Of a stretch of DNA of 64,000 nucleotides, positions 1 to 64,000 are shown piece by piece. This DNA comes from Hydrolagus affinis (taxonomy: Eukaryota): assembly GCA_012026655.1 (NCBI GenBank), contig JAAILG010001186.1:1-64000 (forward strand), read 5' to 3'. Below the pieces are notes generated by a model. The model saw nothing but the letters and a program-made list of their open reading frames with translations. It was not told the origin of the DNA and searched no databases. Both the position numbers and the translations under genes were made by a program. Numbering within the stretch: the stretch's first letter is position 1; each line of letters starts with the position of its first letter.

Positions 1-298
1 GACGTTGGAGGAGGATGGTGTGATCGACTGTGTCGAATGCAGCAGACAGGTCAAGGAGGACGAGGAGGCAAAGGGAGCCCTGGTCACAGGCGGTTAGGAT
101 ATCATTTGTAACCTTAACCAGGGCAGTTTCTGTGCTGTGAATAGGGCGGAAACCTGATTGGAGGGGTTCAAAGAGTGAGTGAGTTGAAAGGAAAGAGCGG
201 AGCTGGGAGGCAACCACTCTTTCAAGGACCTTGGATAAAAACGGGAGGTTGGAGATGGGTCGATAGCTTGATGGTTGCGACGGGGCAGAAGATTGAAG
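1..298 (-). mobile_element. L2-clade LINE reverse transcriptase fragment, 5'-truncated, runs off the window
   Basis: Stop-free frame [89 protein letters not shown], a typical non-LTR RT segment. Confidence 0.92.
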
Positions 299-459
299 GC
301 AAGTGAGACAAAGACAATTGAAAGCAAAGATTTTCATTAATTTGGGCCAAATTTCAACAACTTTATCATGCAGTTGATAATATGCTTGAAAATATGCAGT
401 TGCTACACTTTACAGTAAATCCTGTGAAGCCTTTTGAGCCTAATATTTTCCAGAATTAG

Positions 460-560
460 GCTAACTGAGTACAGACCAGAGAGGAGTATGTAACCTTCTG
501 GGCTGTGTAGTTTAAAACTGCACCTGGCAGCTTCTTTACCCACTTAGCCACTGAGAGAGC
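460..560 (-). mobile_element. Degraded head of ancient tRNA-derived SINE (AmnSINE2-like)
   Basis: GCTAACTGAGTACAGACC...ACCTTCTGGGCTGTGT...CCCACTTAGCCA resembles the copies at 16140 and 29470. Confidence 0.45.
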
Positions 561-1110
561 TAAGATTTAGTGTTTAATAAATATAGAAGTGGCATCCAGT
601 AACAGAATATCAATACTGTACCAAGCTAGTTGTATTGTATTGACAGGCTGTCCAGCTTGGACACCTTGAATCTCTTCTCTAGTTTCTAAAAGGAATTTCA
701 TCCATCCAGCGGACATTTGGACAGATTGCTTGATCTAACACTGCCTTCTGGTCAGAAAGATGGATAGAGAGCACTGTAACAAATTCCCCAACGTCGAGAG
801 GGGATTAAAAACACATTAGAGTAATAATATTGGAAGCTTTCCTTTTGATCCCTCTGAATATAGATCGTGAAACTAAGCAGCTCACAGCAGGGAACATATA
901 CAATGGCTGATAAAACGTGAAGTTCAGGAAAGGAAAGAAACAAGAAATGGTAAATATAACAATGAAGCAAAAAAAATTAAACTGAATTCAATACAAATAC
1001 AATCAGCACCATATACATCCAGCAACAAAGCCAACAATAAAGCCAACAAAACGTTAAATAGCAAACAAAGAACTAGCACTAGTACAGAGGTTCATAAAGC
1101 ACCCCCAGTA

Positions 1111-1452
1111 ACTCCCTGTCACAGAATGGATCGACATCAAGATCCTCACACTTCTGTTTAAATCCCTCCACTCCTCTGTATCCCCCTACCTCTCTAACCT
1201 CCTCTCTCCCCACAGTAGTATCAGCTGCCTCTGCTGTACTGGATCAGGCCTCCTCCTTGTCCCCCGAATCCTCTGCTCCACCAATGGCAACCGTATTTTC
1301 AGCTAAGACACCGCAAAACTTTGGAACTCAATCACTCAACCCTTCATCTCGCCCCCCTCTTTTCCCATCTTCAACCGCGCTTATGGTTATTTTCCTCCTC
1401 CCACTGGCTCAGCCTCGGGCTCCGTGACTGTGAAGCGCTCCGAGATGCCGCC
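1111..1452 (+). mobile_element. L2 LINE 3' end
   Basis: Decayed ORF2 C-terminus (LPV..IDIKILTLLFKSLH...PYLSNLL) followed by 3' UTR TGTGAAGCGCTCCGAGATG. Confidence 0.75.
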
Positions 1453-1475
1453 CGGCTTTCTTTTTCAAGTAAGAG

Positions 1476-1730
1476 GTTGCATTTGCAAAGCACTGTGTCA
1501 TGTCAAACAAACTCAAAAGTGCTTCACAGATAATTTGCTGTGAAATGTAGTAACTGTACTTGTAGGCACATGTTTCAGTCATTTGCACCGACAAGGTCCA
1601 CAAAACATAAAATGAATGAACAATTAACCAGGAAGAATGTTTGCCAAGACACTGGGAGAAATTTCCTTTTCATTTAGAATCATGTCATGGGTTCTTTAAT
1701 AGGCATACGGGACCTGGTTTAATGTTTAAT
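1476..1730 (-). mobile_element. Old DeuSINE (SacSINE1/AmnSINE1-like) fragment
   Basis: Deu-domain remnants GACACTGGGAGAAATTTCC...GTCATGGGTTCTTTAA...GGGACCTGGTTTAA plus a TTGCATTT...AAGTGCTTCACA tail. Confidence 0.6.
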
Positions 1731-1861
1731 GTCTGATGCGGGAAACAAGAGTAACTTCTATTCTTAAACAGGAAGGTACAACAAACATGTTATGCAAGTA
1801 AAAACTGTTGAAACTAATATTTAGGTATTTTACTAGAATACAATTCACATTAATAATACAG

Positions 1862-2153
1862 TAATAATAATCATCATTCTTGCATTTGATACAGTGTTTT
1901 TCACGTCTTCTAGACCTCTCAAAGCACTTCACAAAATATACTATGAAGTGAATTGACTGTATATTTGTTGGTGAAATGCGGCAGCCATTTGCACACAGCA
2001 GTTTCCCACAAACAGTCGTGGATTGAAATGATCAAATTATTATTATTTTCTAGGTGTGATTATTGTAAGGAAACTTGCCCAAGGTTTCGCTCTGCCAGGA
2101 ATCGAACCCAGGTCTCTTGCTTGTAAGGCAAGCGCTCTAACCACTGAGCTACA
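1862..2153 (-). mobile_element. tRNA-derived SINE, near full length (SINE2-1_CM-like)
   Basis: Minus strand has A box TAGCTCAGTGG, B box GGTTCGATTCC, the body shared with about 10 copies in the window, and an (ATT)n tail. Confidence 0.9.
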
Positions 2154-2532
2154 CATATTGATATATTCATGTCTGGAGGGGGTCCCAAAGAATCTCATAT
2201 AGCTGGTTTAGCAACTAAGCCAGGGATGGGGGGGGAGGGGGGTGGGGGAGGCGGGGGTAGTAGCTGGAGTTTGAGAGGGTGGGGGAAGCAAAAATAGCCC
2301 AAATCTTAGTCAAAGATACAACTCTCAAGGCAGGTGTGGCAAGAACATCACTGATCAAAATATTTCAATTTGCTGTTGCTCTTTGTACAATTGGAAAAAT
2401 TAAGCCAAGAACCCCCAAAAATTAAGTTTCTCATTATTAAAAGCTATTCCTATTATAAATACACAAGAAATAGATTGTTACTGTTAGGGGTCAGTGTGTG
2501 CTACATCTTATCCATAGAGACAACCATGCAAC

Positions 2533-2594
2533 AAAAATGCAAAATACTGCAGATGCTGGAAATCTGAAACAAAAACAGAAATCGCTGGGAACAC
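2533..2594. mobile_element. Single-arm fragment of the Penelope-like palindromic element
   Basis: AAATACTGCAGATGCTGGAAATCTGAAACAAAAACAGAAATCGCTGGGAA matches the left arm at 3990-4040. Confidence 0.7.
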
Positions 2595-2729
2595 CGGTCT
2601 TTCCACTTGATTTTGTTAATCAGATTAAGTACAATGTTAACACCAATTTAGATCTTAATTAATAGCATCTATTTTACCACCATTCCCACCCAGTCCAAAG
2701 TAAAAATTACTCCAGGATCATCAACAGCA

Positions 2730-2960
2730 ATAATCACACCCATCACAGGTTCCGTAAATGACAGGCAAAATCTCATCAACCAGCAGGGAGAGCACTATCT
2801 TTGCTGTTCTGTCAGAATCACTTTGAAGGTACTTTGAAGTGTGTCCAGAATCTGTTTCCAAAAGCTGCTGATGAAATGTGTTGATCAGAATGAGAATGAC
2901 TGTCGCACTCTTTGAAACTGACAGTGCTCTACCCTGGCTGGGATGGAAGAGAAGAGTTTT
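2730..2960 (-). mobile_element. Highly decayed L2/CR1 RT relic
   Basis: ORF 2721-2963 (RALSVSKS..LINTFHQQLLE.DSGH...LQSD...KIVLSLLVD) loosely parallels the RT segment at 1-298. Confidence 0.35.
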
Positions 2961-3625
2961 CATAGCAGTGCACCATCGTTCACTTGACTTTTCTCAGTAA
3001 TTACTTTCTTAGCTGCATCACATCTGCCGGTGAAAGATGGAGCAGTATTTCTAGGAAGAGACTTTGAGATATTTTGTTGTACTCTTGTGGTGCTAAGAGT
3101 GCACAACCTAGACATTCCCAAACTGGTGAACCTGAACTAAGGCTTAGCTGTTTTATACAGGAACAGAATCTGATTGTTTTTAAAATAAAGGATGATGTGC
3201 AGAGAATATGGTTATTTGACTCTGAGGATTAGCAGTCAGTCAGGGCCAATTTTCTTCATTGAGGCAAGAAGTTGCAATTGGCAACAGTTGACTATGGTCA
3301 CATTGTGGGAAAACCTCAACTCTTCTCAACTCATAGGATTGCTGATAGTTACATGAGCGGAACAATTATGGCTTCACAGTCTGCATGCTGTTATTTCATT
3401 TCTTCCATTTTCTTGAGCTAATTGTTCCAAATAAAGATCTTCTTTCGTAAAATATTCTCAAATAACTCGAATGCATTGGAACAAACAGAATTATTTATTC
3501 CAGGAATCCGATACTTTTATCAAATTTACCAAGCAACACAAAGCAACACAAATTGCATTTTTTATACAGAGTGCATCAAAATATTTTGATTTGCAGCGCT
3601 CTTTGTAAAATAAAAAAATATATAT

Positions 3626-3802
3626 TGGTCAATTCAATCCATGATTGTTTGTGGGACACTGCTGTGCGCAATTGGCTGCCGTATTTCACCCATAAATATG
3701 CAGTCAATTCGCTTTACTGTGTATTCTGGGGCGAATGTAGCATTTTGAGACATCTAGAAGATGTGAAAACCACTATATCACATGCAAAGATGACTATGAT
3801 TA
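3626..3802 (+). mobile_element. tRNA-SINE 3' half
   Basis: TTTGTGGGACACTGCTGTGCGCAATTGGCTGCC...TTTGAGACATCTAGAAGATGTGAAAA...ATGCAAAGAT. Confidence 0.85.
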
Positions 3803-3883
3803 TCAGAAAAATGGTGCCATTAAAATGATACCATATGTACGTTTTGCTTCCCAGCTGCTCGAAAAGTGAGGAATAAAATATAG

Positions 3884-3971
3884 TAATAATAATCTTTGCA
3901 TTTAATATAGCGCTTTTCACAGGTCTCACACTTATAAGTCGAGTACTCTAACCACTGAGCTATAGGACTCC
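3884..3971 (-). mobile_element. Internally deleted tRNA-SINE (head fused to tail)
   Basis: The tail TAATAATAATCTTTGCATTTAATATAGCGCTTTTCAC directly abuts the head AGGTCTC...CTCTAACCACTGAGCTATAGGACTCC. Confidence 0.8.
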
Positions 3972-3984
3972 AAATATAAACAAA

Positions 3985-4225
3985 ACACAAAATACCACAG
4001 ATACTGGAAATCTGAAACAAAAACAGAAGTCGCTAGGAAAACTCAGTGGGTTAGGCAGCATCTATGGAGAAAGAAAAGTGAGTCAACGTTTCGGATCCAT
4101 GAGCATTCGTCAAATTTCAGTTCTGATGAAGGGTCCTGGACCCGAAATGTTGACTCACTTTCTTTTCTCCATAGATGCTGCCTGACCTGTTGAATGTTCC
4201 CAGGGACTTCTGCTTTTGTTTCAGA
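3985..4225. mobile_element. Penelope-like inverted-repeat (pseudo-LTR) relic with hammerhead-like motif
   Basis: Arms about 4011-4112 and 4123-4225 are imperfect reverse complements; contains CTGATGA-AGGGTCCTGGACCC-GAAA. Confidence 0.75.
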
Positions 4226-6289
4226 AATAAAATAAGCTTTGTTGTAACATGAAAAGTAAATTCTGGTCAAGCATGGAACCATTGAGAATGGGAACATCGT
4301 CTCATGATACCCTTTTCCCTTCTGCTGTTTTTCAAATGAAGCAATAAACCAAACATTAAACAAGCATAGTAACAGAACCATCAACTGAGCCCTTTTATTT
4401 AGGCTATTCATATTCCCTTACCTAAAAGTCAAATGCCTTTCACAATAAAATGGAAAAATCAATGCTCCGCCTACTGTCATGGATGAAGGAAAGGATCTAA
4501 TTAGAAGTGGAGACTGATGGAACAATCAGTATAACTCTTAATCCCAAACATAAGTACTGATAGCCCTGAGCCTCACACCACCCTTGCTTTGATTTTCATG
4601 TGAACAAGGCCTTATCTGAGAAACTTCAATTTGCATGACTTTGCTTGGAGGCAGCTCCCATGATACGTTAATTGCAGGGTGCTTAAGTACTAAAAGGTTA
4701 ACATAAAATCCTTTGCAAACAAGCTAATAGTTTATGATAATTTTTTTTATTCTTGCCCTTTGTCAGTCTATCAATGGATTGCCTCTAGCTGCAGTTTTAT
4801 CGAAGGGCTATAAAAATATAGTTTAAACAAGTTCATTCATTCATAATTGATATTTAAATCACTTTCTCTAATTTAGCTATTCTGACCCACTAACAGTCTC
4901 CAAATTATAATGTAATTAAACCACCCTGTATTACAAAGAATTTTATTTCAGGACTAAATGGGCAAGTAAGCGAAAGAGCCTTCCTGTTCAAGAAGATCAC
5001 TTCAGTGCTAAAATTGGCAAACTACAGAAGTATTACACACATTTTAAAGTTACTAAAACTATTATAGCATATTATGAACAGCCAACCACAGAATAATGCT
5101 GCACAAGATATATTTCTGACTCTCTTGCATTCCTACAAACCAATAATTTTCAGTGTTCAAAGAAGGTGGTGCTAATCCAGTTAAAAGAATAATTGGGGAA
5201 AGGATTTTGAAGAAAATCACCCCTTCAGGTCCAAAGGTAATTATACAGTACATTGTTCTATTATGACAACTGCATTCCTTGTTTAGATACATGCAACAGG
5301 AAACGTGGAGAAGACAGAGAATCGGGTGGATTTGTGTGTGGAATGCCACAGTTTTCAGTCTGGTGGCACAGTGGAGCCTGACTACTGTAGTATCCAGTGC
5401 TAGAAATTAAACAAATCCTATTGGTAATTACTGTAAAAGGAAGAGAGAATGTGCAGTTTTAGTTGAAAGGCTCCATATGAATACAAGTTGTGCTCTTGTT
5501 CACACTGGAATTGCCTTTCCACAGTGAAGTGGAAAACTTCACTGACGAAGGTAAAACCGAATGAGTTCAAGAATTCTGAAAGTCTAACAATGATTTACTT
5601 CCTTCAAGCCTTCTTACACATTTAATGCCAAGTTTATCTTCACATATGGGTGATGCAGAACAATTTCAATCCAATATGGCTCTGCATCACCTTGCCCTGC
5701 CACTTCCGTCAACAATCACTCCTTTTACACCGCTGACAGAGCCAGAGGTAAAGCGGGAACCAAAGAAACTGATTCAAAGTTAGGTTTGTGGCATAAATTC
5801 TCTGCCTGTTGAAACCTTCCCCAATCTTTGGCAAAGGTCAGCATAGATCAGGGGTGTTAAACATAGCTTGCAGAGGCAGCTCAGTTCATCCATGTATAAA
5901 AACAAAATGGCTGGCAGTAACACGGATCTTTTAAAGGTTGTTATTTCCAAAAGTAAAGGTGCTCCCCAGACTGCACATTTCATTTATGTGTTGCTGTAAA
6001 GTGAATACAACACTGGAGAGGATTTATTTTGAATAGCAACATACAAAGAAACCCATCATCATGCTTAGGAGTATCCAACCAAACTGATGCAGACCATCTA
6101 TACACTAGAATTCCTGTGAATTGGAATGCAAAGGGGAACGAAATCTAGGCACAGTAGATAACATATTAAATTTAATATAGGGTGATCAAAACTCGTGATA
6201 TCTACCCTATTATTTAAGACTTATTAGACATTGTAATAGAATTACAACTTTTTGGTCACCCAGTAAGTATATATATTTATTTATTGTGT

Positions 6290-6500
6290 ATCCTTACATT
6301 TAATGTAGTGCTTGTCACATCGAGACGATGTTTCAAAGCGTTTCATGGGATATATTGTAAAGTGCAGTGACTGAGTATTTTGTAGGTAAACGTGGCAGCC
6401 AATTTGAACACAGCAATATCCAACAAACAGTCATGCAGTTTTGTTTAGAGGACTGTTAAGTTAGCCAGATCACTGGGAGATCCTTACTTCACTTTTCAAA
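6290..6500 (-). mobile_element. DeuSINE-type 3' fragment
   Basis: CCTTACATTTAATGTAGTGCTT...CAAAGCGTTTCA...GGCAGCCAATTTGAACACAGCAA...CACTGGGAGA. Confidence 0.65.
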
Positions 6501-8531
6501 TATAGAGGACAGCAGTCCAGGAGATACAAATTCACTTCAAAGGCAATAGAAAAATGCTCAACTTAGCTCAAAATGTTTTGCTAGCCTACAATTATAGCTT
6601 TAAGTGAACACAACATAAATGAGACTTAAGTAGATAATATCTCTCCAGGTGTGATAAGAATAGAAGTTTAGTCAAGAGGTATTATCTAATCCCTTTGTGC
6701 ACTGGTTTGCACAATGAATAGCCACCAAGAGAAAAACATTCACCCAACCATGTTTTTTGTAACCTCATTATATCCAAGTCAATAAATCTCTCCTGAAAAG
6801 GGGGATTTTTTATGTGTAGATTTTGTGTCAAATTGTTTTCCCTTACAGATGCAATCACCAAAAATAAGTAAATTTGGGGGATGAATTCATCATCCATACC
6901 AACTATGTAAGCAGATATTCAAGGAGAAAGGATCCATGAAAAAACGTGGAACTCTTGTTTGGTGAATCACAAAGCCATACAGACCAGAACATTGCAGGTT
7001 GTAAAACTCTTTGATGTTCTTCATCATCAATAGACTGGCAACACTCAATGTCAAGACTCAAATATGAGTAATAGGTACTTCAGTGAGGTATTGGAGGGTG
7101 ATTTGTGCACTTGAACTGTACTTCAGTGGAAGGTCAAAGGAGGTCAGCAGTCCCCTCGGGAGTGAAGAGAAAAACTGGCAAAATCGGAGGACTTTTTTTT
7201 GAAAAACGGTAGAGAACAAATCTACTGAGGCGGGAGGGGTCCCTGTGGCTATGCCCTTATTGATCTGAAATTGTCAACTGCCGGTCAACAACATGAGATT
7301 AAAAAAACCCTGAAATAGTCAGCACTTGAGGTCACCTGTACATGTTTCCATCACAATGGACATCCCATCATGCTGCCTACACACCACTACACAGACACCA
7401 GCTGGAAAATTCGCAAAGCACATTGCAGCACTGTTAAAACTGCTCCAGGCAACCCTTCCCAATCCTTCAGAGACTGTTTACTTCTTTGTAAACACTGTTG
7501 CTTACAGACTCTCAGGCACCAGCTGATATTAGCCCTCACTTCTCCGAAACTGTTCAGAAAGTGAACTCTGTGATCTTTCCTATGATCTTTGGTGCTAAAC
7601 TGTGGTCAGCAGCACAGTGAGTGCATTTAGGAACATGACATCTTTTTTTACTTTTCTTGGAATTTGCAAGTTCTTTTTTAAACTACCATATTAATTGCAG
7701 ATCAAAGTCTGAGTATGGTTTGTGTGAAGAAAATAGAATGCATTAGCCCATTTAGAAATAAGTTTAAAGTGCTTCTCCAATGATTTTCAAAATATCTTGC
7801 TTGCTAATGAAAATTCCTGCTTGTAAACAAGGACTGATTTGGAGAGCCTGTACATTCGTGTTGTCTCATATTTTATAATAGCATGAGAGATTGAGCAGGT
7901 TATATGAATAATGAACTTCTAATAAATTGAACGCTAATTATTTTTCTCACCGTCTGACACCTGCGAAAATCCATGGTGAAGAGTTTCTAAACCCAGATAG
8001 TAGTTCTACTTATGCATGCCACTTACAAATGGAAATTTCCATGTATCTGAATGGGATAAGCACTCTCACTTCAGAGCGATTCACCTTGCTTACCAAGTTC
8101 TGAAGAGTAGTATTATGCACAGATTGACAAGAGCCAAAGCTTGAGGACATCACAGTGTGCATTGGGGTTCTACTGGAGTTTAACCGCATTGCTTGTGATT
8201 GAGATATCTGTGTAGCAAGCTACCAACTGCCAGCCTGGTTAGGACCAACTTACCTGTTAGGACTTTGGCTTGCAGCTTTAACAAAAGCCAAGCAGAAAGA
8301 ATACCTTTCCCCAGTGAGCAATCTGCTCCCAAAGTCCTTCCACTTTTTATAAAATAAAAATGGAGAATAAACCAATTAAATTCGTACACAATTTAATCAA
8401 TTCTATTTTGAAATGGAGAATAAACCAATTTGAGATATTCAATCTGCATAAGGTAAAGCAAAACATTTATTTGGCATAGAGCTAAACAAATATGGAATCT
8501 CTATTGGGCGAGCTTTCTGGCTCTGAAAATA

Positions 8532-9202
8532 CCGTAAATACCTGCGTATAAGGCGCACTCGCATATAAGNNNNNNNNNNNNNNNNNNNNNNNNNNNNNNN
8601 NNNNNNNNNNNNNNNNNNNNNNNNNNNNNNNNNNNNNNNNNNNNNNNNNNNNNNNNNNNNNNNNNNNNNNNNNNNNNNNNNNNNNNNNNNNNNNNNNNNN
8701 NNNNNNNNNNNNNNNNNNNNNNNNNNNNNNNNNNNNNNNNNNNNNNNNNNNNNNNNNNNNNNNNNNNNNNNNNNNNNNNNNNNNNNNNNNNNNNNNNNNN
8801 NNNNNNNNNNNNNNNNNNNNNNNNNNNNNNNNNNNNNNNNNNNNNNNNNNNNNNNNNNNNNNNNCAGGAGAGGGAAGCAGGGAGGGAGAGAGAGAGAGGG
8901 GGGGGGCAGGAGAGGGAGGCAGGCAGGCAGACTGGGTTAGGCAGAAGGCAGGCAGCAAGCACAGCACTGAAGTCCGCTGTTGCTGCTGCTGCCCGGGCGG
9001 CCGAGGCCGAAGCCCCATCACCCGCTCCCCCCAACCCCCGCCGGACACTGACCAAACCCCGGCTGACAGTGCGCCGGCCGCCCCTCCTGTTTACTGTATT
9101 TCCGAGGCTCAAAATTTCTTGTACTTGCATATAGGGCGCACCCCCAACTTTCGAGGTCTTCCAACGTGAAAAAAAGTGCGCCTTATACGCGGGTATTTAC
9201 GG
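8532..9202. mobile_element. Non-autonomous Tc1/mariner-superfamily (pogo/Tc2-like) DNA transposon (MITE)
   Basis: 28-bp TIRs CCGTAAATACC(T/C)GCGTATAAGGCGCACT at 8532-8559 and 9175-9202 (27/28 identical), flanked by TA at 8530-8531 and 9203-9204. GC-rich interior is partly in an N gap. Confidence 0.9.
8570..8864. other. Assembly gap (295 N)
   Basis: Run of N. Confidence 1.
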
Positions 9203-10589
9203 TATATCATCCCTTCAAATGCTGTAGTTCACCAGTGGGGGTGCTCCTAGCATGCTAAAGTATGTTATACATCAACACTTCAATATGGCAGATTTCCAAC
9301 CCTGGACATGGCCTTACTCTGGAACACATGACAGCATCAAGCTCAGCACATTGCAATCTATTCCCTGAGAAGCAAGATTGATACAATGTGCACATTGTTA
9401 AAAGTTCATCTTGCTTCCATTATAGTATGCAGAGTAGTAATAAATTACATTTAGTTTTCACAGGCTCAACCATGTGAACACCAAGTGTAAGCCAAGCCAG
9501 AGGAGGCCTGGATTTATAAGTACTACATCTGTATGAACAGAAGGTATTGTCATAAATTTTGAAGAAAGAATACACTCCAACAGATTTCAATTGACTTTTA
9601 TAACTTTTCTATAAATGTAAGTTTACAACTGCTGTTGTACCTCCTTCATTCATTTCCCCCCTCATATTATTTGTGTGTATTTCACTCTACTTTTCAATCG
9701 CTTAAACTCACACGCCATTCCTCAACTAAAAGCCAAAGGACTGTCAAACCTCTGCCAATTCAAAAAACTAAAAGATGTGAAAAAGCTGCCGGAGATGAAT
9801 TACCCAACAATCTTTGTTGCCCACCATTGGAGATTCATCCAACGGGTGAGTTCTGTGCCCCCTTTCCTCCCACGGGGTGTGGAATACCCTGCCAAGAAAG
9901 GTGATAATGGCAGAGTCCAGTGTAGAATTCAAAAGGAAATGAGATCATCTACTGACTCAGGAATAATGTACACAGCTCATTAATCTCATTAACGGGGATG
10001 GAAATGCAATTGTACATCAGATGCAAGTACAGTCGTAGTATTCATTAGCACAGAGGAATTTTGGAGTCCAATTAAGTAAACATTTATAGCAAATCTTAAC
10101 TAGAATACAAAACAGCAAAATTACATTTATAGAGCGTCTTGCACGTTGGGAGGACGTCCCAATACAGACTATGTAGGTGAATTGAACTTGGTTTGCAACA
10201 AAACTGGTACAATTTTTTAGTTCTCGCTAATATTTTACTGTGGTATACAAGATGCCCTAGGTTTTTGCCTTGTAATTCATGGTGAATATTAACACGTAAA
10301 ATAATATACATAACAAAACTAATTTGCAATTCCAACACGTTTTCAAAAATGCTAATGAAAAGCAGCTAGCGCAGAAAAGTTTATTCATTAGGGCAACTTG
10401 AGTTCAAAGAAATGTCAACTTAACAGGAACAATATGAACCTTGGTTGCAGGAAAGAACAATGTTAGTCAAGATGATATCAGTTTCCATTCAGTAATAACT
10501 GTGGGTAAGGTAATTGCCACATTGTCAACCAGGATTTTCAACATGACAGTTTCGTCATTTTTACAAGTAGTATAGAGTTACACATGAGA

Positions 10590-10835
10590 TTCCAATTTTT
10601 GTAGATTTAAATTTTGGAGAATTGTTTTCACTCAAAGAGATGTTGTGGAATATCTGGCCAAAGAAGTTAGTAGAGCGAGTTCATTGTGGGATTCAAAAGG
10701 GAAGAACGGTTTATCAAAGTTAGATGCTTGAGCTAGGTGTTCTGCTGTTGGCACTGGGATTGAAAGTGCTACTTGCTGTGTGACCTTTGAAGACTCAATC
10801 GGCTGAATGACCTTCGTTGCACTATGATTCTATGA
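10590..10835 (+). mobile_element. Old CR1 LINE 3' end
   Basis: GTTTTCACTCAAAGAG..TGTGGAA...GGCTGAATGACCTT...CTATGATTCTATGA terminal repeat. Confidence 0.55.
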
Positions 10836-11669
10836 ATTTAATCAATGCAGAATGAATCTCAGAAATAGATGTAATTCTCCACTTCACCGCTTCCAACATT
10901 CAACTTTGTGACATAAAATCACATGCTGTCCGATTTTCCTCAACTCATTGGTGGCCATCAGAAGAGTAGTTTCAGATGAAGAAAATAATTCTGCCTATTT
11001 CATCTTATATTTTAAGAATACAAAATACTGTCAGCACATTTCTCCACAACCAATTACAGAAAATAGCAGGGCTGAATCAGGAGGTTGAATGAAACCTTGA
11101 CTGGATATTACAATAAAAAATTGGTACAATTGGTAGACTTACAATTCTAATTGATGTTAATGTTCAATTAATACCAGATTTGATTTATTATATGTACACT
11201 ATGCTAATTTTTAGAGTGACCATCCATCCAGTAGTGTTTAGGGCTTTGAAATGCCCTCCTGACGTGAAAAGCCTTATGTAAATGTAAATTGTATTTTCTC
11301 ACTCACAATATAATTTAGCTTCTGCTCAGAAATAGCTTCTTGCAGTCGAAGCATGGTAACTTTTGAACTTTGGTATTCTAATGCCCAACATTGGAGTTCA
11401 GCATATGTGGTTAAGTTATATATGTGTTTAGTTGTGTATTCTCAGACTGTCCAGAGTCTCCCAAGCTGGAATCGGGAAATATAAATGATGCCCGATCATG
11501 ATCACTTTACGCTTCACTTTCAGTAGAATAAACTAGGCATTTATTTCGCACGGCAAGTGAACTATAATTTATAAACTTGGTCTCACATCACAAAGCTAAG
11601 TCATCATCTATAATGTATTATTCCATGACTAAATACTGAAATGTATTACATTAAGCTAGAGAAATGAGT

Positions 11670-12030
11670 AGCAGAGTGGGTTAAGCACATAGTCATTTCA
11701 CCCCTGGGACTGGTATTCAAATCTTACCCAGAGTGATGGAATAAAGACATACTGACTTCGACACCTGTAATAGTCCCAAGTGAAATGAACTTGGCCATTC
11801 TCAATCACGTGCTTAGCAGTGGCAAGTCCAAAGTACAAAACTACTTAAACTTTGCCTGTAACTGGGATTAGATTGGTATTATAATTCAAAAAAGGCCATG
11901 AGGATAGCCAGTATGAAAAATGGGAATGTCACATTGGTGCAGTGCTAAAGTTGAAGTGCAAGCAATAGTTTGTGAGAGAAAGCAAAGCAAAATTTTGTTC
12001 TGCGTCTAACGTATGATGCATTTTATCTGA
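11670..12030 (+). mobile_element. LF-SINE-like ancient SINE
   Basis: TTTCACCCCTGGGACTGGTATTCAAATCTTACCCAG...GTGAAATGAACTTGGCCATTCTCAATC...GTCCAAAGTACAAAAC resembles the recalled LF-SINE consensus. Confidence 0.55.
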
Positions 12031-13583
12031 GATTGCCCACCCTGGCATTAAGAGTAAAAAGTAGAGAGCTGTTTCATTCCACAGAACTCTCATCTGTTGG
12101 CTTGATGAAAATAGAGTAGAAGCAATTGGTATACAGGTACAGTATTTGTTTGAGGGTCATCTTGATGTGGTAGCTGACTGATAAAGGTATTTCTATGCAA
12201 TTCTGTTCTGAATTTTTTTGCACCCACCAGCATAATAATCCCATCCATATATGTTTTACCTCATCCCACAACCACAATAATTTCAGTGCTTCAGTCACAT
12301 GCTTAATTCATTGAGTGATCAGAAGACTACAATATTTATTACATGAATGGTTACTGCCAGAATACAAGCATTCAAAGTGCAAATGGTATAATTGTGAAAA
12401 CTGTGGCAGGTGTCTTCTGCCCCCAGATAATGTTTCTGAAAGATTATAATTATTTCCATTGAATCTCCAGAATATGAACCCCATACACAAGAGTGTAGAT
12501 CAAATGTCTACATCTTTGGGCCAGGGAAAGCTACGTGAATTGCTGCATACAAGCACGTCATATTGTACAATGAATAAGCCGAGTGTGGCTTACCTTGTGA
12601 AAATTGGTTGCGGGCAACAAGATATCAGTTATAAAATAACCCGCTGTGCACATGCCAGCTCAGAGTCAACATCACACGAGTCTAGCAAACTTTTCACACA
12701 AAAGATTTTTCACAGTAATGAAGATTTTTCTTTACTGTAATTTCTACTGTACAGTTTGGGTTTAGAGAGATTGTAGTACTAGAATGTTTTTGTTGACTAG
12801 ACTATTGCCAATTTATATTTGGCATGATGTCCAATTATCTGCACTATGTGTTTACCACAATAGGTCTGGTCCCAATTAAAGGAAACATTTGGCTGTCCAC
12901 TCACCAATGAAAAAGAACACCTGAAAATGCATCCTCTCTAGTCCATGGATCATAGCAACTGATGCTCACACCTTTTGTTTTCATCGCCTTCCATCTGAAA
13001 GGACCCTACTGTTCTAATTGAGACATAAACCAATGTCAATATAAAATCTAGTGTTGCCACCTACCATTTTCTTCCAAACATCATTGCGACATTCTGACAA
13101 TCAAATCTTTACCTTCTCCTGAAAAATCAATCTTATTTAAATACTGACAAATCAAGGATAACAGCAAGTAAAGAACCTTGTAAAAGCTGGGTACATTATA
13201 GTTGAAATTATGTGAAGGGTAATATAATTACCCTTCACGTTTCTTTAAGTTAACCGTATGTAATTCAAAGTAATTATTATGATATTCAATGTCACAGAAG
13301 GAAGGTGTTTATAAAAGACAACTAAATTAAGCGATTTGTTATGAAATTGCATAGGGTTAGAAATTCTTCAACCTATGTTCACCTTCTCTCTTGCTCGGCA
13401 TCTAACCTAAGCACTGTGCAGTGCTTCCAGGCCCTATCCTGCAAGAAAGACACTTTAAATTCAAGTTATTGTTGTAGAGTGATGCAGCATGTTAATGACT
13501 TATATCCACATAGAGTAGCAAAGACTTTCATTTCGACCACTGTACAAAGAGGTTCGGGGTCCAAAGATAACATTTCACAAACA

Positions 13584-13774
13584 AAAACAGAAGTTGCTGG
13601 GGAAATTCAGCAGGTCAGGGCATCCATGAAGAAAGGAAAAGGAGTCAACGTTTCGGGTCTACAACCCTTCGTCATGAGTTCTGACGAAGGGTTGTAGACC
13701 CAAAACGTTGACTCCTTTTCCTTTCTCCATGGATGCTGCCTGACCTGCTGAGTTTCCCCAGGAACTTCTGTTTT
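13584..13774. mobile_element. Penelope-like near-perfect palindrome with hammerhead-like motif
   Basis: Arms 13584-13674 and 13682-13774 are near-exact reverse complements around a 7-nt spacer; same family as 3985-4225. Confidence 0.8.
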
Positions 13775-14005
13775 AGTAACTTTTCACAAACCTGGTACAC
13801 TGCTTCTATCGTTATGATATCTATCACAATGGCTTCCTCTGTTAGTGAAAGTTGTCATCAATTACATTGCTGAAAGACAAGCATTTCAAAACATAGATGA
13901 TTTGGACAGTAGTTTTAAACAACAAGTTCCCATCTAATCTCTATTGCCAGCTTCATCCTGCATTGCCAATTTTATGTCCAATACTTATGACGACAACAAC
14001 AACTT

Positions 14006-14135
14006 CATAGAATCATAGAATGTTATGACACAGAAGGAGGCCATTCGGCCCATCGAGTCTGTGCCAGCTCTTTGACCGAGCAAGTCATTTTTGTTAACCC
14101 CAATCACCAGCTTTCTCCCCATAACCCTGCAAACC
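14006..14135 (-). mobile_element. CR1 LINE extreme 3' end
   Basis: CATAGAATCATAGAAT terminal octamer repeats plus GAAGGAGGCCATTCGGCCCATCGAGTCTGTGCCAGCTCT. Confidence 0.85.
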
Positions 14136-16139
14136 CGTCTTCCCCAAAAGACAAAGAAATGCAAATAAACTTGCATTTATCTAGCACCCTTCACACTAGG
14201 TGGCTATATGACAGCCAATTTTAAATCATGATTCCTTAACATCAGAGAGAATTAATCTTATTGCTTGCAGAAGGTTAGCAGGTCTACAACAGCATTATTA
14301 TTATTGCAGAAATACAACCAAAATACTGTCTGCAGAACCCATCAGACCATGACGTTGGCTATTTTACATTCTCAAGAGAATGTGCAGAATTTGTTTTAAT
14401 CAATGTGAAAAATTAATAGACTTCACTCCATTCTTTGTTTGACTCCCAATCCACTTGAAAGCTAAGTCCTATTCTTTTGAGCCCCCTGTTCTATGACTAA
14501 TCAGCACATTATATTTTGTGCACTAGAACTATATGTTATGCAAATTGACATCAATAAGCAGCTTTTCAGCTTTCTTTGTGTTACAGCCACTTACTGAGAA
14601 GTAAATGATCTCACTGCCATTATAGTTAGGAGCAGAAAAGCATTGTTTCCAGCCTGTATCATGCATATCCAGTATTTAGGCCAGTAAGTACAAAATGGGT
14701 GGTGGGGGGGGAGGAGAAATTCTATTGAGTATTAACAACAGTATTAAGGAGTATTTTATATTTCATATTATGTTTACACACAGGCCGACATACTTCAAGT
14801 CACCTGATAGATTTATGATGATAAACATTCAATGCAGTTGCAGCCTCTTGATTCTCAGTGCCAATAAAGCTTGAATCTGCCAAAATGCAATGAAATGATT
14901 TCTGGCAGTTTTTTTTGCTGGGCTGATGATTACATCACAAATAAATTTCCATCAACAGAGAGATGATACTGAGCAATGAAACACCAATACACAACTCCAT
15001 AAAGTGTGAAGACACAAGGATTGATCCCTTATGCCTTCATTTGCATATTACTATACATGTTTTGCAATTCTTTTGGCTGAGGTATTTGTTCTCCAAAACA
15101 CAGATTGCATGTGTCCCGAGCATATGTGTACATTTTTAAAAAAAATATTTTACTCAAGAATATTTAGCAAATAATTTTTCAACTAGAACTAGGAATGGAC
15201 TCTCTTCTCTTTGGTATGTTTAGCAGTCTTAACTAAATTGAGACTGGGTAGTACTCAACCAAAATCCAGTTTATCGACCCAGAGAACAAAACTGGTCATT
15301 ATTCTACACTAATTGACAATCATTCAGAGACAGCATACAGATGGATAACTGTCATGGGACACTGTAAGAGAGATTCAAGCTTTGGCTTGGGAAAAGATGG
15401 ATAAGTGTACATATCTCTGTGGAAGTTGAGCATGGTGTGTAATGGGCAAAGCCAGTTCTTGCAAAACTCATTCAGATTGCTAAACGCCCATTAGTTCATT
15501 GTCCACATGTCCACATATCTGTTGTATATGTATGTATGTGGTCGTGGTGGTGGTGGTCGGGGGGGGGGGGTATTTTACATCTGGATAAGAAAGTGAAAAA
15601 AACTGACTATTTGATTGGCAACTGTGGAAAATAAAACTGGTGAAGTATAGCAATTTGTTTTGGAGGTAAGGGATAAAGTATGCTCTTGAAGCGAACTTAC
15701 TCCACACAGTTATTAATTTATTATTATATCCAGTTACAATTATTGTTCTGTATTTCAGCTGAGAATCCTTACATGAGTTATCCAAAGCAGGATAGGTATT
15801 TCCTAACATTTTGTTTCTCTCTTTGATCATTAAACAGGCAAGTACTATAAAATAATGAATTAATGGTGTTGGCTTTGCAACCTGCTGTATCACGAAAAAT
15901 TAGTGCTGATGGTTTACAAGGTGTAAACTGTAAAATATCTCATTAGTACAATTTTTTGACGATATGTCAATGAGTTGAACCTCATGGCTACACTGGAGTT
16001 GCTGGCATTGCCTTCAATGTTATCAGACAGTGAAAATCTTGTCAAATTTATCATGTATTCATTTACTGTTAAACAGAACATTTCTCAAATTTCTTTCTCT
16101 TACTCCCCCCACCCACCTGTGAAAGGGCTATCTTTTCCT

Positions 16140-16515
16140 GGGGTACGGATGGTATCAAAGCAACTATGTCTCAGCGACCATTCTTTATGTGTAAAAGTAG
16201 GGAGTGCGTGTCAGTAGGACACTCAACCATAGGGGGCAACAAAGCAGTGCTTGATACAGTTCTCACCTCACACACAAACACGCGCAAGCAAGCACACATA
16301 TACATTTTCTGACAGGGGTCACTGGATAACAATCAGAAGTAAGGACTCTCCCTGATTTTCTCCTCAGTGGCTGAGAGCACTGAGACCAATTGTAGATCTC
16401 CAACTGCTGCCCAGTCCAGGAGTCAGAACAGGTCTGAGATTGATCTTGTGACCTTCATCATGTGCAGGATTCCATATTCAGATATACACCACGTGGGTAC
16501 ATTTGTCCACTGAAC
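16140..16515 (-). mobile_element. Ancient tRNA-derived SINE (AmnSINE2-like), long copy
   Basis: CAGGGGTCACTGGATAACAATCAGAAG...CACTGAGACCAATTGTAG...CTGCTGCCC...GACCTTC; related copies occur elsewhere in the window. Confidence 0.6.
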
Positions 16516-17500
16516 TAGAGGCTTAACTTCATTAAAGTACGTTACAAAACAAAAGCTGAAGCAAAAGATCTTATCAAATGGAAGACTTGTCCAAGGTTTA
16601 ATGATCTAGTCAAATTTGCATAACATGTAAGAAACTAATCGAATTTGGGATCACCAATAGAAAATTAAGCTTGCTATATGGGGTTTTAGGCAACTTTGGC
16701 TGCAAATCTCTTTTTGATTTATTTATTTGAATGAAACAGCTGTGTAGCATAGGATTACACTAAACAATTATATGCTCTGAAAACTAACAGAATAAACTTT
16801 CAAACAGATGTAATCTTTAGCAATTAACTATATTTTGTGACACCCTGTAATAGCTGCAACAATCCTCTTGAAAATACAAGCTTCCATTCAGGCATCCAAA
16901 GCCATATCTAAAGGCCTTCACTTTCGAAAAGAGCTTGCTGATGTTTGTTGACAAGACTGAATGGGGTTACTTGTTGTCATGGTGCAAAACACTGTATTTA
17001 TTTTCCTTTTATTGCTAGCAACAGGGAGCCTTTTTTAAATATACAAACCAATGTGCTTTGTATCTCCATCACTATCTGAATTTCACAGTCCGGTTTCCTA
17101 CTGTGTACTTTGTGTCATCTATTCAAGCAGTCAAATATTGCAGGGCTTCATCAAAATTTTTGAAGAATTAGCAAAAGTGGGGAAATTATACATATTATCT
17201 TAAAACAGCTCGATCTCTTCATTTCACACAAGTCGTCAAAATCTTTCACACACAAACTGCTCACTTTTATGCTGACCATTCCTTTCTCAAGAGTGATTAT
17301 TTCATCAATATTGAAGTCACTGCACAGCACTTTGAAACTTAGTGCTGGTTTACTTCAATGATCTTGAATTGCAGTACTGTAATTAGGTATGCAGAAAATT
17401 CTCACACAAAGTCAATGATGTGGAAATCTAGACAACTGTACATTACTAGTTTATAGTTTTTTTATATAGTCTCCTACTAAGTTTTGACTACATTTTAAAT

Positions 17501-17675
17501 CGGTCATTTCAATCCATAACTGTTTCTGGGACACTGATGTGTGCAATTGGCTGTCGCGTTTCGCCCACAAATATACAATCAATTCATTTTACAGTATATT
17601 CTGTGAAGTGCTTTGAGATGTCTGGATGACACGAAAAGCGCTATATCAAATGCAAGGATTATTATTATTGTTATT
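17501..17675 (+). mobile_element. tRNA-SINE 3' half with (ATT)n tail
   Basis: GGTCATTTCAATCC...TGTGAAGTGCTTTGAGATGTC...AAAAGCGCTATATCAAATGCAAGGATTATTATT. Confidence 0.9.
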
Positions 17676-17864
17676 AGAACAAGAGATTTTGATCTCTACA
17701 GGAAGCTAACGGTCTCCTGAACTCATACTGGAGTTTCTCTGCTTTCTCCCTCCCTATGAAATTAAGCATTAGACATCAGACTATGCCTTCAGCCACATTT
17801 CTCCTTGGCCCTGGCTCCCCACCCTTAGTTGTGTGCAAATTTACAGAGTTTTAGCAAAACACAC

Positions 17865-18097
17865 CAAGAGAGAAAAAAGGTTAAAAACAGATCAGAGCGA
17901 ATGAGGGACACCATGAGATAAAAGAAATTCAGAGAGGTAGAAAGTTAGAATGAGTCAGGGATTGAGCCAGAGTGAGAAAATGGCAGAAGGTGAGAAAAAG
18001 AGACAATGTTAAAGTGAGGTAGAAAGATAGAATTTCAGGAAAGAAAGTTAACAAGAGAAAGTTAGAGAAAATAGGCAGAAAGAGACAAAAAAAAAGG
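17865..18097. repeat. GA-rich low-complexity tract
   Basis: Strongly purine-biased plus strand (AGAGA/GAAAG runs). Confidence 0.6.
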
Positions 18098-18459
18098 CTG
18101 GCACAATGGGGTACACAAGAGACAGTTGCAAGTTTTTGGTTAGCTAAGTTGCATTGTGCTTAACAACGTGTTTGTAATCCATATGGTTTCCACATCCATA
18201 ATGGGGCCTGTCCTAATTTGTATGGATATCAGGCTTTTAATTTTATGTATCACACTTCACCTCAGTGCGCATGCACTTCCTGGCAAGTGGTCTCCAAACT
18301 ATCAGACCACTAATGAGCCACACAGCTGATTATTGTCAGGTGATGGGGCTGATTGAGCAACTATCAGGCCATCTGCACCATGGAGCAAGGGAGCCTCCAC
18401 TTAATCGCTGATAAAGTGCAAAGATTATTATCCGAGACTGTAACACCCACAGCAAACAT

Positions 18460-18612
18460 AATGATAATCCTTGCATTTGATATCGTCTCGATGTCTCAAA
18501 GCACTTCACTGGATATGCTGCAACATTGTTTTGAATGTGTATTGTGTGGGTAAAACGCAGCAGCCAATTGCGCACAGCAATGTCTCACAAACAGCCATGG
18601 AGTGAGTGATCA
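18460..18612 (-). mobile_element. tRNA-SINE/DeuSINE 3' half
   Basis: ATAATCCTTGCATTTGATAT...TCTCAAAGCACTTCAC...GCAGCCAATTGCGCACAGCAATGTCTCACAAACAG. Confidence 0.8.
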
Positions 18613-19439
18613 ATTTGGAGGAATTTGTTGGTTAGACTCTAAGTGAATATCTACCAACTCCCTACTCCCCTCCATACTCAGCTTCTTCTAAAGTTAAAGA
18701 TCCTTTGACCATATTTGAAAAAAGAAGGTTTCTCCCAACATAATGGGCTTCACAATCCACCAGGTAAATTAATCATTCACTTCAATGCCTGATTGTGAGA
18801 TTTCTCTGTGTGCCAATTGGCTGTCAAGTTCACCAACAAAAATACTATGATATGCAAGGATTATTATTAAAGTGCAGGGTTCAACATGAATGCTCCTCTA
18901 TTTAAAAAAAAAGTTTAATTTTGATTAATATAGATCTTCCTTCAAAACTGATAGAATTTGCCATATTTTTGCTTTAATAGGGTGCATTGATACAACTAAT
19001 GGAAGAATTGAATCAGGAAAGTAACTGAGTGTGGCTGAATGAAAATATATACAGGTTAGTTGAAGCCACATAATCGCTGAAGCATCCTGTCACTGACAAT
19101 AGCGGTGCCGACATTAATTTAATCTCAGTAACTCCACCCAGCTAATTCCTCCACTAATTATCTGTATTTAGCCATTGATAGAAACAAATTGAACAACTAA
19201 AACTCCCCCAAATAATTTATATTAAATTGTGATTCCGCGATATTTAAAGAGTAGTCGTTGTACTTGTGGTAGACTCCCTCTTAGTTTTAATAGGCTGCTG
19301 CAGAATGGGATAAAAATAATTAGGCAAATTATATCATGTTGCGATACATTAAAATAGGAAATGTGAAGTACAATTTTTCTTTCAATTTAGCTGTTATTTT
19401 GTTGCTGCCAACCACCTGATATTGTAGACTCTAGTTTGG

Positions 19440-19590
19440 GGTACAGTTTCACAGCCACCAGCTGCCTCTGATGCCTTGTCCAAGTTGACTGTTCTTGAAG
19501 TGTGGACAATGGACAGTGTTGGCAGACGATGTGTTCACAGTAGCCAAGCCTAATTGAATCTTTACCCAGCTTTCATACATTGGATTCCCA
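19440..19590 (-). mobile_element. AmnSINE2-like SINE 3' fragment
   Basis: CCAAGTTGACTGTTCTTGAAGTGTG...AGTGTTGGCAGAC similar to 16160-16260 and 31835-31925. Confidence 0.45.
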
Positions 19591-22500
19591 TGATTCATGT
19601 GAGAGTCATAAACCACACAAAATTGTACACTCTGTACTCCTTGACCTTGCCACACCTTCGTATCCCATTCTTTGCCAGTAATTATTCAATTTTTTAAAAA
19701 TGGATTAACAAAGTCACATATTTAAACTATCGAATTAATCTCAGCAACCCTGAGTTTGTGAAGCAAATAAAGAAAGTTCTCAAATTCTACAATCTCATTC
19801 CAAACGTTATCAATTTCCTTCGACATTGTCCTTTCCTTGTGCCTGATCATGTCTCCTTTCAATCTTCGTTTGAAAACTGGTTCAGCTCTGTGAGTTCCAC
19901 TGACAATCTGGAGCCCTGAGTCCCAAAGAAACCATTGTTACTATGGTAGAAACCTTCTCTAATGCATGTTTGATGTCATCCACAAATCCTATATTTTCTC
20001 AATCCATGTAAAATTGCCAGAACTGACTCTTGCAACCTTCACTTATCGCTGGCTCCAATCAAAGCTTGTTCATTCTCACCTACTACCTGCTATTGCTCAA
20101 CCAGTTTTGAGCCAGTTAACTAACTTGCTACAAATTACAAAACCTTACATTTTCTTTATAAATCTCATATATGGAGCTTTATCAATAGACTTGCAATAAT
20201 AAGAAACAAAATAATTCAACCAATGAACACTTTGATATGTTTTCTATTGGGTGAGTTGCAAATAGTTTATTGAACAGTCACAGGTTTCCTGTCTCAGGAC
20301 ATGTAATGGAGAGGTTATGTACTCACACTATGCAACCCTGATAATACATTTCCATAGCAGTCAATAATTCATAATGATATATTTTGGACTTTAGTTGCAG
20401 TATTGAACAATACTGCTTCACATGCAATTTAATTAATAATCAAACATTCTACCCAACAATAATATTTGACAACACCTTAGCCAGTATAAAATCTTCCAGT
20501 TGCAATGCTAAAAAGCCAATATTGTTATATAAAATACGCAAGTTAAAGTATACAAATGCATTGTGTTCACTACATTGATATTTTCCACAAGTCATGGTAC
20601 TGAAGGAGTACCACCTGTTTGGCTTTGGAATACTTCAATGTATCAATCTGTCCAGAATTATAGTGACAACAATTGTTTTGAAGGACAGTCCTTCAAGTCC
20701 CCATTCTTGCCTTGTCCTGTTAACTTGATTCAGATAATAATTCCTAAGGTAAATCTAACTTCTATGGCATATATCTAGTAAATAAGTTACTCAGTTACCA
20801 TTAATTAAAACTAAGGCTGTGGCATGCCCCCATAAAAATGATGTGTATTGGAAAAAAAAGACAAAAACTATTCTGTATAGGTAAAGCATCAACTTGAACT
20901 TTGGAATTTCCAGTCTCTGGATTGTCTCCTTTATTGTAATCAGTTTTCATTACAGCTCTTTGATCTCTATCCTTTCTTTGTACACAACACTTCATCACCC
21001 TTATTTTGTGCCATAATTGCTTGAGAAAGATTTCTTCTTTGATAGAGGTTGGATGCCAAATCACTATTAGAAAGAGTGTTGAAAAGTGTCATATGTGCCG
21101 TCTGTGTTTTTTTTATAAAATCCATACACCTGCAGAAGAAAAACAATTTTTCATAGATATGACATATCTATCATCCCTCTGCAGGATATGAGCTGTTCTG
21201 TGTGCTTAATAGTGAGGGCTTTGCATGGTGGAATACTAAGTGCTGAAAGAAATTTGCAGCATGTTACACACTGTCTGGCAGCCTTCCCCGACCTCATCTC
21301 ATCTAGCCCTCTGATAATTCACAATTTGTGTTCCACAGGGCTCATCACTCTAGCTGAGAGAGTGCCTAGATGGGGCCCTGTCTCTGCTCTCTGTCAGTCT
21401 GTCAGTCAGGTGTGTCTGTCTCCCATCACCTACTGACAGAACCACATGCTTCTCAATTATAGCCTAGCCACCGTTTTCACTGATTTCAACAACTGATGAA
21501 GACATTAATTCTAACATGTTTATACCAAGATATCAGAACCTCCCCCTTTGGATTTCTAAAATATCCCAAAGAAGAAGAAGAAACAGGATGATTCCTGCAC
21601 TCCCCCCAAAAAATAGAACTCCTACTTTGGCACCACACATCTCTATTGACATCAAAAATGATAATATCTATCAGCGATCTGCCAACTCCCAAGTGGATTG
21701 GGTGGAGAACAAAAGCACGACTGTCTCTCTCTGTTGCGGTTACAAGGAGATGTTGATGTACCTGCCATTCAGGTGCAAATAGTATCATCATGACTGCATA
21801 AATCAAAGCTTTTAGCCACTCAAACCACCCACTGAAAATGGGCTCCGTTTGCCTTTTCTGTTCATTCCATAAACAAAATCCAGGGATGCTGCAATCAACA
21901 GTGGAGCAGACAGTAACGAGAGACAAAAGCAAGCATTAGCTATACTTGCCATTGGTATAAATAGTTGAGGTGATGATTAATGACTTGAGGGAAAGCATTA
22001 GCCGGCGTGATGAACAGAGACAAAGCCTGTCTGCTCAGCTGCCCACAAACAAGACAGGCTGCATCCACATAACCGCTGAAAGTGACAAACAAAAAAAAGG
22101 CAATGCAATGGACAGCACATGAAGACTTAATTGAACCCCAATGGCTCCTCAGAGCTTTATTAACACTTTGACATTCTCAGATGATGAGGTCAAAAAGGCT
22201 CCAAGCATGCATTTGTTGAAAAAAGTGCACATTGATGTGCTACAGTCAGACATTAAACTATATAGAGGAGAAGATGAATACCGAGATGGGGTGACCCAAA
22301 AGGACACTTCAATGTTCAGATGTCAAATGTGCCAAAACTGAGTTAGTTAAAAGAAGTTTATTTTCTGTCTCAACAAAGAGAGAGAAGCAAAAAGCTGAAA
22401 TACCCCAGCGGGGATTTCTCCACAGGCTTTTCACACGCGATAGCTTTATTGGAAGATCTTCATGTTAAAACGATAAAACAGAACAGTGTACATCAGTTTG

Positions 22501-23889
22501 GGGAAATAAAATTGCAAGCTTGCGAGTTCGATGCTTGCAAAGGATGTTTGTCTAAGTTTTGAGCTTGCAATGCTCAAAAATATCTGGGATTAACATTTTT
22601 AAAACTCGTCAAAAGAAAAAGTATTCTTTTACAGAAAATAAACTCACGCTTTTACATTGCCTCATTAAAAGTGGTTTTGAGAGTTAGTGGCATGCCTTTA
22701 TTATAACTCACAAACATAATGGAGATGTAATGGTCCTTCGCTTCAGTTCCTCTATTGGGGAGCGCGGGGAGGGAATGGGAGGTTATGCTGGGAAAACTGA
22801 AAAGTTCTGTAAATCAATAAGTTAAATATAACATTGGGTTTAGTTTGAAACAATTGCAGATGCAGTCAGTGGAAGATCAGGAAATACCTAATCAGAAATC
22901 TTAGATAGTTTTAAGACACACTGCTACAAAGGAGGATTAATTCTGAATAATTACCTTTCCTCATGTAGAGTTATGTCTATAATCACAATCACTGCCTTTA
23001 TATTCTCTAAGTTTGAAATGGAAGCTGGGGAATTTTTTGAAAACTCATAAAAAAAATACATAAAATTTTTCATAAATATTAATGGCTTGGGACTGATGTG
23101 ATAGAACATTTGTATGTGTCATAATATTAAGTGTCAAAATAGCAGTAACGATTTATGAAATAAAAAAGCTCTAAATCATCCAAATAGGTATCAGATCTTT
23201 AGTTTGCTATCTTTTACAGCCTACGAAGAAAAAAAATGACATGAAATTGAACAGGCCAATAGTTAATACAAATCATTGAGCACGTCACTGTCAATTGAGG
23301 GAGATTGATTTTCAAATTGATGACAAGAGGATAATACCTTAATTCTACATATTAAAATACTGCGGCCCAATAAGTAAAAATAGCTTTGAACGGTAGCTTT
23401 AGCCTGCATTGCAGGTCTGAAAAGGATAATCTTATAAGAATGGTAAAGTGACACATCACAGCTCAACATTCTGCATGGAACACAGCATTGAGCATTGAGG
23501 CATCTTTAATCTAAGTTATCTTAGATGAACAATTGGCTGTAAAATATTATTAAGATTACTGCTTTACCCCAATGAAGAATTTATAATCTCTTTTGCAACC
23601 TTTAGTCTTCATCATATTTAATGGATTACTTTGAAGTTTGTATGGATTACTTTGAAGTGGAAATGACAGAAACTATTTAAAACTTAGTCACATTGATTCT
23701 TATTGTGACAGGAAGCTTACTGAGTTTATGCTCTCCTCATATGGAAAAACAGAACATCTTGTAGCAGCAGTGAGCTATCCAAGCCCTGCTGACTACTTCC
23801 AATTCTACCATCAGTTTTATCATTAAGCTATAAAGTGCTGAGTATTTACTTTAAATAAATAGCCATTACTTCCCTTCAAGGGCAGTTCC

Positions 23890-24130
23890 CAGCTTGAAAC
23901 TAAGCTGTACAGATCAGGAAGGTCAATCCCAAATCTATGATAACCTTAGCAGTGGCCTCTTGGGATGCTGCAGTTGGGTTTTAGTATCTCGGGATAGGAA
24001 AAGGGCATCTGGACTCACATGTCTGCCCTTTGTTCTGTGATTCTTATACTCATGGTATGGGTCTTTCTTGATAGTTTAATAGAATGTGTGGTTGGGTTAG
24101 CTCATGATGCCAGCAGAGCACTAAAGTCAT
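23890..24130 (+). mobile_element. AmnSINE2-like SINE, decayed
   Basis: GCTGTACAGATCAGGAAGGTC...GCTGCAGTTGG...GGGATAGGAA. Confidence 0.4.
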
Positions 24131-25380
24131 CTTCATCGCTACTGGAATAGGAAGAGAGACAGGGAAATTAGTCTATCTCATCATTAACTGCCACTTTCAG
24201 AAAAGGAAACTTCGGGAATGGGGAGGCAGAATTCACCTTTTTCACGATTGAACATATGGTTAGAAATTATCTTAACTGCAGACTCTACGTGGAAAAAAAT
24301 AGATACAGTAATGTAGACAGGCATTTCATACATTAGAAATATATAATATTTATGGTAACTTGTACACATGAGTTATGAGACAGAGATACTGGAGAGTAAG
24401 ACCTTCAGCTAACAGCACTACTGAGTCATTATCTTCACAATACAGATAATACAACAAATCATTTACAATCACTATTTAAGTAACATATACGACTAGATTT
24501 TGAGCTTCACACCCAGCTCGTATTGCAAAATTGAATTGAATGCAGTCAAGTGGACTCATCCAGATGTTTATCTGATAATTACTTCTAGATGCGCTTGAGA
24601 ACTCCAAATGCAGTGTTTACATATCTAATATTTATTGAATTAAGGACCTTATTAATTATCCAAAGAATTTTAAAAGCAAGCTAATTTTCACTTTCAGTAG
24701 CATTACCTATTTCTGCTTTGTTTCATTTTGGCTTTGTTCTCCAAATGGTTTTGAAGCTCATACTTTTGTGACTATTTAGAAACAAGTACAGTAACATTTA
24801 GATTTAGATTGTCCCAATGTGAAGTGCAAAGGATTGACCAACTGTGAAGCACAAAGGGTACTTAGGTTTTTAAAAGGTTAATATTTATTTTGACTTGGTA
24901 TGTATGCATTGCATCCCAGTAATAAGAATTATAAAGTGTACTATAATGATATTTGCACACTTTACAGTCTCGTTACCTTGTATGTATAGCCCATTAAAAA
25001 ACAAATAAATATGATATATGATATAATTATTGATTTGCTACCACTGTTGAAAAGCACTGCACTCAGCTGCATAAACATGATGTTTCCAAAATGTAAATTT
25101 AACATAATACAACATTACAGGCTGCGGCTTACTTACAGCTTCCAGTTATAAAAATTTTTTAAGATTAAAACAATAATTTCCAGCAAGCGGTAGAGAATGT
25201 TTGGCAAAATGAAGAACTCCATTTGCAAGAGTTTATGGGTTTTGAGAACCTGCTGCTTTTAAGTGCAGTGATAAATGCAACACAACACTCTGATTTGGTG
25301 CAAGACTTTTGTTTCTAGGGAAATTTCTTCTTTTTAACTAAGTACTCAATCATATCGTACAGTTCATTCCTTCCCACAAC

Positions 25381-25423
25381 TCCCCCCACCACCACCCCCA
25401 CCCCACCCCCACCCCCACCCCCA
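25381..25423 (-). repeat. (GGGGGT)n-like simple repeat, G-quadruplex-forming potential on the LRMDA sense strand
   Basis: Plus strand CCCCCCACCACCACCCCCACCCCACCCCCACCCCCACCCCCA. Confidence 0.7.
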
Positions 25424-26419
25424 CACAAACACGTAATAGATTTATCTTTCAAATAAATGAAACAAGATTATTTACTGCTTTTCATTTCACATTTTGTTGC
25501 AACAGATACATCTACTGATTTAATTTTTCAAAAGCTCTGCATACAGTCTCTTCATCTTGAGAATTCAATGTGTGTAAATAAATGAAGCATAAATGCATGT
25601 ACCTCCTCCATTGAGCAGAATGTTTTCAAAAACAAATCCCACAAAAAATCCCATACATCTAACAGAAACTTTCTGCAGGTCAGACAAAATACTTTAAGTA
25701 GAACCCACATTATTGAGTTTTACTGATGTACAGTAATTTGAATATCTAGAACGTCAATAATTAGTTTCTTGCTACTTGTAACAGAAAGATTTGTCGACAC
25801 CCAACAGATATTGAGTTCCAACATCTAATGACATCTTTTGACTTTTGTATTGGGCAGCGATATTGCCATATGGAAAATTACTGCACCTCATTCACATTTA
25901 AAATGAGCTGCACATCACCAACAGTAAGTTATGTCTGCTTGGCAGCTTAATACTGCAGTTTAGATGCACAAGTTCTCATGGACAGGGGCCAGAAATCATA
26001 CAGCTTATCCAGTCTAGGATCACCCCCAACTAGAACTCAGCGCAATGCCATAAATTCAGGTTAAAACTTTTCATTTAAACTAAGAACTCTGTTAAAGATT
26101 TTTCAAACAATCATTTGTCAAAGTCTCCAATTAAGCTACCCTGAGTGAAAGATCAGTGAAAGGATTTTACTAATAAATGTCAAATTGTTTGTGCAGCATT
26201 GCACTGTAACAATTCAGAAAGCCACCTCAAACCTTTTTTAGAAACATCCCACCCACCCCCCGAATACAATTAAGAATTCAAAAGTTGAATTAAGTCTGTT
26301 GTGTAATTTTCCACCATTATGCTTGCATTCCTGCAACATGATGAAAAAAAAGCTATACTGTGTACAAAGCACTAAACACATTAATTCATCTGCCAGTTTA
26401 TTGATAAGTCATACTTTAT

Positions 26420-26903
26420 ACAACAACGACAACAACAAAATGCATTTATGTAGCACCTATCACATCAGGAGGATATCCCGAGGTGCTAGGCAGTCAAGGG
26501 TTTGCACCCAAGCTCAGAGTTGTATTTGGAAGGAGGGGCAATGGGGGAATGGGGAGAAAGATGACCCCAAACTTAGTGAAAGCGAAATTCTTCAGACAGA
26601 CCTTCAAGAAGGCGAGGTAAGGGGTGAGGCAGAGCGACTTTGGGATGGATTTCCAGAGTATGGAGGCAGAAAGTTTAAAAGCCTGAATTCAGTACCTGCC
26701 ATGTTGAGGGAGTGGGTGGGTTTGTAAGGTTTTGAAAAGTCACAGAGATAGGATGGGGTAAAGCTGTGGAGGGATTTAAAAGCGAGGAAGATCTTCAACT
26801 CGATTTCTGGGGGGATGGGGAGCCAATGGAGCTGGGCAAAGACGGGGGTGCTAGGCTCACAGAGTCTAATGTGATAGAGGACAAGAGCTGCAAAGTTTGG
26901 ATG
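26420..26903 (-). mobile_element. L2 LINE 3' end with (GTT)n tail
   Basis: ORF 26604-26921 contains TPVFAQLHWLPI..IELKI.LAFKSLH...PSYL (L2 ORF2 C-terminus); (CAA)n at 26420. Confidence 0.85.
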
Positions 26904-29469
26904 GTATACAGAATGTTGCATTCATTAATTAACATTTCATTGAATTATGTTTAAAAATACATAATTGCCAGGTTAAAACACTAAAGGAGAATTTGTTGAG
27001 TACTGTATTGTTAAAAATATAATGACTCTGGTATGAATAAAATAGTGCATTAAAGCATGAATGTGTGTTCAACCCAACAGAATCGAGACAGATTGTACTC
27101 CAAATGTACAGATTTCCAACAGGACTCCTCCATGAGGAAATCAAATGCGGAGCTTCTTCTGTGTAACCGAAAGCCACGGAAACACTGCTTGGAAAGTAGG
27201 TTTTGTCAGAGCTGAGTGTCTGCAGCTTGGCATGTAGGATCTCTGGTTTTCTTATTGAAGACTCCTGCCACATGTTAAACCCCTGCTTGATTCTGAATCT
27301 ATGCCCTGCTGTAGGGAAATTGGAAGTGGAGACCAGGTATTTCATCGCAAGGAATGAAAAAATGGGGTATTATCCACCAATAGATCTCACTCCTTTCAAT
27401 CATTGGTTTTAGATCAGCAAGTATTCCCCATACCTCCAGAATTTCCACCCTCTACCAATTTGGTTTGCTCCTTCACGTCCCACACCAAATTCTACCTCTT
27501 TAAAGATACCTAAGGCCATTTCCCTCTCCTCCTGTTCCTCTCCCTTTCCAACCTCCATTCCCGAAAAGTGCTCAAAGACCATATGTGATGGTCGCAATAT
27601 AAATGCAAGTTGTTGCTGTAGTTGGGAGACGTCTGCAAACAGGTTGCAGAGTGTGGGAATGTTATCTTTAAAATGCAGTCATCCAATATAACTGAAACTT
27701 CTACAATACCCAAAAAACCCCAAACAGCAATATTCTATGCTTGTAAAACATCCATAATTCGGTTTTCATTTCACATGCGCTGAAAACATGGTAGGCAATC
27801 TGATCTACGGGACTAGACTGCCTCCAAATAACTCGGCTTGATGGGCAGATTTTGTGACCTATAAACCAGTTGATCAATGCGTGGTTGACTGCATCATCTG
27901 AAACCTTTGAATAGATTACTGCCTTGTAATACAATTACAGGCAGGCATTATCCTTTATTTGATTTACTTACTGCTGAAACGAAAGGCATCTCCTGCTTTC
28001 TACAAATGCATCAATGACAGGGTTTGCACGTTCAAGAATGAGCAGCCAACTGCTTTTAATCAGAGGTTTGCCTGCAGTCCAGGAATGGAGACAAGCTGGC
28101 GAGGCCTGATGAGGGAGCTCAGAGACTGATATCAAAATCATCAGTTTGTACTGAACTCAATAACCCAAACAGCCTCCATTTCCACAAGCACCATCCTGCC
28201 TTTTGTTCTGACAGAGATAAGATGTATAAATTATGAGTGGTTGAGAAAGTATACTCTGGTGCCCGAGGCAGCTCATCAATCATTTTCAGCATGTCGGCAG
28301 GTAACTGATGTGGCCCCTGCAGGCACTTCCCATTCAGGTAAGAGGCAAAGAATAAAAGCATTGCCAAAGGACAAACACAGCAGCAGAGCTTTATTTAAGA
28401 TTTTTTTTTACTTGGAAGTTGTTTATCTTAAGATATCCGCGGTTTTCCCAAACTTGCTTCTCTTGGATTTGGAGGGCTGCACAGCTCATCGGTACTAAAC
28501 AATAATTGCTGTCATAGATGAAACACGGCTCTGGAGACCACCCATTGACTGGTTTGTGTAAGGTGGGGCGGAGCTAGTCTCTTGTTCTTCTGTCTCCAGT
28601 CAACTTCAAAGGCCCCCAAGTGTCATTGGATTCCCTTAAATTATTGCAGGCTTTGGCCAAGCTACACTGGGTCTCAACACACACAAATTAAAAAATACTC
28701 CAATTACTGCCTACAGATCATTCCCCATCTTTCCAATTCTGGCTCTGCGCCAGAGCTTTCAATGTTCTTTGCTTTTCCCAAACAGAAACCTGAAGCAAAT
28801 TAGTTTACCGAGTGTGAGACTGACATTGTGGATAGACTGATCTCTTTACTTTAGTCACTTGTTCAGTGTAATTAGATTGGTTGGGTGGGAGTGGGGGGGG
28901 TTTGAAGAAGTGCTGGTGCTGGTGTAAGCTGACATTTCGGCTGAGCTTTTAATGTGTCAAGATCAGGCTGGGTCTTACTGATCAGCAGGTCACCACCAGA
29001 AGAAAGATCCTTCAGTGTCAAAGGGCTCCGACCGAGATGTGACAATGTGATTGTTTTCACCTCCAATACAAATAAAGGAAAAAAATGTAATCTCTTCAAA
29101 AGCTTTAACTCGCAATAGGCCAATTGCCAGACATCTTGCATACGGTATTTGACACAGCTGCTGCTGTATTAATTAAACATTGTGCTTTGTACTAGTTTCA
29201 TAAGAGACTACTTGCTTGCAATTAATATTCTTTCACCAGCCATGTGAAAATGGTTAATGTTTTTACTGTAATTACAATGATACACCTATCACGATAAAAA
29301 AAAAGTGTTGACACTTTAATACTACCAAGGAGAGCAGATTAGCAACTGCACCATGAATACTTTGTTCCTCACAGATGTTTCAGGCAAATTTTACTTCCCT
29401 CACCCCAGAGGTGAAACACAACACAGACCTCAGAGCTGAGGTTTGTTCACTGAAGATCTGCTGGATCAT

Positions 29470-29805
29470 CACCATGCAGAACCAAGCCATTTAGACAAGG
29501 GAGGTCACAGGTTTGAATTCCAATCTGTTGCTGGGTTAGCTGATTTCAGACAGGGTAACAATTGAAGCATCACAATTCACATCAGCCTCCCCACCCCACT
29601 ATGTTAGGAAGATAAAAAAATCAACCATTGTTCCCACCTCCGATCACTACCTAAAGTTTTCTGCTAGAGGATATCCACATGTAGATGTCCAGTCAAGAAA
29701 AAGATCAGGCGCAGGTTTGTTGTCCACGCAGTTGAATTGTCTGCTGAGATTCACTGTTGAAGCTCGTTATATGAACAATGGCTGCTTAGGTGTGGGACTG
29801 GAACC
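29470..29805 (+). mobile_element. Ancient tRNA-derived SINE (AmnSINE2-like), long copy
   Basis: B-box-like GGTTTGAATTCC, then TGCTGGGTTAGCTGATTTCAG...CACAATT...AAAATCAACC...CCTCCGATCACTA. Confidence 0.6.
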
Positions 29806-30289
29806 ATACAAAAGTAGATGAAAGAAGATTCAAATGCCCTTCACAATGGGAATTAAGCAAAAATTAATGGTCATATAATAATCCGTATCCTCAAAAGTTT
29901 GATTAATGCACCAATAGGCCCCCAATATTACTTTTGCAACACTGGGTTGTGTTGTGTTACATATGAGCAGAGGATTTCACTCTGCAAAGTAGCAATAACT
30001 TTCATAATCAAGAAAATCATTCTATTCTATCATCTTGGACCTTATGCAATTCTATTGCTTCATTGGAATAAATGTTCCTTGAATGCTTACATAAAACAAA
30101 TTCTCCCTATAGTTCTTCAACTGATGCTTTCACTCAGTTGACACTTCCTCCACTGTGAAGATATTATAAAGCAACTCACGGGACTCTTTCATCTTTTCCA
30201 TTCAAGTTTCTTGAAGCTCATGACAGAACCATTGCCCTATCAGGTGGTTTTCGAAGGGATAATGCCTCAATTGCCATAATCCCAGTAAT

Positions 30290-30530
30290 CTGTCTATTAA
30301 AGGTCCTGGGTACTATTCAAAAAGAGAAGGGAGTTTCTCTCAGTGTCCTGGCCAACAATCCTCCAGGCAAAATGAGTCATTAACTTCATGACTGGTTGTG
30401 AGACGTTGAAGTGTACAAATTGTTGTTTACCTACAAATACACGGTACATCCTTTATAAAAACCTCTGAAGAACTTTGAACTCTGAAGAACTCAACAATAA
30501 TAGGCACTATATTAAATGCAAGGATTATTT
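30290..30530 (+). mobile_element. DeuSINE fragment
   Basis: TAAAGGTCCTGGGTACTATTCAAAAGAGAAGGGAGTTTCTCTCAGTGTCCTGGCCAACA (Deu domain)...ATTAAATGCAAGGATTATT. Confidence 0.7.
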
Positions 30531-31829
30531 TTAATTTGGTTGAGAAAGAGCGAAGCTAGTGAACTGGAATAACAACAACAAAATTACATTTGTATAGCGC
30601 CCTTAATATTAAATTTGTTGTTGTTGTTGTAAATAGTAATGCTCCTTTCTTGTCATTCATAGCCTGTGAGTCAATGTCAGGTTTAAAATTCAATGAACGT
30701 TTGTTGCTCAGAAATATAACACTTTACCACTGTCAAATGTAGTGACTGTATATTTGTAAGCCAATGTAGAAGCACATTTGCTCCAAGCAAGTTCCACTCA
30801 TAACCAAAAAGTAAATAACCAATGTATCTGGAGGATTGTTGGCGAAGACATAAAGAGAAACTCCTTTCTTTGTTTTTGTAGTACCTTTCCCTACTCCATC
30901 CTTCCACAGTTCCTCCTCACGCCAGCTGTGGCTCACGGTCAGCTATGTGAAGTGCTTTGAGACACCCCCGAGATGAAAGGTGATGTGTAAATATAAAACT
31001 GCTGTTACTCTTTGGATGAGGGAGTGCATTGTTCAATGGATACTTGGGAATGTTATGATTATGTTAATTTAAAGATCATTATATCGCTGACAATGGGATG
31101 TGGATTATATTTTATTTCTCTCAAATCAACTGCAGCTATTCCTGTGAGGTTGCTCTCTCATCATTCCAGGTACAGCTATCCACACACTTGAAAATTCCCT
31201 TTGCAAGAAGGAAGTTTTCAATTCACAGGTTATTTCAAATGCCGAGTGAATTATTGAGCTGCTGTAAATATACTGTTTCATGACTCCATACAAAGAGAAA
31301 TTGAAATGCGTTGCCAAATTTACTGTCAATCATTGCACAGAAACAAACACTGCTGCAGTACAACCTCATAAAGCAGCAATTGGAAAGGTTAAAGCAACTC
31401 AGTTTGCAATGTTGTAACTCTGATAAATTACATGTGATAACATCCTTTTATCAAAACAGAATCTATCAGAATTCCTTTTTACCTAAGAGCATCGTAACAG
31501 TGGAACAGCTCGACACCAACCACTTAAATTGTTAGAAAAAGGAGCACTTCATCTTATTGAAAGGAACAGGAATATTCATTATTATACCCACAAATAAAAT
31601 CCTTGGCCATGTCTCCTGAATCACGCGTTACTCCAATGTGTGTGAATCCAGTTTATAACTTTGCATTCTTTGACTCCTCGCTTAAAACAAAAACTTTCAA
31701 GCTATTTGTTATAGGTACAGTTCTTGTTTTTCCACAAATTTATGTTGTCAAATTATTTCTCAAATTTTCTCCACAATGGCATATGCTGATTTGGCTTGGT
31801 GTTGTCATTGTTGAACGCTAGTTACCCAC

Positions 31830-32075
31830 CCACTCCGCCCAAGTGGCCGTTGTTCATGCGTGAACCTTGGCAGAGTGTCGGCAGGCCATTAGATTTTCGA
31901 AGGTACCACATCCGAGTCTGACCTCTTCACAACTGCTGTCACTATTAGAGGGTGCTTTAGAGGGACCTGGGAAGTCTGGGGCCAATTTTATTTCCTATTC
32001 AACTCCAGCCGAAACTAGCAAAAATCAGCATGGGGGAATTCAAACCAGTATATTCCTGGTCAGTAAGCTCCATTT
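31830..32075 (-). mobile_element. AmnSINE2-like SINE, decayed
   Basis: CGCCCAAGTGGCCGTTGTTCATGCGTGAACC...AGTGTCGGCAGGC. Confidence 0.5.
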
Positions 32076-32341
32076 ACTACACTATTGGAGCTGGCCTACA
32101 CGTATTTCTGAGTTCGGTGACATCACTCTGAACAGTTCCTTCCATTCAACAGTGAGATTGCTGAATGATAATGTGCAATGTTTGAATACACCGAATCATT
32201 GTGATCCAGAAATCATTAGTCAAATTTGTTAAGCAGTTTTGGAATCTGTAAACGTTTAGTGAATTTTGTTTGCTTTTGCACACCAAAATACATAACTTCA
32301 CCAACATGATACAATTCATAAGCATCAGTTCACATACAACA

Positions 32342-32652
32342 TTATTAATAATAATAATAATGCTTGCATTTGATATAGCGCTTTTTACGCCTTCCAGATG
32401 TCTTAAAGTGCTTCACAGAAAATACTGTAAAGTGAATTGAATGTATATCTTGTAGATGAAACATGGCAGCCAATTGTGCACAGAAGTGTCCCACAAACAA
32501 TCATGGATTGAGTGAATAAATCATTTTGTTTTCTGGAGGGGTATTATCAGGCGTGTGGAGTAAGTAAACTTGTTCAAGGTTTCGCACTGCCTGGAATCGA
32601 ATCCAGGTCTCTTGCTTACCAGAGTGCTCTAACCACTGAGCTACAGGACTCC
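32342..32652 (-). mobile_element. tRNA-derived SINE, full length (SINE2-1_CM-like)
   Basis: Head GGAGTCCTGTAGCTCAGTGGTTAGAGCAC...GGATTCGATTCCAGG through the (ATT)n tail. Confidence 0.92.
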
Positions 32653-33802
32653 TACATTGGATGATATCAGGAATAGGCACAGACAGATGAAAAATATTCC
32701 CACAGGGCAATCATTTGTGTGCTGCTGGGCTTGGTTGGAAAGAGGAAGTATCTGTAGAGAGAGGAGGCTGGGGTTGAATAGTGATGATGGATGAATAGTT
32801 AACACTTTTTGCTCGATTAATTTTGGAAATCAAGGAGCATCTGTGCAGCACTTTTTACCAGGACATAGAATGGGTAGTGAGATGAAATCCATGATCAAAT
32901 TAGATTTACGTGGTTTTGGGGAAGGAATGCACTCGATGAACTGAATGCCCTTTACTCATTCTATGTTTTCTTTTGTTTGTACAATTCTACTAATGCTGCA
33001 TTTTTGCTGTAGTTTAAGTGTGACAAATGGAAATATAGTTTTATATACCTGGCTTTATGGTATCATCCCAGAAACAAACTTTTGAATTTCAGTGATCTCT
33101 GGAAGAGTTATAAGCTAGCTTGTGTTTTGCAATTGAGAGTGTCTTTCTGACAACAATATTTCCAGAGGAATGCAGCAGAAGATATGATGAGACCTACAAT
33201 CAGGAATGAAGTCACCAGAATAGCTAGTTCATTAAGATGATTTTCTTGCTCAGCACTGCATGGAAACAAATCAAGCTGCTATTAACATCTGCAACATACT
33301 TTTGTTATCATTTATGGGACTGTAAGGCAAGTGAGCAATTATAAAAGACAGCAAATACTAACGCTTAAGCACCTTTGGCTGTTTAATGTCATCCGCTGAA
33401 ACAATGACAGGATTTCCCACATAAAGTACTGGTTTTGTGTATGTATGAGTGCGTGTGCACCTCTCTCCCTCTCACTCATTGTCTGCAGGAGAAGTGGGCT
33501 AATTTCTGGTTTTGTTGAGTTTAAATGTGGATGGCAGATTATGCAAGGCATATGTACGCTTCTGAAAACAAAGGGAAAAACAAGGTCTGGGTTTGATTCC
33601 TGATATTCTGCTGATGTGTTTCATCCCGTATTATTCTTTTGCCTCCACTCATCATGAATTGTGGATGCTATCCAAAAGCTGTTCCAGGTATCGATTCTTC
33701 ACATGTGTGCTTTGATAGTAATTTTCAACAGATTATTTATATATCATCACAGCAGACTCTAAACCTAATGTCCAAACTACCTAAACTCAATACAATGATT
33801 CA

Positions 33803-34040
33803 TTATTATTATTACCAATACTACTAATAATAATCCTTGCATTTGACATAGCTCCTCTCTCATTGGGAGGACATCTCAAAGCACTTTACAGGATTTCCTG
33901 TGAAGTGCAGTAACTGTATTGTGTATGTGAGCACATCAGTCAATTTTGCACCCAATACTGTCCTACAAACCGCCATGAAATTAATAGAAAATTTTATCTG
34001 TTGGCCAGGACACTGGGAAAAACTCAATTTTTGTTTTCAA
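33803..34040 (-). mobile_element. DeuSINE-type 3' half
   Basis: TAATAATCCTTGCATTTGA...TCTCAAAGCACTTTACA...TTGGCCAGGACACTGGGAAA. Confidence 0.7.
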
Positions 34041-37000
34041 ATAGAGGCATGAGATTGTGAGTTCTAAATTCCATGGTACAGTAGGAATATTTGGCGAACA
34101 TTTGATTTAAAGCAAGATACAAAGTTATACAATGGATGAGCCAGTTTTGATAACGTTGGAATCTGACAGTAATGAAGCATGAACCTGCAGTTTGCTTGAA
34201 CACAGCTATTGTCTCATATAAGATATTAAACCTTTGCTTTCTGACAATTAGTTGCACCCCTTTCACAAGGAACCCACTGCAGTGTTTTTCTGAAGGCATT
34301 TCTATATTAGAAATGTGACAAGAACAGTTATGATGGGAATCCCTCAACTGTATCACATCATGTGACAGGGCGGTGATACAGGAGCGTTTGTGTTCAAGCG
34401 ACACTGGTAAATGACATAATCTCTAATATGTTATAATAAACTAAACGATCTTTGTAGTACGCTATCTTGTCTCTTAGATTCAGACCATTACAAAACCTCC
34501 AAAGAATTGCATAAATTTAGAATCCTGGTATTGGAGGGAAAATCAATGCACACTGAAATGATACTTACTAAATATAGCATGGGAAAGGTTTTACTACCCT
34601 ATTATGTGAAAAAGAAAGGATTTCATGGTATTTGCTCTTATATCAACACCATACTCCAACTACATAATTGCCAGCACATTTTTAACAAGTTCAGACTTCT
34701 ACTTTATCCATCAAATTAGAGATTAGTAGATCAAGGGCAGGAAAAGAGGCAGCAATAAGAACAACTATAAGTGTTATATGTGGGTGGCAAAGCTGCTTTA
34801 TCTTGCGCAAATCATCCTTAGCAACCGTGGTGGAAAGAGTGCAAAGTGAAACATATAAACACTTGCATGTGATCACTATCTCTGTACTGTCTGCCGCACA
34901 CATAGCTACTTTATCAGGTGATCAGAGAGATAATGTTCAGTCACCTCGGGCAATTGCATTGATTAAAGAGAAGTTTTGCTAATGAATGGGTTATTATGAG
35001 CGAGCAAAATGTCTGGATAAACTGATACCTCGCTACTGGTAAACTTTATCCACAAGTCAGCATCAAAGCCGTCACAGTTCTTGACAGAGTGGGAAGAAAT
35101 ACAGATCACTGAGAGTGCGTTATTGTAGGGAAGTGCAAGTTCACCAAATTATATTTATCTGGGCAATCAACATTTTTTTTAAACAAAGATTTTTTTAAAT
35201 AAAGAAAAGAGCATTAATGTATTTTCTTATGCCTTGGTTGTAACTAGCAGGGACTCAGTGCAATTGGGATCAAAAGGCATTATGACATTGCCTCTTATTT
35301 TCTCATTTATTCATCTCATATGCTGGTGTGGCAGCATGTGTTCCCATCAGTGTTTTCTGAACCTCAAAAGCACAAAACCTCAAGCCCCTAATGTATTGAA
35401 ATCAGTGCTGACCTGCCATTTACACTACCAGAGCACCAGACGCTATAGCTGCTTGTCATCCTGCCTATTAACTTGACGTCTTTATTCACAGGCCATCTGC
35501 AACAGTGAGAGATATAACTAATGTCTTCCATACAACAAGGTGGCAAAAGACAGAGCGCAGTGTACAGTCGACCTTTGGGATTCTCAAAGATCCTAACTAC
35601 CAGACATGAAAATCAATCCTCACCACTGGCATTAATTAAAATAAACTAAAGGGCAGAATAAGATAAAATGTACATTCTGTCACGTTGAAGGTTTCTGAAG
35701 AACCTTACAAGCATTTTGCTCTGTATTATTAAGCTCTGGTTTAACTGGAATTCTTAATTTTGTACTGTTTTGTTGTTAGTCTCCTTGAATCTTTCCATAG
35801 GTGTTTGAAACCCCACGTGTTACAATTTTATAAAATAAAAAAACGACAATTTTTTCCCCTATTCTCCCCTAAATGTGCTGACTCTTTACTGGGTCTTTAT
35901 TGGATATGCACTGTCGTCTCCTATGGAACTCAAATGACGTGAACCACAGAAATATATGTAATTCAAGCACAAAATGTCTGCCAGTATCCCAGTACAGTGT
36001 AACACAGGTGGAATGGTGGGGGAAATTTGTACCCATGGCTACTATATATACACACACAGTCTGTTATGTTCTCAAAAGCTCCTTCTCTCATTTTGTCAGT
36101 ACTCCAAAATACAGGACTGATCATCAATAATCCACTGTGCCAAATACTGGTGAAACTCAGGCTTTTTCTTGTGAATCTTCACAAATCATTTAACAGGATT
36201 CCTTGTTGAAACCTGTTTAATGGAATGAAGGCAAGGCACTGCATATCAGCGAATGAGGGTAACAGAGAGATAGCACAAGGGAAAATCAACTGAAAAGGTA
36301 CAAGATTAACAACAAGTAACTTTTATCTGCAGTGTATTCCACTCTAAACTTACATTATGTCCTCTAGTCAAAATTACTTATATCAAAGCTCTGTTTTTGG
36401 TCTATTAAGAGGATAAATGCATGAGTATATATCTGTACTCATTGCCTTCACTCCAGAAGAATACTTCAGCTGTGATCTTCTCTTAACAATGCATCTCATC
36501 TTTCAAATCGCACAATCCTACAATTTACAGTGGTTCCTATTATGTGTACAATCTACAGCTAAAGGTAACACAGTGTGACATGGATTTTTAGACTAATTCA
36601 AAGACATTTTTTTGGTCTGGCATTTCATTGTTAGTCATTTAAAAGATTTCTGGGCAAACATCATCCCACCTTGTTCATTTCCATTCTCGGTGATGCTTTG
36701 GAGCTAACAAAGGATTATATTGTGATCCACCATGTCTTAGAAAGAAGTATTTATAGAGCAAATTTCATCCACTACAGCTAATATAGTTAACCTTGGCGTC
36801 ACCTATCCACTACTTCTTGACTAATCCAATTTTCCTTTTTATTCTTTACAACCTTGGTGGTGTCCTTTCTGTGGGGCTTGGCCTTTCACCTCTATTTGTC
36901 AATAAACACAACTCCAACTAATACATTAAATAGGATTTCTTTATGTCAAATGGATAGGTAACTGTTAATACAATCAATGGAGTACACAACTAAAGAGTTG

Positions 37001-40000
37001 TTCAAAGCAGGTCAACATCGGGTCTTATTTTAATGACAGATTGGAAGAATTTAGAAACATCTGAAAAACGTCTGTAAGAATTCCAGTGGTAATCTTCAAA
37101 GTTTTTGCAAGATTTAGAAAAACATGTGAAAATAGACCAAGGAAAAAACCCACAAGAAATATATTCACTTCTAAAGACAAAGAGAGATTTAATGTACCTT
37201 CCATGATTAGTTGTATCTGGCAGCTACACACAAAATGACCAGTATTTCTAATGTTTGGATGCCACACACGTTGAAGCATTAACTGCAAGATCTGGTCACC
37301 TTGGCATTATGAAGAATAATGTACCCAAAATGGACAACTTTAACAATGGCCAAATTCATATATGAAACCAAGTAGGTAAATTCAGGATTATACTCCTCTT
37401 GTAAAGTGACAGAAATGCAACCCATCACCTACACTGTCCCCCCACCTGTGCCAAAAGGTGTTGATCATTGTAAAATACTATAATAATACATTTTACTAGT
37501 ATATCTTGTAGTTTTACGGTAAATAATTGCAGGGTGCTATAACTTTGATATAAACAGGTATATCATATTGCACCATTGATAATTTCTATAATTATCTACA
37601 CTTTCCGATCATCAGGTATTATAAAGCAGCCCACAAGAGCAAATCGTGATCCATTCTTGAGCATTTATTTATTTTGTAAATGTAACTGGCGATCTAAAAT
37701 TTTTACTTCATATCTGGTTTGAAATCCAGAAAATGAATCCAAGAGGCAGATGAACAGAAGAACAGAGCTCACAATTATTTTTTTTCCAACAGACCAGGTC
37801 GATTTAATCTTTAATAAAGTCAACAAACAAGGCTCGCAGTTTGTGATCATCCAATAATGTGGGAAGGCTCAAGGCAATTGTGAACAATTAATACCATTGA
37901 AATTGCTGCATTTCAGAAATCTATTTAAACACTTCAATCATACTTTTGGGGGTTTCCTAAACAGTGCAACTTTTAACATACCCTTACAATCCGCCAATCC
38001 TGTCTAAAACAGTTTGTAAGGTAGCCTGCCACAAACATACCAATTTGTTCCATTTTTTTCATGTGTCATCAACATGCTGAAATGTGTCTGGAAGAGAAAA
38101 TGTAAATTTCATTCCTGAAGTGATAATTTTAGCAAATGGCTGTGATGCTAAGTTACAAACATATAAGGCAATTGAAGGAAGTATCCCCACAAGTTATCCT
38201 TATTTTTTAACTAAGCAAAAAGGAATACTTGAAAATTTCTACACATGACTCTGATTGCAGGTTAGAAAACTACATTAGGATATGGCGCCTCAAGAAATTA
38301 GTTGAAGTAATCATTCTGGTAAATATTCAGTATTTAGTAGCACAGTAAACATTTGTCTCAATAAATAAACACAGGAAGATCTAAATACTAGATTTAACCC
38401 ATCTTTGCACTGTATTATTTACTACCTTCCTTTCAGCTTCAATGATAGCAAGTGAGCTCTTGTTTTCCAATGTACTATCCTCCAGGTGAATGGCTTTTAT
38501 GTAAATGTTTCTGAATTACTGAACCTATATTTATTAAAAAAATATTATACTCTTTGGGTATATTTACAGTAATGGTGAACATTCTATCTTATTCTGGTAG
38601 AACAATTGATTGTCCCACACGACAACTGAAGGGCAACAATCTAAGGCCTGAAAGAAAGCTTTCATAGAATGGAGTTTAAAATGCTTGTCCTGGTCTTAAA
38701 ATCCATTCATTCCTATCTTTGCAATCTTTTATTGCCCTGTATTTCAGCCCACTCTTCCATTTCTAGTGTGTTGTCCGCTCCTTACTCTCCATTTATTGGT
38801 TGTCAAGACTTCAGTGACCGCACCACAGTCCTTTGAAACTTACCTTACTACCTCATTCCCAGCGAGAAATGCATGTCCCACAATGTTGCCTGTGTTATGT
38901 TCTCCTCTCCCAATGTAAGGAGATTGTGGAGGTTTGATCAAATGGTTGGTAAACTAAGAGAACAGGCTGAATAATTTGAATGGAATATTAAGAATTATCT
39001 TCCTGAAGACTATCCATTATTTTCTATTTGTAGAGATCATTATTACTAAATACACTCACTTTCGCATATATCTCAGAACCATCTTGTTCGAGTTACAAAA
39101 TCATGTGCTCTGTACCTAAATGTCTGCAACGACATGATAAAGTGCAATATCAAATTCAAAACTTATTATTATTAAAAGGAGAATGGCATTTTTGTAAAAA
39201 TGAGCAATTAGTTCTCGATTATGCAACAATTGCTTTGCTTGTAATCCTCCCCTCCCCCTATGTGCAAACTGATTTATTTTGAGATACCTATAATGAGTCG
39301 ACTTTCAATCTGCAAATGAACATCCCTGATTAGAATAAAAACATGCATATGTCATATGACCAATTCCCTGCAGTCTTGAAAAAGATAGATGGCAAGTTAG
39401 TTCTTTGCTGATGTTATGTAAGGAAACCAATCACACAGTAATCAAGGAAAGGGTATGAGCACCAAACAAAATTTTGCGTCTGATGTGTTCCAGCTGACTG
39501 GGTAGACTGAGCAGTGAATGTGCAAGGTAGAGAGGAAGGTGGGATTTGAAGAGTTCTTCACACATATTCGAAAGGTGGATTAAGGTGCGTTGCTGTTCAC
39601 CCATAAAAGCTGATGCAGATGCAGTGTACTCTATTGGTGTGGCCAATTCTGTCAATCCTTACTAATGGCAACCTTCAAATTTGCAAAGCTAAAAAAAAGA
39701 ACAAAGACTCTCGTCATAATAGTTGAGAGCATATTCTCCTTTTCCAAGTGATTAATGGTTCCTCTCATTTCAATACAGCTTCTGTAAAAGTAAAACACCT
39801 GCAGTTATAAGCTCCTTTCAGCTCATTCCCATGATGCATTTTATGCCTGATCACAGCACGAAGGTCAAATACCACATCTGGAAACCTTCTCATCATCTCC
39901 TCTTGTGGAGGCAGTCAAGTGTAGGTTGTCAGTTCCACCTGTTCTGACAGGTTTAACCTGCCTGACCTGCAGCTAGCCCTCGGGGACATTAATTATAGAA

Positions 40001-40865
40001 AAGCCCGAGATGTTGGAAAACAAGGCCAAGCTGGATGTTGTTACAGTCCTTGTCACCTACTAATCACGTCCTGTGACATAGGGCTTTGGATAGTCAGACT
40101 TCTCATTAATCATCTGGCCTTAAACTTAAACGCTTTTTCTGCTAGATTAAAGCTCCAGACCATTTCTGTCCACTCCACCTGGCATTTAGAGCCTAATAAG
40201 TTCTCCGCTCTATAATTTAAGTCCCCTCGAGGCTTGTAAAACCTATTCATTTACAATGGCCTTGGTTCGCAATAGCTTGCTGACTCAGATACTCTGAAAT
40301 TCTGCAAATAAAACTGTTCAGTAACTTCAAAGAAAGTGACTGATAGAATCATTCTTATATTGTAACTCATTTTGAAAGCAAATTCAATATGTTGTTTACT
40401 TTGGTAGTGCAGAGCAATTATGGGAAACAAGTTTAATATTTGCACTTAAAACCATGAAGCACAAATATTTCAACAGCAACTAAATCATCTGTCATCCTGT
40501 CAAGACGAAAGCCAAAGCTTTCAACAACTGAGTCCAGACTGGTACCTGCCAGAACTTGACCTACCAGCTAGGGACAAAACAAGTTAAAGCACCAGTTTAA
40601 ACCTTCCTATCGACTCCAGCTTTGCCAGGTTAGTAAGCAATAAGTATTCACTAAATGCATCTGAACAGGCCCACAACAATATCTGTCTTGCTGCACAAAG
40701 ACCAGCGAAGGGCTACTTTTTCTGTTGGCTGTATTTATTTCTATTCACAGATCCTCTGTTGCTGGCCTGGACTGACAGTGGGTGGAAATGCTATCTTTCA
40801 TTACACAAAGTATAAATAGTGTAATCTATCAACACTGTCAATCAAGATGATTGATTACATGCTGT

Positions 40866-41077
40866 NNNNNNNNNNNNNNNNNNNNNNNNNNNNNNNNNNN
40901 NNNNNNNNNNNNNNNNNNNNNNNNNNNNNNNNNNNNNNNNNNNNNNNNNNNNNNNNNNNNNNNNNNNNNNNNNNNNNNNNNNNNNNNNNNNNNNNNNNNN
41001 NNNNNNNNNNNNNNNNNNNNNNNNNNNNNNNNNNNNNNNNNNNNNNNNNNNNNNNNNNNNNNNNNNNNNNNNNNNNN
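40866..41077. other. Assembly gap (212 N)
   Basis: Run of N. Confidence 1.
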
Positions 41078-42007
41078 CAAGTCTGACAGGCCCAAACCAC
41101 AATGAGTCTTTGTGTAAGCACATACTCAATGAGGGACTTTCAGTTTTCTCTTTCTTTTTTTGTAGTAGACTGCAAAAGAAGCAACTATTCTTTCAACTAC
41201 ACATAATAAAGCAACACTATGAACTGTGAACTCCCTCCTACCAAATTCAGGGAGAAAAAACATTTTACACGAAGCTGTTCAGAATCCAATGCCCTGGATC
41301 TGTCAGATGAGCAAATACCTTCAAAGGGTTTGAGGTGTGATAGAAAGCGGCAAAAGCATTAGCGCAGAGGCAATGGTTGCAGATAGTACTGCTCTCTGTC
41401 AACAATACCCTCAGGCAAAATGTACCACAAACATTAACAGAGTAATTTAATATGGAGACTGCTGGCATTCCAAAGTTGAAAGTTCCTGTTAGGTTTATGA
41501 GCAGCTGGAACTTTCCAGATCATGCACGAAAGATGGAATTACAGTCTGCGGCTCGCAGGCCAAGACAGGGACTGAACGTAATGAAGTGAGAAGTGCTAGC
41601 ACCATTGCATTGCTGACAGTTCAATGATTTTACATACAGACAGGACCCCCAAGAATGCAGGTTAAAAATAAAAGCTAACAAAAGACATCCAAAATTTCAA
41701 ACCTTATAAAATATTTCCTACTGTGTTCAATGAACAGGCACGTGTAGAATATAACTTGTTTGGATCATTGGCAATTTTAGGTGCCTTTCAATAAAGGCTG
41801 CAAAAGAGTGGAGAGATTATTTATTATGTTGTGCTTAATTCAGAGGGATGTAAGGTTCCAAACAAAACCACGGTTTACGATTGAATAGATCTGACCGCAA
41901 AGAATGTCGCAGGGATGTAGCCCGATAATGTTCTGTGCTTGGGCTTTCTGTCTGTTATCCAGCTGCCAGAGTTGTCCAGAAATGCCACTTTAATACAATA
42001 ATGATAC

Positions 42008-42695
42008 TGTACTTGCTTTTTATATAGAGCTCTAACACATGGTTGAAATGTCTCAAAGTCCTTCACAGAACTTTTACTGTAAAGTGTAGGTACTGTGTAA
42101 TTGTAGGCGAACTAGCCAGCTGATTGTTGGCCAGGACCTTTGCACACATTTTGCATTGTGACATGGAATCTGTACAGGCAGACAAGACCTCACCTCAATT
42201 GAACAATTTACAAAATAAATAAATAATAATCCTTGCATTTGATACAACGCTTTTCAGGTCTAGGCATCCCAAAGTGCTTCACTGAATATACTGTGATGTG
42301 AATTGACTGTTAGTTTGTGGGCAAAATGCAGCAGCCAATTGAGCACAGCAGTGTCTTACAAACAGTCGTGGACTGAAGTGACCAATTTATTATTGGGTTT
42401 TTTTCTTGAGGGATTATTATTGAGGTATGCAGAGTAAGAAAACTTGCCCAAAGTTTTGCCTTGCTGGGAATCAAACCCAAGTTTCACGCTTGCAAGGTAA
42501 GTGTTCTAACCACTGAGCTACAAAAACTCCACCACTAAGCTGCAGGACTCCACAATGGGACCTCTGACAATGCAGCATTCCCCAGCATTGAGTTTCAGCC
42601 TTAGATTATGAGTAATGAGTTCAAAGTCTTGGTAGGAGGCTAGAACCTGCAACCTTCTGATTTAGAGGCAAGCATGCTAATAACTGAGCCAAGTT
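42008..42695 (-). mobile_element. Old DeuSINE interrupted by a younger SINE
   Basis: 3' part at 42008-42205; 5' tRNA-like part at 42555-42695 (CCTCTGACAATGCAGCATTCC...AACCTTCTGATTTAGAGGCAAG...AACTGAGCCA). Confidence 0.65.
42220..42552 (-). mobile_element. tRNA-derived SINE, full length, with duplicated 5' end
   Basis: Complete body; the head ends ACCACTGAGCTACAAAAACTCC-ACCACTAAGCTGCAGGACTCC. Confidence 0.9.
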
Positions 42696-43424
42696 GACTC
42701 ATAACTTCTACATGAATCAAACAGCTACTTGGACACAATGTTTGTAATTATTAAAGAGTATAAGTAATGCCCATTGTGCTATCTTTTAAACGTTTCTGTA
42801 TGTCATACTCTTACCTGCCATTTAAGCCTTTCAACTTTGGTTATGTTGATGAAAAAAATGTTTGGATGTGTTGAAACTCTAAAAACTAAATACTGCATAA
42901 CCAATATTCATAGCTTCTTTACAGGAGAAACTATTCTAACTGTAAAGAAGCAACCCTTTCCAGTAAAACATGCTCCCTCAGCTAATACTATTTCAATCCT
43001 GACCCAAGGTTGCCATGCTGTAATCCCTCCCTCTTCCTATTCATAGGAACACAGCAATGTACACAACATTGCTGGAAAATCCATTTGAAATGTGAGCATG
43101 TATATATAATCTCTCTCTCTCACTATATATGTGTATATATATATTTACACATTACTCTATGTGTGTATATAGATGTGTGTATATAAAATAAATAAAACAC
43201 TATTTTCAGTCACATTCCTCAAACCGATTTATTCACTGAATAATTCTTATTCCCTCTCTATTTCATGAATTGACCACACAATTCCTTCAATATATTTATC
43301 TCTGAATCTAATAACACTGAATCTTTCCAGTGAACACTATATTTTTGCTGTATATATCACTAGTCTAGAGAACCTCAGAAACGGAAGAAAACAAAGAAAA
43401 TGTAAGCTGCAAAAGTCATACTCA

Positions 43425-43905
43425 AGCAGTACTGTGCTCTGGGCAGGCCACACCTACAATGTGTACTGTATTTAGGTCTTGTTGCTCTGACTTATGGTGG
43501 CTATCCAGATCCTAGAGGCAGTACAGAGGAGAGCCACAAGCATAATTACCAGGGTCAGTGGAATTAGTTATGATCGACAATTAGCTAAGCTAGGGATCTA
43601 CAGTCTTCTAAGGAGATGTTTCAAAGAGAATCGTATAGAGTTATATAAGATTTTAAGTGGGGCAGAGAAAGTGAACCCAAATGTCAGAACATAAGTGTAG
43701 AGTTGCAAAGGCTAATTTCAGGACAGACTACAGGAAATGTTTCTTTACCCAGAGAGTAATTAACAACTGGAACAGGTGATTGAACCAAGACGCTGTACTC
43801 GTTTAAAAAACAGCAAAATGCTTTGATCGGAGGATCATAGGGTGGGTATTTTGGAAGGGTAAGATCAAATGGACTTCTGCATCCAAACCTCTCTTTGTGA
43901 TCTTA
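43425..43905 (+). mobile_element. CR1 LINE 3' portion
   Basis: ILEAVQRRATSII..V.GISY..QLAKLGIYSL.RR...IELYKILSG, then FFTQRVINNWN (CR1 ORF2 C-terminus). Confidence 0.85.
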
Positions 43906-45377
43906 CGAAAACAGATTGGGGAGTGAACCTGGGACACTTTAGATCTCTTTGGCTCTGATAGATTTACTAGCTGAGGGGTCAGAGGGACTTTAGAACACTC
44001 ATTTAAACTCTCTTGAAGATCTTTAGAATGGTCCTACAACACTTATGTTGAAATTTACCTTCACAAAAGTTACCTGTTCTCTACAAGTTCATTTTCGTCA
44101 CATTGGCTAACCTGCCTCTATAATGAACAGAGTAAATGACACACAAAGGCATCAAAGTTCAGCAACTGTTATGCTGGACACAATAATCTTTTGCCATGGT
44201 TATTGCCCACAGAATAAACTCATTATGCAATCTAGTCTTAAAAATAATAAACTTTAGAAATGAATTAACTTCAACATACACAACAGGATTAAAGGTTTAC
44301 TGGAAAAATACAGCAGTCAGACTTGCCTAGCTCACTCACTTTTCAATCTGTGAGTTATGCATTTGATGTTTGTTTCCCCAATACCACATCCTGTTACCAA
44401 CTTTCTGTGTAACATGCTGCCAAGTATCCATTACATCTGTTTTATATGCCAATTCAAGGTTTGAATGTACTGAAATTGAGCAACTGTTTCTGGCATTCCA
44501 GGTATTTATTCATCAATCTTTTATTTTGATTTAAAAATAGTATTGATGCTATTTTGCTTTTCTCTTTGAGTAACCAGTTCTGTTGACTGTCTCAAATTGT
44601 TAGAAGTTCTGAAATACACTTAAGGTTTTACAAGATGCAGTAACAATTTAGCAACCTCTTTTTTAATATAACGCATCCTGGTGAAACCTAATCAGGACAG
44701 TGTCATAATAAAATATAAAGGCTGACATGGTAAAAGGTCTTGTTGTAAATCATATAAGGAGTGAATTTATTCACTCCTTTGTTAAGGCTGGGATGTACCG
44801 CATTTTAAACCTCTGGTGGTTTGTTGGCATGAAACTTCAGAGCTTTATGTATACACAGCAATAAGTCAATAGTAAGCTATTTTAAAATAACTACAATACT
44901 GTATTTACAAGTCAAGCTCACAGAGGAAATAGCACATGTACTGTGCAATATTTTGCTGAATTATTAAATACTCTGCTTTAACAAAGGGCAAATTAATCAA
45001 TCACAGTTACAATAGGGGAAATAAAAGACTGGGATTCTTTCACAGGAAGCAAATGCAACATCTGTTACTGTGCTTACAATACAACTTTTAATCCAGAATG
45101 AATCTAACGTAAAACAGCATCACATAGTGGGTGCATTGCACCACAGGGAAGCATAGTCTTGTCACAGTGTTACCTTCTCTATTGGAACTATGTGCTCTCA
45201 TCCCAAAGAATCATAGGACGGACAACTAATGCAAACTTGTTCAATTGTACAGATACAGCAGAGTATACTCAGCACTAGGGTAGGAGAGCATGGAACAAAA
45301 CCAGCAAATTCAATCCAGGTGCAAAAGATCCAATCTCAGAATCAGTTCCTACTATTAGTAGCAGGTTGTAATGATGT

Positions 45378-45595
45378 AACAACAACAATTTACATTTATA
45401 TAGCATCTGTCACATAGGGATCATGTCTCAAAGTGCTTTAAAAAGATAAGAGTGAGAACCTGAAGTAAAGAAGGTTAGTCATCTAAGGTACAGTCAGATT
45501 TTTTTTGACAGGTTTTAAAAGAGAGGAAGCGGGTGAGTTAAAGGGATTTCTAAACAAAATCCAGGGGGTGGGAGGCAAAGTAACTAGAAGATGAC
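45378..45595 (-). mobile_element. L2 LINE 3' end, decayed
   Basis: AACAACAACAATTTACATTTATATAGCA...TCTCAAAGTGCTTTA. Confidence 0.55.
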
Positions 45596-46617
45596 CTATA
45601 AGAGTCAGAAAGGTAACAATCTGCGTATTAATTACCAAACAAGATTTTACAAAGTTAAATTCACCAGAATGAATTGATCCGTTGAGTCATCTGAGCAAAT
45701 TTATATGGAAAACATCAATATATGTGCCAAGCTGAATTTAGAAGATTTCAGACTGAAACAACCATGGAGCAGGTTTCCAAAGTCAACTTGTATCAAACTC
45801 ATATATGCCAATTTCTCTGCAGTTTCTCATAATGATTAAATGTCTACATGAAAGTATTCAACCTTGGGAGTACACAGTAGTAGGGGATTCCATGCTGGCA
45901 GGCAGACACAGGGTGCTGCAAATTCTGTGTAATATAATCTTAACATAGACCTGTCAAGCCTCAATCATTGAGGTTTAAAAATATAGTCTATTTTGTGCTG
46001 CAAAATAAACTGAGCACGGTATGTTTAAAAGGGGTAAGCGATCTGCCTTGTACATTTGTATCATAAATCTCATTCCCTCAAAGGGCTACCTCTTGACGTG
46101 TCAGTGAACACCAGTAAAGGAAACTTGTGTTGGTGTGCGGAGCAAACACTGGAGGCACATATCAAACACTAATCTGTCTGAATGGCTATGATTCTTAGTA
46201 CTGTATCAAGTAGAACATAAAGATTACAACTTAACTGAACTACATTTTTTTTTAAAAAAACAACGTTTCTCAAACATACTGGATATGCAACGCATCGCAG
46301 ATGACATAGCTTTGATCTTAATAGTCACGCTTGCAGTGAATGAAGCTTAAGTTCATGTGCTACGGAGTCACTACATGCCTCATTATTGTTTACGAAAAGC
46401 AAACTGTTCAAAATCACTTCTGAAGCACTTTTTAAATTATAACTACAGTGAATGGATATATGCTATATGTTATTTCTAAACCTAATACAGTAATATTTGA
46501 AGGATTTGTATAGCCAGCAGTATAGTACAACAACAACTTTGATTTATATAGTGCCCTCCACGCCGGACGGCGTCTCAAGAGTGCTTTTCACACAGTAGTG
46601 TGAAGCCTACTAATTGT

Positions 46618-46785
46618 GGAGTCCTCTAGCTCAGTCCTGTACTTCAGTGATTAGAGCACTCGCCTTACAAGCAAGAGACCTGGATTTAATTCCAGGCAGG
46701 GTGAAACCTTGGGCAAGTTTCCTTACTCCAAGCGCTTAATAATAATCCCTCAAAAAAATAATAATTTGGTCATTTCAATCCACGC
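46618..46785 (+). mobile_element. tRNA-SINE 5' half
   Basis: GGAGTCCTCTAGCTCAG...TTAGAGCACTCGCCTTACAAGCAAGAGACCTGG...GAAACCTTGGGCAAGTTTCCTTACTCC; an opposite-strand L2 tail precedes it at about 46528-46590. Confidence 0.85.
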
Positions 46786-49700
46786 CTTAGATCCCTGCCT
46801 TACATCAGCAAGTTCAACATGGTCTGGGATTCTAAACAGCAAACTCCCATCTTCAGCTCCCTCCATACCATTGGGACAGCCCTGAGGAACTAATATTTAT
46901 ATATAATTGGAATGAGCTCCTATAAACCCAATTCATCAGAGCAATACCAATATGAATAAGTATTACAATAATGCAAGTCATGACTGATTTTACAGGTTTC
47001 TTATGGCTGGGTCTTACTTCTGATGGGAGTCAATGAGGCTATGCCTATATCAGTATGACTATGCAACAAAATCCTTTATTCAGTTGTAGTTGCTGCACAT
47101 TAAAAGGCACAAGGGACGGAATCCCTTACTAAGCACAGCAAATTTATGCGGCACCAACCTTAATGATTTTCTTCATAGATTCAAGCCTTTGTTATATAAT
47201 ATCCCTCCAATTTTCATTCATATGGATCCAAACAGCCAGTTGTTTTGTCTGGTATCAATCCCAATTACTGAACTGTATGCAGACATTATATAGTATCACG
47301 TTCCAAAAGTTTTATAACATTTTTATTAGCTGCATGAAACACGTCTGTGGTCGGTATCCTTCGAGTGTATCTAATGGCCTATTTATACTGCGCTTTTCGC
47401 ACCAATTTGACATGAAAATGTCAGTGAATCAACACTAAAACACAGCATAAATCTAGTTCAAAGTTCGTGATCTGGAAGCAAATTGCACTAACTCCAGAAA
47501 CACTTTGAAGTGGTTTTGAAGGGAAACGATTCAGAGATAAATTTCAAAATCATTCAATCTTTGCTCTAGAAATGCCCGCCAAAATATTCTTCCTTGCTGT
47601 TACATAATTTTATATCGTTTAAGAGACAATCATTTTCCTGGTTCTTCAATTGCAATTTCGGAACCATTTACCAGAGTCCAGAACCTGCCCTGATTTCTCC
47701 TCAGTTTCCATTGAATGCAGTATCTTCTTGCTCTTTGGGACTTCATGATTTCATGTTGGTCCAACAATATCAATGGGGCAAATGAGATATATTTACACTG
47801 GTGTTTCTTATCGAAACACAAGTGACAACAACAACAATAGTTATTTTGTCAAAAGTTTCAAAACTTTTTGGAAAATCTTTTGATCACTTTTTCTCAGTCT
47901 TGTAAATGGCAATACTTGCGGACATCAGCACTTCTCGCATTCAAGAAGTGGCGACAAAGTAAATCCTGTTACCAATCGGTGTGGCATTCCTGAGCCAACA
48001 GTAGCACTAGGTTATATTGTCAAGAACATAGTCTCAAGGGCTGACAGCTGCCTGGAACAGACAATCTTGTTGCCATGACAACTTTTAGATTATGCAGAAA
48101 ATCAAGATAAATCAGAATGCTCAGTTCTAAACAAAACTTAAAAAAGGAATACCCCAGGATCGAGTCCAATTGGAGTCGACTTTAAATCTCTGCCAAGGCT
48201 GATGAGTTTCCAGTAAGCATTTGGGATAAAGCAAACAAACAGAAGTTTTACTGAGTGCCTTTGCTTCATTCCAGCCTCAGAGACAGCCAGAAAGGAAGAC
48301 GAAGCTTATTGATACTTAGAAGGTGCTGGTAGGTTTGCACCCCATATGCTAGCTTTACATTGCCACCACACCTCCAAATGGGAGCTGGGGCGGATGTTTA
48401 CAGTGCAGTGACATTTCTTGCATGCGCGTTTACTGCTCACGGGGTAAGTGCTTCAAAGCCCCCCACCGTAACCATCAGAAACTTCCTTTTTATGATATCC
48501 ACTACATAAATAACCATATAAGAAGAGTACAGGAATTGTGTAAACATTTATTACTGCATGGTGCCAATCCAGCTAAGAACAACATGGATTGAAACACTGC
48601 CCCTATATCTGATAAAAGGCAACACAGATGGTTGTGCCTGATTATTGGCTGGCATAGCTCACAACTGTTTTTCCAGTCCCACTATGATTATTTGGTTAGT
48701 AGAGATCTTGAAAATAAAGTTCTAGTGTTTTTTTTCATGGTGGTGTGAGGGGTGTGATAACATCACACAACTTAGGTGATGACTTGTGCAAAGCATCAGT
48801 ACATCTGATCGTGGAGGCAACGAAAGAGCCAACTCTAAAGTAGGTTCTGCCAAGTTTGGCGAGCGGATATCAGGCTATTTTTCTTTACGAGTTGTTGCTT
48901 GCAGAGATTAGTTTGCCTCTGTGGGTGACACGCAATATAAAAGTGGTATAAATCTCTCATTTCCCTGCACTGTGTGTGTACCACTACATTTGTCAAGCGT
49001 TCCAAAATGTTCTTTTCCAAGAAAGCTGCTATATAAATACAAGTTGTTGTTGTAATTTCTGTGAAGACAAAGATAACATGTTCCTCCCTGCAGCGTACTT
49101 ATTAAATAAAACCGTTCTGACATCCAGCAGCCTGAAATGATGATGCTAATAAATCTTCAGTTGAAATAGTGGTGCATGACTTTGTTTTAAATAGCGCAAC
49201 TGATGATGAATAGTTCTAAGTTTTAATAAATATCTTTATTTTAAGTCACACTCACACACTATTTTTTTGCAGCAGATCTTCAACTGCACATCACTCACTC
49301 ACCTCCCAGCTGATGAGGTCCAAGGTTCAACTCATTTTAATCTGAATGAAACTAAGTGACAAAATTGATTGGTTTCTGTGCAACAAAATAATCGTAAAAC
49401 CTAGAACAGAATTTAAGATTGTTTGTGTTAAGTTGCATTCCTTGGATATAATCAATACTTAAGGAAGCCTGTAATTCTCATCAACTCTTGATTCACATTG
49501 TAAGGTTACGTTCCCTTTCACTGTAATAAGGTACAACTTTGTAATACTGTATTGGTTGGAAGACTTCCATGCCATAGTAATATCTCAGAAATAACCTTGA
49601 ATTCTTCACGACTGCTAGGAAGGATTAATTATAATGGCTGTTCATTTAATTTGGAATGATTGCATCATTAAATGGAAACAGTGGACTCTAAACTAGGCAT

Positions 49701-50429
49701 AAATATAAATGGAGATATGCTTTTTACAAGGAGTTCTGTGTTGACAGGCACATTTTATGCTTTATATTTTATGCATCTTGTGAGTAAGAAAAAGAACATT
49801 AATATTCTGTTACAACATCATGAAGTTCTGTACATGCAACCAATTAAGTTCTTTGGACTCTTAACTTGTTTCCAAATAATTCATAGCAGAAACCTAAAAC
49901 AGATAACTTATTGTAAAATGCAAGGAACAAATACAATTCTGGTTAAAGAAAAAAACGTGGAATCAAAATAAAACAGCATTACTTTATACTACTGTGATAA
50001 TTTGTAAAACGTTTATGACTTGCACAGAGTTCCAATTTTCATGGTCAGGGTAGTTCTAGATGGATAACCATCAAGAAGCTTGCCAGAGAGTGCTCTCAAT
50101 GACAAGTTACGCTGTGGTTTTAGCTGATTAAACTCCAGCAGTACCCAACCCATACCTTGGGATCCCCAAACATTGGCTCTCGCCAGCTAACACTCTCCAA
50201 AATTAAGTGAGCAGGGTGCAACCCTCTGGGGAGGGAGTGCATATTCCATTCCCTCTACAGAGAATTTTCCGGATATATACAGATGACCAGCACCTTGGGG
50301 CGTCCTTCTGCCGTAAAAAGCACTCTATAAATGTAATTTTGCTTGTTTTTATTGACTAAAATAAATGATGCTGACTGGTGAATGCAGAACATTTTGTGCT
50401 ATTCAGACCTTTAAAATGTTCTTTAAATC

Positions 50430-50860
50430 GACTGGAGATGGCTCAAACAGTGATGAGGATGATTAAGCAATTGAGAGCTCTCAAGTTATGAGAAGCTGAC
50501 AGAATTGAAATTGTTTTCATTGGAGAAACAAAGGCGGAGAGGACATAATCTAGATTTTCAAAATGCCACGCCACGAGGCTTAAACAACACCAACAACAAC
50601 AACAACAAAAACAAAATTACATTTGTATAGCGCCTTTCATGCCAGGAGGACAATCAAACAATGTTGATGGCAGAAAGTTATTTAAACAATGAGTGCAAAC
50701 CCTGAGGGATTGAGTGGTTATTAATATGTTTTATGCCAGAGGAAAGATAAAATTAGCCGTTTTCCCCAACGGAAACCCAACATTTGTATGTGGCAGTAAG
50801 AACTGTTGAGAGCATGGTTCAAATCCAAAAAGTTTAATAACAATAAATGAATTAAAGTAA
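50430..50860 (+). mobile_element. Old CR1 fragment interrupted by an L2 tail at about 50583-50650
   Basis: Decayed LE..Q...RMI..L..SYE..L.LFSLEKQRRRG...FK motif; a (CAA)n-AATTACATTTGTATAGCGCCTTTCA insert. Confidence 0.5.
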
Positions 50861-50974
50861 TTTTGGACGGTTAAAATCCCAGGTTAACCTAAATTATCCT
50901 AAATCCTTTGCAGATTTGGCTGTTCAAATTTATAGTCATGTCCCAAACCAAGAGGTGAATACAATGTCTATAAT

Positions 50975-51210
50975 ACTAATCATCATCATCAAAACATCTC
51001 AAAGCTTCACAGGATTTAGTGCAGTGTATTACTGTATTGGGTGAATGCAGCAACCAATTTATGTATAATATTGTTCCACAAACATTCATGAAGTAAATGG
51101 ATGATTGTTGACCGGTGAGAAACTCTTGTCTCTTTTCAAACAGTGCCATGGGATCTTTAACATCCACCTGAACAGGCAGATGGGACCTCAGTTTAATATC
51201 TGAAGGGATG
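50975..51210 (-). mobile_element. DeuSINE fragment
   Basis: AGTGCCATGGGATCTTTAACATCCACCTGAACAGGCAGATGGGACCTCAGTTTAA is the Deu-domain core. Confidence 0.8.
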
Positions 51211-51399
51211 GATTGAAACAACAACAATCTATTCTACTGCTGATAAGCAGAAACAGAATCAAAATTGCTTTTTGTGAGTGAAAGTTGGTTTTGGGGAACA
51301 AAAGGAGCACTTATCTCTCTCAAGTGTTGTGTGAATGACAAACTGATACACATTTAAACTTAAATTTAACACAATGAACACACATGTTCCCATTACTAC

Positions 51400-51640
51400 C
51401 ATTGGTGTCAGTGGCTCTGGGATGTGAAGCAGAGAGAAGGAAGACGTAACCAGGATTCCTGTTCATTATTTAGTGACACCCCCTCCCCGATAGAGAGTGG
51501 ATGAGCAATGGCATGAAATAAAAATAGCCTAAGACTCAACAGTAATAGGCCACCATGGTCAAAGAGCCAGCCAGTATTCACTGATTAACCTCAGAATAAA
51601 AAACAGCCACTTGAGCAAAGCACAAGCATCATCAGAACCC
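51400..51640 (+). mobile_element. AmnSINE2-like SINE, decayed
   Basis: AACCAGGATTCCTGTTC...TAGTGACACC...CAGCCACTTGAGCAA. Confidence 0.4.
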
Positions 51641-53250
51641 CCTAAACTGCATTGTTCATTCAAACATGAGAGAAGATAAATTCCCCTGATAAAATTGAAA
51701 ATAAATCTGTTTTCATTGAATAAGATACTGCACAGTTATAAGGATCTAGGCCTTTTCACTTTATGTTCTGCTTTATTTATGCACCTTATAACATGCATAT
51801 TCTTGGACTCCCAAGGGCAGAGTTATAAGGGTGGTGCACATGTAATTTGAAACACACAAATATACTTGCACTGAATGTCACATTTGAAAAATTATAGCAT
51901 AAATCATGACTGAATTAATATTTACTTCAGTCCTGAAGTTTTCCTGCATTTTGAAGTACAACTCTGTAAACCTGATATTAAAAGTGAAGACATAAATCAT
52001 GATCAAAGCTAAACAGGCTTTTACAGCATTGACAGAAACCTGGCATTTCCGTTTCAATGAAGCAGTTATTAAATTAACATGGGCCTGTGTGTATCCATAC
52101 CAAACTACAAAGTTATTATTCTTAGACCAGTCAGTAGCATAATCACCTGCAATTGTCGTCAAGTATTTTGATCGTGAAATAAAATAAAATGCAAAGCCAA
52201 GGAGCCCCATAAACTGGAGCAGTTTTACCCCATAAATGGGATCATGTCTTTAATGCAGGCAATAACTGCAGGAATACATGAAAACAAGTAACAAAAATAT
52301 CCAATTATGCCATCAACTCTGCTACAAAAATCCAATTATCTGCAGGTCTGGCTACAGCTGCAGTAATTGGTGACCTGCACTTTTGGTCAGCAGACAATCG
52401 GGATGATGAAGGCAATTAAACACAAAGTCTACACATGCCCTGCAGAGGTTATTATGCCTGCTATATCAGACCTCATCAATTTCAAAACAAAAAAGGATGG
52501 AAGCTGCTTCCACATCTCTTCAACCATGGCTGCAACCAAAACATTAGCGAGGTGATCATAAGGTAAATTATGTCAATGGAAAGACAGACATGGACTTTGC
52601 AAAAACAGAAAGGAATAATTACAAACCCGGGATATAATTGAGCAATTTGATTGTCCTGCACTTGAGCTGTCGTTCTGATGTGAAGCGCTGTCACATCCTG
52701 CAACACTACTGGAAATGGACAGGCCCTGTCCACTTTGATCTACCCTTACGCAAATGAAATGAGGTCAAAATCTGGTCATTAGATATTCCCTCATGTGATT
52801 AAGGCGTTTCATCTTTACAGGAGATTTTTATCAGCGATCACATAGCACAAACCAACCATTAATGCTTTTGAGAAGAGAAAAATGTAAACAGGAGGCAACA
52901 AAGTGAAAAGGTGAATCTGATTGAGGAAGCATGCAATGAAGCAGCAACACCTCCCTCTGAGATAAATAGGATTTTGAAAAAAAATGTACTCGTTGAAAAG
53001 GCAAGTCAACAAAAGATCAGATCACTTAAACAAAGGGCAAACAATGGAGACAAAAACCCTTTTCATTTATATTTCACAAGGAGGAAATAAAATCTACCAT
53101 TTAGAAACTCTTGTGGTTTAGACTTTTCTAAACAATATAGGTCAAGATAGTTATTTAATGCACATTTTCCTTGTATATTTTCACTGTTTCTGTGATGATG
53201 TGCAGCAATGCAGAAAGATTTACCATCTGATCCCTTGGCTGACACCTTAC

Positions 53251-53377
53251 CGTATCATCCTTGGGTTTCACAACTTTCATAAAGGCACCCCGAGTTGTGG
53301 CTTCCTCCCGTTCTTTTCTTGTGACTTTTCTTGCATCTAAAAACTTCAGGTTTGCCAGTTTGTGAAGGATGAAACAC
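53251..53377 (-). CDS. LRMDA: LRMDA (C10orf11) next internal coding exon, 127 nt
   Basis: Acceptor TCTTCTTTTCCAG|G, donor ACG|GTAAGG. Translates (R)[42 protein letters not shown] versus recalled human [40 protein letters not shown]. Phase-2 junction AG|G joins in frame with the 63404-63543 exon. Confidence 0.95.
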
Positions 53378-53908
53378 CTGGAAAAGAAGATGCTTTGGTT
53401 GCTGGTAGAAGTTGCACGTACAGTGTAATATCTACACAAAAAGTCAGAAAGGAGGTCAATTCAACAAAGAAAAACAAACAAACCAACAAAGTAGAGATAA
53501 TGAATAGCTGAGAGACAACAAGGACTGACTGGATTCTATAACAGATACAATAGCCCTGAAGGATTAGGGCAAAAATGGCAAAAGACAAGAAATAGCAGTG
53601 GGGTCAAGGGTGAAGAGAGATAAGGCAACAGAGTCGACAGTGCAGCATAAAAGGTGTACACAAAACTCCTTCATTCACTTGAGAAAAACAGTAAACAGCT
53701 TATGCTAGAAAACAAAATTTTGGTTTCTCCAAGCATTCATGGTGTCAGCCTAGCTCATTTGGTAGCAATCTTGCCTTTAAGTCAATAGGGTGTGGGTTCA
53801 AGGTCGCTTGGCCTACACTCCAATGCAATATCTTGTCCGAGTGTTGAAAAAAAAAGGGTACTTTCTTCCAAAGCCCTGGTTAACAATTCCCCCAGGATAC
53901 TATCCTAT

Positions 53909-54282
53909 ACCTATAAGATTCTTAAGGGGTATGACAGAGTAAACAGTGGGAGACTGTTTCCCCTGGTAGGAGAAACTATAACTAGGGGGTCACAGTCTTA
54001 AGATTAAGGGTCAGCCTTTTCGAACAGAGTTGAGGAAACACTTCTTCACTCAGAGGGTAGTGAATTTATGGAATTCTCTACCCCAAAAGGCTGTAGATTT
54101 TCAGTTCTTGAACATATTCAAGAACTGAGATTGATAGATTTCTCATGGATAGAGTGGTTAAGCGATATGGGGATAAGGCGGGCAGATGGAGTTATTTTGG
54201 AAGATAAGCTGTGATCTTATTGAATGGCGGGGTAGGCTCAAGGGGCTGAATGGACTACTCCTGCTCATTTTTCTTATGTTCT
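53909..54282 (+). mobile_element. CR1 LINE 3' end, relatively young
   Basis: TYKILKGYDRVNSGRLFPLVGETITRG / HSLKIKGQPFRTELRKHFFTQRVVNLWNSLPQKAV (one frameshift), a 3' UTR ending TTCTTATGTTCT, and flanking GATACTA direct repeats. Confidence 0.92.
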
Positions 54283-54482
54283 GATACTAGGAGAAACTCC
54301 CTTCTCTTTTTGAACGGTGGCATGGGATAAAACTAGTAATTTACTTCACGGCCCTTTGTGGGACATGGCTGTGTGCATATTGGCGGGATGTTCACTTACA
54401 TATACTGTACATGAGTGGGGGATCACTGCATCTTACAATAAATTACAAAAAAGTACTTTGAGACATCCTCCAAACCTCAAAT

Positions 54483-54752
54483 AACAACAACAAAATTACA
54501 TTTGTGCAGCAGCTTTCACATCAAAAGGATGCCCAAAGATGCTGGACAGACAGTATTTTTAACCCAAGATGGACCTCCAGATTGGAGAGGGTGGATTGCA
54601 GTGGGGAAGGAGGTTGATTGAAAGCACAGTCAAAGATTGAGGGACCTGAAGGAGGCAAGAGATGGAGCAAGGCAGGATGAAGTTTCAGAAGGTGGGAGAA
54701 GATTGTTTGAAGGCCCACCTGCCAATGATGGGGTGGGCGAGGTGGGGGACGT
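54483..54752 (-). mobile_element. L2 LINE 3' end
   Basis: (CAA)n tail, AATTACATTTG, and a purine-rich antisense L2 UTR. Confidence 0.65.
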
Positions 54753-57344
54753 GAAGCGGGGGGGGGGCGCCTGCTTCACATCCAAAATAAATACCAAAGT
54801 TATTATGTATCAACAACATCAACTTGCCCTTATATAGCATCCTCCATGTAGGGGAGTGTCTCAGAGCACTTAAAATGCAAGGATACCGAATACAAGGATC
54901 ACTGTTAAGGAGTTTAAGTTGTCTAATTTAGATCAATGTGACTTCACTTGAATACAAGTCTTGTAAAATTCTGCTTAAGTACTGATTTCTCACGTTTGTT
55001 TGCCCTCCCCCCAACCACTATTGGTTATTTACTCAGTTTTATTTACCACAGCTAAGATTCAGCTTACTGGTCTTCCCTTTAGCCTCAGATTTTTTGCAAA
55101 CATAGAAAGATAATATATAATATTTAAATTTGGTTTGAAGCTATTTTCTCCATAATTTAATTGAATCAATTATTATTCTATAAGCTTTAAACTATTTTAT
55201 TAAAATACACAAAGTGCACAGCTTGAATAACTGAGTTACAGAGCCTTGGAACCTTGTTTATAGGCAGCTTGTAAACTATTTCTAATGTCTCAAGCAAGCA
55301 CTTAAGAAAAAGACAAGGATCTATTCCAAGCAGCAATTGTGAGGAAACTGCAATGCTCACTCGCAGCAGACTTAACAGCCCATAACAGATTGTTTACTGG
55401 GAGACAAATTGTGCCAACATGGTAAGATAAGTTACCTCAGTACAAACCACAAATTTAGCTTGGGTTTTTCCTAGTCAATGTAGCCCACACCGTAGAAGGC
55501 ATTTGTTCAGTGAGTTTGTCAAAGGGATAGGGTTAAATATCGCAAGGGCACATCAACTAGCAGTTAAGATGCTGGCATGGTTTGTCTAAGCAAATTTAAG
55601 CAAAATGTCTAGATCCACCTTTACAGAAGAAAATGGTAATTTCTTGCCTTAAGGGAGCTCAATAAGGAATGCAAGGTCAATGCCCTTTCCTACTGTAGGC
55701 CTAAAATGCTAGTTATTACTTTCCACGATGGTAGAAAAATCTTATCTCATTGGCAATGATTGGATCCAAAGTGAATGGAAGAGTACAAGTTTCAGAAGTC
55801 AAGTAAATCATTATTTGATTATAATGTGAATTTTTGGAAGTATATTGAAAAAACACTACACAAAGCATAGTGATTGCTTAACATCGGGCATACACATTAA
55901 ATTTGGAACATTTACAGGAGCTAAAGACTGTGAGCACTGTGGACAATTCTGGTAAATTGAAGCAGTTTTTATTGTTTTCCGAAGGGAGTGAATTGAGATA
56001 ACATTTTTTTCCAAGCCGTTTATCCCTTTTCATCAAGCTCCTGTCATTTCTACTCAGATGGGCAGTACGTACGGGTTACCATGTCCCTTTGCAGTTTACT
56101 GTTTGTACTTATGTTGGGAGCGTTCCTGATGTGGATGTCTGCTTTTGGCAGGAAGCCAGGTACATAGACAAGATCTTGAAGAATTTCTCCAGATTCAGCC
56201 TCAGTGAGTACATGATTTTGTTTGGGGATCACTAGTCTTTCACAGTGCATTGTGTCATGCTGGTCAGATGGTGGCAGGGAAAATCTATCTTCTGCCAATT
56301 CAGTGCAATTCAATATCCAGATGCAGTTTGATGAAAACCCAAGGCTTGTCCGTGTTAAGGATTGGCAGGGTCATTTTGGATGTTCAAGGAGAAAGACAGA
56401 TTGAGAACTGGCTAGAGATGAGCAATTGGATTTATTCAAATTGTTTATTTGAGTTCTCCCCCAAGTTTTAGGTAGTCTAAATCCAAATCTTAATACTGTG
56501 CGAGATGTCACCAGACAGTATCTACCTGGATAGTCAAGGAAATGGATGCCTCAAATTAAAAAAAACTGCTGGCAAAAACAACAAACAGAAACACAGAGTT
56601 GGTTGTTAAAAATTCCATGCTACTACTTGAAAAGAGATATTCTCAGTGTCCTGGCCAACTATCCACCAGATTATTTAGTTATTCACTCATGGATGTTCAA
56701 TTGTATATTTGTCTGTGTGCAAAATAGCTGTCAGGTTCACCTACAAAGAGCTGTCACTACATGTGACATTAATTGGTGTGAAGTTTGGCTCTGGTCTGTA
56801 CTGAGTCAGTTAAGGCACAAGAATTGATTTCCTAATCCTGGCATTTTATCCAAAGATTTCTCTGATAATATGAACTGTGGACTATGGGCGTGCATTTTGG
56901 ATGATCACAAAATTGCGCTTGCCTACAATGCATCCACAGATAAATACCTAACTCTCATAAAACAAAGCTTTATAACACAAGGGCCTCTTGATTATGGTAT
57001 CAGTGGATTGTCAATGCCTGTGAAAAATGAACATATTTTATAGAGTACATATGAAGAATTCACAATTTAAATGTATAATCATTTTGAATTATTTTAAAAC
57101 AAAATTATACTATTATTTAGTTACATTTACTGCCATAGCTCAAAAGTTAATCAATTTTAAATCAGATTTTTATGTTGAGGTAATTCAAATCCCCAAATTA
57201 TTCAGCACTATCAACTAACAGTTTTGAAACTGTCTGAATCCTTCCCTCTTTTGGGTATATGTTGAAGATGGGAAATTAAATTCAGTTTGTCTCAAATAAA
57301 TCTGAGCTCCACCTTATAAAAGCACAACTTATAAAGGTTGTTGA

Positions 57345-57663
57345 ATTGAAGATCCTCAACCTCATGGTCTGCAAGCCTAATATCCCACCTGCTCCCTCTG
57401 CTCAGCAAACGCATGCCTGCTGTGTGCCCCATTCTATTGGCAGGTGAGCTTCCTGCCATTTTGACTCACTGGAATTCTAACCTGGTATCCCTCCACCTTA
57501 CCCCTTCCCTTCCCTCCTTTAAGGCCCATATTAAAACTTATTTTATTCTACCGCGCTTTCAGTCATTTTCCCCACCCAGCTCACATTCCCATTTAGCTTT
57601 GTGAAGCACTTTCAGAGGTTCTCTGAATATGAACTTGTAACATAAATATAAACTGTTGCTGTT
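57345..57663 (+). mobile_element. L2 LINE 3' end
   Basis: ATTGAAGATCCTC...CTGGAATTC...CCCTCCTTTAAGGCCCATATTAAAAC...TGTGAAGCACTTT...GTTGCTGTT. Confidence 0.65.
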
Positions 57664-58689
57664 CGAGAATTTCATATGAAGATAAAGCGCAACACATGAT
57701 CCAAATACTACTGGAACAAAGGCCATGAACATTACATTGATAGTTTAAGTCTGAAACAAACAGCAGAGGCCAAAATAATGATAGCTATTACTACCATTAT
57801 GTGAAATATAAGAAGAGGAATGTTAACTTAAAAGAACATGTAAAGGCCAGTGGAGACCATCCAAATAAACAGGTTTGCGATATCTGTACACATTACAATT
57901 TTAAATAATTTGAAAATCTTCATTGTGCCTAGTTTTCCAGTACTACAACTGGCATTACGTCAAATGGAAGTGAAAGTAACTTTTGAGAATAAAAACTGGA
58001 GGAAACAGTCACATATAAAACTAGTCCACATGTCTGCAATTTCACTCCTAAAAGAGTTACTTGTAATTTCCTGTATGGCCTACCACAAGGACCCAGTGAT
58101 GGAGCTCCATAAATACCATTAAAGTTTTATGGTTTCTACATAGACCCTGTTGAAATATGTCATTACTGAAAGGTATTTCATGCTACTAATTCTAAGAGGC
58201 AGAATCCAGAAAAAGAAAAACAACATGCAGCAAGGAGTTGCTTTCTAATAGCTGCTTGTCTGATTGTCACAAATGCATGTTGACATTTATTTACAATATT
58301 TATACAGAATAAAACACATCAAGACATCAGGAAAACGCCTTGTGTCAAAAGATTTATTCCAGCACTGCCTGAGTTGGTTAATTCATACGTGGGTCCTGCA
58401 AAGAAAATTGAGTATGGGAATCAAAGAGTCCTACATTTACTTTTAAATGAAAAAGTTTCCCTTTATTTAGGAATATTTTTTTCTGATTTGAATTCTTTAA
58501 AATTATTATTCATGCCTTTCCCCCCATGAGATTGGCTGGGCACCCATGAAGACACAGGATGCAATGGCATTTCCACAGAAGAAGCCCCAAGGTACACAAG
58601 CCGTAATGAGTTGCTGCTTATAGGAACTATCAAACATTAACAATAACTTCACCATACTGAAAAAAGTAATGGACAGAAAGTTATGAATT

Positions 58690-58952
58690 CAAGCGAGAAG
58701 CCTGGATTTGATTCCCTTTAGGGGAAACCTTGGGCAAGTTTTCTTACTCCGCGTACCTGACGATAATCACTCCCCAAAACTAATAAATTGGTCACTTCAA
58801 TCCGCAACTGTGTGGGACACTGCCGTGCGCAATTGATTGCTGCGTTTTGCCCACAAATCTACAATCAATTCACTTCACAATATATTCTGTGAACCGGTTT
58901 GAGACATTTAAAAGACATGAGAAGCGCTACATTAAATGCAAGGATTATTATT
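58690..58952 (+). mobile_element. tRNA-SINE, 5'-truncated
   Basis: GAAACCTTGGGCAAGTTTTCTTACTCC...GGGACACTGCCGTGCGCAATTG...AAATGCAAGGATTATTATT. Confidence 0.9.
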
Positions 58953-59337
58953 TTAAGATAGACAAAATTGATAAGTGGCGCTTAATAAGGTAGAGGCAGC
59001 TCTGTCGTCAAAAAGCACCTAAAAATCATAGGCATCATTGTATGTTAGATATGCACTGTGACAAATGGAGATGAAAAAAGAAGATACAATTTCCTAAAAA
59101 AAAACCTAAAAGTTAAGCCGCCTACATCCTAGAGGAAAGACTGCAAGGAGGATAGAAAAAACATTAATGATCTTTGACAGCTGATGCCAAAGATGGCTCT
59201 CATGTGACTGTTATAAACCATGCTCAAATTTATAGTCCTCTCCATGATGAAGAAGCAGAATGTAGTCTAAGTGTCAAAAGAAAAAGGTTCAGCCAAGAAC
59301 TAAAAATAAGAAGTTTGGTATCACCTAACCAGGATTT

Positions 59338-59605
59338 ATTCCCCCGAATCCTCCGTTCCACCGTCAGCGGCTGTGCCTTCAGTCACTATGCCCTGTAGCT
59401 CTGGAACTCCCTCCCTCCTCATTCCCTTTGTCTCGCCCCCTCTTTTCCCATTTTCAGGTCGCGCCTGAAGACTTTTCTGTTTGACCACGCCTTCGGTCAC
59501 CTTTTCCCCCCTCCCGCTGGCTCGGCCCCCAGCTCCATTTTGTGAAGCACTCTGAGATGCTGCCTGGTGTGGAGGGCACTATATAAATCCAAGTTGTCGT
59601 TGTTG
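59338..59605 (+). mobile_element. L2 LINE 3' end with (GTT)n tail
   Basis: GTGCCTTCAGTCACTATGCCC...CTCTGGAACTCCCTCCCT...TGTGAAGCACTCTGAGATG...TATATAAATCCAAGTTGTCGTTGTT. Confidence 0.85.
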
Positions 59606-59984
59606 ACTTCATGCATCTCATCTTCTCCCCAAACCTTTGATAATCAGTTGCAATGTAGACATAGGTCACCTATATTACCATGGTTTCCCAATAAACTAAT
59701 TTGTCCATAGGTTTATGTTTAATATCCATATTAGAGAGGAAAAGACACTTGCAGAATTTGAGAAAAGGGTTGCTGGCTGCCAAGACTTAGTGCTTCAGGT
59801 CTGAGTACATAACAGCAACAACAACAACAACAAAATTACATTTGTATACCGCCTTTCACGTCGGGAGGACGTCCCAAGACACTGGAACCTCTTGGAACCT
59901 CTGAATTCTCAGATACTTTCTATCGTATTGTAAAAGTACAGGAACATCAGCTAAGCTGTCCAATAATAATACCTCCAAAAAAAA

Positions 59985-60154
59985 CACAATAATAATATTG
60001 GTCATTTCAATCCAGGATTGATTGTGGGACACTGCTGTGTGTAATTGACTGCTGCGTTTTGCCCACAAATATACAGTCAATTCACTTTACAGTATATTCT
60101 GTGAAGTGCTTTGAGACATCTAGAAGACGTGACAAGTGCTTTATTAAATGCAAG
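59985..60154 (+). mobile_element. tRNA-SINE 3' half
   Basis: TTGGTCATTTCAATCC...TGTGAAGTGCTTTGAGACATCTAGAAGACGTGA...AAATGCAAG. Confidence 0.88.
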
Positions 60155-62439
60155 CTGCTCATGGAAACCAAATCCCCTGTGCGAATACTAATCAAAGTGC
60201 ACTTGCCATCTTTGAAGACTGGTCGCTGTATTTATGATGGATGGGAACTGAGACTGAATAAGAATTATCCTTCCAAAATGATGAATCCCTAGGTTTACCT
60301 TGATGGAAATAGACCAATTCCACCAATACACTGATTATGATTTTTAAAATCCACCTCTCCCTTCCCAATCCCTGCCCAACCCTCACCTTCCTCCTTGCTT
60401 GCAATCGACTCCATCTTTGTGCTCAGAGACATAATCTTATGCTACACAACAAGTTGCACTTATATACAGCGTCCTCCACTCCGGGTAATGTCTCACAACA
60501 CTTAAATGCTATTGCCACCTCAGAGACGCAAAAACACGGCTGAGATGAAAATAATGGCCAACAATTTGAAAGCACCTCCTTATCAAACCTGTCACATCCT
60601 TTGGACACGTTACACTTCTCCTCTCAGGATTTTCCAACCTATTTCCTTGAGCACTCTGCTCCATTAATAAATAGAACTTCAATATGCAGCTTGAATAGAT
60701 ACAAATTGACACGAAAGTCAATGTATAAATGTAAATTTGTATTGTAATTAGCATTATATTAGTGGAGAAAATGGCTCTAGAAAATGAATGACAATACTGT
60801 ACCAGGGGTAAGTATAATACTGTTGTACTAATCAATACTATGAAAAACAATATTTTGGGGGAGGGGAAATGCAGCTAATTACATTCAAGGTAGAAAACGC
60901 ATGAGAGGAAACTGAAGAAAATTGAAACAAGTGAAGGGAAGACAACAGACATAATAAACTTTGACAACAAAAATATGGGAATGATGCTGATATGAGGCAA
61001 ATGTTACTCCAGGAAGGAACACACAGGCTGGTTTGTAGTGGAACTGCCTTCAGGTTGTGTACTGGTATAGGATGTCATGTTATGACTTATTGCAACGTCA
61101 AGCACTCTGAGACGCCAACCGACACGGAGGGCGCTTTATAAATGCAAGTTGTTGTTTGTTGACTTAAAAAGAGGTTGTTCAAGTGATTTTCATACGCAGC
61201 CGGAATCTGTTGAGTCAAAGACAGCAGTAGCAGCGAGGAACATCGTTTTGGGGGCATGTTTGTTAGGAATAATAAACCTATTAATAAGCAGTGTAACAGG
61301 CTGGAAACTGCTGGTCAACAAAGATCTATTTGCAAATGCCTCTGGCTTTGTTGAATTAAGAAATATTATTGTACTTTGAGGAGGTTTATGGTTTTCACCT
61401 GAAGTGAGTTACAGTACAATACCAGATTTAAAACAACCCATACATTGTGTAGTTGAAGCCTGTTAATTGGGACCCCCTGGTGTAAATGAAATAGTCCGAT
61501 TTATCAGATCATTCCCCATCAAGCAAAACCCATCAGTGCTGATTTAAATTGCGAATCAATTAGTGCCTGTGAAAATGTACCCATTAACCATTAACAGGCA
61601 TCAAGTCTAATCATACACTGGGCTTCCCTGTGCTGCTACAGAATTCAGCAATTCTGTTTGGATTGTGTTTCATCACTTTGATCTGCACTGGCCTGATGTT
61701 TTTCACATCATTTCAAAGACTACAGTGGCTAGGGATAAGACAAAAAATTATTAATTAATGAGAAAATATTTTCCTCTCATTCTCCCCATACTGTTGACAA
61801 ACTCATAGTGATTTTTAAATCCCATTCACGAGGGTTGATGAGAATCAACAGTTTTAAAGGCTCAGTGTTGTCCGGAATGTTCTGGCTTCCAGCCCTGAAA
61901 TTCATACAAACAGGAACTAGGAAATCTGCCTAAAATGTAAGGACCATTTCCAGGCCCAGAATATGATGGTTACATGGAACATAAAACCAAATACTTAAAC
62001 ATCTGCAAAAGAAAAAATAAAGTAGAAATAAATTATGAAATGACTTTTGGGATTGTAACTTGCCCAGGACAGCAGATCGTACCAGTATAGTGTTCCCTTG
62101 TCCAAAATCCAGCTAAAGTACATAAATCAAATCTGAGACATATTTTATAGCACCAAGGCAAAGCTGCATGTATGCCACTATTTGTGCTACGAATGTAGTT
62201 TATTGCCAGTGCAAATGGCAGACAGATCCTTCTTGTGTAGCCAATGATAATAGCCTGTTATGACTTGTACCTGTCAGGACTTGTAGATAAAGATTCATCT
62301 GCTATATGCCATTTCAACAACAACAAGTTGCACTTTCAGTATAAAGCTCCCTCTATGCAGGCTAGAATCTAATAGTGCTTCAAAGAATGACTCACCTCCC
62401 CTTACACAACAATGTCCTTGACTGCAATTCATTGGATAC

Positions 62440-62838
62440 AATAATAATCATTGCATTTGATATAATGTTGGGAGGATATCTCAGAGCACTTCCCGGGATT
62501 TTACTGTAAAGTGTAGTGTATATTGTGTAGGCGAATGCAGAAGCCAAGTTGAATAAAGCAACATCCTTCAAACAGCCAAGAATTGAACATTTAATTTTAT
62601 CTGGCGAGGGCACTGGGAGAATCTCCAATCTCTCTTAAGAGTAGTACCATAAATGTTTTTACGTCCAACTGAACAGGCAGACGGGCGTCAGTTTAACATC
62701 TCATCCAAAGGATAGCATGCCAACAATGCACACCCCAAGCGCTGCAATAGAGTGTCAATCTAGACGATGAGTTCAAAATCCAGTCATGGCCTTGAACACA
62801 CAATCTTTAGACTCAATTTTTAGAGTGCCACCAACTTA
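62440..62838 (-). mobile_element. Near full-length old DeuSINE (SacSINE1-like)
   Basis: Tail, Deu core (TTTACGTCCAACTGAACAGGCAGACGGGCGTCAGTTTAACATCTCATCCAAAGGA), and tRNA-like head (CTTGAACACACAATCTTTAGACTC...AGAGTGCCACCAACT). Confidence 0.8.
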
Positions 62839-63403
62839 GACAGCATGGATGTGCAGGGGCCCACTCCAATGTGTAATGTCCTTCATATACACACTTGGCT
62901 AAACTTGCATATATTGTACTTGGAAACCATTGTATGGACAGCATTGTACCAAGATCGAGCCATCACTGTACTCTAATAGATAAAATTAACGATGCTCATT
63001 TAATTCACAGTAAAAAACAGTAAATTTCTGCACCAGCTTTCCCAATGTTTCATGCACAAGCCCAGTACAGTACAGTATATTGTTTACTATTAATAGCACC
63101 AATTTTTGAATGTGCTTCTTCTGATCTATGGTTGGGTGAAACGCTATAAATATTATATCCTACTGTAAAGGTTGTCAGTTGTGTATGATTTTTTGACAGC
63201 GCTAAATGAACCATACATGCTTGCCGCTGAATGCTTTCCTTAAGTCACTCCTATTGTGTTAATGATTAATAGCTTGTGTGTTATGAACAAATGTGACTAA
63301 AAGTTGAAAACGATGAACTGGTAAGGAAGAACATTTACTTTTACACGTTTTGTCAGCAGACGAACAGAAGACACCTCGACCCATTCATAAAGAGAACACT
63401 AAC

Positions 63404-63543
63404 CTGTATCTCTGGTAGTCACTTTCATCGTTGTCCAAACTAACAAGTTCATTGGGACAGGCTTTATTTCCGAGAAGACTGAGGTACTTAAGGAAAGGCA
63501 ACACTTCAGCTAAATGATCCAAAAGGGTGTCTAATTCTGTTAT
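63404..63543 (-). CDS. LRMDA: LRMDA (C10orf11) internal coding exon, 140 nt, LRR/LRRcap region
   Basis: Reverse complement translates [46 protein letters not shown](R), close to recalled human [52 protein letters not shown]. Donor AG|GTTAGT at 63403; acceptor is ...TGACAC| (U12-type). Not in the ORF track. Confidence 0.95.
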
Positions 63544-63567
63544 GTGTCAAAGGCCATGGGTTAAGGA
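63544..63567 (-). promoter_or_regulatory. U12-type branch point and AC 3' splice site
   Basis: Minus strand reads TCCTTAAC-CCATGGCCTTTGACAC|ATA. Branch adenosines lie 18-19 nt from the exon. No AG occurs within about 60 nt upstream and there is no polypyrimidine tract. Confidence 0.85.
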
Positions 63568-64000
63568 TTCAATCACGTTAATGAAAAAGCATTTATAAGG
63601 AAGCACTCATAGGTAAAAAATTATATACATCACTGACTGACAATCAAATTTACTGCAGCACTCAAGACATGTCAAAGTTATTGTTTAGGGGGCAATTCAT
63701 AGCAAACACATGTCAGAATGTTGGCATATATTGAAAGAATGTGGCTCTTTTTAGTTTACTTTCTTTCAAAGGTGGTTCACTGAAAACATTTAAAACATTG
63801 ACAAAATGATGGATGTTGTGTGGCTAAATGGTAAGCAATTGTTGAAACTGAAACTTTTCCAACAGGAAACAAACAGCTACTTCACACTACATCCATCACT
63901 AATACATTCAGTCCATTGTAAAATGAGTCTGCAGTGTCAAACAATAACAGCCTTATTCCCCACAAGAATATAAATGCTGTCTGATAGCTCTGTGCAGTCA

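Follow-up and report, generated by a model that had tools for sequence, protein, structure and literature searches.

How an intron is removed ahead of an LRMDA exon that follows AC, and not AG, is the question raised by this locus of the chimaera Hydrolagus affinis. LRMDA is a pigmentation gene, and excerpts of the literature on oculocutaneous albinism type VII (OCA7) place its function in melanosome biogenesis. The window analysed here is a stretch of 64,000 nucleotides (bases 1-64000 of a 72,611-base contig), and the gene lies on its minus strand. The exon in question (63543-63404) begins with the Ile codon ATA and is followed by GTTAGT. Its peptide is 98% identical to LRMDA of Callorhinchus milii and 85-91% identical to shark and ray proteins, and a Pfam scan of the same peptide returned a chance match alone (Gin, E 0.14). 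On the minus strand the acceptor reads ...GAATCCTTAACCCATGGCCTTTGACAC/ATAACAGAA..., the slash marking the boundary, and the intron ends in ...TTTGACAC at 63544. The original prediction had put the exon start at this ATA, citing an intact TCCTTAAC upstream with no AG nearby and a first internal AG that breaks the frame. Coordinates and LRMDA homology agree with this start. The closest upstream AG would set the exon start at -62, and the AG at +7 inside the exon breaks the frame. Less came of the polypyrimidine tract that had been reported missing, which is a poor discriminator; pyrimidines make up 64% of the last 25 nt of the intron, branch motif counted, compared with 76% and 60% for the AG acceptors on either side.

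A U12-type donor had been expected beyond position 64000, after an exon ending in ...LNKNx. The previous LRMDA exon was located by tblastn at contig 65256-65130 (127 nt), with the terminus ...AACAAGAATCAA followed by ATATCCTTT, and the donor ATATCCTT stands at contig 65129 on the minus strand, 1,129 nt past the window end. The U12-type 5' splice site RTATCCTTT is present at the exon end, as CAA/ATATCCTTT. The upstream peptide ends in ...NKNQ, the in-frame join is NKNQ/ITELD, and the intron thus delimited measures 1,586 nt without N. The three exons on the contig (127, 140 and 127 nt) give an open frame in which 125 of 131 residues are identical to C. milii LRMDA (P0001), ungapped. The remaining LRMDA junctions seen are GT-AG, and the U2-type donor foreseen for the exon itself proved U2-like. 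Additional LRMDA exons are found on contigs C34, C7801 and C3321. The intron after the last LRMDA exon of the contig occupies window 1-53250 and exceeds 53 kb, with the next exon on contig C7801. Two tRNA-like Rfam matches on the minus strand in this long intron (window 2093-2153, 53.9 bits; 42457-42527, 29.4 bits) probably represent pseudogenes or the heads of tRNA-derived SINEs. Within the AC-ended intron, at L001:1400-1480 (contig ~64400-64480), lies a small fragment of a high-copy repeat that many unrelated contigs match in part. The coordinates of the features are collected in Table 1.

Table 1. Features of the LRMDA locus in the window (positions are those of the window unless given as contig).
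Feature	Position	Strand	Remarks
3' part of phase-0, probably U12-type AT-AC intron (1,586 nt)	63544..64000, on to contig 65129	-	donor CAA/ATATCCTTT; left out in contigs from X1 and X2
Predicted U12-type branch point sequence TCCTTAAC	63560..63567	-	predicted branch A 63562 or 63561 (intron position -19/-18)
AC 3' splice site (...GACAC/ATA)	63544..63545	-	sequence
LRMDA coding exon, 140 nt (ITELD...YQRY)	63404..63543	-	probable U12 acceptor; U2-like GTTAGT donor
Next intron, 10,026 nt, GT-AG, U2-like (GTTAGT ... TTTTCCAG)	53378..63403	-	
Next LRMDA coding exon, 127 nt	53251..53377	-	GTAAGG donor, putative back-splice donor of candidate 394-nt circle

The motifs differ in how far they exceed chance. 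TCCTTAAC is not enriched in the window, with four matches against 2.27 expected, and 23 of 100 shuffles reach four. By itself it is at chance level, and the case for a U12 intron rests on position. The motif lies inside the ~40 nt of the intron 3' end that characterise U12-type branch sites. The 72.6-kb contig has a single minus-strand copy of ATATCCTT, which stands exactly where the donor is expected from homology. Under a base-composition model, the donor at its homology-fixed place has P = 3.2e-5, the branch motif within 20 positions P = 3.8e-4 and YAC P = 0.028. The 10-kb GT-AG intron contains another minus-strand TCCTTAAC with GTATCCTT after it (54911-54879). The possibility of a recursive U12 site there was set aside, there being no AG or AC at the join. 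At this place GTATCCTTG stands 17 nt after TCCTTAAC, the join reads CG/GT and short ATCCTTG repeats surround it; the resemblance to a U12 branch site beside a U12 donor is probably due to chance. A lead to a hammerhead ribozyme in LRMDA was also discarded, as that ribozyme belongs to C10orf118; the HH10 model gave no match here, and its control was silent as well.

The genome carries snRNA genes above the Rfam cut-offs for U12 (141 bits; C39422:1986-2136), U11 (114 bits; C331:33284-33417) and U6atac, the last with three weaker matches, which are short (106-107 nt) and reach 59 bits at best (C12683:18067-18172). In silico, donor +3..+9 forms 7 bp, one of them G-U, with U11 nt 3-9, donor +4..+9 forms 6 bp with U6atac, and U12 nt 18-24 form 7 bp with the branch motif, leaving the A at -19 or -18 bulged. 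From the established biochemistry of U12 splicing, U11 would bind the donor and U12 the branch site, with this A bulging. U6atac would then take the place of U11 at the donor, and after branching the next AC in the downstream direction would serve as acceptor. The neighbouring LRMDA introns would be removed by the major spliceosome. In the available sections of Olthof et al. 2019 (PMC6717393), the optimum distance from branch A to acceptor is given as 11-13 nt, within a 40-nt window; the predicted branch A lies outside this optimum and inside the window.

The same sections (PMC6717393) state that the major spliceosome removes some of the AT-AC introns, so that the ends could be correct and the intron nevertheless of the U2-dependent AT-AC type; this is highly improbable, given that the full ATATCCTTT donor pairs with U11 and U6atac, that the branch site pairs with U12, and that the scores in the supplement to that work put the human and mouse counterparts in the minor class (in mouse, 97.9 for the 5' site and 82.0 for the branch site). 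Judging from these motifs, the chimaera intron likely depends on the minor spliceosome. Altogether, the LRMDA intron is very likely an AT-AC intron spliced by the minor (U12) spliceosome and the orthologue of the human and mouse LRMDA minor intron.

Transcript evidence comes from a run search that listed 10 runs, none recorded as RNA, of which four were compared with the locus. Runs X1 and X2 consist of assembled contigs of a relative, ~97% alike in exons (3-4 differences per exon), and their RNA nature is a guess. A joint skipping exactly 1,586 nt occurs in these two of the four runs, in one contig each, at a depth of 69 in X1 and 310 in X2. Exon bins range from 44 to 82 in X1 and from 197 to 310 in X2, against 0-8 for non-repeat intron bins. 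No joint was seen in X8 (nine raw RNA reads under another organism label) or in X3 (partial matches only). Because ATA starts both the intron and the next exon, the joint slides by 3 nt. Its four registers are AT..AC, TA..CA, AT..AT and TC..TA; no GT-AG is among them, and AT..AC is the only recognised pair of ends. The AT..AC termini are thus probably the ones used in the transcript, which the original prediction had proposed to check by junction reads; the joint was seen in contigs and in no raw read, its 3-nt ambiguity is settled by consensus alone, and the contigs are those of a close relative, guessed to be RNA.

Another explanation would leave the U12-like motifs unused and let the major spliceosome form the junction through nearby GT or GC donors and AG acceptors. 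Some basis for it exists, since database gene models with shifted junctions occur, and supplement file 6 of PMC6717393, as far as available, flags the use of cryptic 5' and 3' sites (CAT6/CAT7) near the human LRMDA minor intron in 6 of 8 tissues. Among 140 GT/GC-AG pairs near both sites in the chimaera, however, a single pair keeps the frame free of stops, and this pair relies on a poor GC donor and costs 16 conserved residues. The joint found in the contigs leaves out 1,586 nt and already corresponds to the AT-AC pair, so that this explanation has very little chance of being right. The homologues speak in the same sense. A set of 144 was examined, made up of all 32 from one search and the 120 matches listed, out of 757, in another, with eight common to both. 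In 129 of them the protein is contiguous across the junction. Five run on into 'ISF', namely two C. milii UniRef models, a crane, a parrot and a cyprinid (P0008, P0012, P0044, P0054, P0141), and three show 'IS' with one residue lost (P0053, P0073, P0120). The rest comprise one insertion, five turtle models without the upstream part and one truncated model.

The residues 'ISF' are what the ATATCCTTT donor encodes. Some automatic gene models, the two from C. milii included, thus err here by reading into the donor, and their correct junction is NKNQ/ITELD. The earlier remark that such introns are often mis-annotated finds support in these five of 144 homologues. The protein sequences alone suggest that the same donor occurs in birds and teleosts.

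Run X2 raises a further possibility. Its contig with the joint (record 9, depth 310) has 424 letters, with the upstream exon at record 125-255 and exon 63543-63404 at 256-392. Of the 124 letters before them, 28 of the 30 shown match by eye the end of the downstream exon (from window 53252), and of the 32 letters after them, 26 of the 30 shown match by eye its start (53251-53377). The three exons sum to 394 nt, and 394 + 30 = 424 is the length expected of a closed ring of 31-letter words. The place of the downstream exon in the candidate circle rests on these loose-end letters and on the length arithmetic. The head-to-tail joint coincides exactly with the GTAAGG donor at 53250 on one side and, on the other, with the AG acceptor that precedes contig 65256. 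The 424-nt contig possibly represents a closed 394-nt circle of three exons that includes the spliced U12 junction, a putative circular RNA. The length of 394 is not a multiple of 3. At the acceptor of the upstream exon the contigs of run X1 break off, as a mixture of forms would explain, though this does not demonstrate one.

Tandem duplication, exon repetition or template switching could possibly have produced the same contig, which is one contig from one run of a relative; in the genome each exon has a single match. As for flanking inverted repeats able to favour circularisation, there is one ~90-nt repeat with two inverted partners, 76-77% alike, located 11-21 kb downstream from the final exon of the circle, and this is not persuasive. 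There is roughly an even chance that chimaera LRMDA gives rise to an abundant 394-nt three-exon circular RNA, closed by major-type back-splicing and containing a spliced U12 AT-AC junction, which in one library would so far outweigh the linear message that it assembles as an unbranched ring at a depth of 310. If this holds, removal of the minor intron would extend to transcripts that end up as circles, and the slowness of minor splicing may promote the circularisation of this pigmentation gene. A literature search for circular RNA from LRMDA/C10orf11 returned one human circLRMDA of 5.2 kb and did not find the candidate 394-nt circle. The human circle is too short for the 11-kb human minor intron and is therefore another circle than the candidate. 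The candidate circle is the only part of this analysis not met in the literature searches.

The original prediction left open whether the intron had been catalogued in other vertebrates. It has: in supplement file 1 of the minor intron database MIDB (Olthof et al. 2019; PMC6717393), Lrmda/LRMDA is a minor-intron gene in mouse and human in the portion available. The donors given there are CAAATATCCTTT in mouse and CGAATATCCTTT in human, with the branch sites AGATCCTTAACC and AGATTCTTAACC, respectively. The link between the albinism gene and minor splicing, which had been drawn for the chimaera, is likewise already tabulated, as the supplement of Olthof et al. 2020 (PMC7507305), in its available part, lists LRMDA with oculocutaneous albinism type VII among minor-intron disease genes; its main text does not mention LRMDA. 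The terms splice, intron and U12 are absent from the main text of an OCA7 case series (PMC10981718). An LRMDA row is absent from the readable supplements of PMC7367187, PMC11347168 (263 species including C. milii) and PMC6865273. A full-text literature search on LRMDA/C10orf11 and the minor (U12) intron returned nothing relevant, the entry being confined to supplements.

The residue ending the exon before the junction is Q in Mus pahari, which fits CAA, and R in Pan paniscus and Cercocebus, which fits CGA. Three exon bases together with the matching residue point to the same intron position in the chimaera and in human and mouse. The intron is a conserved, catalogued minor intron that was already known, and its extension to cartilaginous fish adds little. 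Since the intron catalogued in human and mouse also occurs in a cartilaginous fish, it likely dates from the ancestor of jawed vertebrates, which lived about 450 million years ago. In unsolved cases of albinism, splice variants may escape notice in human LRMDA at the AT, at the branch site and at the AC.

Compared with the human and mouse LRMDA minor intron, the chimaera intron shares an AT-type donor, with a 12-mer identical to that of mouse, and a near-identical branch site. It differs in length, with 1,586 nt against 11,029 nt for the human intron at chr10:76036135-76047163 and 6,431 nt in mouse (PMC6717393, file 8, available portion), and the human branch site carries one change (TTCTTAAC). 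As for the candidate circle, the available sections of Guo et al. 2014 (PMC4165365) describe most exonic circles as formed by the major spliceosome from a GT donor and an AG acceptor. The candidate 394-nt circle would resemble these circles in its GT-AG closure, and would differ from them in holding an internal, already spliced U12 junction.
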